A stretch of DNA of 64,000 nucleotides from a virus. Location of the stretch: the IMG/VR virus record IMGVR_UViG_3300046820_001014, positions 24,420 through 88,419 of that record. One strand, 5' to 3'. Below the pieces are notes generated by a model that did no database searches, was not told the DNA's origin, and saw nothing but the letters and a program-made list of their open reading frames with translations. A program made the position numbers and the translations under genes. This document shows, one piece after another, positions 1 to 64,000 of this stretch. Each line of letters opens with the position of its first letter. Position 1 is the stretch's first letter.

Positions 1-3000
1 CTTACTATTAGAGCTTACTCTAGATTTAATCAAAGTTCTATGGATATTAATAATCTTGATTTGATTAAGGGAGGACTTGTTAAAATGTATGAGGAAAATA
101 AAGATGCTATTCTTAAATATCCTTTTGGACAAATGCTTAAGCCTCTTGAACCTACAAGACAATATCCATTTGGAAGACTTGGTGTAGATTCTTTTAAGAA
201 ACTAGATCCAAGAAAGAAAGATGATATTATGGATAGTTTTGCAGGTATGCTTATTGATCCAGAAACTAAAGAGTTTGCAATTGGATTACTATCCTTTATA
301 GCTTCTCATGATAACTTTAGATTCTTAGGACAATCTGCAGTATCATTTATGAGACCAAGTATCTTTAATGCTCTTAATGAGATTGTTAAAGGAACAGATT
401 CTTTAGATGGTGTAGAAGAGTTCTTTGTACAAACAGATAAAGGTAAAGTTATAGATACACAGAAAGTAGCATCTAGTTTAACTGATGATGGAAACTTTGA
501 TAAACTGTTTAAAGATTATCTCTCATTCTGGTTCTCTGATAATAGAAATGCTAAGAAACTTGATAAACTTACAAGTAAATTACTTAAGAGTAAAGGTGGA
601 GAACTTTATATAGAAACTAAAGATATTAAGAATATTCCTTTAGTAACATTCTTTAGTACTGAAGATGGTAGAGTTCCTGTAATATTAGAAGGTAAGGCAG
701 GAGGTAAAGCTTACTATAAAGTTATTAGAAGACCTAAGAATGGAACTAGTTTAAAACTTTATCAACTTACTAATACTGATAGTGCAAACTTTATTGATAG
801 TGCTGCTAAAGCAACAACTCCTAGTCCTGAGGTTACTGCAAAAATCATTAGTATGATTAATAGCATAACTACTCTTCCAAGATTAGAAGGATATATAGAA
901 ACTCAGAAAACTCAGTTTGATGCTCTTAATGATGAGATTATAAATGCTCTTAATGCTAAAAGAGCTGCATTAGGAAATGTAACTACTACTCCAACATCTA
1001 CTCAACCAAATAATACAAATAAACCTGAATTTGATAAACTTCCAAGTAAGTCTGCAACACCTACTATGACTTATGCAGGTATAGGATCTAGACAATCTCC
1101 ACAAGATGTTCTTAATTTAATGACTGAAGCTGCTAAATATCTTGAAACTAAAGGTTACACACTTAATACAGGAGTAACTTTTAATGGAAAAGAAGAAGGA
1201 GCTGATGGAGCATTCTCTAAAGGAACTTCTAAAAAGAATTTATTTTCTCCAGAAAATCAAGGTTCTAGAACAAAAGAACAAACTATTGCTAAAGAAGTTC
1301 ATCCTAATCCAAATGCTTTATCAGCTGCTGCATTAAAACTTATGGCTAGAAATACTAATCAAGTATTTGGTGAGAATTTAGATACTCCTGTAGATTTTGT
1401 TTTATTCTATGCTAAAGAAAGTGGAGGTATCAGACCTGAAGGTGGTACTGGACAAGCTGTAGAAATGGCTAGAAGAAAAGGTATTCCTACTATTAATATG
1501 GCTGATGATAATTGGAGAGATCAATTAAAAACAGTTATTAGTAAAAAAACTACTAAACCATCTGAAGTTAAACCAGTAGTAACACAAACTAATATACCTC
1601 CTGTACCAACAGGAAAAGCGTCTTTTAGTTATAAAAATAAAGAAATTGCTACTGAGTTTCCTTTATCTCAAGATCAAAATACAGCTCTTGGTAAACTTGT
1701 AGATTTTGTAAATGCTCCTAGTAAAGATGTTATAACTCTTGAAGGTGCAGCTGGTACAGGTAAAACTACAATCATTGGATATTTGCAAAAGTATTTTAAA
1801 GACTCTTCAAGTTTTGTTTATATGGCTCCTACACATGCAGCCACTGCAGAACTTGCTTTTGCTACTGTTAAAACAGGTAATAACTCTCTTCCTGCAACAA
1901 TACAAAGTTCTATTACTACTGATAAAATAACTAAACAACCAACTTTTACTGTAAAAATTAGAAGACGATTGGGAATAAATCCAGTTATTGTTGTTGATGA
2001 AAGTTCAATGCTTGGAGAAAAAGAAATCAAAGATCTTTTGATTGCTTCTAAAAATAATGGAGTTAAAGTTATTTTTATGGGAGATGAGAAACAGATTCCT
2101 AAAGTAATGCCTTCGGCAAAAGATGTTAAAGCTCTTTCACCGGCATTTACTGATTTTGATAAAGTTAGTTTACAATATGTTCATAGAACTAGCAATCAAA
2201 ATATTTTATCTCTTCTTTCTGAAATGAGGAATAGTAAAACTTTTAATGTTCCTAGACCTGCAGAAAATACTAACTCTTTGCAATTCTTAGATAACTTTAT
2301 TGAGTTTAAACAAAAGTTTATTGATGATTTAATGGTAGATCCTGAGAATACAGTAATGATTACTTATACCAATAGAGCAGTTAAAGATTATAATACTGAT
2401 GCAAGAAAAGCTTTTGGTAGAGAAGGTGACCCAGTTGTTGGAGATGTTATTACTGGATACTTAGGGTATGCTAGTAAACAGATTGAGAAAAAAGATATTG
2501 CTAATAGTATTCAATATACTATTACAGGAATCTTAAATAATGGTTCAGCAAAAGTTATTCAAGCAGAATCTTCAAGGTTGAAAAAACTTGCAGAAAGTGG
2601 TATTGAAGTTCCTCATGAGGCAACTACAATTTATTATCAACTATCAAGAAATGATAGTTTTGCTTTTGATGATTTAACTCTTGATGATTATCAAAATAAT
2701 AATAAATATGTTTCTGGTATTTTTAGAGATTTACATAATATAACTCAAGCATTCTTAAATAAACAAGCTAGATATGAAGATTTACTAGCAGCTCAAGCTA
2801 GTGTTTCTGAGCAAATGAGAAAAATTTCTCTTGGTCAAAATTACATCTACAATCCTAAAACTGATAGAATGGAAATATTTGATCAGATGACTCATGAAAG
2901 TATTGATTCTAAATTAAAAGTTGAGAAGGATATAGATTATGGGCATGCTATAACTATACATAAATCTCAAGGTACAACTATTGGTAATGTATACTTTGAT

Positions 3001-3504
3001 TTAGCTTCTGTTAAAAGAATTAGTGATCTTAAAATTGTAGATAAAGCAGGTAACATTGTTACTACTGAAAAACAAGCTCTTGCTTATGTAGGTTTATCTA
3101 GAAGTAAGAATAAACTTATAGTATTTGATGGTGCTGGACAAGTAGGAATTAATTTTTTTAATGAAGATGAAGATGGTAATGTTCCTTCTAAAGAATCTTA
3201 TACACCTACTAAAGAAGAACTTACAAACCTAAAACCAGCATTTAATCCTTGGGGAAATATTCCACCAACAGGTAATGGAGGACCTATTATGGCAAAACTA
3301 AATAGAAGTCTATTTGGATTACCAGAACCTCAAGATGCTGGTCCTAAGCAAGTTAATGTTGATGCTGTTAATATTGTTATTGATAAAATAAAATCTAACT
3401 TTGCATTGTATAAAGATGTTCTAGGTGTTGAAAACGTAGAACAGTTAGATAACATGAATAGCTCTCAAGTAGCTACCTTAATTAAAAACTTTTGTAAGAT
3501 ATGA
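1..3504 (+). CDS. C-terminal part of a giant virion/ejection-type protein (5'-truncated) with embedded SLOG/DprA-like and Dda/RecD-like SF1B helicase domains
   Basis: Frame is open from base 1 to the ATG at 40. SLOG-like motifs YAGIGSR, EGADGAF and GGTGQAVEMARRKGIPTINM (~1070-1530). SF1 helicase motifs GAAGTGKT, VVDESSM, MGDEKQI, AITIHKSQG and AYVGLSR (~1740-3105). Lies among giant late genes. Confidence 0.75.
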   Translation, partial: LTIRAYSRFNQSSMDINNLDLIKGGLVKMYEENKDAILKYPFGQMLKPLEPTRQYPFGRLGVDSFKKLDPRKKDDIMDSFAGMLIDPETKEFAIGLLSFIASHDNFRFLGQSAVSFMRPSIFNALNEIVKGTDSLDGVEEFFVQTDKGKVIDTQKVASSLTDDGNFDKLFKDYLSFWFSDNRNAKKLDKLTSKLLKSKGGELYIETKDIKNIPLVTFFSTEDGRVPVILEGKAGGKAYYKVIRRPKNGTSLKLYQLTNTDSANFIDSAAKATTPSPEVTAKIISMINSITTLPRLEGYIETQKTQFDALNDEIINALNAKRAALGNVTTTPTSTQPNNTNKPEFDKLPSKSATPTMTYAGIGSRQSPQDVLNLMTEAAKYLETKGYTLNTGVTFNGKEEGADGAFSKGTSKKNLFSPENQGSRTKEQTIAKEVHPNPNALSAAALKLMARNTNQVFGENLDTPVDFVLFYAKESGGIRPEGGTGQAVEMARRKGIPTINMADDNWRDQLKTVISKKTTKPSEVKPVVTQTNIPPVPTGKASFSYKNKEIATEFPLSQDQNTALGKLVDFVNAPSKDVITLEGAAGTGKTTIIGYLQKYFKDSSSFVYMAPTHAATAELAFATVKTGNNSLPATIQSSITTDKITKQPTFTVKIRRRLGINPVIVVDESSMLGEKEIKDLLIASKNNGVKVIFMGDEKQIPKVMPSAKDVKALSPAFTDFDKVSLQYVHRTSNQNILSLLSEMRNSKTFNVPRPAENTNSLQFLDNFIEFKQKFIDDLMVDPENTVMITYTNRAVKDYNTDARKAFGREGDPVVGDVITGYLGYASKQIEKKDIANSIQYTITGILNNGSAKVIQAESSRLKKLAESGIEVPHEATTIYYQLSRNDSFAFDDLTLDDYQNNNKYVSGIFRDLHNITQAFLNKQARYEDLLAAQASVSEQMRKISLGQNYIYNPKTDRMEIFDQMTHESIDSKLKVEKDIDYGHAITIHKSQGTTIGNVYFDLASVKRISDLKIVDKAGNIVTTEKQALAYVGLSRSKNKLIVFDGAGQVGINFFNEDEDGNVPSKESYTPTKEELTNLKPAFNPWGNIPPTGNGGPIMAKLNRSLFGLPEPQDAGPKQVNVDAVNIVIDKIKSNFALYKDVLGVENVEQLDNMNSSQVATLIKNFCKI

Positions 3505-3992
3505 AATTAAATAAAAAAATTATAGATCTTCTAAATTATAGAATTCAACAAGAAGAAGCATCAGCTAGAGTTTATGAACAATTTGCTTTATGGTTAGATG
3601 ATAAAGGTTTTAAAAACTTTGCAGCATTGTATTACAAGTATGCTCATGAAGAGTTGACTCATGCTAAATTTGCTAAAGATCATCTTCTTGCATTTGGTGT
3701 GCAACCGGAGTTAACAAAACTTCCTGCTCCTGATTATGAGTTTAATTCTTTAAAAGATATTCTAGAACTTACCTTAGAACATGAGCAAGAAATTACTAGG
3801 CAATGTAATGAGTTAACTAAGACTGCTGCTGCTTTAGATGATTTTCCAACTATGACTTTAGGTATGAAGTATTGTGCTGAGCAAGTAGAAGAACTTGATA
3901 AAGCTCAAACTTTTGTAGATCAAATGGAAACCTTTGGTGATTCTAAAGAAGTTATGATTACTCTTGAGCACAATGTTAAAGACATGCTATGA
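3501..3992 (+). CDS. Non-heme ferritin
   Basis: 163 aa four-helix-bundle pattern with ferroxidase-type residues (QEE..., HEELTH, EHEQEI, EQVEEL). Confidence 0.9.
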   Translation: MKLNKKIIDLLNYRIQQEEASARVYEQFALWLDDKGFKNFAALYYKYAHEELTHAKFAKDHLLAFGVQPELTKLPAPDYEFNSLKDILELTLEHEQEITRQCNELTKTAAALDDFPTMTLGMKYCAEQVEELDKAQTFVDQMETFGDSKEVMITLEHNVKDML

Positions 3993-6900
3993 TTAGTTGT
4001 CCAAATAAAAACTCTAAAGCTTGGAAATCTCTTGTAACTGCAAGAGGTGAGGAGATGTCTTATGTATTATGGAATGCTTATGATGGAGATGTTCCTGAAA
4101 GTGAGTATTTTGTTGAGGAAGAACCTTCTGTACCTAAGTTTAAATTAGAGAATAAACCTGTATATACCTTAGAAGAAAATCCTGAAAGGAAACAAAGATT
4201 TCTTGAACAACTTAAAGTAGGTAATGCTATCTCATTTGAGTATTGGAGTAATATTTCTAAAGAAAGAGCTAAAAGAAGAAGTATTACAGTAATGGATTAT
4301 GATCTGGATGCTGGATTTATTGTAGGATATGAGGATGGTGTTGAGAAGAAATTTTTAATTAATAATATAATTGATAGAACTAATCCTCTATCTAATAGAT
4401 TAAATAATGAAGAAGTTGTAGAGTTTACATCATCATTAGAAGTAGGTAAAGCAGTAAGTTTCTTTGATGACTTGAGTGGTAATGTTGCAGAAAGAATACT
4501 TCTTGTAGAATCTTTTGATGAAGATGGAGTTACAGGTATTGATGTAACTTCTGAAGAAAAAGTTACTATTCCTTATACTAGTATTGTACAAAGAGATACT
4601 ATTGAGAATGAGCAGAAAGTTTCTGATTATGTAAGAAAGATTAGAGGTGTAATCTCTACTCAGTTACAATATCTTAAACCTAGAATTAAAGATGCTGCTG
4701 ATCAAGATTTATATAACAGTATTCTTGAATCACAAGATGCACTTAATGATTATAAAGGTGTAGAACAATTAGAAAGCTTAATTACTTTTCTTAAGGAGAT
4801 TGATAATAACATTAAGAAGATTAAAGTCCTTATTGATAATATTGAGAATAAAGGTGGAGACATTCCATCTCAACTTAGAAGAATTGGATTACTAAAAGAT
4901 TTTATTGATGGGCATAAAGACATTGAGAAGATTCTAAATCCTCTTAAAGAGTCTAATCCTAATAGTCAAATGAATGAGGTGGTAAATAATATTATTGCTA
5001 ACATTCACTCAGCTGAAGTATATTACTTTAATACAGCTAGACCAAAGTTGGCTAAGTGGTTATATGATCATATGAGCCCTGAGTTAAATGATAACCTTAA
5101 GAAATATGGAATGGAGGTTATTACTATCTCTTCTCTTGAGAAGTTCTTAGCTAATCCTAATAATGACTTGACATGGATGGATACATTTCTTGTAGCATCT
5201 TCTAATGTTAATGATAGTGTAACTAGTTTATTCTCACTTGCTCTTAAGAGATTATATAATATGGCAAGAAAGATGAATATTGCTTATAAGACATATCTTA
5301 TGCCACTCTTTGATAGTTTTTCTAAACAAGGATATAAAGGTATGGTAGACTCTTATAGAAAAATGTTTTTCTATGAAGTTATACAAACTTCTAATGGTCC
5401 TATTGCTAAGAGAAGATGGGTTACTGAGTTTAATGATTATATCTATTATGGTAAACTAAATGAGTTTAAAAGAAAACTTACAGAATTAAATACAGCTTCA
5501 TTATCTGCAGAAAATCCTAGACAAGCTGAAGCACTTAAAAGACAAGCTGATTCTTTAAAGTTAGAAAGAGATGCTTATATTAAGAGATGTAACATTAAAC
5601 TTAACTTTAATCAAGCTAAAGAAATGATGGAAACTCTTCAAACTGAGGATCCTAATAAATTTAGAGATTTACTTAATAATAGATTTAACTTTAAATTAGC
5701 TGCAGTTACTGAGAAGAGTGTTAATGAGGATGGGTTTAAAGCTCCTGCTAACTCTCTTCTTGTAGATGGTAGATACTATGTATATACCGGTGGTATGCAA
5801 ATTCTAAATAAAGAACTATTTAGAAATACTCAATATGAGGCACTTAAGAATGATGCTACAGCATTCCCTATGTATGAGTATCTTAAGAAAGTATATGATG
5901 AGTGTGAGAAAAAACTTCCTATAAAACAAAGACTTGGAGGATATGTACCTGCACAAGGTAAGACTAGTACTAAAGAAGATATTAAAGAATTTATGTCTCT
6001 TGAGGAAAGTGCTAAGTACAGTAGTAATCTAGTAAAATTAGATGGAGATGTTTATAAAGAAATACCTTTATACTTTGAGAAACCTAGTGTTAAAGTACTT
6101 ACAGATAATGTAGATATTAATATGCTTGATGGTAATACAGACTTAATTGATGATAGTAATATTGATAATAATATGATTAAGGCAGTCCTTAATTATGCTG
6201 CACAAGCTAATATGTATAAATCATTAGATACTAGTATAGGTAGTATTACAGCATTTCTTGATACTGTTAAAACAAATGCTCCTAAGAATCCTGATGGTAG
6301 TAACATTGGTACTAATAGAAGATATGATAAATGTGTAAATCTTGCTAACCAACTTGTGTATGGTGAGAAAAAAGAAGCTCCTACGTTCTGGACAAGACTT
6401 GTAGATATTCTTGGAAAGATTACACAGTTTGTAAACTTAGGTTTTAGTCCTGCTGTTTATATCAATAACTTTATCATGGGTAATGTAGCTAATTTGTCTG
6501 AGGCTCAAGGTGGTAGAAACTTTAATAAGAAAGAATTAGCTCTTGCTAATAAGGAATTTTTTAAATTGATTCCAAACTTTATTAAAGATAAAGAGAACTC
6601 TAAGCTTTATAAGATAATTACTAGGTATGATGCTATTCAAGGAGAGTTTAATACAGAATTGGGTAAAGGATTTGGTAGTACTTGGAGTAACTTAAAAGAA
6701 GAAAGTTTCTATGCATTTACAGGTAGTAATTTGGGAGAACTTGAGATACAAGGAACTTCAATGATTGCCCTTATGATGGCTAGAGGTTTATGGAATAAGT
6801 TTGATGAGAATGGAAATCCTACTGAAGAAATAGGGGCTAGAGAAGAAGAAACTTTTATGAATGTTCTTCATGAGTTAAATAAAAGTAATCATGGTGTATA

Positions 6901-7618
6901 CAATGATTTTGATAGATTATATCTACAACCTAATGCAATCTTTAGATTGATGTTACAATATAGAAAATATGTTGTACCTACTTATAGAGCTAAATGGTAT
7001 GGACTATTTGGAGCTAGAGATCAAGCTAAAAGAATTGATATGGAGGCAGGTACAGTAGAACAAGGTTATTATGCTTCTTTTAGATTCTTCTTAGAAGATA
7101 ACTGGAGAAATGCACTTAAACTTCCAACACTTGTTGAGAATTATAATAATCTTTCTGATGTTGAAAGAGAAGGTGTTAGAAGAAGTTTACTAGATGTAAT
7201 ATACATATTTGCTGGAATGGTTCTCTTAAATGCTCTTCTACCAGATGAGGATGATGAAGATGCAGGATTTATTGCACAATGGGCAGCACTCTCTGTTAGA
7301 AAATCAGTCAGTGAGGTTTCAGCGTATATACCTTTATTTGGTACACAAGATCAATTAAGAACTGTAAGTACTCCATTTGTTGCTGCAAAAACAGTTAATA
7401 ACTTCTTAAAAGTTATATCTCAAACTTGCGGTTATGATTTTGAAGATGGAGAATGGAAGATGTTTGAACAGTATGATAGAAAGTATGGTATGTATGAGAA
7501 GGGTGATTATAAACTTGAAGCAGCTGTTAATAAAGTAGTTCCTATACATAATGTTGTTGAAGCTTATTACCCAGGAATACTTTTAGATAATTTTGAAAAA
7601 GCTAATAGAAGAGGTTAA
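3989..7618 (+). CDS. Large (1209 aa) probable virion/ejection protein
   Basis: N-terminal SCPNKNSKAWKSL motif resembles the starts of giant crAss-like virion proteins. Mostly helical, with hydrophobic segments near the C-terminus. Confidence 0.6.
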   Translation: MISCPNKNSKAWKSLVTARGEEMSYVLWNAYDGDVPESEYFVEEEPSVPKFKLENKPVYTLEENPERKQRFLEQLKVGNAISFEYWSNISKERAKRRSITVMDYDLDAGFIVGYEDGVEKKFLINNIIDRTNPLSNRLNNEEVVEFTSSLEVGKAVSFFDDLSGNVAERILLVESFDEDGVTGIDVTSEEKVTIPYTSIVQRDTIENEQKVSDYVRKIRGVISTQLQYLKPRIKDAADQDLYNSILESQDALNDYKGVEQLESLITFLKEIDNNIKKIKVLIDNIENKGGDIPSQLRRIGLLKDFIDGHKDIEKILNPLKESNPNSQMNEVVNNIIANIHSAEVYYFNTARPKLAKWLYDHMSPELNDNLKKYGMEVITISSLEKFLANPNNDLTWMDTFLVASSNVNDSVTSLFSLALKRLYNMARKMNIAYKTYLMPLFDSFSKQGYKGMVDSYRKMFFYEVIQTSNGPIAKRRWVTEFNDYIYYGKLNEFKRKLTELNTASLSAENPRQAEALKRQADSLKLERDAYIKRCNIKLNFNQAKEMMETLQTEDPNKFRDLLNNRFNFKLAAVTEKSVNEDGFKAPANSLLVDGRYYVYTGGMQILNKELFRNTQYEALKNDATAFPMYEYLKKVYDECEKKLPIKQRLGGYVPAQGKTSTKEDIKEFMSLEESAKYSSNLVKLDGDVYKEIPLYFEKPSVKVLTDNVDINMLDGNTDLIDDSNIDNNMIKAVLNYAAQANMYKSLDTSIGSITAFLDTVKTNAPKNPDGSNIGTNRRYDKCVNLANQLVYGEKKEAPTFWTRLVDILGKITQFVNLGFSPAVYINNFIMGNVANLSEAQGGRNFNKKELALANKEFFKLIPNFIKDKENSKLYKIITRYDAIQGEFNTELGKGFGSTWSNLKEESFYAFTGSNLGELEIQGTSMIALMMARGLWNKFDENGNPTEEIGAREEETFMNVLHELNKSNHGVYNDFDRLYLQPNAIFRLMLQYRKYVVPTYRAKWYGLFGARDQAKRIDMEAGTVEQGYYASFRFFLEDNWRNALKLPTLVENYNNLSDVEREGVRRSLLDVIYIFAGMVLLNALLPDEDDEDAGFIAQWAALSVRKSVSEVSAYIPLFGTQDQLRTVSTPFVAAKTVNNFLKVISQTCGYDFEDGEWKMFEQYDRKYGMYEKGDYKLEAAVNKVVPIHNVVEAYYPGILLDNFEKANRRG

Positions 7619-8081
7619 TATTATGAATGGTATAAAAGTAGTAGAGATTGCAGAACAAGAAGTAGGATATCAAGAATCTCCTAAAGGTTCTAATAAAACT
7701 AAATATGGTGAATGGTTTGGTATGGATGGTGTAGCTTGGTGTGGAATATTTGTAAGTTGGTGTTATGATAAAGCAGGTTTCCCCTTAGGTAATATTGGAT
7801 TTACTAAAGGGTTTGCTGGTACACAATATGCATTAGCTCACTTTAGAGAAACTAGAAGAACTACTTTTGTTCCTGCTATTGGAGATTTAGTATTCTTTGA
7901 TTGGAATCTAGATGGTAGAGTAGATCATGTAGGTATATTTGTCAAGTGGTTAGATAATGATTACTTTGAGAGTATAGAAGGTAATACCGGTACTACCTCA
8001 CAATCTAATGGAGGAGAGGTAATGACTAAGAAAAGACATAAGAAGTTTGCCAAGTTTGTACATCCTAAATCATTAGATTAA
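7593..8081 (+). CDS. CHAP-domain endolysin (true start probably the ATG at 7623)
   Basis: WCGIFVSW (catalytic Cys), DHVGI (His) and SIEGNT motifs. Confidence 0.85.
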   Translation: MKKLIEEVNIMNGIKVVEIAEQEVGYQESPKGSNKTKYGEWFGMDGVAWCGIFVSWCYDKAGFPLGNIGFTKGFAGTQYALAHFRETRRTTFVPAIGDLVFFDWNLDGRVDHVGIFVKWLDNDYFESIEGNTGTTSQSNGGEVMTKKRHKKFAKFVHPKSLD

Positions 8082-8647
8082 TGAGTCAGATAAAAAAAAT
8101 AACACGGGTAATCTTTTTTATCTATCTTACTTCTTGTAGGATGTTAAGAAGTGATGAGCAAAATGCTATACACGATGTTGATAGGTATCAAAGAAAACTT
8201 AATAGAATTTATGCTGAGTTTCCTAAATTTAAGAAAGATACTATTAAAGGTGAAGTAGTTATACAAGTACCTATTAGAGTAGTAGATACTGTAGTACAGT
8301 ATAAAGACTCTATTACTCAAAGAATTATCTATAAAAAGATTATAGAGAAATGTAAAGATTCTATTCTTGCTAAAGAGATTATTAAGAAACTGGACAGGTA
8401 CAAGTGTATTAAGGACAGCATTGTTGTTAGGGATAGCTTATTTAAAGCAGTTATTACTCAAGATAGTCTTGGTATCCACATCAACATAATTCCAAGGGAC
8501 ACAGTTCTGAAAGCCAAATATGCAGTTGCCTGTCCACCAGTTATTTGTAAAGATGATATGTTCTGGGAACACTCAGAGTTCTGGTTTGTAAGTGGATTAT
8601 TCTTAGTAATGGTTTTAGGAATACTAATACACTTAAAGCTTAGTTAA
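8081..8647 (+). CDS. Lipoprotein with C-terminal TM helix; candidate unimolecular spanin
   Basis: Lipobox LTSC at residue 19 and C-terminal TM FWFVSGLFLVMVLGILIHL. Located between endolysin and holin candidates. Confidence 0.6.
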   Translation: MSQIKKITRVIFFIYLTSCRMLRSDEQNAIHDVDRYQRKLNRIYAEFPKFKKDTIKGEVVIQVPIRVVDTVVQYKDSITQRIIYKKIIEKCKDSILAKEIIKKLDRYKCIKDSIVVRDSLFKAVITQDSLGIHINIIPRDTVLKAKYAVACPPVICKDDMFWEHSEFWFVSGLFLVMVLGILIHLKLS

Positions 8648-8660
8648 CGTATAAACAAAT

Positions 8661-8966
8661 ATGTTAGATCTAGATAAAGTATCTCTTAAACAAATGTTAA
8701 ATAATTCTCAAGGAAAGAGTTCCTTAGGATTACTTATGGCTTTGCTTTGGGGAATTACTGGAGGTCTAATGATGATTACAGCAGTTGTAAGTGCTTTCTT
8801 TGGTATGAATTTTTACTCAGAAGTATTTACTTATGGAGGATTACTAGTAGGTGCATCTGCATCCTTATTGGGAGTACGCAGATTAACTGCTGATAAACAG
8901 ATACTTACAATAGATAAACAAGAAGAAGAAAATGGCGATAACATCAACAGCAACACAATCAACTAA
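8661..8966 (+). CDS. Holin-like membrane protein
   Basis: Two hydrophobic helices and an acidic C-terminus, within the lysis cluster. Confidence 0.6.
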   Translation: MLDLDKVSLKQMLNNSQGKSSLGLLMALLWGITGGLMMITAVVSAFFGMNFYSEVFTYGGLLVGASASLLGVRRLTADKQILTIDKQEEENGDNINSNTIN

Positions 8967-10074
8967 TAGTTACACTGTAACTTTTAATGGTACTAGTGAT
9001 CTTTATACTACACAACCTATTAATATTGTTATTAAAAGAAATGGTATTGGTATTAAAGTATTTGATAATGTAACTCAAGGTTTAAATTATTCACATACAT
9101 TTGATGAAGCTTCAACAATAAATATAACTTATTCAGTTGAGTATACTGTATATTTTGATGAAACATTATTTGATGATGACTCATATAATTTTACAGTTAA
9201 TGAATATAAACCAGTATTTGAATTACCTACAGTAACTTGTGTTGAAAAAGGACAAGTAGCTACATTTAAACCAGCTACTTTATCTTTTGGAGATCAAGAT
9301 TACTGTAAAGCAAGTCCTAATTATGAAAGTATACATTATGAGTACTTTGAATTTAATCAAAATTCTGGAGTATGGGTATCTAAAAATACTTTTTCTGTTT
9401 CTAATACTGCATTACTAACACCAATAGATGTTGATGATGTTGATTTAGATGCATTAGCATATACTTGGACACCTAATGTACTAACTATGGTTAAGTTTAT
9501 AGTTACTGTAACTAATTGTAATACTTCAGTAATACATGAAACAATTTTTCCTGTTTGTGGAGCATGGAAATTAAGAAGATTATCTTGTGGTAATTATAGA
9601 CTTTATAACTATAAAAGCTCAACTATAACATATAATATATATGATGATATGTCTGTAGGAGCTGTTCCTTTTTTAAGTAATCAACAACTAGCATCTTTTA
9701 GTTATACAGATTTAAAGTTTAATGCTGAAGGTGTATATAAAATTTCAGCTGATGGAATTTCTCAATATTTATTTAATTTTTGTGAAATTGAAGCATGTGT
9801 TCTTTCTTTACAAAAGAAGATTCTTTTAGATGATAGTTTATGTGATGCTTGTAGAATGGATAAAGCTCTTTATCAAAAAGCTCTTCGTCTTATTCCTATT
9901 TATGAAACTTGGAAAAAATTACTAGATAAAGATTGGATATATGATATGCAATACTTAACTACAGATATTGATGATGAATTAGCTAGAATATATGATGCTC
10001 AAGAGTTATATACAGAAATTAAAAAACTGTGTGAAGATTGTGGAAACTCATCAACTAAAAAATGTAACTGTTAA
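8932..10074 (+). CDS. Putative structural/tail protein
   Basis: Beta-rich N-terminal part and Cys-rich C-terminus (CDAC...CEDC...KCNC), in the late module. Confidence 0.5.
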   Translation: MAITSTATQSTNSYTVTFNGTSDLYTTQPINIVIKRNGIGIKVFDNVTQGLNYSHTFDEASTINITYSVEYTVYFDETLFDDDSYNFTVNEYKPVFELPTVTCVEKGQVATFKPATLSFGDQDYCKASPNYESIHYEYFEFNQNSGVWVSKNTFSVSNTALLTPIDVDDVDLDALAYTWTPNVLTMVKFIVTVTNCNTSVIHETIFPVCGAWKLRRLSCGNYRLYNYKSSTITYNIYDDMSVGAVPFLSNQQLASFSYTDLKFNAEGVYKISADGISQYLFNFCEIEACVLSLQKKILLDDSLCDACRMDKALYQKALRLIPIYETWKKLLDKDWIYDMQYLTTDIDDELARIYDAQELYTEIKKLCEDCGNSSTKKCNC

Positions 10075-10089
10075 TCCGTATAAGTAATT

Positions 10090-10992
10090 ATGGCTACTTT
10101 AAAAACTCCAAGTTCTGTAAAGTTTTTTCTTAAAAATCCTGCTACAACAGCAGCATTTAAGAATACAACTTTTAGTTCAACATATCCAAATAGTAACTTT
10201 AATAATAGTACTCCTGTTAATCTTGTAACATTAAGTAATGAGAATGAAATAAAGCCACCTACTTTACTTGGCACTGCTTTTTTTGGAGATGATGCTTCTG
10301 CTCTTAATAAAGTTGAAAGTACAACTGCTATTTTTAATACTTGTGCTATTGGTGATTACATTTTATTTAATAATGGTGGAGGTATAGATGATTTGCAAGT
10401 ATTAGGACAAATACTTACAATTGATACTACAGGAGATGATGCTTATGAAAATGTTACTTTAGTTAAAAATTCTCCTTTTGATTCTGGTGCAACTGCTGTT
10501 AATATTTATATTTTATCATTAGCATCAGTTGGAACTCCATTTAAAGTTAGTGAACCTTTTTATATGGTAGTTAAAAATCCAAATATGTCACTTTCCAGAC
10601 ATGATGGTATTTTAAGTATTGAGGCTTTAATAAATGCCCCAAATGTTGATTTGTTTGGATATGGAGGTATTAGAACAATTAATCCAACTTATTTTAAGTT
10701 TAGAAAAATTTCTAAAGTTCATTTAGCTGATGAAGGTTTAGATGATACTGAAATTGCTGCAGAAACTAATATTATGTGTACAGTTACTGGTGTAAGTACT
10801 TTATCTTATCAATTTCAACAACCAGAATTGGATATTCCAGATTCAGCTATTCCTTATTGGTCAGTTTATGAAATAAATCCTTATGGAGATTCTACAACAT
10901 ATATAGATAAAAGTACTATATATAGAATTGAAGTTGATAATTCATTACCATTTAAAGCAATATTAGTTTCAGGAACTACTAGCACAGAATAA
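10090..10992 (+). CDS. Putative structural protein, paralog of 11020..12174
   Basis: Shares GDYI.F, RxISK, PYWxxYxxNPYG and DKxxxYxIE motifs with the next gene. Confidence 0.55.
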   Translation: MATLKTPSSVKFFLKNPATTAAFKNTTFSSTYPNSNFNNSTPVNLVTLSNENEIKPPTLLGTAFFGDDASALNKVESTTAIFNTCAIGDYILFNNGGGIDDLQVLGQILTIDTTGDDAYENVTLVKNSPFDSGATAVNIYILSLASVGTPFKVSEPFYMVVKNPNMSLSRHDGILSIEALINAPNVDLFGYGGIRTINPTYFKFRKISKVHLADEGLDDTEIAAETNIMCTVTGVSTLSYQFQQPELDIPDSAIPYWSVYEINPYGDSTTYIDKSTIYRIEVDNSLPFKAILVSGTTSTE

Positions 10993-11019
10993 ATTCTTAA
11001 AAATTAAAAAATTACAAAT

Positions 11020-12174
11020 ATGTCTTTCTTACAAAATTTTTCTAAAATACTTATATTTAAAAATAGTCCGGAATCAAAATTTTATTTTGATACAGATGGT
11101 ACAACTGGACCAAAGATTTTTAATCAAACTTATCCATTACCTAATATAGCAGATGCTGGAGTACCTTGGCCAGATACTCTTCAACCTAATTTTGTTAGAG
11201 ATAATCTATTACATACAATAGGTGTAGAAGAAAGTCAAGCTTTAGGTTATGATAAATCTCCTACATCATTTGGTCAAGCTTATCTTGATGGTGATGAGAT
11301 AATTCTTAAAAATGATGATGTTGTTGCAACTATAGGAGATTTGCCTACTGCATCAACGCACTCTGGAGAAACTTATGTAGTTACAGCTAATGGTATTAAA
11401 TATCTTTCTGATGGTACAAATTGGATTAATAAAGGAGCTTATGATTTTATTGGTGGACTTAGTTCACCTTTAGTTGCAGGTGATTATATTTTTTATGGTC
11501 CTCCTGATGCTAGTGATCCTAATGATTTATTAATTGCTGGAAAAATAGATACAATTTCTACTACTGCATTTGGTACAGATTCATCTACTTTAAGAATTAC
11601 ACTTGAAAAAAGTTCAGGTGTATCTGATGATCTTGTAGATTTATATTACTATAGAAAATCTTGGAATGGTAAAAATATTCCAGTAGATGTTACTGAAGGT
11701 TTTTATATTCTTATTGGAGTAGAGCAAAATACTAATATAGGTGCAACTTCAAATAGAAGAACAGTATATCCTTGGTTAGATCCATTTGCACCTGCAACTA
11801 ATTCATCAAACAATCAGATTGTTAATACTTCTACTGGAAATAAAACTGCTTTTACAGATTTAATTAGAATTAGAAGAATTTCTAAAAAGTATATTTCTGA
11901 TGAGAATAGGACTACTGATGAGACTATTCCTTGTACTATTAAAAGAACTAATGTATTTGATCCAGGAACTGTAGCAGATTCATATTTTTCTAGTACAGAT
12001 GCTTTTCCATATTGGTGTGCATATTTTGTAAATCCTTATGGAGGTTCTAGTAGTAAATTAGATAAAGGCAGTACTTACATTATTGAAATTAATGAAATGC
12101 TACCTGCAATAAATTCTAGTGATACTGCAAATGATACAGCATTTTATACTTATGTTAAACAAGGAGTAGTTTAA
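11020..12174 (+). CDS. Putative structural protein, paralog of 10090..10992
   Basis: Same shared motifs as the previous gene, with an extra N-proximal insert. Confidence 0.55.
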   Translation: MSFLQNFSKILIFKNSPESKFYFDTDGTTGPKIFNQTYPLPNIADAGVPWPDTLQPNFVRDNLLHTIGVEESQALGYDKSPTSFGQAYLDGDEIILKNDDVVATIGDLPTASTHSGETYVVTANGIKYLSDGTNWINKGAYDFIGGLSSPLVAGDYIFYGPPDASDPNDLLIAGKIDTISTTAFGTDSSTLRITLEKSSGVSDDLVDLYYYRKSWNGKNIPVDVTEGFYILIGVEQNTNIGATSNRRTVYPWLDPFAPATNSSNNQIVNTSTGNKTAFTDLIRIRRISKKYISDENRTTDETIPCTIKRTNVFDPGTVADSYFSSTDAFPYWCAYFVNPYGGSSSKLDKGSTYIIEINEMLPAINSSDTANDTAFYTYVKQGVV

Positions 12175-12187
12175 AAACTAATAACAT

Positions 12188-13150
12188 ATGGCATTTCCCT
12201 TATATCTTTTAACAGAGAGTTCTTATAGCGTATACCTTTTAACTCAGGAATTGCAGAAAAAAGCTGCATACTTCTTTACTCCTGATTATAAAGCTCGTTA
12301 TATTTTTTCTCAAGATTTAAAGTATATAGGAAAATATCTATTTACTCCTAACTTTAATAGTAAGTATATATTTACAAAAGAATTAAGTTTTTTTTCTAAA
12401 TATTTCTTTACTCCTAGTTCTAAATCAAAGTATTTTTTTACAAAAGATTTAGATGCAAATCCTGAAGATAATATTTGTATATATCCTAAAGAATTAGAAA
12501 AATTAAGAAATAAAGCAATTTTATTATATTTTAATGAAGTTATAAAATCTTTAAGAAACTCTATTTATAAAGAAGGTTATGGTAGAGTTTGTGAAGGAGG
12601 TTATAATAGAACAGGAATGTTAAGAATTCTTTTAGATTACTTATCTTCTATATGGCTTGAGAGAGATACTGATAGCCGTTCTGGATTAGCTAGAGTATCT
12701 GATTACTATTATACTAAATATTCAATTAATGATATTATAGTAAACTTTAGAAAATGTGATATTAATATTAAACCAATAATTGCTCTGTTTAACTTAAATT
12801 CGTATAGTATTATAGACAATGATTGGAACAATTATTATTTAATAACTAATATAATTAATCCTCCAACAGAAGAAGTTGTTAAAACATTGAAACAGTTTAC
12901 AGATATATTTACAACAGAATTTATTAATGTTGATGCTAATCAAAGGCAATATCCTATTTCTGATTCTCAATATATATTCCCTGTTACAAAAGGTATAAAA
13001 TATTTAACTTCTTTTTCTATAAATGGAAATGATTATACAGCTTTTACTGATTATAATTTATCTTCTGTAACTTACTCTCAATCAACGTTATTTGGATACA
13101 CAATCACAAGTTCTGATACTGTAACTATAACATACTGGTATGAAGAGTAA
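12188..13150 (+). CDS. Putative structural protein with N-terminal YxFT repeats
   Basis: Three ~22-aa units of the form YFFTP....YIF..DL. Confidence 0.45.
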   Translation: MAFPLYLLTESSYSVYLLTQELQKKAAYFFTPDYKARYIFSQDLKYIGKYLFTPNFNSKYIFTKELSFFSKYFFTPSSKSKYFFTKDLDANPEDNICIYPKELEKLRNKAILLYFNEVIKSLRNSIYKEGYGRVCEGGYNRTGMLRILLDYLSSIWLERDTDSRSGLARVSDYYYTKYSINDIIVNFRKCDINIKPIIALFNLNSYSIIDNDWNNYYLITNIINPPTEEVVKTLKQFTDIFTTEFINVDANQRQYPISDSQYIFPVTKGIKYLTSFSINGNDYTAFTDYNLSSVTYSQSTLFGYTITSSDTVTITYWYEE

Positions 13151-13892
13151 ACAAGCATTTTTTGAAGCATTAACAGCTGGAAGTACAGTAGGAGGAATAA
13201 CTGCAGGAACTAATTTAGAAGATATGAATCTTTATGAAGTATTTGATATGCTCTTAAATCCTTACCAACCACCTGCTTTTACCTCATTTGGTATTACTGG
13301 ACAATCTCAGACTTTAGAAATTGGAGATAGTATTGCTTCTGGAAGTAAATCATTTGCTTGGAGTATTAGTAACTCTTCTAATGTAACTGCTAATACTCTT
13401 AGTATTACAGGAGAACCTGGAACTATAGTAAGTGCTGGAAGTATTACTTCTCCTTATTCTTATACTTTAGTATCTCCAATAACTAAGACTACTGTAGGAA
13501 GTACTAGTACATTTAATATCTCTGCTACTAATACCAATTCTAGTACATTCTCAAGTAGTTTTACAGTTACTTGGAGAGCTTATTTTTATACAGGTAAAAA
13601 TACTTTAACAATTCTTACTGATGATGATGCAGTAGCTCTATCAACATCTTCCTTAGGAGGAGTTCCTACTGGAACTAAGAGTTACTCAGCAGGAGCAGGT
13701 TATATATATTATGTATATCCTTCTAGCTTTGCAAATATTAATACTATGAAAGATGTAGCTACTAACTTAGATGTACCTTATATACAACTTGCTAATATTA
13801 CTATTAGTAATAGTTTTAGTGTTGGTACAACTTATAAAGTATTTAGAACCCTCAATCAACTTAATGGAGCTATAACCTTAATAACTACATAA
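13140..13892 (+). CDS. Tail/tail-fibre-associated protein (Ser/Thr-rich, Ig-like)
   Basis: LLNPYQPP, YIYYVYPSSF and TTYKVFRT motifs resemble Bacteroidota phage tail proteins. Confidence 0.55.
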   Translation: MKSKQAFFEALTAGSTVGGITAGTNLEDMNLYEVFDMLLNPYQPPAFTSFGITGQSQTLEIGDSIASGSKSFAWSISNSSNVTANTLSITGEPGTIVSAGSITSPYSYTLVSPITKTTVGSTSTFNISATNTNSSTFSSSFTVTWRAYFYTGKNTLTILTDDDAVALSTSSLGGVPTGTKSYSAGAGYIYYVYPSSFANINTMKDVATNLDVPYIQLANITISNSFSVGTTYKVFRTLNQLNGAITLITT

Positions 13893-13894
13893 AC

Positions 13895-16888
13895 ATGGCA
13901 ATACAAGGAACAGTACCAGTAGGAGGAAGTTTTGCTCCAACAGATCCAGCAGATAGTTTTGGAACTCACAATGATAAGTGGGGTATTGGTGGTTATAGAA
14001 TAGTTAAGAATCTTGAAGATAGAGCCCTCATTCCTGTTAATGAAAGTGGATTACTAAACTTAGATGATCCTTTAGCTTCTGGTAGAAAGAAATTAGGTAT
14101 GATGGTTTATGTCTCTGATGAGGCTAAATTTTATGTATTAACAATAGATACTGCTACTTGGGATGGTTATACAGAAGAAGAGAAAGTTACTGCACTTGCA
14201 GATGATACTAACTTTGTAGAGTTCTCAGGTGGAGGTGGTAGTGGTATTTTATATGGAACTACTACTTATGATGAAATTGAAACTTATACTGTTACTGTAG
14301 ATGGTATAGTATCTTCTTATGAAACAGGAGATTCTTATTTAATTAAGTTTAATGCTAATAATATTGGCAATACTAAACTAAATATTAACGGTGTTGGAGA
14401 AATAAGAATGTATAAAGATGGTTCAAATACTTTCTTAGAAGCTGATGATATTATTGCTGATAAAATTTATCTTATTACTTATGATGGTGAAAACTTTCAA
14501 TTAGTAACTAGTGGTGGAGGTGGTACTGCAAATACTGGAAATATTAGATTTCAAGGTTCTTGGATTAAGAATGTAAATACAGGTAATATTTTTATTAGTC
14601 CTCAAGATGGAACTACATGGTTAACATTACCTAGTGATACACAAGCTTCTGCAGGATCTTATGTACAATTAGCTTCCTCAGACCCTGATAGTGGAGGAGT
14701 TTATATAAGTACATTTGATACTTCTTGGCACAATTGGGAATTTAGACCTGATGGAACATTACATGCTCCAGGAAGAATAGCATTTGGAGATATAAATTAT
14801 CAGAGTATTGGTATAGGTAATGTTAATGCTCATGGAGGTTCTTATGGGATATCTTTATATTGCTCAATAGGCTATGAGTTAAATTGGCAAGGAGGTTTTC
14901 TTGCTGCTAGAGATCCTAATAGTCCTTATGATTTAAGACCTATATACTTAGACTCTTTACTTAAGTATACAACTCCAGAAGATTACCCTACATTCTATGC
15001 AACATTTGATAATGATACTTTAATTACTCAAGGTTATTTAAATGCACAAGGTTATCTTATCTCTTTTACAGAGAGTGATCCTATTTACACAGATTCTTCT
15101 TGGTATAGTACTACTAACAACGCAGGTAATTGGGATACCGCTTATGGATGGGGCAATCATGCTAGTGCTGGTTATCTTACTGATGCACCTAGTGACACCA
15201 AAACTTATGGTAGAAAAGATGGTGCATGGTCAGAGGTAATTTCTGGAGGAGGTTCTGGAGATATGCTTAAATCTACATATGATGTAGATAATGATGGAAT
15301 TGTAGATAAGGCTGAGAGAATAGAAATTATAGTTAGAAACAGTACAGGTTCTACCTTAACAAAAGGTCAGATTGTATACTTAAGTGGAGCTACTGGTAAT
15401 AGACCTAATGCTCTACTGGCAGATGCTAGTGATGAAGCAACTTCCTCTAAAACTATTGGAATGGTTGTAGCTGATATTTTAAATAATGCTGATGGTAATG
15501 TTGCTGTAAATGGAACTTTACATGATTTAGTTACTAACTCTTTTGCAGCTGGAGATACTCTTTGGTTAAGTACAACTGCAGGAGAAATGGTAGCTAATAC
15601 TCCACCTGCAGAACCTAATCATACAGTATTTATTGGATATGTAGCAAGAGCTCATCCTACTCAAGGAAGAATAGTATTAGCTATTCAAAATGGGTATGAG
15701 TTAAATGAGTTACATGGAGTAGATTTAGTTACTAGTGCTCCTGTAGATGGAGATGTACTTGCTTTTGTAGGAAGCCCTACAAACTTATGGAGAAATATTT
15801 CATCTACTTCCCTCAGTCTAAGTGCTTCTAATCTTAATACTGGTACAGTTCCTCTTGATAGGTTGGGTACTAATTCTCCTACAACTAATACATATTTAGC
15901 ATGGGATAATACTTGGAGAACAGCAACAGCTTCTGGAACTATTGCTTCCGGTACAGCAAGAAGACTTGCTATATACACAAGTACTACAGGATTAGATGAT
16001 ACTTTAGATGCTGGTAATACTGCTATTGTAGTTGCAGCACATGCTACAGGTAGAGTTTATACTATTGATAATGTTGGAGCTGCTGCTTCATTTGTAATGA
16101 CTCAAGGTACTCAAAGTATTGTAGGAACAAAATCATTTACTGGTAGTGCAGGTCCTTTACAATTTACTCAAATAGGAGTTGGTACATTTACTGCTCCTGC
16201 TATTGGAGCAACACCATCTGCTGGAACAAGAATAGTTATAGCTCCTGGAGATGCTTCTAATATAGCTCTCTCATTAGGTTGGACCACTAATTATGAGTAT
16301 TGGATAGCAGGAAGAAATATTATATCTTTTTATCCAAGAAATCAAACTTCATCTGTAGGTGCTTTTGAGTATGTTCTTAGTACAGCAGGTACAACAGGTC
16401 TTACTCTTACTACTGCATATGGTGTTGCCCCAGCATTGAGAACACTTGGTTGGTTACATGTAGCAGGAGCAACTACTGGAGCTGTACCTACTCTTACAAC
16501 TGCAAGAAGTGTTGGTACTAAAATTATTTTAAGAGATTCTTTCCTTGCTTCTACTAATTTAGATGCTGCTATAGGTACAGTTGATGAGCAAGTTGGATCA
16601 AGTTTTGCTACCTTATGGTTTACTGCTCCAAGAGATATTACTTTTTATACAAACAGTGGTACAACAGAAAGATTTAGAATTAATAGTACAGGTTTAAGTT
16701 ACAATACAACAAAGATTTTAGGTTCTAGAATTACAGGTTGGGGAACTCCAGGAGGTACATTAACAAGGGCAACTATAGCAGCAGATAGTGCATTAGCTAC
16801 ACCTACACAAGCTGAATTTAATGCATTAGCTCAAAATGTTAGAGCTTTAATAACAGATTTAAGAACTCATGGATTAATAGGAACATAA
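13895..16888 (+). CDS. Mosaic tail fibre / receptor-binding protein
   Basis: 997 aa, Gly/Thr-rich, with GGGG linkers. Recurrent fibre modules DAPSDTKTYGRKDGAW, GDMLKSTYD, VRNSTGSTLTKGQIVY and a C-terminal PTQAEFNAL...LRTHGLI. Confidence 0.8.
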   Translation: MAIQGTVPVGGSFAPTDPADSFGTHNDKWGIGGYRIVKNLEDRALIPVNESGLLNLDDPLASGRKKLGMMVYVSDEAKFYVLTIDTATWDGYTEEEKVTALADDTNFVEFSGGGGSGILYGTTTYDEIETYTVTVDGIVSSYETGDSYLIKFNANNIGNTKLNINGVGEIRMYKDGSNTFLEADDIIADKIYLITYDGENFQLVTSGGGGTANTGNIRFQGSWIKNVNTGNIFISPQDGTTWLTLPSDTQASAGSYVQLASSDPDSGGVYISTFDTSWHNWEFRPDGTLHAPGRIAFGDINYQSIGIGNVNAHGGSYGISLYCSIGYELNWQGGFLAARDPNSPYDLRPIYLDSLLKYTTPEDYPTFYATFDNDTLITQGYLNAQGYLISFTESDPIYTDSSWYSTTNNAGNWDTAYGWGNHASAGYLTDAPSDTKTYGRKDGAWSEVISGGGSGDMLKSTYDVDNDGIVDKAERIEIIVRNSTGSTLTKGQIVYLSGATGNRPNALLADASDEATSSKTIGMVVADILNNADGNVAVNGTLHDLVTNSFAAGDTLWLSTTAGEMVANTPPAEPNHTVFIGYVARAHPTQGRIVLAIQNGYELNELHGVDLVTSAPVDGDVLAFVGSPTNLWRNISSTSLSLSASNLNTGTVPLDRLGTNSPTTNTYLAWDNTWRTATASGTIASGTARRLAIYTSTTGLDDTLDAGNTAIVVAAHATGRVYTIDNVGAAASFVMTQGTQSIVGTKSFTGSAGPLQFTQIGVGTFTAPAIGATPSAGTRIVIAPGDASNIALSLGWTTNYEYWIAGRNIISFYPRNQTSSVGAFEYVLSTAGTTGLTLTTAYGVAPALRTLGWLHVAGATTGAVPTLTTARSVGTKIILRDSFLASTNLDAAIGTVDEQVGSSFATLWFTAPRDITFYTNSGTTERFRINSTGLSYNTTKILGSRITGWGTPGGTLTRATIAADSALATPTQAEFNALAQNVRALITDLRTHGLIGT

Positions 16889-16892
16889 AATT

Positions 16893-17252
16893 ATGATATA
16901 CAATATAAGTGATGAGCCTACATATGGCTTTAAAAGAAAAGTAGAATTATCTCAAATATATATAGGGTTTCAAGATTTTGTAGATAAATCTGTTAGTCTA
17001 GCTTTTGTGGTAAATTATTATGAAGAGGATGGAACTACCCTTATTACTCTTATTCCTAAAAAACAAGTGATTCTTAGAGCAGATGAAAGTACTTGGGTAA
17101 ATTCAAATGGAACTATTGTACCAGAAGGAGACCCTACTGCAGTAATGACTGAGTATGATTTCTTTATAATGTTAATGAATGTACCTATAGTAATCTCTGA
17201 TATTGTAGAGGCTAAGGTAGCTTGGGCAGATAACTTAGGTAGATTTAATTAG
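16893..17252 (+). CDS. Hypothetical protein, possible tail fibre chaperone
   Basis: Small acidic protein immediately after the fibre gene. Confidence 0.4.
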   Translation: MIYNISDEPTYGFKRKVELSQIYIGFQDFVDKSVSLAFVVNYYEEDGTTLITLIPKKQVILRADESTWVNSNGTIVPEGDPTAVMTEYDFFIMLMNVPIVISDIVEAKVAWADNLGRFN

Positions 17253-17253
17253 T

Positions 17254-17721
17254 ATGAAAGATTGGAGCATTATATTAGTTAAGAATACTAAAGGTAATAT
17301 ACTACAAGTAGTATACTGGTGGCTTATAAGGTTATGTACAGGGGCTAATTATAATCATGCTCAATTAGTTAGAAAACTTAATGGTAGATTATATATCTGT
17401 GAGAGTGAGGTAACTGGTTTTAGAGTAACTAAACCTCTTGAGCAGTGGTACTTAGAACAAGAAACTAAACAAAGAGTTTACTTAGTTATAGATCTACCAA
17501 ACCCATCAATTACTAGATTTAATGAGGTACTTGGTAATAAGTATGATTTAGGTTATTGGATATATCTTACAAAAAGATTCTCAGATATGAAGAGTAGTAA
17601 TTGTTTTCAAAGTATTTCTTATATCTTTGGGCTTGAAAAGTATTGGATAGCAACAGCTAATACTCTATTAGACTCGTATAATAATTTAAATAATATACAA
17701 CATGACAACAAAGACATTTGA
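17254..17721 (+). CDS. Permuted papain-like (NlpC/P60, YiiX-like) amidase candidate
   Basis: His motif NYNHAQL precedes KYD and the Cys motif NCFQSI, which is the permuted order. Confidence 0.5.
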   Translation: MKDWSIILVKNTKGNILQVVYWWLIRLCTGANYNHAQLVRKLNGRLYICESEVTGFRVTKPLEQWYLEQETKQRVYLVIDLPNPSITRFNEVLGNKYDLGYWIYLTKRFSDMKSSNCFQSISYIFGLEKYWIATANTLLDSYNNLNNIQHDNKDI

Positions 17722-18010
17722 TTTGACTAAGGGTGAAGCTTACATCCTGTTTACTGCAGTAATGGGTATTTCTGCTAGAAACAAACAAGAAACTTTTCTA
17801 ACCTATGATCTGAGTGTAAAGTTCCTCTCTATTAAGAAAGCTTTACAACTTACTATGGATGCTTTAGAGGAAGCTAAGGTTACAGTTAATGAAGTATTTT
17901 CTGATGAGACACTTACAGAGTATAGTTTACCTACATTCTCTGAAGATGAATTGAAAGTTTTTATCAAAGGGCCAGATGAGTTGGAAGCATTTGAGAAACT
18001 AGTCAGTTAA
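17702..18010 (+). CDS. Hypothetical protein
   Basis: ORF preceded by CGTATAA at 17675. Confidence 0.6.
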   Translation: MTTKTFDLTKGEAYILFTAVMGISARNKQETFLTYDLSVKFLSIKKALQLTMDALEEAKVTVNEVFSDETLTEYSLPTFSEDELKVFIKGPDELEAFEKLVS

Positions 18011-18026
18011 AAAAAACTCCACGTCT

Positions 18027-18449
18027 ATGCAACTATTCCAAGATAATGATTTAGGACCTCTAGCTATACTAGCAACTACTTTAGTTTCTCTTGGAATAGT
18101 TACTAGTATATTCTTATCTCCTGTTGGACAAAAGGTTTACATTGATAAGAATCTAAATATCTCTAAAGATACTATAGTACAAGAGAGTAGTAGATGGTAT
18201 TATACTTCTGATTCTAGTAATAAAGAGATTAAAATTAGTGTATATAAAGATAAGACAGGTACTCCTTATGAGGAGGTATATATACAACCTGATGATTATG
18301 TAGATTTACATCTAAAAAATGGTGTAAATATTATGCATATAAGAACTTTAGGTAGCTATCCATTCGTATATAAGAGGTATAAAATCCTTCAATATAAAGA
18401 AGAAAAAGTACCCAACTCTTATAAATTAAAACACATAATAGACAAATGA
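18027..18449 (+). CDS. Hypothetical membrane-anchored protein
   Basis: N-terminal TM segment. Confidence 0.55.
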   Translation: MQLFQDNDLGPLAILATTLVSLGIVTSIFLSPVGQKVYIDKNLNISKDTIVQESSRWYYTSDSSNKEIKISVYKDKTGTPYEEVYIQPDDYVDLHLKNGVNIMHIRTLGSYPFVYKRYKILQYKEEKVPNSYKLKHIIDK

Positions 18450-18808
18450 CTGGTTTAGAATCATTAGTATTAATTGGTAAAATAATTACTCCACTTATAG
18501 TACTAGGACTTAGTACAGCTATTAAATTCCTCTGGGATATTAAAATAAACTCTAAACAAGTACAAGAAGAGTTTCATAACTTTAAGATACAATTTACATC
18601 AGAAATCTCTTCTATTAAGAATAAGATTGATGTGCTAGATAGCAAGACAAGAGATTCTTATACCAAGTCTGATAGTGATAACAGATTACTTCTATTAGAG
18701 AATAAGTTGATGAAGGAGATGACAGATCAATTTACCAAGCTTAGAGATTTGATTTATTCTACATTAAATAGAAGTAAACAAACCTCCAAACCTGATAAGG
18801 TTGATTAG
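18446..18808 (+). CDS. Membrane-anchored coiled-coil protein (holin/antiholin-like)
   Basis: N-terminal TM followed by a heptad-rich region. Last gene of the + block; its stop overlaps the thyX stop. Confidence 0.5.
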   Translation: MTGLESLVLIGKIITPLIVLGLSTAIKFLWDIKINSKQVQEEFHNFKIQFTSEISSIKNKIDVLDSKTRDSYTKSDSDNRLLLLENKLMKEMTDQFTKLRDLIYSTLNRSKQTSKPDKVD

Positions 18809-19497
18809 TTATTCCAAGCTTCTAAAGTATATTGAAAAGGGTTCCCCTCAATAAACTTAACTAAGTTTAACATTTCTTGTGCTATCTCTCTAATTTCTAA
18901 TTGAGCATGCTCACTATTCCTAAGTTTTAAGAAGTTAGCAAAGCTTCTCATATTAAATTGCACATCAGCTTGTATTTGAGAGTTATAAGTTTTAAAGTAT
19001 CTAGCAGATTCTTTAGCTCTCTTTCTACCAATAATTGGAGTAAGATCTTCTAATGCTTTATGATATAAAGAATTACCAATTCTAGTATAGTTATCTAGTA
19101 ACTCCATCCAACTAACACTTCCCCAATTAGCATCTACTTGAGTACCAATATAATTCATATTATGATGTTTTTCATCTACAAGAACATCTTTCCAATCTTC
19201 AGGTAAATAATACTTATCTTCCTTCAACTCTTTATACCTAGCACTTTCAGCGTTAATAGAGGCTATTCTATGCTTTAGTAAATGAATATGAGATGCAATA
19301 TCACAATTAACTAAGAAGTGTACAGAACCTTTTTCAAAAGGTGTTTCATGACCATTACTCCACAGTGAGTTAATTAATGCTGGTATTCTAGCTTTCTTAT
19401 CTTCTGTAAGTTCTCTACTAGTACTTGTCCAAGCTGAGCAAGCTATTGTAGTGTCATCCCCGTAGTAACCTAACAAAATTACTGTATTTTTATTCAT
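18805..19497 (-). CDS. thyX: Flavin-dependent thymidylate synthase
   Basis: GHETPFE, HLLKHR..SINAESARY (RHRX7S-type motif) and LKLRNSEHAQLEIRE. Confidence 0.95.
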   Translation of the reverse strand: MNKNTVILLGYYGDDTTIACSAWTSTSRELTEDKKARIPALINSLWSNGHETPFEKGSVHFLVNCDIASHIHLLKHRIASINAESARYKELKEDKYYLPEDWKDVLVDEKHHNMNYIGTQVDANWGSVSWMELLDNYTRIGNSLYHKALEDLTPIIGRKRAKESARYFKTYNSQIQADVQFNMRSFANFLKLRNSEHAQLEIREIAQEMLNLVKFIEGNPFQYTLEAWNN

Positions 19498-20053
19498 TGA
19501 TATAATATTTTTTATTTGTTTTATTAAATTTAATTACACCTAACTCAATAAGTTTAAATGCAATTTCTTGTAATTGGTTGTGTAAATTTTTATGTTCTAT
19601 TTCATTATTATATAATAATAAATTATCTAAATCATTATTTAATTTATTACCATCAATATGGTGAATACCTTCTCCAGAACCTTTAGAATTTCTATTTAAT
19701 TTTCTACCTAAAAATTCTTCCATAATATATACATGTTCTAATTTATAACAAGACCAACCACTAGTATTGCTAGATATATCACCTGTTTGTATATATTTAT
19801 AACCTCTTCCAGAAATGTATTCTCCTTTACCAGTTCTAAATATATGTTTAGGCTTATAAGAATGCTTTAATCCTTTAGCAAAAGAATTTCCAAAATGCTT
19901 TTTAAAACTTTCTCTATTTAAATAGAAAGTTCTTTTTGCTCTTAATTGTATTGCATCCCAAGTTCTGTTTGGTAATAAATCTAAAAGCTCTTCTTTACTT
20001 AAAGTTTCGTAATTTAATTTTAAAATATTATCTTCTATCGTTGTCCATTTCAT
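19490..20053 (-). mobile_element. Free-standing HNH homing endonuclease gene
   Basis: EHVYIMEEFLGR...IHHIDGNKLNNDLDNL...H HNH motif, with an N-terminal Myb/SANT-like KWT..ED...RTWDAI segment. Confidence 0.85.
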
Positions 20054-20090
20054 ATATTTGATTTTTATACAAATATATGAAAATTATGGT

Positions 20091-20153
20091 TCAAATAAAA
20101 GCTATAACCTCATCAGAACCATAATATCCTAATAACTCTACTTTATTTCTCAT
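20091..20153 (-). pseudogene. Orphaned original 5' end of thyX (MRNKVELLGYYGSDEVIAFI*)
   Basis: Aligns with the ThyX N-terminus MNKNTVILLGYYGDDTTIA. Its start overlaps the upstream stop (ATGA). Confidence 0.8.
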
Positions 20154-20425
20154 AATTTAGTTTGATAAACAATTATTGTTTTTTCTACAGGTTCTACTTC
20201 AGTTAAATCAGAATCAATATCATCTTCTTTTAATCCAGCACCTATCCATTGATCATAACCAAAGTTATAGAATTTACCTTCTATACTTTTAATAATTACT
20301 ACATGTGGATTAAAATCTCCATCATCTATATAATCATTAACTAAAGTATCTTGAATTATTTCAAATCCTTCAATTTCTCTTTCATCTATAAATTGTTCTA
20401 TTTGTTCTTTTGTTAATTTTCTCAT
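20150..20425 (-). CDS. Hypothetical protein
   Basis: 91-aa acidic ORF, coupled to its neighbours. Confidence 0.6.
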   Translation of the reverse strand: MRKLTKEQIEQFIDEREIEGFEIIQDTLVNDYIDDGDFNPHVVIIKSIEGKFYNFGYDQWIGAGLKEDDIDSDLTEVEPVEKTIIVYQTKL

Positions 20426-21219
20426 TCTATTATTTTAAAGTGTTGTAACATCTTTTTTACTTCTTCAATTAATTCTTCAAGTGATCCGTTATTTTCAATG
20501 ACATAATCAAAAGCATAATCATCTAATTCATTTTCACTAGGATGAACAGGAATTCCATCAGGGAAAGAAATGTTTGAGTTGTAAAAAGTTTGTGTTTCAA
20601 AATGTCTATTAACTCTAACACAAATACCTCCTCTATCCTTAATAGCTTGATACTCATTAGGAAATCTAAGATCTGTTATAATCCATCTACTAGGATTACG
20701 CTCACTCATCTTCTGAGGTTTCCAATCAGCAAATAGAGCATTAACCCACACATTAGGATGAAGATTATTTCTCATTGCTTCTGTACCTACTTTTTGAAGA
20801 AGTTCTCTTATTGTAATATTAACTTCTCTAGTTATGTCTGCATAATAATCAGCATATCTATCACAAGCATCTTTATTTGAGAATACTACTTCTTGTAAAT
20901 TAGAGTTACGTGTTTTCCATAACCTCCATTCTTCACCAAGATTAGTCATTTTAAACTCTTGGTCTTCAAACTTCTCAATAGAAATGCCTGTAAGAATAGA
21001 TGCTATTTGTTTTAATTTACCTGCAAACTTTTTGATCTGCCACCTATTATTTATATCTAATCCTCCAACTTCTAACCAATCATTATACTCATTTAAAATG
21101 GTACTATTAGTATCATATTTATTTTTAATAGTTTCAAATTCAATAAGAAAATCAATTATCTTACCAACCGTATCTTTACCACTACCCATCTTCCCTGAGA
21201 TGCCTATTAAGTTATTCAT
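20422..21219 (-). CDS. Deoxynucleoside monophosphate kinase
   Basis: IGISGKMGSGKDT, FAGKLK, RELLQKVGTE, ITDLRFPNE and HPSE motifs. Confidence 0.9.
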   Translation of the reverse strand: MNNLIGISGKMGSGKDTVGKIIDFLIEFETIKNKYDTNSTILNEYNDWLEVGGLDINNRWQIKKFAGKLKQIASILTGISIEKFEDQEFKMTNLGEEWRLWKTRNSNLQEVVFSNKDACDRYADYYADITREVNITIRELLQKVGTEAMRNNLHPNVWVNALFADWKPQKMSERNPSRWIITDLRFPNEYQAIKDRGGICVRVNRHFETQTFYNSNISFPDGIPVHPSENELDDYAFDYVIENNGSLEELIEEVKKMLQHFKIIE

Positions 21220-21460
21220 CTTTTAATTTTTCAATTTTATAAGTACTATATGTAGTCTTAAATATACCTTCTTCATTTAAAGGTTCTGTAACTATAGATG
21301 TATCTAATATATCCCACATTCTTTTACCGTAAACTACAAATCTTTCCCCTACTGTAGGTGGAGTTTTGTATTCTCCAATAAAAGTATATCCTTCATTTAC
21401 ACCATTAGGGTGATTATTATTAAATACATCATCTGTTATTTTAGTTACTTTTACTTTCAT
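21212..21460 (-). CDS. Hypothetical protein
   Basis: 82-aa ORF within the operon. Confidence 0.6.
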   Translation of the reverse strand: MKVKVTKITDDVFNNNHPNGVNEGYTFIGEYKTPPTVGERFVVYGKRMWDILDTSIVTEPLNEEGIFKTTYSTYKIEKLKDE

Positions 21461-21462
21461 AA

Positions 21463-22098
21463 TTATTTATCATATCTAATTCTTACAAATCTAGGATGTC
21501 TAAATTTACCATCTGGTGTTAATTGCATACATTCTACTTCTAAAGTTTCTCCTATTATATCTTTATTAAAATATAAAACTCTTTCTTCATCATTTAATCC
21601 TGTACCTACATTACCCATTTCAGTAATAAACCCTCCTAGTTTACCTGCTAATCTACCTTTACCTTCAAATATATTTAGTATCTTAACATCATAAGTTTCT
21701 TCATTCTTAACTTTTAATCTTTTATCTCCTTGTCTAAGAATTAATCCTTCATGTCCTAAGTTATGATATTTATTAAATAGTGAAGTTATAAACTCTTTAG
21801 ATGGATTTATATACTCTCCTATTAATAATCTATCATCTATTTCTGGAGAAAGAGTATAAACATGTTCTGATAATATAGTTTTTTCTTTAGTAAAAGTTCT
21901 AACATTTTCTATTGTAGTTTTAAAACTACCACAAAATATTTCAGCTACTTCAAAATCTAAATCTGGTATATTATATAAAGGTTTATTTTTTCTACTAATA
22001 TATTGACCATCTATTTTATGACATCTTACACCATCTATCTTAATAGATATTTCCCAACTACCTTTTAAATCTTCTTTTTCCCAAAGTTTAAATTTCAT
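21463..22098 (-). CDS. Minimal ATP-dependent DNA ligase
   Basis: KIDGVR (motif I), EGLILR, and an OB-fold with VGTGL...FRHPRFVRIRYDK. Confidence 0.85.
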   Translation of the reverse strand: MKFKLWEKEDLKGSWEISIKIDGVRCHKIDGQYISRKNKPLYNIPDLDFEVAEIFCGSFKTTIENVRTFTKEKTILSEHVYTLSPEIDDRLLIGEYINPSKEFITSLFNKYHNLGHEGLILRQGDKRLKVKNEETYDVKILNIFEGKGRLAGKLGGFITEMGNVGTGLNDEERVLYFNKDIIGETLEVECMQLTPDGKFRHPRFVRIRYDK

Positions 22099-22116
22099 TT
22101 ATTTTAATTTTATAAC

Positions 22117-22434
22117 TTAAGTATAGCGTTTATTAGTGCCTTCTACATTTCTAGCAACTCCATCAGCAGTCCTTTTATTTAACCACAATAAAGCTTCGTC
22201 TAATTTAGTAATAGCAATACTATTTTCTCTACAAGGAAACTTACCATTTAAATAATTAAGTCTATTAATAAGAACTGCTAAGAGTTCTTCATTAGTAGTA
22301 CCATCATTTACAGTAATAAGTTCTGTAGAACCTTCTTGTTTAGGTTGTTTTTCAATAAATTGAATTGTTTGTCCATTACTAGAATTTTCAAAATTCTTGG
22401 CAATATATTTATGCCCTTCTGTTAGTATAATCAT
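22117..22434 (-). CDS. tad1: Tad1-family anti-Thoeris/anti-CBASS signal-sponge protein
   Basis: GTTNEELLAVLINRL...FPCRENSIAITKLDEALLWLNKRT...VEGT matches the Tad1 family pattern. Confidence 0.8.
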   Translation of the reverse strand: MIILTEGHKYIAKNFENSSNGQTIQFIEKQPKQEGSTELITVNDGTTNEELLAVLINRLNYLNGKFPCRENSIAITKLDEALLWLNKRTADGVARNVEGTNKRYT

Positions 22435-22438
22435 AATT

Positions 22439-22921
22439 TTATTGTTTTAAATCATTCCAATTAGGTTCAAAGAAGTTAATACCTTTAAGTACCTTATTAT
22501 CTACAGTTCTTTTAATAATAAACTTACCATCAGGTAACTGAGTATAGTAAGTAGATATTTCTTTATCTGTATAAGCTTTAACACTCCTTACAGCTTCTTC
22601 TTCAGTAAGACAAAGCTTACTCATATTACTAGTATACACTCTATCTATAAGCATCTCTGGATCTAATCCATGAATCATAGCTGCTTGAGTAACTACAAAG
22701 TATAAATCTCCTATAGCATCAGCAATTCCTGCTAAATTAGGTTTATATATTTGATCAGTATTATTAGAAGCTGTATATAATTCATCTAAAAGCTCATTAG
22801 TTTCTTCTTGAATTAATCTCCAAGCTAATTCTGCTTCTTCTTCAGTAGTTACTTGTGGAGTATTTCTATTTGGCAATCCAAAACAAGAACGCCAATTTTT
22901 TATCTTATTTATTCCAGTCAT
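22439..22921 (-). CDS. MazG-like / all-alpha NTP pyrophosphohydrolase
   Basis: LIQEETNEL, DAIGDL, VYTSNMSK and KVLKG motifs. Confidence 0.8.
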   Translation of the reverse strand: MTGINKIKNWRSCFGLPNRNTPQVTTEEEAELAWRLIQEETNELLDELYTASNNTDQIYKPNLAGIADAIGDLYFVVTQAAMIHGLDPEMLIDRVYTSNMSKLCLTEEEAVRSVKAYTDKEISTYYTQLPDGKFIIKRTVDNKVLKGINFFEPNWNDLKQ

Positions 22922-23312
22922 TTTTTAATCTGTTTTCTAATTCATAAATAAATATTAAATGATAAGCTACCCATTGATTACTTGCAGTAGCTTTATTCTC
23001 TGCAAGATTTTCAGTAAAGTATCTAAGGATACCTGCAATGTGAGGAGTAGTAAGATCTTTAAGAGGTTTATAAACAGTCTCAGGAAGCCTATTATTAAAC
23101 TCATCATAGTTCTGTCCCCATATAAAGACTTCTCTTATCTCAGGCATCAAGTCATAAATAGTACTTTCCTTTAAGTTACCTACAACTCTAGTATAATCAA
23201 AACCTCCATCTATTAAGATAAAGTTACCTTCATCATCAGTATCTTCTTTAAAATCATGTCTATGGAAAGAAAATAACTTTCCATTTTTATTCTCTACATA
23301 TCCTATTCTCAT
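22905..23312 (-). CDS. Hypothetical phage protein
   Basis: S.HRHDF...IDGG.DY motif recurrent in phage proteins. Confidence 0.6.
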   Translation of the reverse strand: MRIGYVENKNGKLFSFHRHDFKEDTDDEGNFILIDGGFDYTRVVGNLKESTIYDLMPEIREVFIWGQNYDEFNNRLPETVYKPLKDLTTPHIAGILRYFTENLAENKATASNQWVAYHLIFIYELENRLKNDWNK

Positions 23313-23821
23313 TTTGTTATTTCTTTACTTATTCTTATTTCTTTTAGTGCTGGTGCTAATTTCATAAAATCTTCATAACTAAATATATCTGATTTAAGTC
23401 TATTACATGTCCAACAACAAGGGGCAACATTATCTATTGTGTAACCTTTTAAGTTATCTTTTCTATCTAATTGATGTGCTCTAGAGAAATTTTTACCCCA
23501 ATTTTTAGAATATTTATTATAAACTAGCTCTTTACCACAGTAAGTACATTCATTATGTAAAATTATTTCTTTAAATTCCTCAAAACTTAAAGTAAATTCT
23601 ACTTTTCTGTTTCTGTGATTTTTTAATTCATTATAAATAAATAAATATTCCTCTCCTTTTTGAGTACAACTTCTACATTTACAACTGTGAGTTTTTAAAC
23701 TTCCAGCCTGTAAAGATAATTCTTTACCACAACCTAAACAATTATAGATGTAGATTTTATATCTAACTCCTTTTCCAGTTACTCTTGTTTCTTTTCTTAA
23801 ACAATTTTCTTTTAATAACAT
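23309..23821 (-). mobile_element. Free-standing HNH homing endonuclease gene downstream of nrdA
   Basis: CTYCG...LDRKDNLKGYTIDNVAPCCWTCN, with a Zn-ribbon N-terminus. Confidence 0.85.
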
Positions 23822-23864
23822 ATTTGCAGTGTTTTATTATACACTACAATTATACGAAAAATAT

Positions 23865-25580
23865 TTAACCTTCACAAAACACACACTCTTCAAATGTGCT
23901 ACCTTTCATATCTCTAGACAAAATAGATTCTGTCCTTACATAGTATAAACTCTTAAGTCCTTCTTCCCAAGCTGTGTAATGTACTTTATTAAACCACTTA
24001 GGTTCTACATCAGCAGGAAAGAATAAGTTTAAGGATATACCTTGATCTATAAACTTTTGCCAAATAGCAGCTTGTTTAACTAACTCTAACTGATTAATCT
24101 CATAAGCTGTAAGGAAAACCTCTTTTTCTTCATCTGTAAGAAACTCACACCATTGACAAGAACCTTTATGCTCTACTGCTAACTTATTCCAAAATTCAAA
24201 TGTATTATGTTCTGAGTATTTCTTAGATATAAGTCTTTCAAAGTTATAATTTCTTCTGATAAAAGTTCCTTTAGCAGATTGTTGAGTCCAAGCATTAGCT
24301 ACAATAGGTTCTAATCCTTGAGATACTCCACTACTAACTAATGAGTTTGTTGTAGTTGGAGCAATAGCAAAGAGTGCTAAGTTTCTATTCTCATCACACC
24401 ACTCAGGTTTACTTAATAGATTACCATACTTCTTATTATAAGATTCTCCCTGCTCCTTCATCCAAGATCCTATCTTATAAGATAGCCCTCTTGTTTGTAG
24501 AGATATAAATGGAATTTTCTTCTTTTGTAAATATGTATGCCAACCAAGTATTCCTAATCCTAGTAATCTACTCTTCTCAGCAAATCTTACAGCATTCTCA
24601 AATCCAGGTTTACCCTTAGCTTGAGATATAAAGTAAGACATATTAGTATCTAAGAATAATAGAGCTAACTCTATAAACTCAGGATCTTTCATTATATCAT
24701 CTATATAAATAGCATTAATAGATGCTAAGTCACAAACTACAGTATGAAGCTTATCATGAGGAGCCATAATTTCAGTACAGATATTAGTACCATCAATCTT
24801 TAAGTTTCTCTTAACCATATCTGCAGGTTTAAACTTATTAGCATTATGATAGTACATAATATAAGGCTGACCAGTCTTCATTCTAGCAGATAATGTTTCT
24901 GCCCATAGCTCTAAGTTCTCGGAGTTAGTTTTTAAGGATTCCATAAAGTAATCATCAATAGTAAAACAGTGATTTAAGTTTAAACACTGTCTATTAACAT
25001 CACCCTTAGGTTGTCTCATCTTTAAGAACTCCTTAGCATCCTTATGTCTAATAGGTAGATTAATAGATGCCGCACCTCTCCTAACAGAACCTTGATTAGC
25101 TGCTATAATAGCACTATCATATACCTTTAAGAAAGGTATTACACCTTCACTAAATCCTCCTACACTAATTGGTTCACCTCTACCTCTAATCTTATCTACT
25201 GTAATACCAACACCACCTCCCATCTTAGTAAGAAGAGCTAACTCATGAGCTTTTAAGTAAATATTATCTAAGGAGTCTTCTACTCTTTCTATAAAACAAG
25301 AAATTGTAAATCCTCTTGTAGTACCAGTATTCGCAAGTATAGGTGTGGCTGGGCATAACCAACCTTTCCACATATATTCAAACCATTTATCTTTAATTTT
25401 ACCTCTATCTAAATTAGTAAAAACCTCATGATCTAAATATTGAGATAAAGTAGTAGCAATTCTCCCATACATTTCTCTAGGAGTCTCATTATCTAAAAGA
25501 TGTTGTCTTTTTAAGGTTTTTAAACCTTCCTCTTTCATCCATTCAGGATAATCTACACCTTCTTTCCAGTTATCTATCAT
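23865..25580 (-). CDS. nrdA: Class I ribonucleotide reductase alpha subunit (no ATP cone)
   Basis: ATPILAN, ISCF, NICTEI (N-C-E), APTTTNS, KSLYY and C-terminal CVFC. Confidence 0.95.
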   Translation of the reverse strand: MIDNWKEGVDYPEWMKEEGLKTLKRQHLLDNETPREMYGRIATTLSQYLDHEVFTNLDRGKIKDKWFEYMWKGWLCPATPILANTGTTRGFTISCFIERVEDSLDNIYLKAHELALLTKMGGGVGITVDKIRGRGEPISVGGFSEGVIPFLKVYDSAIIAANQGSVRRGAASINLPIRHKDAKEFLKMRQPKGDVNRQCLNLNHCFTIDDYFMESLKTNSENLELWAETLSARMKTGQPYIMYYHNANKFKPADMVKRNLKIDGTNICTEIMAPHDKLHTVVCDLASINAIYIDDIMKDPEFIELALLFLDTNMSYFISQAKGKPGFENAVRFAEKSRLLGLGILGWHTYLQKKKIPFISLQTRGLSYKIGSWMKEQGESYNKKYGNLLSKPEWCDENRNLALFAIAPTTTNSLVSSGVSQGLEPIVANAWTQQSAKGTFIRRNYNFERLISKKYSEHNTFEFWNKLAVEHKGSCQWCEFLTDEEKEVFLTAYEINQLELVKQAAIWQKFIDQGISLNLFFPADVEPKWFNKVHYTAWEEGLKSLYYVRTESILSRDMKGSTFEECVFCEG

Positions 25581-25584
25581 ATTC

Positions 25585-26529
25585 TTAAAATAAATCTGTT
25601 CCTTTAAAAGTTACATCTGTATAATCACTTACTCTAACAGCAAAGAAATCTCCAAACTTTTGACCAGAACTTAACTCATCAAACCAACTCATCTCTTGTA
25701 AAAGAGTAGGATCTACATAGAACTGAGGATCGTAACCTAATTCCTTAGTCTTCATATTAATTCTATGAGTAATAAAGTTTTTAAGTTGTTCTTTAGTAAG
25801 AGTTCTAATAGAATCTTCAGCAAATAATTGATCTATAAAAGCAAATTCTAAATCTTTAGTTACTTTAGCAGCTTCATAAATATCTTCTCTAACCCAGCCT
25901 CTAGTAGAAGGACCTTCTTTACATAAAGTATTAAAGAGATATATACCTCCAATAGAGTGTAAATTTTCATCTCTAATAGAATAGTTAACTATTTGAGATA
26001 CACCCTTAAGTAAGTTTTCTTTCTGAAAAGATAAGAGTACTGCAAAACTAGAGAATAGTACACAACCTTCAGCAAATGCTGAGAAGATAGCTAAACTTGC
26101 TGCTACATCATGTGTGTCATAAGTGTTAGGTACTTCTAAGAAATAATCTAATTTATTCTTAGTTTTTTCATCATGTAAAAAAGCTTTAAAATCATCCAAT
26201 CCTAATTCCTCATTAATCATGGCATAGTTATCCATGTGTATTGATTCAAAGTAAGAGAATGCACTAGCCATCATAGCTACTTCTGGTTTAGGGAACCATT
26301 CAGCTACTCTTCTCCAGTAATCTCCTACTAAAATTTCCATTTGAGTAAATCCTTTTAAGATTCCTCCAATAACATTTTTTTCTCCTTGAGAGAGTGTATT
26401 CCAATCTTGAATATCTTGAGAAAGTTTAATCTCATCTTTAGTCCAGTGAACTAATTGCTGCTTGCGATAAAAATCATAAGCTTCTGGATATTCAAATGGT
26501 CTATAATAAGACCTATTATCTGTTAACAT
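25585..26529 (-). CDS. nrdB: Class I ribonucleotide reductase beta subunit
   Basis: ESIHMDNY, FAEG..LFSSF, RDENLH and DFF motifs. Confidence 0.95.
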   Translation of the reverse strand: MLTDNRSYYRPFEYPEAYDFYRKQQLVHWTKDEIKLSQDIQDWNTLSQGEKNVIGGILKGFTQMEILVGDYWRRVAEWFPKPEVAMMASAFSYFESIHMDNYAMINEELGLDDFKAFLHDEKTKNKLDYFLEVPNTYDTHDVAASLAIFSAFAEGCVLFSSFAVLLSFQKENLLKGVSQIVNYSIRDENLHSIGGIYLFNTLCKEGPSTRGWVREDIYEAAKVTKDLEFAFIDQLFAEDSIRTLTKEQLKNFITHRINMKTKELGYDPQFYVDPTLLQEMSWFDELSSGQKFGDFFAVRVSDYTDVTFKGTDLF

Positions 26530-26532
26530 ATT

Positions 26533-26760
26533 CTAACTTATTAAATTTTCAAAACTTAAATCATACTTCTCTAAAAGATCATTAAACTCTGTTCTAAGAG
26601 CTTCTATACTAATATCAGGACTCTCAGAGTAAGAATCTTTATTTATTATAAACCTATTTAAATCCCATAAGCATAAAGCCATATCTAAAGCTTTAACACA
26701 TCTAAAATGAGCCTGAATATCATCAGACTCATCTAGATTAAACTTTAATTCTGCTTGCAT
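26533..26760 (-). CDS. Hypothetical protein (start MQAELKFNL)
   Basis: ATG at 26760 follows the upstream stop. Confidence 0.55.
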   Translation of the reverse strand: MQAELKFNLDESDDIQAHFRCVKALDMALCLWDLNRFIINKDSYSESPDISIEALRTEFNDLLEKYDLSFENLIS

Positions 26761-26761
26761 A

Positions 26762-27091
26762 TTAAAATATCCACTTCTTAAACCAAGTAGCAAAGAATCC
26801 TGGAGTCTTAATAGGTTGTTCTTCTACTACTTCTTCTTCAATACTATGTATATTATATTCTTCCATATGCTTCTCAAAAGCTGCTACTCTTTCCTTGTAA
26901 GCATCTAAATCAAAATCTGATCCTACCTCAACTATTTCTATAACTACCTGTTCTTGTGGAGCATTAAGTTCTGCAGTTTGAGTATGCTTCCTTCTTCTAC
27001 TGTTATTCATAATTATCTTATTTTCTTTAGGCTGCAAAGATAACCATTCCTCTTTAGAAATAAATTTTCCTTTAGAATTTCTGTAACTCAT
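26762..27091 (-). CDS. Hypothetical protein
   Basis: 109-aa ORF within the operon. Confidence 0.55.
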   Translation of the reverse strand: MSYRNSKGKFISKEEWLSLQPKENKIIMNNSRRRKHTQTAELNAPQEQVVIEIVEVGSDFDLDAYKERVAAFEKHMEEYNIHSIEEEVVEEQPIKTPGFFATWFKKWIF

Positions 27092-27501
27092 TCTACAGTG
27101 TATTTAGTGTTGTTAACAATTAAATATTGTATTTTCCTATTATTAACATTCTTAATAGTCTTACTATCTAAATCAAATACTTTAGAGTATCCAAAATCCT
27201 CATCAGCAGATACAAAATAACCTCTGATAGTTCTTTCCTCTTTGTTAATCTTTAAAAAGTTAACCTCAAATACATTCTTAGTATGTTGTAACACATTAAT
27301 TATAGTACCTAAAGTTGTCTTTATTTCTTGATTAAAAGTACTAGAGTTAGTACAGTAATTTGTAAACATAGAAGAGTCTTCTATATAGAACTCTCTACCC
27401 TCAGTATCTATACACTTAAATACCTCTACATCTTCCTTCCTTTGCTTAGCAATAACTTTAAATAAAAGTCTACTGCTATTCCATCCACTCATGCTAATCA
27501 T
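27088..27501 (-). CDS. Hypothetical protein, possible SH3/WYL-like C-terminal barrel
   Basis: VFEVNFLK...ERTIRG...VFDLD pattern. Confidence 0.45.
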   Translation of the reverse strand: MISMSGWNSSRLLFKVIAKQRKEDVEVFKCIDTEGREFYIEDSSMFTNYCTNSSTFNQEIKTTLGTIINVLQHTKNVFEVNFLKINKEERTIRGYFVSADEDFGYSKVFDLDSKTIKNVNNRKIQYLIVNNTKYTVE

Positions 27502-27728
27502 AACTTATTTCCAATTTTGTTCTCAATTTCCTTTTTAACTTTTACCCAATAAGGTAGTAACATATTTGCATCATGATATTCTATATTACTTACAAGTTCT
27601 AATATCTCATTTACTGCCTCTAGTGCACATTGTTTAGCTGTATACTCATCAATGTTTCCTTGATAGCAATACAACATTATATTTATTAAAAGCTTTGCTT
27701 TGTCTTCAGGACTAATCTCCATACTCAT
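27498..27728 (-). CDS. Hypothetical protein
   Basis: P..KAK.L...AKQCAL.AV.EI...YW..VK.EIE pattern typical of small Bacteroidota phage proteins. Confidence 0.6.
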   Translation of the reverse strand: MSMEISPEDKAKLLINIMLYCYQGNIDEYTAKQCALEAVNEILELVSNIEYHDANMLLPYWVKVKKEIENKIGNKL

Positions 27729-28362
27729 TAGCTAAAATTTTACCTACCAAATCACTTCTGTGGTTATGTTTAAGTTTTACCCATTCTATACCATCAATTT
27801 TTTTAGACAACTCAATAACATAAGCCAATCCATTAAAGGTTTCTCTAATATCTTGTTGTTCTAAATCACCATTAATAATAATCTTACCTGTCTTACCAAG
27901 TCTAGTAAGAATAGCAAGCATCTCATGTTTAGTTAAGTTTTGAGCTTCCTCAACAACAAGTACATCATCAATAGTCTTACCTCTAATAAACTGTACAGGA
28001 TAAGCTGCAATCTTCTTATCTTTTACAAGATCACTAATCTTAAGCTTATCATAACACTTTTCTAGATTCTCTCTAAAAGCTTCCAAATAGGGATTAAATT
28101 TTTCTTCTAAATCTCCAGGAAGAAATCCTAATGAGTTTCCAACCTCAATTGCTGCTCTAGTAACATAAATGTAATCACATTGTTTCTTCATTAAGAAGTC
28201 TAATGCTACTTGTGCACATATTAGTGATTTACCACTACCTGCTCTACCTGTTACTATAACAATTTGATTGTTAATAATAAGTTGTTTAGCAAGTTTTTGT
28301 TCTTCATTAAGAGTTACATTATACTTAATGTCATTCTTTCTTTCCCTATTTGGTTCTTTCAT
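27712..28362 (-). CDS. phoH: PhoH-family ATPase
   Basis: GRAGSGKS, LGFLPGDLEEK, FIRGKT, EEAQN, TRLG, GDLEQQD and HRSDLV. Confidence 0.93.
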   Translation of the reverse strand: MKEPNRERKNDIKYNVTLNEEQKLAKQLIINNQIVIVTGRAGSGKSLICAQVALDFLMKKQCDYIYVTRAAIEVGNSLGFLPGDLEEKFNPYLEAFRENLEKCYDKLKISDLVKDKKIAAYPVQFIRGKTIDDVLVVEEAQNLTKHEMLAILTRLGKTGKIIINGDLEQQDIRETFNGLAYVIELSKKIDGIEWVKLKHNHRSDLVGKILANEYGD

Positions 28363-28368
28363 ATTTTT

Positions 28369-29307
28369 TTAAATATTAATTAAATAACTATTATTATACT
28401 CCTCAAGAGTATAATTCCACTCATTTTTCTCCATATGCCACTTAATTCTTTTTAAAAGATTGTTATATTCTATCTCTCCTCTATCAATTTGAGTATCAGA
28501 AATCTTATAACAATGTCTTGTAAAGAATTGAGTATCAACTACCGGCATATAACAAGAGAAAGAATAATCTGGAAATACTGTAGATAATGCAAGTTTATAG
28601 AAAGCCATTTGTCTGTAATACTTCCAGAACTCAAAACTCTCTGGAAAGAACTGTGCTCTCTTAGATGTAGTCTTTAGATCTACAAGTACACAATACTTCT
28701 CCTTATGGTTTATAATAACTCTATCAAGTCTACTTTTACAAGGTATATCTAAGTACTCAAAGTATATCTCATACTCATTAAATATCTCACAATTACTCCA
28801 ATCTTGAAAGAGATACTTAGTACAAGCAGCATGAGATCTTAGAGCATTAACACATCCTTCTATAACTCCTTTCTGCTCTCTAGTCATAAACTGCTTACCT
28901 TGATTAAGTTCCAGTTCTGCTATATACTCATAAATATTACTTTTCTTAAGTGTATTTAAAAGAGTCTCATCTTTATAGTTATTATAATAAGATGCTAATC
29001 TTGCAGCTTTAATAAGAACTTCATCCTGAGTCTCAACAAGATGAGAATCTTTAATCTGAAAGTATTGTGTAACTACATTACACAAACTCTCATTAGGTTT
29101 AGCTACCTCTGATACAACAAACTCTTCAGGACTCTCACAATACAGATGTAGGAGGCTTCCGTTTTCTAGACTTGGGCTTGGAGCTAACTTTTGTATTGTT
29201 CCCTCCAGATACATCTGAAACAGCTTTGGACTTCCTCCTTGCTCTGGGTTTATCAGGGATAGAGTGCTGTTGGCTATCTCCCTCCTCTCGTAATAATTGG
29301 TTATCAT
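28369..29307 (-). CDS. PD-(D/E)xK exonuclease (RecE/exonuclease VIII-like)
   Basis: GSLLH, CKSRLD, VDLKTT and YYRQMAFY. Confidence 0.8.
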   Translation of the reverse strand: MITNYYERREIANSTLSLINPEQGGSPKLFQMYLEGTIQKLAPSPSLENGSLLHLYCESPEEFVVSEVAKPNESLCNVVTQYFQIKDSHLVETQDEVLIKAARLASYYNNYKDETLLNTLKKSNIYEYIAELELNQGKQFMTREQKGVIEGCVNALRSHAACTKYLFQDWSNCEIFNEYEIYFEYLDIPCKSRLDRVIINHKEKYCVLVDLKTTSKRAQFFPESFEFWKYYRQMAFYKLALSTVFPDYSFSCYMPVVDTQFFTRHCYKISDTQIDRGEIEYNNLLKRIKWHMEKNEWNYTLEEYNNSYLINI

Positions 29308-29668
29308 ATATTTTTTTAATTTGTTCTAATACTTCCCTACATTGTTCTTGATTTCTAGGCATAAAGAATAAGTGGTCAGAATACTTAAATTTGAACATCT
29401 TATGCTTAATCTTAGCTTTCTCCTCAAGAAGTCCCTTTGTCTCAATAACTATCTTACTATCTGTAAGATAAAAATCAGACACATACTCTATCTTTCTAAT
29501 AGTTTTACCTTCATACTTAAAACTAGGTTGAATCTCAAAAGGTTCTTGTAGTTTTAAGCATGTAAGTAAATTATTACTTTCTAAGAGTTTGTAAAAATAC
29601 AACTCTAATCCACTATCAAAGATTAAGTTGTTATACTTAATCTTCTTAGTGGCATAATATTTCCTCAT
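29135..29668 (-). CDS. DUF1064-like PD-(D/E)xK endonuclease
   Basis: FDSGLE, LQEPFEIQPSF, EYVSDF and IETKG. The C-terminal tail overlaps the next gene. Confidence 0.75.
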   Translation of the reverse strand: MRKYYATKKIKYNNLIFDSGLELYFYKLLESNNLLTCLKLQEPFEIQPSFKYEGKTIRKIEYVSDFYLTDSKIVIETKGLLEEKAKIKHKMFKFKYSDHLFFMPRNQEQCREVLEQIKKIYDNQLLREEGDSQQHSIPDKPRARRKSKAVSDVSGGNNTKVSSKPKSRKRKPPTSVL

Positions 29669-29679
29669 AATATTTTATA

Positions 29680-30270
29680 CTAAAATGGTAGCTCAACATG
29701 ATTTATAAACTTAGTTCTTTCCTTAACTAAGTTCTCAACAAATCCAGCTAATAATTCTTCTTTAAAGCCTTTTACATCTTTAATACTATCAAACTCATAT
29801 ACTTTATGAAAGATATCATAAAGATTAGTAAATTCCTCATGTATAACCAACTCAGGTGTATAATCCGGATTTCTACCTTCTACTCTACCTCCTATACTAG
29901 TATAAAATCTTTCTACATGCTCAGAATATGTATTATAAAATGCTTTAGTTACATGTATAACATTTTTTGTATAATAACCAATATCTACTTTCTTTTTACA
30001 CAAAAGAAATACTATGTTACCATCTAAATCATAAATACTATCATAGAATACATAATATGGAAAGAAAGACTTTAAGTACTTTCTATTATGAGTGCTTTTT
30101 GTATTACAAAGTAATTTTGCAAAACAATCAAATAGAGTAGTTCTAGTCTTCTTAATTGAGAATGGTTCATAATTAAAAAGATTTACTTTCCACTTATTTA
30201 TGTGAGGTATTTTAGTGGAAGCATAATACTGTCTTACTAAAGCTCTTAATTCATCTGTTGTTACTGCCAT
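29680..30270 (-). CDS. Hypothetical protein following the E1-like gene
   Basis: Overlaps the E1 stop; ends in LPF. Confidence 0.6.
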   Translation of the reverse strand: MAVTTDELRALVRQYYASTKIPHINKWKVNLFNYEPFSIKKTRTTLFDCFAKLLCNTKSTHNRKYLKSFFPYYVFYDSIYDLDGNIVFLLCKKKVDIGYYTKNVIHVTKAFYNTYSEHVERFYTSIGGRVEGRNPDYTPELVIHEEFTNLYDIFHKVYEFDSIKDVKGFKEELLAGFVENLVKERTKFINHVELPF

Positions 30271-30932
30271 GTCAAACCATTAAAAGTATGAAAGAAAGGT
30301 ACTTCTCTAATCTCTTCACCAATATCTTCAATATGTTTCTGATTAGCAAGATAATTACATAAGAGTGCTACAGCTTGAGTTGCTACCATAGCTGCATAAT
30401 GTCCTGTCTGCTTGTAGCTACAAGGTAAATCAGGTATCTCATCATCTCTTCTCAAAGAATCAAGATACATCTGTACATGTTCTTCCTTATGTACACAGAA
30501 TATTTGAAACTCTTCTGCTTGCAATCTGGTATCTATAAAGATTTTTCTATCTTCTGTCTTACACCACTCCTCAAACATAAGTTTTCTAGCTTCCATATTG
30601 TCAAACATAGCAAAGCAGTAAGGAGTTACCTCACAACCTTCTTCATATTTACCAAGATCATCTAAGATACCATTAGAATATTCTTTAATCATAACAGCAA
30701 CTGCTGCAGCTTTAGGTTTACCTAAATCATCATACCTAAAGAATTGACAATCTAAATTTACATCCTCTACAGTATCCATCTCATAAGCAATTAAATGATG
30801 CCTAAGTCTGGATAGAAAGAAAGCTACATAAGCACCTACACCACCAAGTCCCCCTAGAATAATTTCTAGGGGTTTTTCTGTTACAAATGGTGCTGCTGAG
30901 AATCTACTAAATTCTAAACGATTATACCTCAT
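30261..30932 (-). CDS. ThiF/E1-like ubiquitin-activating enzyme
   Basis: SRFS, GLGGVG nucleotide-binding loop, DTVEDVNL..Q, KPKA, FDNMEARK, IDTRL, and candidate catalytic Cys in PCSYKQT. Confidence 0.88.
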   Translation of the reverse strand: MRYNRLEFSRFSAAPFVTEKPLEIILGGLGGVGAYVAFFLSRLRHHLIAYEMDTVEDVNLDCQFFRYDDLGKPKAAAVAVMIKEYSNGILDDLGKYEEGCEVTPYCFAMFDNMEARKLMFEEWCKTEDRKIFIDTRLQAEEFQIFCVHKEEHVQMYLDSLRRDDEIPDLPCSYKQTGHYAAMVATQAVALLCNYLANQKHIEDIGEEIREVPFFHTFNGLTWQ

Positions 30933-31950
30933 TGCTTAAAAGATATTCTTGCCACTCCTTATCAGTCATTCTGGAAATATCTTTAACAGGTTTACTACTT
31001 CCAAAGGTAACTTCCTCAAAATCATCTTTAAGATCATCTAGAAGAGAATAGATAGCACCTAAACCATCAACAATAAGAGTCTTATGTTTATGTTTACTAT
31101 CAACATCATCAATAAAGTTAATTAATTGAAAGAGAGAAGCTTTAGTAGCAATATCTTTACCTTGCTCTACATGATCTATGCAAAGTTTTTCTACCTGATC
31201 TAGGTATACCTCAACATCTTCTGGAGTTCTAATCTCATCCAGAGCTTCTTTTAAAGACCTAAACTTAAAATTAATAGTACCAATAGAGTACTTAGTAATA
31301 GGAGAAACTTTATAGTGGGGAGTATAAAAAGGTAAATGAGTTTGGGCATTAACAACTTTAGTAGCTTCTTTAGCTTTAAAGATTGTATCAAACTCTTCTT
31401 GAAAATCACTACCATTTGCACCAGAGATACTTACAGGTAAAGAAAACTCCATAATAATTTTACCATCAGTAATATCTTTAGATGTATAGTTACTATCCAT
31501 ACCTCTAACACCTACAGTTTGAATAATCATATCAGTAGCAATCCTAGCATTAAAATCTAATTTATTATTAACAATAACAGATAGATGAAAAGGAAAGTTA
31601 CTTATATTATCATATAGATGTTTATCATCTACACCTGATGGGCTTACACCCATATTATGATGAGAGTGAATACTGAAAAACATTACAGGCCACTTCTCTG
31701 AGTTATCCTCAAAATAATCAGCTAATGTTGATCCCCAATCATATTCTGTGTAACCAGAAGTACCTACATCTTTAAGTATCAAATCTATTACATGTAGTTG
31801 TAGAGTATCATCATAGATATCTCCCTCAACCTTCATGACACCTACTCCACTCCACTCTATATTAGAGCACCTGGAATTGAAATACTTGATTTTCTCCAAC
31901 ACTCTGTTCTCCAGAGTTATTGGATTCTTTAGATTTTTTTTTATAATCAT
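30922..31950 (-). CDS. JAB/MPN+ metallo-isopeptidase
   Basis: EWSG followed by IHSHHNMGVSPSGVD, the JAMM E...HxH...S..D motif. Confidence 0.88.
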   Translation of the reverse strand: MIIKKNLKNPITLENRVLEKIKYFNSRCSNIEWSGVGVMKVEGDIYDDTLQLHVIDLILKDVGTSGYTEYDWGSTLADYFEDNSEKWPVMFFSIHSHHNMGVSPSGVDDKHLYDNISNFPFHLSVIVNNKLDFNARIATDMIIQTVGVRGMDSNYTSKDITDGKIIMEFSLPVSISGANGSDFQEEFDTIFKAKEATKVVNAQTHLPFYTPHYKVSPITKYSIGTINFKFRSLKEALDEIRTPEDVEVYLDQVEKLCIDHVEQGKDIATKASLFQLINFIDDVDSKHKHKTLIVDGLGAIYSLLDDLKDDFEEVTFGSSKPVKDISRMTDKEWQEYLLSNEV

Positions 31951-32992
31951 TGTAAATTTTATTTATTAAGTCTTCTTTAGCATAATTATTCATAAAATAC
32001 TGCAACCAATCATCAATATCAGTGTAAAGTACTCTTGAGTTTTTATATATTGTAGTATGTTTTTTATGTTTAATGTGTCTACAATCAAACATTACATGAC
32101 TTGAGAGTTTCTCTAATTTATCTTGTTTAATAGTATTATCCTCAGAAAACAAATGAAAATAATCTTTCTTAAGATCAGAACTATTAAGGTTAAGTTTAAC
32201 TTCATTCTTAAGTACAGAAATAGAGATATACTTATGAATATTATTTAATAGTTCTTCATTATTAAAGATAATACTCTGAAATTCTGATTTTGATAAATTT
32301 TTACCTTTATTTAACTTATCTAAAGCATAATAATGATCACCATGTTCTGTCTTTTGAGAAACAGTTCTATAGAAATTTACCCAAAATATATCAGCATCAT
32401 TCTCATCAAATGTATCATGATCATAATGCAAATTAGTAAGAGACATTGATAGTGGAGAAGATCCCATACAAAAAGAACTAAAATCACTACTTAAGTGAGG
32501 ATGTATAAATTTAGGATTATTAATATCTACAGTAGTTCTAAAACCTCTTAGAGAAACAGTATCTATATAAAAATACATATCTCTAAGCTCAATAGGATTT
32601 CTACCAGTATTAACTTCTTGTAACATTATTTTTGGAAAATGAAATCCTAGATAATAATTTCCACTAACAGTAATTAATCCTATTTTACAAACACTCTCAT
32701 CATATAACTCAGAAGCTTTAAGCTTTCTATATTTCTGTATAAGACTAAGTTGAGTGTGATCTAGAGCATTTTTATTAAAGTTACTTAAGTTTGTAAAAAA
32801 ACTAGTATCTCTACCATTAATTTTCTCATTAAGACTTGTAAAACCTAATGAGTAATACTCATAAATCCTCCACTTATTATATTGTTTGGTATACTCCTCA
32901 ACATCAATATCTAAACTGAAAATAGGTCTAAGAGCTCGGGGCCTCCTAAGAAGCCCCTTAATCTCTTTAAACTTATTACTTCTGAGTTGCAT
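31862..32992 (-). CDS. Prokaryotic E2-like (UBC-fold) protein candidate
   Basis: FHFPKI...FRTT...FIHPHLSSDFSSFCMG resembles the HPH/HPN...C-x-G E2 active site. Located between the Ubl and JAB genes. Confidence 0.62.
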   Translation of the reverse strand: MQLRSNKFKEIKGLLRRPRALRPIFSLDIDVEEYTKQYNKWRIYEYYSLGFTSLNEKINGRDTSFFTNLSNFNKNALDHTQLSLIQKYRKLKASELYDESVCKIGLITVSGNYYLGFHFPKIMLQEVNTGRNPIELRDMYFYIDTVSLRGFRTTVDINNPKFIHPHLSSDFSSFCMGSSPLSMSLTNLHYDHDTFDENDADIFWVNFYRTVSQKTEHGDHYYALDKLNKGKNLSKSEFQSIIFNNEELLNNIHKYISISVLKNEVKLNLNSSDLKKDYFHLFSEDNTIKQDKLEKLSSHVMFDCRHIKHKKHTTIYKNSRVLYTDIDDWLQYFMNNYAKEDLINKIYNDYKKKSKESNNSGEQSVGENQVFQFQVL

Positions 32993-33509
32993 ATTTAGCC
33001 TCAGCTAAAACTCTCTCATTGAATTGTGTAGCATTAGAAGTATTTCTAATACCTAGTGCATACTCAACCTCAAATAGTCTTGCCTCAAGAACAGAACTAT
33101 CAAATTGTCCTGTTGTTCTCCTTTGTAGTGTTTGCAAAACATCCTCAAGTTTTGCCTTCATTTGAGCTAGAGAATCATGAGTATAATTACCAATAATATC
33201 AATGATTACCTCATCATCATTGGTTACAGCATCAAGTCTGTACTGCTTAAGAGCAGCTCTAACTTCATGATACTCAGCCATTGCAGCCTTCATATCCTTA
33301 GGAGAGATAAATACTTTAAGGTTACCTTCTGGAAGAGCAGCATCAGCATGCTCTAGAGAGTAAAGAGCCTTACCAACAGTAACTGTCTTGTTACTGAAAT
33401 CTACTGCAGGAAGAGCAGCTACTAGTTGAGAGAAGGTAGATACACCAGCTTCTACCTCAAATTGATTAACCTGTGAATTGTTTGTTGTTACAACAGTTAC
33501 TTTACGCAT
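32976..33509 (-). CDS. Ubiquitin-like (beta-grasp) domain fused to a helical C-terminal extension
   Basis: The first ~76 aa show a beta-beta-alpha-beta pattern (RKVTVVT, QFEVE, TFSQLVAAL, TVTVG, LPEGNLKVFISP). First gene of the E2-JAB-E1 cluster. Confidence 0.6.
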   Translation of the reverse strand: MRKVTVVTTNNSQVNQFEVEAGVSTFSQLVAALPAVDFSNKTVTVGKALYSLEHADAALPEGNLKVFISPKDMKAAMAEYHEVRAALKQYRLDAVTNDDEVIIDIIGNYTHDSLAQMKAKLEDVLQTLQRRTTGQFDSSVLEARLFEVEYALGIRNTSNATQFNERVLAEAKYATQK

Positions 33510-33520
33510 AACTTTAAGTT

Positions 33521-34477
33521 TTATAAAATTGAATTTAACAAATCCTCTATATATTCATGCCCGAGGATCTTATAGGCATCAGAGAAATCTTTAATCCCCA
33601 TTTCTCTGTATTCTTTAGGGAATAATAATACTGGAATATTGAATTTCTTTCTTATAAGTATAGCAGCTTTTTTACCAGCATTATCATTGTCTGCAAGATA
33701 CAAACAATTATACTTATTTACAAGCCATGCTGGAGGGAGAACACTCTCCCCCTGCATAGCTACAGCTTGTATACCAAATAATGATAAACATACTACATCC
33801 TTATAACTCTTAGTTATTACTAATAGTTTAGGATCATTAATATATTCTATACCTTGTATACTTTTACTATTACTTATAAATCTATACTGTTTTCTCTCAG
33901 GAAAATAAGCTTTAACAGATGTGTCTGAGAATATGTATAAGAAACACATTTCCTCACCTCTAATGCAATTGACAAAGTTTCCTTCATTGTTTTTTACATA
34001 TAAATGCTTGCATGAGTGTATATTGAATTTCTGTAAAACCTCTAAGCCTATACCATATTGTTGCCAGTATTCTAACTCCTTATTAGAGAACTCTTTAAAG
34101 TTAACTCTTATTTCTGCACTTTTCTTCTTATCCACAAAGCTCAATCTTGCAATCTGTGTTTTATTATTTTTGTTATTTAATAAATGATAAGGAATAGTGC
34201 TCTTTAAAGTATTATAAATATCCAACAGTGCTTCTTGGTAACTAAGTTTCTTTAGATACATAACAAAAGATATTGCGTCTCCACAAAACTCTCCTGGTCT
34301 GTTATCATAATAACGTAGTATGTTACCATAATATTGAAATGCACATGTTGGAGACTTATCTCTCCTCAAAGGACTTATAAAGTTACCTTTAACTACTGGA
34401 ACGCCATAAGCTTCAAATATACTTTCCTGTGAAAAGGTTTTATAAACATAGTCCCTACTTAAATTAGAGACATACAT
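33521..34477 (-). CDS. dnaG: DNA primase (Zn-binding-like domain + Toprim)
   Basis: SPLRRDKSPTC, ITKSYKDV, ADNDNAG and KDFSD; crAss-like primase pattern. Confidence 0.85.
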   Translation of the reverse strand: MYVSNLSRDYVYKTFSQESIFEAYGVPVVKGNFISPLRRDKSPTCAFQYYGNILRYYDNRPGEFCGDAISFVMYLKKLSYQEALLDIYNTLKSTIPYHLLNNKNNKTQIARLSFVDKKKSAEIRVNFKEFSNKELEYWQQYGIGLEVLQKFNIHSCKHLYVKNNEGNFVNCIRGEEMCFLYIFSDTSVKAYFPERKQYRFISNSKSIQGIEYINDPKLLVITKSYKDVVCLSLFGIQAVAMQGESVLPPAWLVNKYNCLYLADNDNAGKKAAILIRKKFNIPVLLFPKEYREMGIKDFSDAYKILGHEYIEDLLNSIL

Positions 34478-34480
34478 TTA

Positions 34481-35065
34481 TTAAAATGGCAAGTCGTCTG
34501 CTCCAGTAGGAGCACTAGTAAAGTCAGCACTTACTTCAGGCTTAACTACTACATCAGTAGGAGTAACATTTAGCTTATCACTATTAGGAGCAGCAATGTA
34601 ACCACTCTTTGCAAATTCCAGATATCCAGATTTGCCATAGACAAGCTTAACATCAGCAGTCTTATCACTACCTACTGCAGTCACAAAGTTCTTGCAGAAC
34701 TCATTGTAGTTTTTACCCTCTACTACTACATCACCAATAACAGCAGTCAATACTGTTTTGGTATCTCTAATAAAGCCCATCATCTCAAGTGCATTAGAAA
34801 CTTCATCAGTCATTTCTACACCTTTCTGACCTTTAACACCATTAAACTCAAAGTTAAATGGACAAGCTCTACCCATTGGGTTACCAGCTTGTTTAGGTTC
34901 CCACATAATTTTCTTAATGTTGCTATCAACAATTCTAAGAGACAAGACAGGATCACCAGAACCATCTTTTCTAAGAGGTTCAAAAATAGCTTCTACAGGT
35001 ACATTAACATTGATACCTGGTTTTACTGAAGCAGCAGGGGCTTTTACACTATTAGTATTAAACAT
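34481..35065 (-). CDS. Putative ssDNA-binding protein
   Basis: Acidic C-terminal DDLPF tail; lies between the ATPase and primase genes. Confidence 0.6.
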   Translation of the reverse strand: MFNTNSVKAPAASVKPGINVNVPVEAIFEPLRKDGSGDPVLSLRIVDSNIKKIMWEPKQAGNPMGRACPFNFEFNGVKGQKGVEMTDEVSNALEMMGFIRDTKTVLTAVIGDVVVEGKNYNEFCKNFVTAVGSDKTADVKLVYGKSGYLEFAKSGYIAAPNSDKLNVTPTDVVVKPEVSADFTSAPTGADDLPF

Positions 35066-35082
35066 ATTTTTTATTTATTTTA

Positions 35083-35514
35083 TTAAAAGTTAACTTGATA
35101 AGCATTTTCTGCAATAGGACCTTCTGTATGAGGCTCTAGTACTTCTACTTCTTCCTCTACTTCCTCTTCTTGAGGAGTAATGGCTACAAATTTATAGAAT
35201 TTACCACTCTCATTATTCTCAAATACCTCTAACTTAAAGGTATTTCCTACAGATGTAAGATACTGACAAAGAGTAGGATTAGAGAAAGTTTTACTCTTAT
35301 TTTCTCCTCTAGCAGTCTTCTTATAGAACTGACCATTAGGAGAGATTAATAGCAGATATGTATCATTACTCTTACCAAAGGTAAGTTCATTGTTCTGCAT
35401 ATTATTTAATCCAAAGAATGTTTGAGAGAACTCAAGTCTATCATTCTTAATGCGAAGATCCCAATTCTGTGTGGTATTCCTCTTTCTTGTTGTGGTTGCA
35501 ATTACTTGAAACAT
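35083..35514 (-). CDS. Hypothetical protein
   Basis: 143 aa with an acidic tail. Confidence 0.6.
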   Translation of the reverse strand: MFQVIATTTRKRNTTQNWDLRIKNDRLEFSQTFFGLNNMQNNELTFGKSNDTYLLLISPNGQFYKKTARGENKSKTFSNPTLCQYLTSVGNTFKLEVFENNESGKFYKFVAITPQEEEVEEEVEVLEPHTEGPIAENAYQVNF

Positions 35515-35534
35515 AAGTTTTTTGTTTTTAAATT

Positions 35535-36218
35535 TTACTTGTTATAAATTTCTATTTGTTTAATGATTTCATTTAAATCATTAGGGATTTCAATAGTATT
35601 GAAAAGTCCCATCGGAGATTTAGCAGTATTGTTGCCATCATTTTGAGTAACAAAAACATATTCTAAACTTCCATCATCTTTTTTGTACACTTTTGTATAC
35701 AGAACAATAGAATATAAACCTTCTAAAGTTACATACTGAGTAAACATTTTACCGATAGTTTTAGCTTGAACTACCTGTTTACCAAATTCATCTTTATCTA
35801 CTTCTATATGATTGTTAACAACAACATATAAATCATCTCTTAGATTTTTAAGAGAATCTGCTAATTTAAAAGCATTCTGAGAAATATCCAGAAATTTTTG
35901 AAAACCTGTTTCTTTAGCTCTCTTCATATACTCATTAGCCATAAGATATTGATTATCATCTATAATAATAACCTTTATCTCAGGTCTTTTAGTATTAATA
36001 TGCTCTAAAATATTCATTATAGTAGCATAATTATCAGATGATAACATATTACCTGTAGGGTTTTCTTTACTTATCTCAGTATAAACACTCTTCCAACCCT
36101 TAAAAGGAAGAGGTTTTTTAGCTACATTTATTATAAATGTAGATTTAGGACTTAAGTTCCTAGCAGCAGTACTTTTACCTGTACCACTTTGTCCTAATAT
36201 TAGCATTCCTATTGCCAT
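35535..36218 (-). CDS. AAA_24/Sak4-like ATPase (recombination)
   Basis: GQSGTGKS, IIDDNQY, KTIGK, EGLYSIVL and TAKSPMGLF. Confidence 0.82.
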   Translation of the reverse strand: MAIGMLILGQSGTGKSTAARNLSPKSTFIINVAKKPLPFKGWKSVYTEISKENPTGNMLSSDNYATIMNILEHINTKRPEIKVIIIDDNQYLMANEYMKRAKETGFQKFLDISQNAFKLADSLKNLRDDLYVVVNNHIEVDKDEFGKQVVQAKTIGKMFTQYVTLEGLYSIVLYTKVYKKDDGSLEYVFVTQNDGNNTAKSPMGLFNTIEIPNDLNEIIKQIEIYNK

Positions 36219-36848
36219 TTATTCTTTATATTTAAAAATCCATTTGTTTTCATAATTACTTTTAACTCTTTTTTCTAATCTTGGTTTAATTTTATTTAAA
36301 CTGATATTTAATTTTAAAGAACATTCTTTAATAGAGTCAAACTCATAAATAATATTATCTTCTAGATCTGTAACAATAATAGCTCTTTTATTATTTTCAG
36401 CCATTACCTTACATCTTTCAGATATAATATTTATAAATTCAATATTTTCTTTCAAAGATTTAGATTGAGCTTTTCTATGAGATTCTGGTTTATTAGCTAA
36501 ATATACCTCTAGCTTTTTTCTTCTATCTGCTCCCCAAGTTACTCCTAAAGTATTACCTGCTGTTTTGCAAATATCATAACCAAAATTATCATCATAAGAC
36601 TTCCATAAATCTTTATAATATTGTTCTCTTATTAAACAATCCTCTGAGTTGCAAAACTCTACTATTTCAAACTTAAAATTACTTTCACCATATTTGTTAA
36701 AAGCATTTTGTAAATGAGTACTAGTATGTTTGTTTAATCTTAATCTATAAAGATGTTCCCACAATCTTCTTTTAATAGTCCTTGTTGAACTTCCAACATA
36801 AACTTTACCATCTAGCAAATTTAATATTTTATAAACTCCTGACAACAT
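36219..36848 (-). mobile_element. Free-standing GIY-YIG homing endonuclease gene
   Basis: GVYKI...VYVGSS...RRLWEH...LQNAFNKYG...REQYY...GYD, with a C-terminal NUMOD1-like segment. Confidence 0.88.
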
Positions 36849-36930
36849 ATTTTTAATACATTCTTGAATATAATGTACTTATTATACGTTTAAACAGGTA
36901 AGATTAAATTTTACTTTTTGGAAGTTTCAT

Positions 36931-37170
36931 TTATAACTTTAATTTTAAAATACTTTCTTTATTTACTTGTGCAGCTACATCATCGTCCCTCATAACATCT
37001 GTATAATCAAATATTTCATCAGAAGTTAAATCAACATATTCTACATAAGCATTATCAGCAGCATCTTGTATACCTGTATTATAAGCTCGTTTAAGCAAAT
37101 CAAGAATTAATGCATGTTCCCAAAAATCATGCTTACCAAGTTCTTCTATTATTTTTTTTATTTCTCTCAT
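36931..37170 (-). CDS. Hypothetical protein
   Basis: 79 aa ending in VNKESIL. Confidence 0.6.
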   Translation of the reverse strand: MREIKKIIEELGKHDFWEHALILDLLKRAYNTGIQDAADNAYVEYVDLTSDEIFDYTDVMRDDDVAAQVNKESILKLKL

Positions 37171-37427
37171 AATGAAGCTAATAAATCTTCTTTAGTTTTA
37201 AATAAAGCAATTGGTAAAACTGTGACTTGTTGTTGGCCTACTATTTGTACACAATATTCTATTTTATTACCCCAATCACATAAATTATTAGATCTACATA
37301 TTCTAACTCCATTAATATCACCAACATTAGGTTTATTATTATACATAAACCAAACTCTATCATCTATATTATATTTTGTTTCTATTGTCATAAGTTGTTG
37401 TAAATTACTTGCATTATTGTTTTTCAT
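37167..37427 (-). CDS. Hypothetical protein
   Basis: TKYNI.D.VW...F.TKE.L pattern. Confidence 0.6.
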   Translation of the reverse strand: MKNNNASNLQQLMTIETKYNIDDRVWFMYNNKPNVGDINGVRICRSNNLCDWGNKIEYCVQIVGQQQVTVLPIALFKTKEDLLASL

Positions 37428-38091
37428 AATACCATTTAAAATTTTTACACGTTTGTCTGTTATTTACATTCTTACAACATCTCGAAATATTAGTTGAATC
37501 TATGTTAAAAAATCTAGCTGCTTCTCTGGTGCTTTCCCATTCTTTAATAAAGTTACCTTCTAAATCATATTGATAAACTTTTTTACTCTTTACTTCTGCT
37601 AATCTTTGCATAGTAAATTCAGAAGGTTTATTTCCTTTATTAGCTTTAGATATTTTATCCTTAGTTTCTTGAGATTTACGTCTACCAGATTTTATAAAAC
37701 CACAAGCAATTAATTCTTCTGTAGTTCTTGTTTTTCTAGGAGAAGTAATATGTGACATACTAATTTTCTTCTTTGTTTCCTCTGACACTTTTAAACCACT
37801 GTTATTCTCAGCTATTTTTCTAATGTTATATTGAGGATTCAAAGAGTCTAAATAATATTGTTCTCTCTCAATTAATATTTCTTTGCTACACTCTTCAATT
37901 ATCTCAAAAATAAAACTTTCTTCTTTATGTTTATTCCAAGATACTTGAATATGTTTATTCCGATGTTTGTTATTTCTTAACAAATGTTTATGAAGTGTTA
38001 CTCTTTTTCTATAATTAAAAGCACTTCCTATGTAAATTTTATTATTTACAGTATTTGTTATTTTATAAATAACAGTAATATTTAAATTCAT
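37414..38091 (-). mobile_element. Free-standing GIY-YIG homing endonuclease gene with NUMOD3/NUMOD1 repeats
   Basis: VIYKI...IYIGSA...R...H, REQYYLD, SEETKKKIS, SQETKDKIS and VYQYDLEGNFIKEWES. Confidence 0.9.
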
Positions 38092-38130
38092 ATAATCATT
38101 TTTACTGATTTATACGATTTAAATAGAAAC

Positions 38131-39192
38131 TCAATTGCAGACTGTTATAGGAGGCAACTCATAAAAATGATTAACAGCACCATTGAAAAACAAATTAACA
38201 TTCTTAAAACCTGATCCTTGTCTATTCAAAGAAATAGAGAGTTCTCTATGATTATCTTTTAGTTTTGTTAAATCATAACCAGACCAACTTTTAATCTCAT
38301 GTCTATATGGAGCAAAGAGACCAATTAAATAGTTAACATCTCTACCAGTAAGTTTGCTATCTCCTAAACCATCTGGTGATGGTCTAAGTTTTTGTTCTAT
38401 TAAACCACCTCCTTTAGTAAATTCTAAGTTTTCTTTAGCAGCAGCTTGTTGCTGTACTCCTACTATATGTGCTTTAAATTTATCTCTAAGAGTAAGTGCA
38501 TAATCAGAACTAAACTTTTCCATAGCATCCTTCAATGTTCCTCCTTTTTCTGGAGTAAGAAGATTATAGTTATCTATAATAATAATTGTATAAAGATCAG
38601 GATCAGTAGGTTCATAAAAATCCATAATCTTATGTTCCTCATTTCCAATCATTATAGTTTTATAATGAATAGTACCATTCTTCTCAAACCAATCTCTGCA
38701 ATATTTATAAATTCCAAAAGGATTCCTAATAGAGTCAATAATAGTAACAGTATCTTCAAACACTTCTATCTTTTCTTTAATCTCTTTAACTTTACCTAAC
38801 ACTTCATCTGTTAAAATATAGCTTTGAAATTTACTTTCAAGATTTTGAGAGTCTATGACTATACCATAATCTGTAAATAATCTATTAGAAATAATACTTA
38901 AGAGTTTTGCACTTTTAGATATTTCTAAACTAAAGTACAATATTTTAATTTTAATATTACTTTCATTTTGCGAAATAAACTTATAAGGTTGATACATATA
39001 CATAAAATCAGCTATCTGAGTTTTACCAACTTTACTAGAAGCTGTTACTATAGTGTATCTTTCTTTCTCTATTCCAGGAATAACTGTACTAAACTTTGGT
39101 AAATCTACCCAAGGAATACATGTATAAAGACCATTTTCTCTTAGAAGTTTATTTTTCTCAATATCTACATAAACTCTTTCAAAAATACTCAT
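38131..39192 (-). CDS. dnaB: Replicative DnaB-like helicase
   Basis: ASSKVGKT, YFSLE, IIIDN, VQQQ and GLFAP; crAss-like DnaB pattern. Confidence 0.82.
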   Translation of the reverse strand: MSIFERVYVDIEKNKLLRENGLYTCIPWVDLPKFSTVIPGIEKERYTIVTASSKVGKTQIADFMYMYQPYKFISQNESNIKIKILYFSLEISKSAKLLSIISNRLFTDYGIVIDSQNLESKFQSYILTDEVLGKVKEIKEKIEVFEDTVTIIDSIRNPFGIYKYCRDWFEKNGTIHYKTIMIGNEEHKIMDFYEPTDPDLYTIIIIDNYNLLTPEKGGTLKDAMEKFSSDYALTLRDKFKAHIVGVQQQAAAKENLEFTKGGGLIEQKLRPSPDGLGDSKLTGRDVNYLIGLFAPYRHEIKSWSGYDLTKLKDNHRELSISLNRQGSGFKNVNLFFNGAVNHFYELPPITVCN

Positions 39193-39851
39193 TATAAAGT
39201 TTCTGATAAATTTGATTTTAACTCAGTCATTTCTAACTTTTCCCACAATTTAGCTTTGATGAAGTTTTCTATCTTCATATTAATGTTACTATAATTAGCT
39301 TTAAGTTTGGCAATTACCTCATTATGAAGATTAATATCCCTCTTAATATTCTTAGCATACAAGATAGACATTAGATTTCTATCTGCAGCAGTAAGAAATG
39401 CTTGTTTACCATCAATAATAATAAAAGCTGGATAAGCCTCATATAACTCATCAATGTGCTTATCTACCTCAAAGAAAAGTTCTTTAGCAAGTTTCTCAGT
39501 AACCTCAAAGTAATCCAATTGGAATGTACTCTTAGTACTAGGAATTACTTGCTCAATAAGACCTCTCTCTGCAAGGGAAATTACCATCTCAGCATTAATG
39601 GCTCTCTTAGCTCTATTACCATTAACAAGTACATTCTCCTTAACACCATACTTAGAAGTTAAGGTTACTTTTTGACCAATTAAATTATCAGTAGATGAGG
39701 TAGGTCTAACCTCATTCTCCTTTGGTGTAAAGTTACTGTACTTGTACACCAAATCAAATCTCTTATTATAAATTAATAAGAGATACATTAATTCTTCGCC
39801 AGATACATCATATCTAACAAGAATATCAACCCACTTTTCTAAATCTAGCAT
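39192..39851 (-). CDS. Hypothetical replication-associated protein
   Basis: Lies between the two helicases; EL...YP motif. Confidence 0.55.
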   Translation of the reverse strand: MLDLEKWVDILVRYDVSGEELMYLLLIYNKRFDLVYKYSNFTPKENEVRPTSSTDNLIGQKVTLTSKYGVKENVLVNGNRAKRAINAEMVISLAERGLIEQVIPSTKSTFQLDYFEVTEKLAKELFFEVDKHIDELYEAYPAFIIIDGKQAFLTAADRNLMSILYAKNIKRDINLHNEVIAKLKANYSNINMKIENFIKAKLWEKLEMTELKSNLSETL

Positions 39852-39900
39852 GTCTTTTATTTATGTTTTAAAACTCTTTCCCCTCTATCTATAAAAGACT

Positions 39901-41079
39901 CTATATAACTATTGCAGCTCTTGTTTCCTTTTGTTTACTTTTTAACCAACTTTCCTCTTGAGAGCCTCTTATTACTAGATTGTATAAGTATGAGAGTTTA
40001 TCTTTCTCATACCTTGTTACCCTATATAGACGTTGTCTATGCTGGGTACTGCTTGAAGTACTACTTGCTATAATACCAAGTGTAACTGAGCTATCATCAA
40101 ATCCCTGATCAACTGATTTTGCACCAATAAGGTATTGAAAATCCTTATTTAGAAATGCCGCCAAGTTATCTTTCTTTTTCTTGGTAGTAATCTTGGAGTG
40201 ATAAAGCACACTATTGGGTAACATAGTGTGAAGAACATCACAAAAAGAAGTACTCTCACTAAAAATAATACACCTATCATCAGGATGTTCAGCAATAATA
40301 GTAAGTATTTCTTGATACTTGTTATAAGCATTGTATATAATATCTTTTCTCTTCCTAAGCCATCTATTAAACTGTACAGCATGCATAGCTGCTTTACTAG
40401 CATCTAGAAATGCTGGAGCAGTTGGATGCAATCCTTGATTTCTTCTATACAAATAAGCATCTCTACCTGCAGGACTTAAGCAAGCCATTACATCATCAAA
40501 TCTATTATAAAATGTCTTAAAATAAAACTCATACATCTTATTAGCATCAGCATACTGCTTAGCTTCTATCTCTGTAAAGTCCAACATCTTATTATATTCT
40601 ATGACTGGTGCTACCCATTGGTTGCTTAATGCCTCTTTCATAGAGATAGTACAAATTTCTGTAATACCTCTCTTAGATAGAGTTTCTATATGTACTTCTG
40701 ATACAGTTGCAGATAAACCTAGAAAATAATTCCAGCTACTATTTAAGACAGCTTGATTGAAGACTACAGCCTCATCATTACTATACATATGTATCTCATC
40801 TTGTATTAGGAACTCACATTGCATAGATGTCTTAATGTAACTATTAACAACAAATACTTCTGCTTGTACTCCCCACTCTTTCAAGATCTTAACCCACTGC
40901 TCTTGCAAAATTTGTCTAGGTACAACAACATGTATAATAGTATTCTCTGGTAGTGCTTTACAACACTTAATAGCAGTAATGGTTTTACCAAAGCTACCCA
41001 CTGCAGTAAGAAGACCTACTCTATTATTATCTTCCCAAGTCTTTACAATCTCAGCTTGTTTTTGATCTTTAGTTACCAT
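39901..41079 (-). CDS. Superfamily 2 helicase
   Basis: GSFGKT, DEIH, LGLSAT, DQGFD and QRLYR. Confidence 0.88.
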   Translation of the reverse strand: MVTKDQKQAEIVKTWEDNNRVGLLTAVGSFGKTITAIKCCKALPENTIIHVVVPRQILQEQWVKILKEWGVQAEVFVVNSYIKTSMQCEFLIQDEIHMYSNDEAVVFNQAVLNSSWNYFLGLSATVSEVHIETLSKRGITEICTISMKEALSNQWVAPVIEYNKMLDFTEIEAKQYADANKMYEFYFKTFYNRFDDVMACLSPAGRDAYLYRRNQGLHPTAPAFLDASKAAMHAVQFNRWLRKRKDIIYNAYNKYQEILTIIAEHPDDRCIIFSESTSFCDVLHTMLPNSVLYHSKITTKKKKDNLAAFLNKDFQYLIGAKSVDQGFDDSSVTLGIIASSTSSSTQHRQRLYRVTRYEKDKLSYLYNLVIRGSQEESWLKSKQKETRAAIVI

Positions 41080-41500
41080 TCATAATCTCATTTATCTCAT
41101 CTAAACTTGGAAGTTGTGGTAATTCCTCAACTTCTATTTCTTGATATAAATCCATGTACTTTTTAATGTTTTTAGCAAAAATTAATAATTCTTTTAGAGT
41201 AGCATTAGCCTTCATGCTATTAGCTAAGGTGCTAATAACAGCTATGTTACCTTTAACATATCCCTTATTAGGAAACACTCTATCAATGGATGGGGAGTAT
41301 CTAGTACTACATACTAAGGGAACTTTAAGAATAGGACACTTTTCAGGTATCCTTATATCTTTAAGTTCAATGTTGAATTCTAATCCTTTCTTCAATGCTC
41401 TTTTCTTAGCACTTCTAAAAAGACTTTGCTTTAACTCATGTAAGTGTTTATACTTACTTTTAGCTAAAAGCTTAATATTGAATTTATTACTCTTTCTCAC
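41069..41500 (-). CDS. HNH-like/endonuclease VII-like endonuclease
   Basis: IPEKCPIL...SPSIDRV..NKGYVKGNI.VIS..AN.MK. Confidence 0.7.
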   Translation of the reverse strand: MRKSNKFNIKLLAKSKYKHLHELKQSLFRSAKKRALKKGLEFNIELKDIRIPEKCPILKVPLVCSTRYSPSIDRVFPNKGYVKGNIAVISTLANSMKANATLKELLIFAKNIKKYMDLYQEIEVEELPQLPSLDEINEIMNGN

Positions 41501-41523
41501 ATATTGTATTATTTAGAAGTACT

Positions 41524-41793
41524 CTAAATAGGAAGCTGCCTAATTTCCCTTAATGCTGCTTCTTTTTGAGTAATAAATAACTCATTTCTATTTAACAACT
41601 CAGCAATTCTATCTGCCTCTTGAAATAGATCTTCATTACTTCCCATATTCTTATCAATTGTACATAACAATTTAAAGGTATTAGAAGATTCTTCATCAAA
41701 TATACCCACCCCAATAATTCCTTCTACCTTACCTGATTTACCATCAGAGTTAGAATAGAATGTTGAGGTTGTATTTACTGCTTTATAAATCAT
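41524..41793 (-). CDS. Hypothetical protein
   Basis: 89-aa ORF. Confidence 0.55.
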   Translation of the reverse strand: MIYKAVNTTSTFYSNSDGKSGKVEGIIGVGIFDEESSNTFKLLCTIDKNMGSNEDLFQEADRIAELLNRNELFITQKEAALREIRQLPI

Positions 41794-41797
41794 AATC

Positions 41798-43654
41798 TTA
41801 TTTTGTCCATTCTTTAGTTATTGTTGTATCTACTTCTATAGGTATAGACTTTATAATAGTACCTCCAGCTCTAATCATAGCAGCTTCTTGAATCTCTTTC
41901 CATTCTTCTGCCTTATCTTCTGGAACCTCATACACTAAACAATCATGAATCTGTAGAACAAATTTAGGATACTTAAGTTTTTTAGCAGAGTACTCACAAT
42001 TTAAGATAGCTTGTTTTGCCATATCTGCAGCACTACCTTGAATAGGAGTATTCTTACCTGCTCTCTCTATTTCTCCATTTCTTTTACTCCACTCTCTCCA
42101 ATCTTGCTCCTTTAAGTAAGAGATATCATCAAAAAATCTAATCCTTCCTAAGTAAGTTTTTATAAATCCTCTACTAGATGCTAGATAAGATAAAGTTTTT
42201 AAGAATACTTCTACAGATGGTACTACTGAAAAATACTTATCAATAAACTTTTTAGCATCCTCTACAGGTATATCCAGTGTCTTAGACAACTTAAACTCAG
42301 TCATACCAAAAGCTAAACCAAAGTTAATAGTTTTCTGAACATCTCTATAACTTTTACCTCTAAGAAATTCTGGTTTATTTTTTACCTCCTCTATTGGTAC
42401 TCCAAATGTAAGAGCTGCTAGTTCACCATGCAAGTCTTTACCTTCTCTAAAAGCATTTACCCAAATAGGGTCTTGAGAAAACTCAGCTATTAGACGTAAT
42501 TCTTGAGCAGAGTAATCTGAGGCTACTAATACTTTACCTTCTCCTGCTTTAAAACAATTGAGATACTCATTTTTAGCTGGGATATTTTGCATATTAGGAG
42601 ACTCATGACCTCCGGTAGAAATTCTACCAGTCTCAAGAATTTGCCATACACTTGTGTGTACTTTCTTAGATACAGGATTAATGTTATTTAGAAACTTCTT
42701 ACCATAAGTAGTTACTAATTTAGATTTTTTCTTGTACTCTATAAACTTATTTACCAGAGGATACTGCTTAGAATATTTATTAATATCTTTCTCTGAGGTA
42801 CTTTCTATGTCATCAATACCTAATTCTTTAAAAACCTCCTTAATTTGTAAAGGACTACTCCACTTAATAGAGGAGTATTTCTCAAATTCTGTTGAGAATA
42901 AATCCATTTGATAGGATTGACAATACTTCTTTAAAGAAGGTATTTGTAATACTTCTGCATCTAATTCTCTCTCATACTTCTTCATATCTAAAGCTGCTTT
43001 CTCAGCTAACTTTAACCATTCTTCCTTATCAAGATATAGACCATTATATTCCATTCTAGCAAAAGCTATACTAACTTGATTTTCCAAATCTACTATTCTA
43101 TGTAGCTTTAGTTTCTCAACTTCTTGTAATTGCTTTTCTCTAATCTCATGTAAACATACTACATCTTCTGCAGCATACTTAATTACTCTCTCTGTTAGAC
43201 CTTTGTAATTTATCTCTCCTCTAACACTTTTATCTAAGAACTTACCACAATACTTCATAGCTAGTGCATCCAAACCTAAAGACCTATTACTAAGTCCTGT
43301 AGTTAAGATGCACTCTACTAAGAAGGTATCATAAATATTCTCTACTTCTATCCCTTTATGTAGTAGAAATCTAATATCAAATTTTAAATTTTGACCTAGC
43401 TTTAACCACTCAGGACTAGTAAAAACTTCTTTAATTAGTTCTAAAGTTTCACCAGATGAGATATCAATTATAAATTGTTCTTCAGCATTACCTATCTGCC
43501 AACAAACATCTTTACAAGTATAAGGATCAAATCCCTCAGTCTCAGAGTCTATACCTATGATTTTATTCTTGTCTAACCAATCTATTAAAGTATTAAAAGT
43601 AACATAATTAAAAGGAGTAAACAGTTGTTTTTGTTTACTAATAATATTTATCAT
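41798..43654 (-). CDS. polA: Family A DNA polymerase with 3'-5' exonuclease
   Basis: DSET, NLKFD, YAAED, TGRIS...PNMQNIP, DYSAQELR, R...KTINFG, NTPIQG and QIHD. Confidence 0.95.
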   Translation of the reverse strand: MINIISKQKQLFTPFNYVTFNTLIDWLDKNKIIGIDSETEGFDPYTCKDVCWQIGNAEEQFIIDISSGETLELIKEVFTSPEWLKLGQNLKFDIRFLLHKGIEVENIYDTFLVECILTTGLSNRSLGLDALAMKYCGKFLDKSVRGEINYKGLTERVIKYAAEDVVCLHEIREKQLQEVEKLKLHRIVDLENQVSIAFARMEYNGLYLDKEEWLKLAEKAALDMKKYERELDAEVLQIPSLKKYCQSYQMDLFSTEFEKYSSIKWSSPLQIKEVFKELGIDDIESTSEKDINKYSKQYPLVNKFIEYKKKSKLVTTYGKKFLNNINPVSKKVHTSVWQILETGRISTGGHESPNMQNIPAKNEYLNCFKAGEGKVLVASDYSAQELRLIAEFSQDPIWVNAFREGKDLHGELAALTFGVPIEEVKNKPEFLRGKSYRDVQKTINFGLAFGMTEFKLSKTLDIPVEDAKKFIDKYFSVVPSVEVFLKTLSYLASSRGFIKTYLGRIRFFDDISYLKEQDWREWSKRNGEIERAGKNTPIQGSAADMAKQAILNCEYSAKKLKYPKFVLQIHDCLVYEVPEDKAEEWKEIQEAAMIRAGGTIIKSIPIEVDTTITKEWTK

Positions 43655-43899
43655 CTTCTACATAATTCTGTAATCTTATCTTCTACCTCATCTACTGCTT
43701 CTCTAGGTAACCCTTCACAATAAAATCTGCCCATACCAAATTTCTCCTTAATTTGAGAATAGCTAAACCCATGTGCATTTATAAATGATTGAAACTTCTC
43801 ATCTAACCATTCTATAAAGTTAGAATCATCTATATCTAAACCATAATGTCCTTCTTCTAAGAAGTCTTTGTATTTCTTATTAAACTCTTCACTTGTCAT
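43651..43899 (-). CDS. Hypothetical protein
   Basis: QIKEKFG..RFY motif common in phage proteins. Confidence 0.65.
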   Translation of the reverse strand: MTSEEFNKKYKDFLEEGHYGLDIDDSNFIEWLDEKFQSFINAHGFSYSQIKEKFGMGRFYCEGLPREAVDEVEDKITELCRR

Positions 43900-44215
43900 A
43901 ACTTTCTAACATTTTAATTCTACTCTTAATATATTGTATATCTTTCCAATATTCAGGATCATCAGAGCGATCTCCATAAGGATCTAAGATAGATTGTAAA
44001 TACTCTATCTCTTCCTCAACAGAAGCTTTACATACTTGATAAGTTATTCCTCTCTCACCTACAAAAGTAGTTGACCATTCTTCTTTTAAATCCCATACTT
44101 CTGAGGATAATAAAAATATTAAATTAAAACATCCAATATATTGATTAAGTCTAGGAGGTAATAGTTCTTTAACTACTTCCTCTATTTCTTGTAAATTGTT
44201 ATATACTTTTTGCAT
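43889..44215 (-). CDS. Hypothetical protein
   Basis: 108-aa ORF with coupled overlaps. Confidence 0.55.
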   Translation of the reverse strand: MQKVYNNLQEIEEVVKELLPPRLNQYIGCFNLIFLLSSEVWDLKEEWSTTFVGERGITYQVCKASVEEEIEYLQSILDPYGDRSDDPEYWKDIQYIKSRIKMLESYDK

Positions 44216-44438
44216 TTTCTTCTATTTGTAATATTTCATAACTGTGTAAAATTTCTTGCAAATATCTAAATAGATATCCATTTTGTCTATTTAGATTACT
44301 CATAATAAACATAAAAAATATTTCCTTGTTTAGGTGCAATACTGTAGATTCACCAATCTTAATTTCTCTGTACCCAGAGAAAGTATCTTTAAACTTCTCT
44401 AGTGAGGGTACTTGTAGTATGTAAATTGACATATGCAT
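44199..44438 (-). CDS. Hypothetical protein
   Basis: 79-aa ORF. Confidence 0.5.
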   Translation of the reverse strand: MHMSIYILQVPSLEKFKDTFSGYREIKIGESTVLHLNKEIFFMFIMSNLNRQNGYLFRYLQEILHSYEILQIEENAKSI

Positions 44439-44442
44439 AAAT

Positions 44443-44470
44443 AAAAAAGCCTAGTATTTCTACTAGGCTT
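44443..44470 (-). terminator. Intrinsic terminator after the metalloprotease gene
   Basis: AAGCCTAGTA-GAAA-TACTAGGCTT followed by a T run on the minus strand. Confidence 0.8.
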
Positions 44471-44493
44471 ATAATTAGTTTGTATTTATTTAC

Positions 44494-45735
44494 TTAGTTA
44501 GTTATATAAGATGCTGTCCAATAAGCTACATTATTACAAGTTACAGAAGTTCTATAGCACGAATTAAGATTAGCAGGTTGTGGAGATAAAACTCTATCCA
44601 CAATACCTGTAGCTTTCTCAGTAGTAGTTAAAGATGTAATAGTACCTCTACTTCCACAAGCTTGTGTGACAGTACAAGCAGCATCATATCTACATACATT
44701 TAAGGAGTAAGTAGGATAAGTTATTTGATTAATAGGGACTGTAAACTTAATTCTCCATTTACCATCAGTTCCTTTGTAGGTAGTCTGTAAAGATACTGGA
44801 TTAGTAACTACTGGTGGTGGAGGTTGAGTTGTAGGAGTATAATTAGGTAAAGAACTATAATACAAAGACTTATGTAATACTGCTAACTCTGGAGCTTTAA
44901 GCATAACTTCAGCAGTTCCATAAATATGGCAATAAGACATAAAATCTCCAGCCATTCTCTTAGTTGTTCCTACACATTTAATTGTGGGAGGACAAGCTTT
45001 ATTGTTCTCACAAGCATAACAACTATCCAATGGTCCAAGTCTGTTACCATTCTTATCTAACCAAGCACAATCATTATGTGAGTGTTGAAGTCCTAAGTTG
45101 TGATGCAATTCATGATTAAAAGATAGTAATGCATAGTTTCTATCTCTTGAATTTAAAGGTCTATTTCTAGCTAATGAGACAAATGCCCATTTAGCAGATG
45201 TAACTGATCCTGCAGAAATATAAGCACATCCTCCAATATTAGCATCTGTTAAAAATACTTTAAAAGGTTGTGCTGTTATATTGATAGTATTATTACCAAA
45301 TAAATATAATCCTGATACAGCATCTCTTACATTAACATAAGGATCTGGTGTTGTATGAATAAACATATTTCCAACAACATACTTAACTCCATCTATTCTC
45401 TCAGATGCTTCTGAGCATAAGTTAATAAAGCTTCTCATTTTAGCTTCTGCATTAGAAGCATTCATTCCCTCATTTACATATATATTGTATGCAACTTCTA
45501 CATACAAAGTACATACTTTGTAAGAACGATAATTTGGGTTCCAAAAGTCAGGTTCTGCAGCAGTCATTCTAGCATTAGTAACCTTTTTTTCTGCTGTAGT
45601 ATCAACTGGTTTACACCCTACAGTATAATGTGCAGTATCTGTGTGAGTAGTATCACTACTATTCACTGGAATTTCATAATCAGGATTACAACTAAATAAG
45701 ATAATAGTTAATAAACCAAAGAGTTTTAATTTCAT
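44494..45735 (-). CDS. Lipoprotein zinc metalloprotease (metzincin/reprolysin-like)
   Basis: Lipobox LFSC, HELHHNLGLQH (HExxHxxGxxH), Met-turn FMSY, and a Pro-rich linker to a Cys-rich C-terminal domain. Confidence 0.8.
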   Translation of the reverse strand: MKLKLFGLLTIILFSCNPDYEIPVNSSDTTHTDTAHYTVGCKPVDTTAEKKVTNARMTAAEPDFWNPNYRSYKVCTLYVEVAYNIYVNEGMNASNAEAKMRSFINLCSEASERIDGVKYVVGNMFIHTTPDPYVNVRDAVSGLYLFGNNTINITAQPFKVFLTDANIGGCAYISAGSVTSAKWAFVSLARNRPLNSRDRNYALLSFNHELHHNLGLQHSHNDCAWLDKNGNRLGPLDSCYACENNKACPPTIKCVGTTKRMAGDFMSYCHIYGTAEVMLKAPELAVLHKSLYYSSLPNYTPTTQPPPPVVTNPVSLQTTYKGTDGKWRIKFTVPINQITYPTYSLNVCRYDAACTVTQACGSRGTITSLTTTEKATGIVDRVLSPQPANLNSCYRTSVTCNNVAYWTASYITN

Positions 45736-45753
45736 ATATTTTATATTTTACTT

Positions 45754-45763
45754 CAAATATACG
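45754..45763 (-). promoter_or_regulatory. Promoter for the metalloprotease gene (CGTATATTTG)
   Basis: Contains the Bacteroidota -7 element TAnnTTTG overlapping a CGTATA motif, 19 nt before the ATG. Confidence 0.6.
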
Positions 45764-45771
45764 AATAATAA

Positions 45772-45800
45772 AATTACAGGGGAGAATATCCCCTGTAATT
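45772..45800 (-). terminator. Intrinsic terminator
   Basis: 12-bp stem AATTACAGGGGA/TCCCCTGTAATT with a T-rich tail on the minus strand. Confidence 0.75.
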
Positions 45801-45934
45801 ATTAAAGTTCTTACTAAAGTTTTTAAATATTTGCCTAGACGTGGTTTGTCATAGTTTTTTTGTTTTAGGCCCCTGCGTTGGCAGAGGCTTACAATTTTAC
45901 TTTAATTGCGCATATTTACAAGTTAGCAGTAATA

Positions 45935-46138
45935 CTACGTTAATCGTATAATATTACCATTCCACCTCCAAAAACCTTGCATACTATCAAACCAAATTTC
46001 TATATCGGTAACAAAGAAACCTTTTTTTGCTCCATGTTCCATAATTTCATTTTCGGTCGGTTTAAAGTCTGCCGTTCCTTCAACTAACATTTCGTGTTGT
46101 TGGCTTCTGTATTCAACGCAATTATCTTCTATTTTCAT
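45935..46138 (-). CDS. Hypothetical protein inside a cassette-like unit
   Basis: CpG-rich, atypical composition; flanked by GTTAGCAGTA/TACTGCTAAC. Confidence 0.6.
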   Translation of the reverse strand: MKIEDNCVEYRSQQHEMLVEGTADFKPTENEIMEHGAKKGFFVTDIEIWFDSMQGFWRWNGNIIRLT

Positions 46139-46162
46139 AATTAAATTTGTTTTAAATTATCC

Positions 46163-46258
46163 GTACTACTGCTAACAGCACATAAGCAAAAGCCCAAATT
46201 CCACCGCACAATGCCAACGCTATTTGTGCCTTCGCTTATCTGCAAAACGTTATCTGCA
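46163..46258 (-). repeat. attC-like imperfect palindrome
   Basis: ...GATAAC-GTTTTGCAGATAAGCGAAGGCACAAAT...ATTTGGGCTTTTGCTTATGTGCT-GTTAGCA on the minus strand. Confidence 0.6.
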
Positions 46259-46261
46259 AGG

Positions 46262-46423
46262 CTACCTGACAAGCTCCGATTCAAGTAATCCTTTGTCGTG
46301 GGCCTCAATAATCTGTTGCTTCTCCATTTCTTTGGCTTGCTCAAATTGTTTGCTATAAATTTGATGTATGTACATATCATCAATTTGTTCCAATAACCAT
46401 TCTACTGCTGTCTGCTTGCTCAT
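46262..46423 (-). CDS. Small protein MSKQTAVEWL...QAKEMEKQQI (53 aa, not in the ORF track)
   Basis: Translated by hand. The TAVEWL/AKEMEK pattern is common in Bacteroidota phages. Confidence 0.7.
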   Translation of the reverse strand: MSKQTAVEWLLEQIDDMYIHQIYSKQFEQAKEMEKQQIIEAHDKGLLESELVR

Positions 46424-46424
46424 A

Positions 46425-46601
46425 TTATTCTATTGATTTTAATCTTTCTTTACCTACAAAACCATATTCTCCTTTTCTATTTCCCTCAAGGAATTGAATT
46501 CTTACACTATTAATATTCTTTTTACTTTGAAATCCATCATATATAACATACTCAGATTCTCCTTTGAATCTTTTATAAATGACTTTTTCTCCTTTATTCA
46601 T
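46425..46601 (-). CDS. Small hypothetical protein (58 aa, MNKGEKVIYK..., not in the ORF track)
   Basis: Fills the gap exactly between its neighbours. Confidence 0.55.
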   Translation of the reverse strand: MNKGEKVIYKRFKGESEYVIYDGFQSKKNINSVRIQFLEGNRKGEYGFVGKERLKSIE

Positions 46602-47137
46602 AATATTTTAACAGAGTCAACATCTACTTTACCATAAGCTAAGAAATCTATTCTATTACTAAATCTCTTATTCATAGTATCTTCTACTCTCCAACAACCT
46701 CTAAGATGTACAGGTTGATGTACATATATTTCAGAGTTATAAGGATATTCTTTTAATAGATCTCTAGAAACTGCTACTACTCTAATCTCTTGTTTCTTAA
46801 GTTTTCTAAGATTAATTCTATATCCTGTTGCAGTAATGAGTGGGTTTCCATCACATTGAGCCTGTACTGGATTATAGTATGTAGCCTTGAGTTTCTTGTA
46901 AGGAATTTCCTTAGTCTGAAGGGTATCTTGTTTAAGATATTGAGGTTTAGTATCTGCTTCAATTATTAATGTGTCTAAGTATAAGAAAAATAACCCTACT
47001 GCTGCTGCAGCACATATTAAATTAGCAACAGTCTTAAGAAAAGAATGTTGTTTTCTGAACAGGATATATAACTCTATTCCTGTAATAGTAAAATTTAAGC
47101 CTGCTAAGGCTATTAGCAATTTATAAATTATAATCAT
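46598..47137 (-). CDS. Membrane-anchored 3D-domain (MltA/RlpA-like) cell-wall protein
   Basis: Two TMs followed by ATYYN...ITATG...VAVSRDL...VEDTMN.R...IDFL. Confidence 0.75.
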   Translation of the reverse strand: MIIIYKLLIALAGLNFTITGIELYILFRKQHSFLKTVANLICAAAAVGLFFLYLDTLIIEADTKPQYLKQDTLQTKEIPYKKLKATYYNPVQAQCDGNPLITATGYRINLRKLKKQEIRVVAVSRDLLKEYPYNSEIYVHQPVHLRGCWRVEDTMNKRFSNRIDFLAYGKVDVDSVKIL

Positions 47138-47570
47138 TCCATTTGTTTTTTAGTTCTTGAGCTAGTATTTTATATTCTTTAACAGATATCTGGAGCTCAT
47201 TACAGATATCTTCTACTGATGTATCCTCACTTCTTAAGAGAAAGAACATATATAATGTACTTCCTATTAAATACTCTTTAAAGCTATTTAGATCTATACT
47301 ATCATTAGATGTTTCTTCTAATCTTTCTGGTATAGTATCTACATATTCAGGATGTTTCTTCCTAATATATTTGTCTATATAGTGGTTTCTAGCAATATTA
47401 TTAACCCATGTAACAGGTGCACTTTTACTGCTATCAAATAGATGCTGTTTAAGAGTAGCTTTAAGTAGTACATCTTCTACAAAATCATCTAAATCTTCAT
47501 CTTTAAGTTTAAACTTGCTCTTAGCAAATCTTTTAACTTCTTTTTTATACTTGTAAAATTGAAATTCCAT
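47121..47570 (-). CDS. ECF-like RNA polymerase sigma factor
   Basis: Region 2-like DDFVEDVLLKA...FDSSK...TWVNNIARNHYID, and a region 4-like HTH SVEDICNELQIS. Confidence 0.72.
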   Translation of the reverse strand: MEFQFYKYKKEVKRFAKSKFKLKDEDLDDFVEDVLLKATLKQHLFDSSKSAPVTWVNNIARNHYIDKYIRKKHPEYVDTIPERLEETSNDSIDLNSFKEYLIGSTLYMFFLLRSEDTSVEDICNELQISVKEYKILAQELKNKWNDYNL

Positions 47571-47574
47571 TTGG

Positions 47575-47582
47575 CAAATATA
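47575..47582 (-). promoter_or_regulatory. Bacteroidota-type -7 promoter element TATATTTG, 4 nt before the sigma ATG
   Basis: Matches TAnnTTTG and follows a terminator-like hairpin at 47590-47620. Confidence 0.55.
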
Positions 47583-47677
47583 GTAGAAAAATAAGTTAGG
47601 ATAATGTATCCTAACTTATTACCATATTAAACACCAATTAATCAAAAAAATTCTTATAGTTAATAGTAAAATAAAAG

Positions 47678-47706
47678 AAAGTAAGGGAGAATATCCCCCT
47701 TACTTT
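47678..47706 (-). terminator. Terminator downstream of the tRNA-like cluster
   Basis: AAAGTAAGGG/CCCTTACTTT stem; loop region shared with the 45772 hairpin. Confidence 0.65.
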
Positions 47707-47740
47707 ACAACACTATTTATTCACAATTAACCAAAATATG

Positions 47741-47807
47741 TAGTCAGGACAAGTTTCACTCTTGTAACCATAGGTATCCCCATTGCTTTATTTTAAGCTA
47801 CCTGCCT
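47741..47807 (-). ncRNA. tRNA mimic without an anticodon loop
   Basis: Acceptor AGGCAGG/CCTGACT, D stem GCTT/AAGC, anticodon arm ATGGG-GATA-CCTAT (4-nt loop), T arm ACAAG-AGTGAAA-CTTGT. Confidence 0.65.
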
Positions 47808-47813
47808 AAATTT

Positions 47814-47974
47814 AAATAACATAATTCTTTGTAGTTCTTTGCCAAGAACCCTTTTACTTTTTCACTCAATTTTCATGCCTGAAAATCTAATTTTCTGTTT
47901 TACTCCTACTAAAGACTTGCAATTCTTATTTGGTAGTTCAAGCCGATTTTCAAAGTTAAAGAACTATGTTATTT
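47814..47974 (-). ncRNA. ~160-nt structured RNA between two tRNA mimics
   Basis: 17-bp closing stem with one G-U pair on the minus strand, plus two internal hairpins that both have GGCA loops. Confidence 0.6.
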
Positions 47975-47975
47975 G

Positions 47976-48071
47976 TAGTCAGGACAGGAATTGAACCTGT
48001 ACGTAAAGGATTAGCGCTTAGCCCTTACCCATCTTATTTCTGGAGTGCGTCTACCATTCCGCCACCTGACT
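47976..48071 (-). ncRNA. tRNA-Leu-like RNA with a degenerate anticodon arm
   Basis: Acceptor AGTCAGG/CCTGACT, Leu-type D arm GCG-GAATGGTAGA-CGC, long variable arm, T arm ACAGG-TTCAATT-CCTGT. Anticodon loop is GAAATAAGA (9 nt, no U33). Confidence 0.7.
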
Positions 48072-48075
48072 AAAT

Positions 48076-48675
48076 TTATTTTTTGCTAGCAAGATATCTT
48101 TCTTTTCTAGCAGAATTTTTATTTTTAGATTTATATGTATCTAACTGAGAATCACAATTGTGACATATTAATCTTAAGTTGCTTCTTAAATTATTTGCAG
48201 CATTACCATCAATATGATCTAACACAAAAATCATTTCTTTGTTATTCCATATATTTTCAATATTACAAATAGCACATTTATAATCTTGTTCTTGTAATAT
48301 TTTAGGTTTAAATGTTTTAGGAGAATAATTTGCTCTTTGATAAAAATTGTCTCCTTCTAAAAATTTTTTATATTTTTCATCACTTTGGTATTTTTGATGA
48401 CATTTAATAGAACAAAAAATATGAGTAGATCCAGAATATTTTATAAATTCTTGATTACAACATTTACATGTTGCTGTTTCTCTTTGAATTCTATAAGTAC
48501 CTTTATTAAAAGTTTCTTTTTCACTTATTTTTCTTCTTTCAGGTAATTCTATACCAAACCTTCTAGCTTTTTTCCTAATTGCGGAACCAGAAACATTATA
48601 TAATTCTCCTATTTTATCATAAGTTAATTTATCAATAAATATTAATTTTTCAAGTTCTTCTTTTACATATTTCAT
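48076..48675 (-). mobile_element. Free-standing HNH endonuclease gene inside the tRNA cluster
   Basis: N-terminal HTH, CKCC...FCSIKC, and CAIC...LDHIDGNAANNLRSNLRLICHNCD. Confidence 0.88.
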
Positions 48676-48730
48676 AACTATACTTTATATAGTTATACGT
48701 AATTCGAACTAAAATCTTATATTTATTTAG

Positions 48731-48805
48731 TACCCCAGGTAGGGTTCGAACCTACATCATCCAATTATACGCTAACAGTTTAGAAGACTGTGCTAATACT
48801 GGGGC
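48731..48805 (-). tRNA. Atypical tRNA-Arg(UCU) lacking a D-arm
   Basis: Acceptor GCCCCAG/CTGGGGT, anticodon arm ACAGT-CTTCTAA-ACTGT, T arm GTAGG-TTCGAAC-CCTAC. Only 7 nt occupy the D-arm position; the variable region is 19 nt. Confidence 0.7.
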
Positions 48806-49029
48806 TTAAAAGAAATAATCTGTATTTTTAAAGAATACTGATTAGTATAAACTTAATTTGTTAATGCAACTCAACTATAGATAGTATTAATTCTTCAATA
48901 TTTTCTATAGTTTTATTAAGGACTTTTAAATCCCATCTCCACAAAACCTTTAGTAATGAAAGTATTACAATTGGTAAACAATACACATATATAAGTATTG
49001 CTACTATGAATTTAAATACCTCCTTCATA

Positions 49030-49380
49030 CTAATTATGTTTATTAACTCTCAATCTTTCTGCTTCTAACATCTCCTCTAGAGCTTGTTCTACAACCTCTA
49101 CTGGAAACTTCTTGATAGCATTAACAATAGCATCATTAATAGTATCTTGTTGAGTAAGAATACCCCTACTAACAAGTACTTCGTTGCAAACTTGCAACTT
49201 TTCTTGGAAAAGAGCAACTGATGCTCTCTTCTCATCAAGTCTTTTTTGTATCTCAGGTAAAATAATACCTGTCAACTTTTTGGTTGGCATTGTGGAAATA
49301 AGTTCCATTGAGCCATCTTTGTGCTTCCAGAGTTGTTTCTCTGAGAAGTTAACTGTGTGTGAAGAATCTTTGATTTTCAT
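49030..49380 (-). CDS. Hypothetical protein
   Basis: 116-aa ORF. Confidence 0.6.
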   Translation of the reverse strand: MKIKDSSHTVNFSEKQLWKHKDGSMELISTMPTKKLTGIILPEIQKRLDEKRASVALFQEKLQVCNEVLVSRGILTQQDTINDAIVNAIKKFPVEVVEQALEEMLEAERLRVNKHN

Positions 49381-49697
49381 GATACTAGAATTTGAACAGT
49401 TTTAGAAATGTTTGTAAATTTTAAATTATGTAATGGACCTTTCATAAGAAAGGTTGTTTTGTTGCCAAATGTAGAAGAAGTATTAATTCTTCCATTAAAT
49501 TTGACATAGTCTTTTTTAGGATAACTACTGAATGATAACTTAATACCACTTGTAGTAATTCTGAATTTGTAATAACAAACTCCTGATAACCTCTTAAGAG
49601 CATAAGCATTAAAGTATGCTTGAGTTTTAAAAGGTAAGAATGTTAATGTAGATTCATTCTTAACAAATCTACTTGCTCTCCAATGTTCTATTAGCAT
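49377..49697 (-). CDS. Hypothetical protein
   Basis: 106-aa basic ORF. Confidence 0.55.
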   Translation of the reverse strand: MLIEHWRASRFVKNESTLTFLPFKTQAYFNAYALKRLSGVCYYKFRITTSGIKLSFSSYPKKDYVKFNGRINTSSTFGNKTTFLMKGPLHNLKFTNISKTVQILVS

Positions 49698-49711
49698 AAA
49701 AAAGTAAATAA

Positions 49712-49737
49712 ATAGGGAGAGATTTCTCTCTCCCTAT
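49712..49737 (-). terminator. Intrinsic terminator
   Basis: ATAGGGAGAGA/TCTCTCCCTAT stem followed by a T-rich tail on the minus strand. Confidence 0.7.
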
Positions 49738-49744
49738 AATGTTA

Positions 49745-50134
49745 TTATGCTAATACTAATGGATTAGCATTAACTACTGGAGCTTTGCTTGTTGCAGCCA
49801 TATCTCCAAACCCAAAGTCATCAGAAGATGCCCTTGCAGAACCTACTAAATGAGAACATACTAGTAGTACAGTATCTGAACCATCTTTAATGATAGCAGA
49901 AGCTAGGTAAGTATTACCAGCACTCATACCTTTGGTATAGTTTGCCTCATTAATAATACAGCTTCTCTGTACTTTCTGTCCTGAGTTATTTACAAACTCA
50001 AGAGTACCTACTCTGTATAATTTACCAGAAGGAAACTGTCCTACTGTTTCTGGAGAAATATCCAGAAGTTTAGCTTGAAACTGTGCTACATTCTGACCTC
50101 TTTCTGAATCGTAAATAAATTGAAAATTTGCCAT
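49745..50134 (-). CDS. Hypothetical protein, possible OB-fold ssDNA-binding protein
   Basis: Beta-rich, with a DDFGF acidic-aromatic motif near the C-terminus and its own terminator. Confidence 0.45.
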   Translation of the reverse strand: MANFQFIYDSERGQNVAQFQAKLLDISPETVGQFPSGKLYRVGTLEFVNNSGQKVQRSCIINEANYTKGMSAGNTYLASAIIKDGSDTVLLVCSHLVGSARASSDDFGFGDMAATSKAPVVNANPLVLA

Positions 50135-50191
50135 GTTTTTGTTTTAAAAAAGAAATTTGTAAATTGTTAAATAGTAAAAAGAATATTGAAT

Positions 50192-50440
50192 TTAGTTCTC
50201 TAATGCTTGTAACTCATATTGAGCCTCAAGTGCATCAGGATGAGGTAGAATAAATCTATCTACCTTATAACCTCCATATGGTAATGGAGGTTGTATTTCT
50301 TGAAGTATAAAGTAATCTTCATTAGTAAGTTTATTCTTACCTACTCTAAGTACAGTATACTCTCCCTTTTCTTTAGGCCAAGCAGATGTTGGTATATCTG
50401 CTGGCCTACAATTTGCGTCAATACAAATAACTTTCATCAT
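50192..50440 (-). CDS. Hypothetical protein
   Basis: KVICID...YTV...L.EI...Y...RF pattern. Confidence 0.6.
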   Translation of the reverse strand: MMKVICIDANCRPADIPTSAWPKEKGEYTVLRVGKNKLTNEDYFILQEIQPPLPYGGYKVDRFILPHPDALEAQYELQALEN

Positions 50441-50843
50441 TTGATAGATAAATAAGTGTTCTCACTTTGTTTACCAATAATGACTTTTAAAGACATACTA
50501 TCCCACTCTGGAGAGTGTTTTAGTATCTCATTTACTAAACTAAATGAAGTTGTTTTGTTGTTTTTCACTCTGATTTTTTTCATTTTTAGGAACTTTAAAA
50601 TAAACACATATAAACCCAAATACTCCCCATGCTACTATTAATCCTACTGGACCAGCTAGTATATTAAATGGTACAAGTAATAAAGTATTTCTGATATAAG
50701 GAAAATCAATTTCCCTACAATGATCTCTATAATCTTTTCCAAACCTCTTATACCAATAATGTATAGGAGTATAGTATAAACTCATAGCACTTAATATTCC
50801 TACTATTAAGTGTAGAATGATAAAAATTGTTAATAACATAAGT

Positions 50844-51194
50844 TTAAAGTTTACCCCCATTAATATCAATGATACTTGCAAGAGTATTGTAAAGAATAGT
50901 TTCTTTGTTAATAACAAAGGGAGATTCATTTACAAGTTTTTGCACTTTATGTGCAAACAACAATTTGTTTAAGGAAACAATAGCATTACTAACTTCATGC
51001 ACATCTAAAGTAACTAAGTTGAAGTTAATTTTGCTAATGCTATTTATCATACTTGTAGTATGTCTAGTTTTCCAGAACTCATCATTTAAGACTTGATCTA
51101 GAATAATTACACTACTATTAATTCTTACATTAATAGCATAAACAGAAAGACCATTAATGTTAATAGTCTTGTATCCAAAACTTTTGATTCTCAT
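50844..51194 (-). CDS. Hypothetical protein
   Basis: 116-aa ORF in the early region. Confidence 0.5.
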   Translation of the reverse strand: MRIKSFGYKTININGLSVYAINVRINSSVIILDQVLNDEFWKTRHTTSMINSISKINFNLVTLDVHEVSNAIVSLNKLLFAHKVQKLVNESPFVINKETILYNTLASIIDINGGKL

Positions 51195-51340
51195 TTTGTT
51201 TTTTCTTTGTTGTAAATGTCAGTAATCATTTCATCAGTAAGCCACTCCCAGTTTGTAGCTGGATAGTGTCTACGCTGATAGAGCTGTTTAGTGTAAGATC
51301 CTAGACCTTTCCACCATTCTTGTGCTGTTTTTTCTTTCAT
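51191..51340 (-). CDS. Small protein MKEKTAQEWWKGL... (49 aa, not in the ORF track)
   Basis: Translated by hand; ATGA-coupled to the next gene. Confidence 0.6.
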   Translation of the reverse strand: MKEKTAQEWWKGLGSYTKQLYQRRHYPATNWEWLTDEMITDIYNKEKTK

Positions 51341-51568
51341 TTGATTAATGTTAAATGTTAAAAAATAAACAATTAAGTGTGCTACTATGTTTCAAGCTTT
51401 ACACTAGCTATCCTTCTTAATTGTTATACTTATCTCAGTACTTCTTCATCTCTCCACAATTGTTAGGAATGGATGTTCTAACCTGAGATGCATTAGAAAG
51501 AAGATCTTAATCTCTAAGTTTACACAGAGTGCATAAACCTAGAAAGCATGTGAAGATAATGAATGTTG

Positions 51569-51727
51569 TCATCTTCTAATTGAGTTTACATAGTTTCCCA
51601 TTGTTTTACCACATCTGTGACCTTTACTACTTCCTCTTTTATTAGGATTCTTCTGAGCCACATAACCTTGTGATGCACAACTACTAGCAATGACTGCTAG
51701 TAGTGTACAAATTAGTAACATCCTCAT
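51569..51727 (-). CDS. Small lipoprotein MRMLLICTLLAVIASSC... (52 aa, not in the ORF track)
   Basis: Translated by hand; signal peptide with lipobox ASSC. Confidence 0.6.
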   Translation of the reverse strand: MRMLLICTLLAVIASSCASQGYVAQKNPNKRGSSKGHRCGKTMGNYVNSIRR

Positions 51728-52480
51728 ATTAAAGATAGTTTGTATGAGACTCTACATCCCAATAATCACCTTCAGTTAATTCCAGTTCAGCTTCTTTGAA
51801 CTTGTTAGTAATACTACAGTCATTCTTAACTGTAATAGGAACATTTCTCAATTGAGCTTCATAGTAATCTATGATTTGAGATACAGAAGCTCTTGGTATA
51901 ATACCACCATCAGTAGGTTAGTAAACCTACTGATGGTAGTTTGTTTTGCATTACTACTCATTTTGCAAGTATTAAAAGTTTAAGAGTGACCATGAAGAGT
52001 GCAAGAATAAATCCTATGATGCAAATAGCATCATAAAAAAAGTTTAATTTCTTATGTTGTTTTAGAAAGTTTTCCATTTGTTTTTGTTTGTTAAATGTGA
52101 ATTAAGAATATCTCTTGTGTTAGTTGTAAGCCTTGATTAATATTAAGGTATATTCACTTACAACTATTACACAAGAAATAATTTGCCCATCTGCACTCAG
52201 TTGTAATAGAAAACATGGATAATACGGAAGATAATTCATTCCATTATTATTTAGTATTTTACATCTATTACAACTGCTCACCCTTTGGAAGTGAGTTGTG
52301 GTGCATTAACAAAAAGGAATACAAGTATTGCTACTTGTATTCCTGTAATTTATCCTACAAACTTAACTCTACAGGAATAGAATCCCATAGAGTAAGATAA
52401 TGAATAAATTCTGTGCTTACTTGTCATAATCTGTGAAAATCTTTTCCACTGAGAATGAGATAAAGTTAAACTATGCATAA

Positions 52481-52723
52481 TTACTTTACAATTACATACA
52501 TTGAGTTGTTATGTAATAATGTATCATTAACTTGATACATTGTATCTACCTCTATAATAGAGGTAATCCTGCTGACAATAATTCTGTCTCCAACTCTTGC
52601 CATAAGATTGGCTTTAACTCTCTTAAGAGAACTTTTGTTAATAACAGAACTAGTATTTCTCTTGTGTTCTACACAAGAAGATAGTGCAGCTATTGCTGCA
52701 ATAAGAACTAATATTTTTTTCAT
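52481..52723 (-). CDS. Small lipoprotein (MKKILVLIAAIAALSSC)
   Basis: Lipobox LSSC. Confidence 0.65.
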   Translation of the reverse strand: MKKILVLIAAIAALSSCVEHKRNTSSVINKSSLKRVKANLMARVGDRIIVSRITSIIEVDTMYQVNDTLLHNNSMYVIVK

Positions 52724-53001
52724 TTTGTTTAATTGTTTTTGTGAATAAAAGAAAGGGAATTTCACCCTTTAGTGATTTGATTACAATTAAGTTTACACTG
52801 TTACAGTACTCACAACTCTAGCAGTTTGTATTTTGAGAGTTCAATAGGTAGACTTTTTGTTTTCCATAACCAATTGCAATTGGTATGTAATCAAAGAAAA
52901 TTTATTCTCAGAGTTAATAGCCATAGTAACCTAAACTTGTATGTAATAATACAGTTGATGATTACTTTGCTTCCAGAGAATAAATAAGAGAAAAGGGAAT
53001 T

Positions 53002-53301
53002 TTACCCTTTAGATTCTAAATACTTATTAATCTGTTTAACAACAGAACCTTTTAAAGTTCCATCTCTATTAATTACTGCTGTAGTAAGAATAGAAGAATG
53101 TAATTTAGTAAAGTCTGTATCAGAATTAATAACAGCTATACAATTTTCTTTTGTAGCTGTACCAATAAAGAATAGAATTCCCCATCTTTTAGATTCAGGA
53201 TTAGTTTCATGAATTATTAAAGAAGGATCTTCAGTTGTTACAGGAATAATACAACCATCAAAATGTTTACCTGTATATAAAATTTCTTGTGCAATCATCA
53301 T
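53002..53301 (-). CDS. Hypothetical early protein
   Basis: ORF starting MMIAQEILY. Confidence 0.5.
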   Translation of the reverse strand: MMIAQEILYTGKHFDGCIIPVTTEDPSLIIHETNPESKRWGILFFIGTATKENCIAVINSDTDFTKLHSSILTTAVINRDGTLKGSVVKQINKYLESKG

Positions 53302-53505
53302 TGGAATTGTGAATAAAGAATAAAACAAACTTTGGCTATAATTATTGATTGAAACAACAGCTAAGGAATAGCCTTAACTTAGATGTTGAGTGATATATGA
53401 TTAGAGTGATTATCAACCACTTACACAATCAGAGAGTGTACTTTCTTCCACTAATCTTAAAAAAGAATTAGTTAGAGAGTGCAACATCTTCCACCATTTA
53501 AAAAA

Positions 53506-53535
53506 AGGTTGGAGTCCCGAAGGACTCCTAACCAA
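53506..53535 (-). terminator. Intrinsic terminator
   Basis: GGTTAGGAGTCC-TTCG-GGACTCCAACC followed by TTTTTTT on the minus strand. Confidence 0.8.
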
Positions 53536-53835
53536 CTATCCCCAAAGGTCAGCAACTGACAGACGAAGGGAACCTCCCTTCCTGCCAATCTTGATCCTCT
53601 CTTCACCGTCAACAGCATATATGCTGATGATGTGGTTTTCCAGGAATTCTCTGTTTACCACAGTTTCAGGTGTTAACAATGCTGCAGCACCTACTGAGAA
53701 GTAGATGTTGGTGGCAATGTTATCCCCATTCATAAATGTGATAAATGCATATGTATTAGCATTCCTTCTAATTTGAGGAATGATAGATACAAATGAAAAT
53801 TCAGACATAAATTCCTGACAAGATAAAGTTCTCAT
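53536..53835 (-). CDS. Hypothetical early protein (start MRTLSCQEF)
   Basis: Flanked by a terminator; higher GC than the rest of the genome. Confidence 0.6.
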   Translation of the reverse strand: MRTLSCQEFMSEFSFVSIIPQIRRNANTYAFITFMNGDNIATNIYFSVGAAALLTPETVVNREFLENHIISIYAVDGEERIKIGRKGGSLRLSVADLWG

Positions 53836-54359
53836 ATTGGTAATTGTGTTTAATGACAGGAACCCCCTGCCGGCAAAGCTATGAGATAGGGGGACTGTTG
53901 ATTGGAATATCCAAACACCATACACTTGAAAATAAAAAAATTATAAAAAATTATAAAAAAATACCTCTTGAGTATGACTTAAGAGGTATCTATGATTAAA
54001 AAAGCAAAAACATGAAAATCTCCTATTGCTAGGATTATTTATGCAGTACAAAGATATAAAATATACTTTACAAAAAATTATAAAATTAAAATTTGTAAGT
54101 TATACTTTATAAAAAGAAAAACCCTAGCTTAACTAGGGTATCTTGCTCTGTATGTTACAGAGTCAATCTTAATTCTTAAGAATAGGAATATGCTTAATAC
54201 TTAAATTTATAATTAAGTTATTTAATTAATTATACGAGGAATTCTTGACATTAGTTCTACTTTTTAAGAAATATTTTTCACTCATAATCTTCTCTATTAC
54301 TTACCTTACTGTAACCTAGAGCTTTATACTTCTCTTCCTTGATTAAGTTTTTTATTTCT

Positions 54360-54584
54360 TTATGCTCCAATTCTTTCTTGATCTTCTTGGAGAGCTTCTT
54401 GTCCTCCTTCCAAGGTCTGTTCTTGTTTCCCATAATTGTCTAATAATGCCTTAATTTTTTGCATAGTTTGTTGTGTTCCCTCTTCTCCTTTAATACTATC
54501 TAAGAAGTCTTTATTCTTCTTAAGAAATAGTTTATACTCCTTCTCTCTTTCTTTTTCTAATTTTCTTCTGTATTGTCTATTCAT
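54360..54584 (-). CDS. Hypothetical protein
   Basis: Starts MNRQYRR; first gene of the leftward block. Confidence 0.65.
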   Translation of the reverse strand: MNRQYRRKLEKEREKEYKLFLKKNKDFLDSIKGEEGTQQTMQKIKALLDNYGKQEQTLEGGQEALQEDQERIGA

Positions 54585-54597
54585 AAATTTTATTCTC

Positions 54598-54615
54598 TTA
54601 TATTTGCAAATATAA
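54598..54615. promoter_or_regulatory. Palindromic bidirectional promoter TTATATTTGCAAATATAA
   Basis: Perfect 18-bp palindrome carrying TAnnTTTG on both strands, between divergent genes. Confidence 0.65.
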
Positions 54616-54628
54616 ATTGTACTTAAAT

Positions 54629-55027
54629 ATGAAACAAATAAAATTAAAGTTATTAGTATTTGAAGATTCTCTTAAAGATTCTAAAGGCAAAGCTATTACA
54701 CATGATATTGCTGATATGTTAAGAGAAGCTGGAGAAGATGTTATTGAGGGTGAAAGCTTATCTTATAAGGATATAATCTTTGCTTTTAATACCTTACCTC
54801 CTTTTATTCTTATAGGAGATCAGACATCTCCTCTTATTTCTCATAAGTTTACTATTATGCAAGGCTTAACTGAGGATATTATGTTTAACTTCTTAGAAAC
54901 TCCTGAGGAGATAATGCTTCTTATTAATGATGCTGAAGATAAACAACTTAGTAAAGAACTTAACTCCCTTCAATTAGAAATCCCCTTTAGTAATGGAAAA
55001 ACAGAGATTAATAGCAGTGAAGGGTGA
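54629..55027 (+). CDS. Hypothetical protein
   Basis: First gene of the rightward packaging block. Confidence 0.6.
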   Translation: MKQIKLKLLVFEDSLKDSKGKAITHDIADMLREAGEDVIEGESLSYKDIIFAFNTLPPFILIGDQTSPLISHKFTIMQGLTEDIMFNFLETPEEIMLLINDAEDKQLSKELNSLQLEIPFSNGKTEINSSEG

Positions 55028-55331
55028 TACCTATCACAACTATATGAAGGTTATGTCTCTTAATTTTAACCTTACTGAGACAGAGATAAAGGTAGCTGCT
55101 GAGTTATTAAGGGAGTATGAGGGTTTTCTTATTCAAAGTACACCTGAGATTGCATGGGAACTACTTAACTCTCCTAAGACTAATAAGAGAATTAAGGATA
55201 AACTCTTCTTAAAAGATGCTTCTTATAATAATATCAAGACTTCTTTAAAAAAGAAAGGACTCCTTACTACCTCAGGCTTTAAGAATGGTATTTACTTAGC
55301 AGATATTAAATTTATCTTTAGTGAAGCTTAA
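54993..55331 (+). CDS. Putative winged-helix DNA-binding protein
   Basis: LTETEIKV...SYNNIKTSLKKKGLL pattern. Confidence 0.45.
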   Translation: MEKQRLIAVKGDTYHNYMKVMSLNFNLTETEIKVAAELLREYEGFLIQSTPEIAWELLNSPKTNKRIKDKLFLKDASYNNIKTSLKKKGLLTTSGFKNGIYLADIKFIFSEA

Positions 55332-55548
55332 CCTTATTATTAAGGAAGTTGCTGATAATCTACAACTTCCGTACAAGGATGTTAATACTGTAATTAAGTT
55401 TGTTTTTTTAGCTACCTCTAAACAAATGAGGGATAAAAGTCCTAAGATAACTGTAAGATATCTTGGTACTTTTATTAGAAAACTCTCTAAAAGAGATACT
55501 TACAAGAAATATTTACAACTAAAAGATGAAATTAATAGAGATAAATAG
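55321..55548 (+). CDS. HU/IHF-like DNA-binding protein
   Basis: IIKEVAD.L.L...DV..VI...ITVRYLGTF; upstream of TerL, as in crAss-like phages. Confidence 0.7.
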   Translation: MKLNLIIKEVADNLQLPYKDVNTVIKFVFLATSKQMRDKSPKITVRYLGTFIRKLSKRDTYKKYLQLKDEINRDK

Positions 55549-56044
55549 TGCTACTGTAACACTTCATGAGGCTTGCCTCTTAGTTCCAGAGTTTAAAGCA
55601 TTGTATGAGAAAAATAAGAAGGATAATGGTATACAAGCCTTTAAGTATGTATATCTTTTTGCTGATTATAACTCTCCTTATAGAGCTTATGATGAGGAAC
55701 AAAAGATAGCAGCCTTAAATAAGGATTTAGGTGTAACCTTAACTCAAGAACTTAAGAATGCTATTGAGAAATATAAAGATTTGAATTACACATTTAACAT
55801 GAGGTATCTACAAGATGCTATTCATGCTGCCAATCAAACTAGAGCTTACTTTAGAAATGTAGATTATACACTCTTAGATGCTAAAGGTAACCCTGTTTAT
55901 AGAGTTAAGGAGGTTACTGATGCACTTAAGAACACCCTTCAAGTAATTACTACATTAGAGGGCTTAAAAGAGAAAGTAGAATCTGAGAATGTAGCACAAA
56001 ATAAGGTTAGAGCAGGAGCTAAAATTAATAAATGGGAACAATAA
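55526..56044 (+). CDS. Conserved packaging-region protein (small terminase candidate)
   Basis: YVYLFADYNSPY and C-terminal KVRAG; directly upstream of TerL. Confidence 0.55.
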   Translation: MKLIEINSATVTLHEACLLVPEFKALYEKNKKDNGIQAFKYVYLFADYNSPYRAYDEEQKIAALNKDLGVTLTQELKNAIEKYKDLNYTFNMRYLQDAIHAANQTRAYFRNVDYTLLDAKGNPVYRVKEVTDALKNTLQVITTLEGLKEKVESENVAQNKVRAGAKINKWEQ

Positions 56045-58080
56045 GGAATACCGGAGGTCTTTGGATAAACACTGAACCTTTTAGAGAGGCAGGTAATAAC
56101 TTTATTACTACTGGTAGATATACTGATGCTCTTCCTGGGACATTAGAATTTGATAGATTCTGGGATCAAGAGTTTACTAGGTGTATAGAGGGTTATGAAG
56201 TCTCTGGTGCTAAGATAACTGGTAAACATTACTTCTATCTAAACTATTGCCTCATTAATAAGGTAAACTTAACTGATGATAACAGAGGTAAGAGAAAGGT
56301 ATCTAAAGGTTTCTTACTTCCTGACTTTTGGGATGGTGATTATGAGTACTTCTGGTTCTTAGAAATAGCAGAGAATGGTATAGATCCAGCTCTTCTTCCT
56401 AAGTTGCATCTAAATAATAAAGTACTTTGGACAGAAGGAGGAAAATCTATGATAGTAGGTAAAGCTAGGAGAAGAGGATTCTCTTATAAGAATGCTGCTA
56501 CTATTGCATGGGAATATACCTTCATTAAAAAGTCCCTTACTCTAGTTGCTGCTTATGATAAGAAATATCTATTCTCAGAGATTGGTATCTTTACTAAGGT
56601 TATAGATATGCTCAATCACCTCAACACTAATTGTCCTGCTTTTAAGAGAAGCAGGCTTGTTAATAAAGTAGCTGATGGTAGAATTAAGAGTGGTTATATA
56701 GAGTATACTGATGATGGTACAGAGTTAGCTAAAGGGCATCAAAGTTCTATTACTTGTGTATCCTTTATGAATAATCCTGATGCTGCAAGGGGTGCTGATG
56801 CTAGTAAAATTATTGTAGAAGAAGCAGGTACTTTCATTAATTGGAATGAGAGTTATTATGCTATGGAACCTTCTATTAAGGCTGGGGATTATTATACAGG
56901 TATGATGATTGTTTTTGGTACTGGTGGTGATATGGAAGCTGGTACTATTGATTTTGCTGAGATGTATTATAATCCTGATAATTATAATATGATGCCTTTT
57001 GAGAATGTATGGGATGAGGATGGATTAAGAGATAAGAGTGCAGGTTTCTTCTTTCCTATGTATCAGAACTATGAGGGAGCTTATGATAAGAATGGTAACT
57101 CAGATATACCTAAAGCTAAAGAACTCTTATCTAAACTTAGGGAGAATAAGAAAGCTAAAGCAAAGAGCCCTGATGAGTATCTTAGACATACTACTGAGTA
57201 TGCTTGGTCCCCCTCTGAAGCTTTTCAAATTATCTCTAATAATGTATTTCCTACAGAAGATCTGCGTAGACAGCTAGGCTTATGTATGACTAAAGATGAG
57301 TATAAAGGTATCTGTGGTAAGATGGCTTATGATAGTAATGGTAATCCAGAGTTTGTACCAGACCTGTCTCTCAGACCTTTAGAGTATAGAGATAAAACCT
57401 TAGATAAGAGTGGTTGTATACAGATATGGGAAAAACCAACTCCAGGAATATCGTATAATTTGTATACTGGAGGACTAGATCCATATGCTACTGATGAAGC
57501 TAATTATAGTGATTCTTTAGGCTCACTATTTATCTTTAAGAGGTATGCTATAGGTGAGGAAACTCATGATTTACCAGTTGCTGAGTATACAGGTAGACCA
57601 CAGAACTTTAAAGAGTTTTATGATCAATGTATACTCTTAATAGAGTACTATAATGCAAGCTGTCTATATGAAAATAACATCAACAACTTTAAAACCCACT
57701 GTGAGAATAAACATAAATTGCATTTATTGTCCAGAACCCCAAGTATTGTTAAGGCTGCATCTAACCAACACACAAATACCTATGGGATCAGAGTTGTCGG
57801 CAATTCATATTCCTCTGTTAAGAATGAACTTATCACTTATGTAAATAACTGGTTAAGAGAGGAGTATGAAGATGGTAAGAGCAATGTTTATAAGATTAAA
57901 AGTATAGGTCTCTTACAAGAACTTATAACTTATAATAGTAGAGGTAACTTTGATAGATTTATATCCTTCTCATTAGCTCTTATTAGAAATATAGAATTAA
58001 CTAAAATACAACCTGCTTTTAAAGACTCGTATAAGAGGAATGGCAGAGATTTCTTTTCTTCCAAATTATTTAGTAACTAA
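56032..58080 (+). CDS. terL: Terminase large subunit
   Basis: ITGKHYFYLNY, KARRRGFSY, EEAG, GTGG, GLDPY, YENN and GNFDR. Confidence 0.92.
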   Translation: MGTIRNTGGLWINTEPFREAGNNFITTGRYTDALPGTLEFDRFWDQEFTRCIEGYEVSGAKITGKHYFYLNYCLINKVNLTDDNRGKRKVSKGFLLPDFWDGDYEYFWFLEIAENGIDPALLPKLHLNNKVLWTEGGKSMIVGKARRRGFSYKNAATIAWEYTFIKKSLTLVAAYDKKYLFSEIGIFTKVIDMLNHLNTNCPAFKRSRLVNKVADGRIKSGYIEYTDDGTELAKGHQSSITCVSFMNNPDAARGADASKIIVEEAGTFINWNESYYAMEPSIKAGDYYTGMMIVFGTGGDMEAGTIDFAEMYYNPDNYNMMPFENVWDEDGLRDKSAGFFFPMYQNYEGAYDKNGNSDIPKAKELLSKLRENKKAKAKSPDEYLRHTTEYAWSPSEAFQIISNNVFPTEDLRRQLGLCMTKDEYKGICGKMAYDSNGNPEFVPDLSLRPLEYRDKTLDKSGCIQIWEKPTPGISYNLYTGGLDPYATDEANYSDSLGSLFIFKRYAIGEETHDLPVAEYTGRPQNFKEFYDQCILLIEYYNASCLYENNINNFKTHCENKHKLHLLSRTPSIVKAASNQHTNTYGIRVVGNSYSSVKNELITYVNNWLREEYEDGKSNVYKIKSIGLLQELITYNSRGNFDRFISFSLALIRNIELTKIQPAFKDSYKRNGRDFFSSKLFSN

Positions 58081-60476
58081 TGATTCCACCTCTCCCAGAA
58101 CAAAGGGTTCCCCAAGCAACTAAGAATACCTTAGATTGGCAAAAGAAATGTATTATAGCACTTGTAGGTAGAGCATACTCTAATCTTTCAGGAAGTAGAA
58201 CTTCTAGAGAAGCTAAACAAATTAACTATGACCTCTTTAATTCAATTGTTAATATTGAAGATTTTTCTTATGTTACTAAGCCTTATGGTGTTGATATACA
58301 TGATAGTATTGGTAACCTGCCAGCTAATTTCCAAGACTATAATATTGTGCGCTCTTCTGTTCTACAACTGGTTGGTGAAGAACTTAAGAGACCCTTTACA
58401 TACAAAGTTGTCTCTACTGCAGGAGAAGGTTTTAATCAGTATCTTGAGGAGAAGAAGGAAGCCTTAGAGTATTCCTACATGGCTATACTTAAGAATGCTC
58501 TTGGAGAAGAGACTGAAGCAGAAACTCCTGAGGAGGTAGAAAAATACTTTACTAATACTTATACCAATAATGTAGAAATAACTGCTAATAAGCTACTTAA
58601 CCATTTAGAGAAAGCTCTTAAACTTAAGAATCATTTTGTTAGAGGTTTTCAGAATGCACTTACTTGTGCAGAAGAAGTATACTATGCAGGTATCTTTAAT
58701 AATGAACCTACCTTAATTCCTTGGAATCCTATTCACTTTGAGTGTGATAAAAATCAAGACTCACTCTTTATTGAGGATTGTGATTGGGCAGTAGGTAGAA
58801 TGTGGTTAGATAGAGGACAAATACTAGATTGGTTTGGAGATCGTCTTACTGATAAGGATAAGGAGAACTTAAGAAGTGCAGAAATCTTTAATGCTACTGC
58901 ATCTTATGGACAATCTCCAGAAGTTATTACTACTACTTATCCACATTATAACTATACTGGTACTAAGATTCTTATGCAACTTGTTACATGGAAAAGTGAG
59001 AAGAAGATTGGAACTCTTACATATGTTGATGAAAAAGGACAACCTCAAACAAAAGTAGTTGATGAAAGTTTTAAGATTCCTGCAGACTTAAAGGGGCAAA
59101 TGAAGGTAGAGTGGAACTGGATTCCTAGAACATGGATTGGAGTACAAGTTGGGCCTACAATATTCTTTGCTTATGAGAGTCCTTATCAGTTTAATACTGT
59201 AGATAATCCTTATAAGTGTAAACTCCCATTCATTGGTAGAATCTTTAATAACATTAATAGTAAGCCTACATCTCTTGTAGATCTTATTAAACCTTATCAA
59301 TATTTATATAACATTATTTGGTATAGACTAGAGTTAGAATTTGCTAAAGCAAAGGGTAAGAAGTTTGTAATGGACATTGCTCAAATACCAAAATCTAAAG
59401 GATGGACAGTAGAGCAATGGATGTATTACTTTGATACTCTGGGTATTGCATTTGTAAACTCAGCAGAAGAAGGTAGAGAAGGAGATCCAAGCTCTGTATC
59501 CAAATTTAATCAGTTTACTGGTATAGATATGACCTTAAGTAACTCTATACAAGGTTACTTCTCAATGCTAAATAAGATTGAGGAAGCAGTAGAGAGTATT
59601 ACTGGTATCTCTAGACAAAGAAAAGGACAAATTAATTCTTCTGAGACAGTAGGAGGTGTAGAAAGATCTGTAGTACAAAGTAATGCCTTAACTGAGATAT
59701 ACTTTCATGAGCACTCTATGGTTAAAGAGAAAGTCTTAGAACATTTACTTGAGATAGCTAAGATTGCATACTCTACTAATGAGCAGGGAAAACTTGTTTT
59801 TGATGAGTTTTCTAGAACATTACTAAATACTAAATCTCTCTTAAATACTGATTTTGGTTTATATGTATCTGATAGTATTAAAGATAACTCTGTTCTTGAA
59901 CAACTTAAGGGACTTGCTAAAGAGGGTATATCTTCTGGTACTTTACAGTTCTCTAACTTTGTTACTCTTCTTAAGAGCAACTCTATATCTGAAGTAGAAT
60001 CTTCTATTAAAACTTCTGAGGAAAGAAAGATGAAAATGCAGGAACAACAATCTGCTAACCAACAACAACAGATTGAGAGTAATGAAAGAATTGCTAGAGA
60101 AAAAATGGATAGGGAAGAAGCTCAGAAACAACTTGATAGAGAAGCTAGACTTAGAGAAGCTGAGATTAGAGCACTTGGTAACATTGGTATGAGTAATCCT
60201 GATGTAAATCAAAATGCTATTCCTGATGTAATGGAACAAACCAAATTATCTCTACAACAATCTAAACAACAGTTTGAGCAAGTTGAGAAACAACAAAAAA
60301 TGGAACTTGAGAAAACTAAAATGCAAGTTCAACAAGAAATGCAAGATAGAGAAAACTCTCAACAGAATAAAGTTCATGCTGATAAGATGAGACTTGAGCA
60401 ACAAAAATTAGCTCTTAAGAAAGAAGAGATAGCTATTAAGAAAAAAGCTCTTAAGTATAAGCCTAAAAGTAAATAA
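58080..60476 (+). CDS. Portal protein
   Basis: 798 aa following TerL. LVGEELKRPF, SLVDLIKPYQYLYNI, GISRQRKG and a C-terminal coiled coil match the crAss-like portal pattern. Confidence 0.88.
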   Translation: MIPPLPEQRVPQATKNTLDWQKKCIIALVGRAYSNLSGSRTSREAKQINYDLFNSIVNIEDFSYVTKPYGVDIHDSIGNLPANFQDYNIVRSSVLQLVGEELKRPFTYKVVSTAGEGFNQYLEEKKEALEYSYMAILKNALGEETEAETPEEVEKYFTNTYTNNVEITANKLLNHLEKALKLKNHFVRGFQNALTCAEEVYYAGIFNNEPTLIPWNPIHFECDKNQDSLFIEDCDWAVGRMWLDRGQILDWFGDRLTDKDKENLRSAEIFNATASYGQSPEVITTTYPHYNYTGTKILMQLVTWKSEKKIGTLTYVDEKGQPQTKVVDESFKIPADLKGQMKVEWNWIPRTWIGVQVGPTIFFAYESPYQFNTVDNPYKCKLPFIGRIFNNINSKPTSLVDLIKPYQYLYNIIWYRLELEFAKAKGKKFVMDIAQIPKSKGWTVEQWMYYFDTLGIAFVNSAEEGREGDPSSVSKFNQFTGIDMTLSNSIQGYFSMLNKIEEAVESITGISRQRKGQINSSETVGGVERSVVQSNALTEIYFHEHSMVKEKVLEHLLEIAKIAYSTNEQGKLVFDEFSRTLLNTKSLLNTDFGLYVSDSIKDNSVLEQLKGLAKEGISSGTLQFSNFVTLLKSNSISEVESSIKTSEERKMKMQEQQSANQQQQIESNERIAREKMDREEAQKQLDREARLREAEIRALGNIGMSNPDVNQNAIPDVMEQTKLSLQQSKQQFEQVEKQQKMELEKTKMQVQQEMQDRENSQQNKVHADKMRLEQQKLALKKEEIAIKKKALKYKPKSK

Positions 60477-60500
60477 CGTATAAAATTAAAAACATAAAAT

Positions 60501-60743
60501 ATGCCTAACTCAGTAAAGAAAGAAGAAGAAGTACAAGTAGTAGAAACTGTAACTCCTGTAGTAGAAGAAGTAGTAGTACCTGTAGAAGTTAAACCTTCTT
60601 TTAATAAAGAAGAAATTGTAGCTAAACTTGCAGAGTTAGCTTCTATCTTTAGAACTATGTACGGAGAACAATTGAATCCTGTATTTGCAGAGATTCATAA
60701 ATCTCTCTCTAATGCACAGTATAAAATTATGCAAAACCTTTAA
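60501..60743 (+). CDS. Hypothetical late protein
   Basis: Preceded by CGTATAA at 60477. Confidence 0.6.
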   Translation: MPNSVKKEEEVQVVETVTPVVEEVVVPVEVKPSFNKEEIVAKLAELASIFRTMYGEQLNPVFAEIHKSLSNAQYKIMQNL

Positions 60744-60748
60744 TAGAT

Positions 60749-63700
60749 ATGAATAAGAAAGGTATTAAAAAATATTTACCAGGAGCAGAATCATTAGCAA
60801 CATCTTTTGGAGATAAAGCAGGGGCTGCTATGGGAACTTATGGAGGTGCTATAGGTTCTGCAGCAAGTTCTTTAATGCCTTTGCTTATGAAAAAACCTGA
60901 TCCTAATGCTAAACCTTATAAGAAAGGTAGCAAACTAATTAAGTATGAGGAAGGTACTAAAAAAACTATTGTATCTGATCCAAATGATCCTGAAAATTTT
61001 AAAAGAAGAGCTAAACAATCACAAATTACAGAAGATGCTAACTCTGCCAGAAATACTTATGAAGCAAGACTTGCTGGAGAATCAAGCAGAGATGCTTATG
61101 AAAAACAACAAGCTGCAGGACTTAATTTGTTAAACACAACTGGACCAAGAGTTACTGAAAATAATAATACTAATATGGATAATAGTAGATTTGAAAAAAT
61201 GATGTCTAGCGACATTAGAAAAAGTAGTACAGGATTAACTCCTTCTCCTGCTTATGGTACAACTTCTTCTGCAGCAAAAAAGCCTGCAATGAGACAAAAA
61301 CCTGTAATGACTGCTGAAATGAAAAGAGTAGCAGCACTTCAACAAAAAATGAAAGCTGCTGGTTATAATATTAAAGTAGATGGTGCTTGGGGTAATGAAA
61401 CTCAAAAAATTTATAATGCTTATAATAAAGATAGAGCATCTGATAATTCCAGAAAAAATACTGTAAATACTGGACAAGGACCTACAATACAATCTCAAAG
61501 AAACTTAACTCCTGCAATGCAAGGTAAAGTTCTTCCTGAAGTTACAGTTACTGCTCCTGCTAAAAATACTTATAATCCTCTTGATAGTCCTGTATTAAGA
61601 CAAGCTGCTAAAGATACTCAAGTTAGAATGAGTAAAGAACAAGCTATTGTAGATGCTAAAGCAAAAGCTAAACAAGCTAAGATTACTAGAAATGAAAAAT
61701 CTCTTCCTTCTGCTACAGAATCTAATAGACTTACTTTTAATGCTAGTGATAAAGGACAAGGTCAAGACTTTACTACAGCTCAAGATAATGCTCTTAAACA
61801 AAACAAACTTGTTGGAGATGGTGCAACTAGTAAAAACTCAACAAGAGTAGAAACATTTGATTTTGGTACATCAGCTATTAAAGCTATTAAATTTTTTGGA
61901 GGTAATACTAGTAATGCTGTACCTAAAATGCCAAGTAAAATAGGAAAAAGTATGTCTGGAGCAAGTATGGTTGCTAAAAACAAATCTATTGCAAACAACT
62001 TTAAACCACCAACTCCTATTAAACCTGCAATGCCTGTAGATAATAGACCTGGAATGGAAGCTATAAGAAATTATAGATCTAAAATGCCTGGAATAGGACT
62101 TCCTAATATGCCAAAACCAATAAGAGGTTTAGAAGCTCCAATAAAAGCTACTCCAAAAAAACTTGGTGGAATGTCTGCAATAAAACCTGTTATTAGAAAA
62201 GGAACAATGCCTCTTAATATACCATCTCCTACTATGCCAAAAGCATTTGCAAATGGTACTAAGAAACTTTCAGGATATAGTAAACTAGATAGTAAACTAG
62301 GAGGATTACTTCCTGGAGGTGTAACTAGGGCTGAAGCTAAAACTTTAAAAACTGAAAGACAAAATGAAAAAAAACTAATTACTCTTAGAGAAGATGCAGA
62401 AGGAGCTAGAAAAAATTATGAAACTAGACTAGATGCTGAAGATGCAAGAAAAACCTATGAAGCTAGATTAGCAGGAGAAAGTGCTAGAGATGCTTATGAA
62501 GCTCAACAAAAACAAGCTCCTAGTAAATCTCTTAAAACTCAATATGAGGAAAATAAAGGAGGTTATAGTAGAGCACTTAAGAGTGGTAAGAAAGATTCTT
62601 CTGGTAATCTTGTAGATCCTAGTACCGGACTTGCTTATAAACAACTTCCTGCTAGAACTGGAGGAGGTGCTGGTGGATCTGGAAAAGGTGGTTCTAAACC
62701 TGCTACTACTGCTCCTAAAGGAAATAGTCTATTTAAGAATGGTGTAGCTGTTAAAAATTTTAAAGATAAAAATACAGGTATTACTTACTATACTAATGGT
62801 AGAGCATTTAATGAGAAGACTGGTAAAATGGCTAAGTATGCTCATAATCCTAAAAGTAATAAAATAGGTCTTCAATTTGATAAAGCTAAAGCTGCTCCTG
62901 TTAAGAAAAGAAAAGGTGATGATACTTACATGGATGAAGTAATTGATACTGGTTCAAGAATTGCAGGTTCTATTGGTGGTGGTTTATTAGCAGGAGGAAC
63001 AACATTGGGTGTAGGTTCTGTTGCAGGAGCTGTTGCAGGAGATTATGCAGGTAAAAGATTTGGTAACTGGTTGAATAAGAAACTAGGTTATAGAGAAGAA
63101 GATGATATTTCTCAAGAAGGATACTCACTTAAAGAAGGAGCATTAGCAGGTGTTGGTGGTGCTGCTGGTAAACTTATTAAATTTGCTGCTCCTGTAGTAG
63201 GAAAAGTTGGTGGTGCAATAGTTAGTAGAGGGGGTAAAGAACTTGCAAAAGTATCTGGTGCTCCATTAGGTAGAGCATTATCTTCTGTTGCTAAATCTAA
63301 AGCTGGACAAGTTGTAGGTAATGTTGCTAGTAAAGCTAAGAATCTTGTAAGTAGAGGTGGTGGAAGTAATACTGCTGCTGCTCAAACTACTAGTAAAGTT
63401 GCTTCTAAAGTTAATGCTCCAGGTGCTATAAGTAAAGTTGCTCCAACTGCACAATCTTCTAGAGCTGTAGGTAAAATAGGACCTCTTCCAACTAAAGCAG
63501 TTAGAGGTACTAGAGGAAGGTTTACAAAGAATCCAGCAAAAGCTCCACTTAAAGCTAATTCTACTGTTAATCCTAAACAACTACTTACTAAAAGAGGAGC
63601 TACTAGTTCTGTTAATGCTAAACCTACTGTTACAGCACAAGGTGCAGTACAAGGTCCTGCAAAAGCTAACTTAAGTCAAGGTATATCTAATAAAGCTAAA

Positions 63701-63847
63701 ACTGCTGGAAGAAAAACAAAGGAAGTTGGTAAGAAAGCTATCAATTTTGTTAAAAATAACAAGAAGAAAACTGCTGTTGGTGCAGTAGGAGGAGCAGGTT
63801 TAGTAGGTGGAGGATATGCACTTTCTAAAACAAGAACTGGTGAATAA
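60749..63847 (+). CDS. Large basic low-complexity protein with a peptidoglycan-binding-like motif and Gly-zipper helices
   Basis: VAALQQKM...YNIKVDGAWGNETQ, YEARL repeats and GSIGGGLLAGG...GAVAG. Confidence 0.6.
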   Translation: MNKKGIKKYLPGAESLATSFGDKAGAAMGTYGGAIGSAASSLMPLLMKKPDPNAKPYKKGSKLIKYEEGTKKTIVSDPNDPENFKRRAKQSQITEDANSARNTYEARLAGESSRDAYEKQQAAGLNLLNTTGPRVTENNNTNMDNSRFEKMMSSDIRKSSTGLTPSPAYGTTSSAAKKPAMRQKPVMTAEMKRVAALQQKMKAAGYNIKVDGAWGNETQKIYNAYNKDRASDNSRKNTVNTGQGPTIQSQRNLTPAMQGKVLPEVTVTAPAKNTYNPLDSPVLRQAAKDTQVRMSKEQAIVDAKAKAKQAKITRNEKSLPSATESNRLTFNASDKGQGQDFTTAQDNALKQNKLVGDGATSKNSTRVETFDFGTSAIKAIKFFGGNTSNAVPKMPSKIGKSMSGASMVAKNKSIANNFKPPTPIKPAMPVDNRPGMEAIRNYRSKMPGIGLPNMPKPIRGLEAPIKATPKKLGGMSAIKPVIRKGTMPLNIPSPTMPKAFANGTKKLSGYSKLDSKLGGLLPGGVTRAEAKTLKTERQNEKKLITLREDAEGARKNYETRLDAEDARKTYEARLAGESARDAYEAQQKQAPSKSLKTQYEENKGGYSRALKSGKKDSSGNLVDPSTGLAYKQLPARTGGGAGGSGKGGSKPATTAPKGNSLFKNGVAVKNFKDKNTGITYYTNGRAFNEKTGKMAKYAHNPKSNKIGLQFDKAKAAPVKKRKGDDTYMDEVIDTGSRIAGSIGGGLLAGGTTLGVGSVAGAVAGDYAGKRFGNWLNKKLGYREEDDISQEGYSLKEGALAGVGGAAGKLIKFAAPVVGKVGGAIVSRGGKELAKVSGAPLGRALSSVAKSKAGQVVGNVASKAKNLVSRGGGSNTAAAQTTSKVASKVNAPGAISKVAPTAQSSRAVGKIGPLPTKAVRGTRGRFTKNPAKAPLKANSTVNPKQLLTKRGATSSVNAKPTVTAQGAVQGPAKANLSQGISNKAKTAGRKTKEVGKKAINFVKNNKKKTAVGAVGGAGLVGGGYALSKTRTGE

Positions 63848-63914
63848 TAAAAAACTAATAAAAAATATTAGAGAGTATAATAAACAACGTATAACAATTT
63901 AAAATTAAAACAAC

Positions 63915-64000
63915 ATGTTTGGAGATTTTGTAGATGAAGAACTAGAAAACAGAAAAAATACATCTGAAGAGACAGATGTAGATGAAGAATACTTTGAAGA
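63915..64000 (+). CDS. Start of an acidic protein (scaffold-like gene usually found before the major capsid gene), 3'-truncated
   Basis: MFGDFVDEELEN..., preceded by CGTATAA at 63888. Confidence 0.55.
   Translation, partial: MFGDFVDEELENRKNTSEETDVDEEYFE

Follow-up and report, generated by a model that had tools for sequence, protein, structure and literature searches.

The window, a 64,000-nt stretch of DNA from an uncultured freshwater phage, carries at 29680-33509 on its minus strand five genes that point in the same direction and overlap successively by 17, 89, 11 and 10 nt. From the upstream end, they encode a predicted ubiquitin-like (Ubl) precursor, an E2-like protein, a JAB/JAMM metalloprotease, a minimal E1 of the ThiF family and a fifth protein. 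The cassette adjoins a DNA primase gene (33521-34477; match to phrog_12622, 6.2e-34), which ends 11 nt upstream of it, in a neighbourhood of nucleotide-metabolism and replication genes. The sequence-only reading of this DNA had placed five overlapping ORFs directly after the primase and had pointed to the motifs HPHLSSDFSSFCMG, EWSG, HSHHNMGVSPSGVD, GGLGGVG, DNMEAR and PCSYK; all the ORFs lay where it had put them, and every motif was found in the translations. It had also called the block an operon. Scans with promoter and terminator consensus sequences found nothing that marks off the five genes (39 promoter-like sites, compared with 41.9 +/- 6.3 expected), so that they are better described as a tight block within a long co-directional array of replication genes than as an operon of their own. 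No RNA runs containing this stretch were listed.

The same arrangement recurs in related viruses. Among IMG/VR loci with at least 4.5 kb upstream of the E1 gene, scored for Ubl, E2-like and JAB motifs all lying upstream of E1, the order primase-Ubl-E2-JAB-E1-fifth gene was found in 74 of 75. Among the loci that carry it are those of FpV4-like Flavobacterium phages and of crAss-like phages such as crAss001 and DAC15; public records of crAss001, DAC15 and FpV4 label these four or five genes as 'hypothetical', 'thiamine biosynthesis protein' or 'metalloprotease'. A search of 185,579 species genomes gave only 9 relatives of the E1, all on MAG contigs; the E2-like, JAB and E1 genes stood in the phage order in 7 of these, and the remaining two were cut by contig ends. 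The cassette is carried by phage genomes of lytic type and hardly occurs in those of bacteria. Based on the numbers of homologues and the preserved gene order, its recurrence far exceeds chance. A literature search for such a phage-encoded Ubl-E2-JAB-E1 kit returned no paper.

The E1 gene (30261..30932, minus strand) encodes a protein of 223 aa with a single ThiF domain (residues 23-206) that passed the Pfam cut-off (8.1e-8; 32.1 bits versus 28.1). The protein also matched phrog_15670 (3.2e-41), and its best PDB matches were MccB (5.1e-10) and UBA5 (5.9e-8). It shows a ThiF/MoeB-type adenylation domain with the ATP loop and the catalytic Asp and Arg: the glycines of GxGGxG (G28, G30, G31, G33), D53, K74, D111 and R116 are invariant in all 64 unique relatives. 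Cys171 (30420-30422), the candidate catalytic Cys, is equally invariant (64/64) and is located 60 residues past the DN motif, as is the crossover-loop Cys of ThiF and MoeB. There is no separate catalytic-cysteine domain or E2-binding domain, a point against its working with an E2. The JAB/JAMM gene (30922..31950, minus strand; 342 aa) has its catalytic domain in approximately the first 140 residues. Its JAMM motif (E...HxH...S..D) is complete, with E32, H95, H97, S105 and D108 invariant in 32 family members, and Pfam Prok-JAB matched 29 of the 32 (best E 1.1e-6); on its own, the protein from the window fell short of the cut-off (E 0.052). As judged from their sequences, the identities of both enzymes are solid, as the sequence-only reading had proposed.

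The Ubl precursor gene (32976..33509, minus strand) encodes 177 aa: a Ubl domain (residues 1-76, 33282..33509, ending ...FISPKDMKAA) and a C-terminal extension (residues 77-177, 32976..33281) for which we propose cleavage. We found 133 homologues, and 65 of the first 76 residues are invariant in 24 of them. The domain had no sequence match in Pfam or PDB. Its predicted structure has beta-grasp topology with fold matches of the ubiquitin type, including ThiS, TtuB and MoaD, though at low model confidence (pLDDT 50-60), and its identity as a Ubl is well supported. The extension, with 32 invariant positions out of 101, was predicted to be helical, most blocks at pLDDT 77-89. A beta-grasp-like N-terminal part and a helical extension, both anticipated from the sequence alone, were thus recovered by structure prediction.

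Several features support a processing site after residue 76. The Ubl domain ends with [KRA]-[SA]-[GA] in 76 of 80 loci (KSGA 25, RSGA 17, KSGG 5, KSGN 4 and others; 4 loci without match). The modifiers of Ubl conjugation systems end in Gly, most often Gly-Gly, either as made or after trimming. In relatives, the domain ends with K-S-G, which would give a modifier ending in Gly, whereas that of the window reads K-A-A followed by Met, and the predicted mature end in the window clade is Ala-Ala, which speaks against conjugation. In three loci (L035, L036 and L074), the Ubl domain and a homologue of the extension are separate ORFs; in L011, the extension is nearly missing, leaving a Ubl tail of only 5 residues. 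In the jumbo phage PhiXhv-16, it is absent, the Ubl-like protein terminating with ...ASGG, and a JAMM motif is missing from all 7 neighbouring CDS that were read; a Ubl that stops at Gly-Gly with no adjoining JAB fits a role of JAB as the processing enzyme. The proposal that JAB removes the Ubl extension agrees with the boundary motif and with the split and tail-less versions, but the cleavage itself is what we infer from them.

Could maturation be the whole purpose of the cassette? The beta-grasp domain might serve the fused helical protein in cis, as its chaperone or timer, and JAB would free that protein with no conjugation of the Ubl, as paralleled by the fusions of ubiquitin to ribosomal proteins. 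The extension is indeed conserved in its own right, is a stand-alone gene in some phages and, in one crAss-like lineage, has a ribosomal L7/L12 C-terminal domain fused into it (Pfam 1.6e-12). However, such a device would leave unexplained why the E2-like gene and an adenylating E1, its Cys invariant, are constant companions of the Ubl, and why the three stay together even where the extension is lacking, in PhiXhv-16 and L011. We regard this explanation as very improbable.

The E2-like gene (31862..32992, minus strand) encodes a protein of 376 aa, in which N-terminal helices lead into a UBC-like core (about residues 77-230), after which come an alpha/beta domain towards the C-terminus and a disordered tail. 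In the model, a four-stranded beta-meander is followed by HPH (residues 164-166), Cys175 and helices, the stretch from HPH to Cys175 (32468..32503) being the candidate active-site loop; the active site of E2 enzymes is laid out by the rule HPN...Cys. There were 48 homologues; in 33 diverse members from three phage clades, R152, H166, C175 and G177 are invariant, and the Cys is kept across clades that share merely 13-18% identity. Employing the model in structure searches, we found that 28 of the first 29 pdb_via rows and 30 of 50 VIA-wide rows were E2, UEV or RWD by title. ESM Atlas tied residues 77-235 to Prok-E2_D clusters (score 0.92; TM 0.54), which serves as a lead only. In the 33 members, Pfam and NCBIfam scans yielded nothing relevant, and PF14460 (Prok-E2_D) was not reported at E <= 1; a profile search of PDB gave no match, and hhalign of the family against 10 genuine Bacteroidota Prok-E2_D proteins was not significant (probability 0.39%). 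No sequence method, then, ties the family to any E2. The sole local hhalign alignment between the two families pairs the Cys-x-Gly motifs of both. The sequence-only reading had taken this gene for an E2; its candidate active-site Cys is conserved, and the model points to a putative UBC fold.

A Ubl can also be attached by an E1 directly, as with the archaeal SAMPs and TtuB of Thermus. If the cassette worked in this way, the Ubl would be processed, activated and attached by the E1, and the 376-aa HxH...CxG protein would have another role, as scaffold, metal-binding factor or main substrate. We consider this unlikely: the model of that protein, where it matches anything, matches the UBC/UEV fold only; an H-x-H followed after about 8 residues by Cys, behind a beta-meander, is the layout of an E2 active site; its Cys is invariant despite the divergence of the clades; its gene always lies between those for Ubl and JAB; and the Atlas lead points to Prok-E2_D. 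The protein is probably the carrier enzyme (E2) of the kit.

The Ubl might instead be a sulfur carrier similar to ThiS, MoaD or TtuB, the E1 making its thiocarboxylate for thiolation of nucleotides, tRNA or phage DNA after JAB has exposed the C-terminus, as Mec+ does for CysO. Consistent with this, the fold matches of the Ubl include ThiS, TtuB and MoaD, the cassette is set amid nucleotide-metabolism and replication genes, and the nearest NCBIfam models of the E1 are ThiF equivalogs (5.3e-9 and 2.2e-7). Both of the latter, however, are far under their cut-offs (NF006395, 36 bits versus 159; TIGR02354, 31 versus 152.2). Searches of the 88-kb contig for a PP-loop thiolase (PF01171), a rhodanese (PF00581) and a cysteine desulfurase (PF00266) found none, which is weak evidence because the contig is rated only 46% complete, and host enzymes could serve. 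Moreover, the Ubl of the window clade ends with Ala-Ala, we know of no sulfur relay in which an E2-like protein with an invariant Cys takes part, and the ubiquitin-grade conservation of the entire Ubl surface points to many partner proteins. A sulfur-carrier function appears quite improbable.

The fifth gene (29680..30270, minus strand; 196 aa, ending ...VELPF) had no match in Pfam, PHROGs, PADLOC, NCBIfam or ESM Atlas. A gene occupies this position in all three clades, and in none of them did it match DUF6527 or any other Pfam family. By hhalign, the crAss-like version is a homologue of the FpV4-like one (probability 92.8%); comparisons of the window-clade gene with either did not establish homology.

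Taken together, we favour the reading that the cassette is a phage-encoded system for conjugation of a ubiquitin-like protein, with a probability of roughly two in three. The JAMM protease would cut the 177-aa precursor after Ala76 (in relatives, after Gly of K-S-G), so that the beta-grasp modifier (76 residues) and the helical protein come apart. The E1, of minimal ThiF type and probably homodimeric like ThiF, MoeB or UBA5, would adenylate the new C-terminus of the modifier and then load the modifier onto its Cys171, from which it would move on to Cys175 of the UBC-like protein. In the replication phase of infection, the latter would set it on lysines in proteins of the phage or the host, aided by its additional domains at both ends and perhaps by the product of the fifth gene; the JAMM protease may recycle conjugates too. 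That the phage carries its own protein-tagging system, as the earlier reading had it, accords with the E1 and JAB identities, the topology and extreme conservation of the Ubl, its domain boundary, the invariant cysteines and the gene order, but every chemical step and all targets are what we infer.

We compared the cassette with known systems. PRTRC cassettes, found on plasmids and integrative elements, contain a ThiF-family protein (TIGR03736) and a protein B that belongs to Pfam Prok-E2_D. Both they and the phage cassette reside on mobile elements, the E1 weakly matches PRTRC_ThiF (E 6.7e-5), and ESM Atlas sets the E2 core beside clusters of Prok-E2_D / 'PRTRC system protein B', in which viral proteins make up about half of the members on record. 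However, the E1 scored 22.3 bits against the TIGR03736 cut-off of 144.75, the E2-like protein passed no PF14460 cut-off, and ParB and other PRTRC genes are absent from the cassette block. Type II CBASS (Cap2/Cap3) likewise combines E1, E2 and JAB chemistry without an E3, and it accepts Ala besides Gly at the C-terminus. Cap2, in contrast, is an E1-E2 fusion acting on the tail of a CD-NTase with no Ubl, whereas the phage cassette has a dedicated Ubl, separate genes and no cyclase; PADLOC 'E1-E2' models cover only residues 23-83 of the E1 (E 4.7e-4). Among phages, lambda/T1 encode a comparable fusion, TAPI, in which a beta-grasp domain ending in Gly is joined to another domain, from which a phage JAB, the JAB-NlpC protein TAPK, is predicted to release it; TAPI, however, belongs to a tail module for which the accessible part of the source describes no E1 or E2 (Iyer et al. 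2006, PMC1779556), whereas the cassette lies in a replication module with both.

Type I Bub (BubAB, BubCD, BubE), as described in the available portion of Ye et al. (2024 preprint, PMC11601596), resembles the cassette in having five parts, one an extra fifth protein, in its minimal single-domain E1, on whose adenylation domain the catalytic residue would sit, and in its Ubl, made as a fused precursor and released by JAB. According to the same portion, Bub fuses Ubl to E2 and E1 to JAB and forms oxyesters through Tyr (E1) and Ser (E2) with no catalytic cysteines; it also has a DUF6527 protease. In the cassette, all genes are separate, invariant cysteines (Cys171 and Cys175) occupy the candidate catalytic positions, and the fifth gene gave no DUF6527 match. 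Bil (BilA-BilB-BilC-BilD), as far as that text covers it (PMC11601596), has, like the cassette, separate genes for Ubl, E2, JAB/JAMM peptidase and E1 and no E3 gene, the E2 itself being proposed to select the target, and apparently shares cysteine-based chemistry with the cassette, although the 223-aa single-domain E1 differs from the architecture of BilD. By PADLOC search, we found no sequence similarity to Bil beyond the E1 nucleotide loop. Bil, moreover, serves bacterial defence, unlike a cassette of lytic-type phages.

A broader proposal, to which we give about even odds, is that lytic phages of Bacteroidota, crAss-like phages included, run a ubiquitin system of their own, in which a minimal E1 and a highly diverged E2 couple a near-constant modifier, made as a fusion, to proteins of the host or the phage and so reprogram the cell while the genome replicates. 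Eukaryotic ubiquitin, too, is highly constant and is made fused to another functional protein; in the virome of the human gut, crAss-like phages are the dominant group. Work on ubiquitin-type conjugation in bacteria has until now treated it as a means by which hosts resist phages (Bil, type II CBASS and probably Bub). If the proposal is true, both sides of the phage-host conflict use this chemistry, the kit being fixed beside the primase in three distant phage clades, and pro-viral protein tagging in bacteria would be the mirror image of defence by Bil and CBASS. Four or five genes of crAss001, DAC15 and FpV4 would gain a function, and since cultured phage-host pairs exist, the question is directly testable. 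A minimal E1 working with an unrecognisable E2 would also show that a cascade of this kind can be smaller and more diverged than known so far.

The five open reading frames (ORFs) claimed for the cassette lie on the minus strand at 29680-33509, and the ORF listing reproduced their coordinates exactly. They encode, in order, a ubiquitin-like (Ubl) precursor of 177 aa (32976-33509), an E2-like protein of 376 aa (31862-32992), a JAB protease of 342 aa (30922-31950), an E1 of 223 aa (30261-30932) and gene 5 of 196 aa (29680-30270). Successive ORFs overlap by 17, 89, 11 and 10 nt, and 11 nt separate the Ubl gene from the primase gene before it. The source virus (88,419 bases in IMG/VR; 46% complete by CheckV) is represented here by a window of about 30% G+C, which was present whole in two runs from one freshwater metagenome sample, possibly the origin of this DNA; no RNA run containing it was listed. 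The surroundings of the cassette form a replication/recombination module, with a Sak4-like annealing protein, a GIY-YIG homing endonuclease and the primase encoded upstream, and a DUF1064 resolvase-like gene, a PD-(D/E)XK exonuclease, PhoH and the ribonucleotide reductase small subunit encoded downstream. The homing-endonuclease gene (36219-36848; phrog_314 at 2e-29) is free-standing, three genes upstream of the primase. As listed, the resolvase-like ORF (29135-29668) overlaps the exonuclease ORF (28369-29307) by 173 nt and has a Pfam match limited to residues 3-98, so one of the ORF limits may be over-called. Scans for promoter and terminator consensus sequences showed nothing that sets the five cassette genes apart. 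What had been called an operon is a tight five-gene block in a long co-directional array rather than an established operon of its own.

The E1 scored above the Pfam ThiF cut-off (32.1 vs 28.1 bits), and its nearest solved relatives by sequence were MccB (5.1e-10), UBA5 (5.9e-8), PaaA, the NEDD8 E1 and TcdA. Since it fell far below the ThiF and MoeB equivalog cut-offs of NCBIfam, it is an enzyme of the E1 superfamily, not a thiamine enzyme. Cys171, the GxGGxG glycines (G28, G30, G31 and G33), D53, K74, D111 and R116 were invariant in all 64 unique relatives, a count that omits five loci without an exact GxGGxG (four FpV4-like ones with GxGGxS and the truncated L064); in the alignment, the E1 of FpV4 itself also has Cys171. 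The protein consists of a single adenylation domain without a separate Cys or E2-binding domain. The JAB protein alone matched Prok-JAB weakly (E 0.052), and its identity was settled by the family: the JAMM residues E32, H95, H97, S105 and D108 were invariant across 32 diverse members, and 29 of these matched Prok-JAB (best 1.1e-6). Both enzyme identities proposed in the sequence-only reading were thereby confirmed. A search of the JAB family profile against PDB sequences gave no meaningful match, and PADLOC matched none of the Ubl, E2-like, JAB and gene 5 proteins. In two related viral loci, L033 (3774-5516) and L032, the JAB gene is interrupted at the HxH motif, leaving two ORFs about 290 bp apart; an insertion, an intron or faulty assembly may be the cause.

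The Ubl precursor was recognised by no sequence library searched. The profile of its Ubl domain (residues 1-76) found no meaningful match among PDB sequences, and Pfam scans of the members returned only faint beta-grasp-type matches (DIX, DUF348 and Gln-synt_N, one member each). Support for the Ubl assignment comes from conservation, from selection and from the domain boundary. Of residues 1-76, 65 were invariant among 24 homologues, compared with 32 of the 101 in the remainder; the E2-like neighbour in the same phages has drifted to about 47-50% identity. Across seven relatives, the 76 codons of the domain showed up to 27 synonymous and at most three nonsynonymous differences. This pattern indicates selection on the protein. 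In 76 of 80 related loci, a basic residue and two small ones close the domain (KSGA in 25, RSGA in 17, KSGG in five, KAAM in five, and others), the K-A-A ending being that of the window clade. This Ala-Ala end argues against the Ubl being a sulfur carrier of the ThiS/MoaD type, as do the presence of an E2-like partner and the failure to find PP-loop, rhodanese or desulfurase genes in the (incomplete) contig; we regard such a role as improbable.

The boundary between the Ubl domain and the helical extension (residues 77-177) is real, as indicated by naturally separated or shortened forms. In three crAss-like loci (L035, L036 and L074) the Ubl domain is an ORF of its own that ends at KSGKF-stop, and in L011 the Ubl protein stops five residues past KSG. 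An HNH homing-endonuclease ORF sits exactly at the Ubl/extension junction in L036 (2102-3315) and L074 (1725-2928), the extension forming its own ORF, whereas L035 (2326-3255) is split without an endonuclease. A group I intron was considered for these split genes and rejected, as no Rfam model reached the gathering threshold in the three loci. In one crAss-like lineage the extension carries a ribosomal L7/L12 C-terminal domain (L068, 2246-3181; PF00542, E 1.6e-12); this 312-aa form of the precursor is common to L068, L071, L073, L075, L078 and L083, and it recalls the eukaryotic fusions of ubiquitin to ribosomal proteins.

Assignment of the 376-aa protein as an E2 is the weakest link of the cassette reading. 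Pfam and NCBIfam scans of 33 members found nothing, the family profile had no meaningful match among all PDB sequences, and a HMMER profile search of 1.84 billion representatives returned 12 clusters only, all belonging to the clade of the protein itself. A set of 50,697 phage records likewise yielded nothing to nucleotide searches or to the E2-like protein as query; only the E1 protein reached relatives. The predicted model, which is fairly confident (pLDDT 81.5, pTM 0.70), shows N-terminal helices, a four-stranded meander (103-156), an HPH loop (164-166), Cys175 and helices at 180-190 and 197-212, followed by an additional alpha/beta domain and, last, a disordered tail. A UBC fold with a conserved Cys had been proposed for 31862-32992. 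The Cys held, as Cys175 was invariant in all 33 members; the fold drew no Foldseek row from PDB at E <= 0.001, but the weak rows included UBE2A, Tsg101-UEV and Cdc34. The 33 aligned members represent three clades whose identity to the window protein is just 13-18%. Beside C175, they keep R152, H166 and G177 invariant and H164 nearly so, giving H-x-H and then Cys-x-Gly directly after the meander. This alignment independently supports a probable E2-like assignment.

Synteny, these shared motifs and structure matches in BFVD (uncharacterised crAss-like proteins, E 5.9e-9 to 1.1e-7) tie the protein to its crAss-like and FpV4-like counterparts. In the ESM Atlas, residues 77-235 lay beside clusters of 'PRTRC system protein B' with Pfam Prok-E2_D (feature score 0.92), and the core aligned structurally with these clusters at TM 0.54 over 133 residues. 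From 401 Bacteroidota genomes we collected 11 genes of genuine Prok-E2_D proteins and aligned 10 of them for profile comparison; hhalign gave a probability of only 0.39%, although the Cys-x-Gly motifs of the two families are matched in its single local alignment. An E1-only arrangement, with no transfer role for the 376-aa protein, appears unlikely to us. The E2-like and JAB genes share 89 nt (31862-31950), where the final 29 codons of the former and the first 29 of the latter are read in different frames; the two genes overlap by 125 nt in FpV4 and 56 nt in cr111_1. We set aside a role in clamp binding or docking for the conserved tail (NSGEQS.G.NQVFEFQML), because the tail overlaps the JAB start and differs in the other clades; its conservation in the window clade may be an effect of dual coding.

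Using tblastn with the E1, we found 79 phage records, including FpV4-type Flavobacterium phages (29), crAss-like phages of Bacteroides (29, with crAss001, DAC15 and DAC17 among them) and jumbo phages of Xanthomonas (four) and Erwinia (one). The annotated order in FpV4 and cr111_1 is primase/toprim, three hypotheticals, 'thiamine biosynthesis protein' and a hypothetical, the third hypothetical of cr111_1 being noted as a metalloprotease; public labels of the cassette genes are 'thiamine biosynthesis protein', 'E1 enzyme family protein' or hypothetical. The co-occurrence tally covered the IMG/VR loci in which 4.5 kb or more of sequence precedes E1, leaving out five of 80, and the E2-like pattern was relaxed to admit Q-S-H (10 loci) beside H-S-H. 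All 75 loci had the end motif of the Ubl together with the E2-like motif, and 74 had the JAMM motif; the exception, L033, is the locus with its JAB gene interrupted at HxH. Among 185,579 prokaryote species, represented by one genome each, only nine E1 relatives were found, all on MAG contigs; seven had the E2-like, JAB and E1 genes in phage order, and the other two were cut by contig ends. The cassette thus belongs to phages and not to their hosts.

The Xanthomonas jumbo phage PhiXhv-16 (PV764603.1; L085, 1694-5570) served as a natural control. Two genes precede its ThiF homologue: the first encodes a 140-aa protein that stops at KASGG, and the second one of 892 aa, in which HPH...C-L-G occurs and both termini are rich in cysteine, possibly as zinc fingers. 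The JAMM motif was absent from the seven neighbouring CDS examined. That the protease is missing beside a modifier without need of trimming agrees with a processing role for JAB, and this variant fits Ubl, E1 and the E2-like protein as the core of the system. That the cassette serves only to mature the fused helical protein is, in our estimate, the least probable reading.

The position after E1 is always occupied by a gene. Gene 5 of the window had no match in any library searched, including the ESM Atlas; the fifth genes of crAss-like and FpV4-like phages are homologous (hhalign 92.8%, E 4e-7), and no link was found between either and that of the window clade (1.2% and 0.3%). The gene 5 product may be an adaptor or a target of the system, or may have nothing to do with it. 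Several replication-module proteins in the window and in L014, L019, L033 and L036 have acidic C-termini of the (D/E)LPF type: a 194-aa protein beside the primase (34481-35065) ends in ADDLPF, gene 5 in VELPF, its FpV4-clade counterpart in EDLPF and a crAss-like primase in DDECPF. We take this tail to resemble the C-terminal hub peptide of bacterial SSB; by that analogy, it might link gene 5 to the replisome.

Among known systems, Bil is similar in that Ubl, E2, JAB and E1 are encoded by separate genes without an E3 and the chemistry appears to be based on cysteine, but BilD is a multi-domain E1 (PMC11601596), whereas the cassette E1 is single-domain. Type I Bub resembles the cassette in its layout of a minimal E1, a precursor Ubl and a fifth protein; it is defined by Ser/Tyr oxyesters and a DUF6527 protease (PMC11601596), whereas the cassette has invariant cysteines at the candidate catalytic positions and no DUF6527 match for gene 5. 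Relative to PRTRC/Prok-E2_D, the cassette proteins fell below the cut-offs. The only phage Ubl and JAB pair found in the literature was that of lambda/T1 tail assembly, which is without E1 or E2 (PMC1779556). The literature searched contained no description of a complete phage-encoded Ubl-E1-E2-JAB set.

We estimate a probability of about two in three that the cassette is a true conjugation cascade; no sign of an anti-defence role emerged from the analysis. In such a cascade, JAB would cut the Ubl precursor after residue 76, and E1 would adenylate the new end and carry Ubl on Cys171. Ubl would then pass to Cys175 of the UBC-like protein and finally be attached to proteins in the replication phase of the phage.
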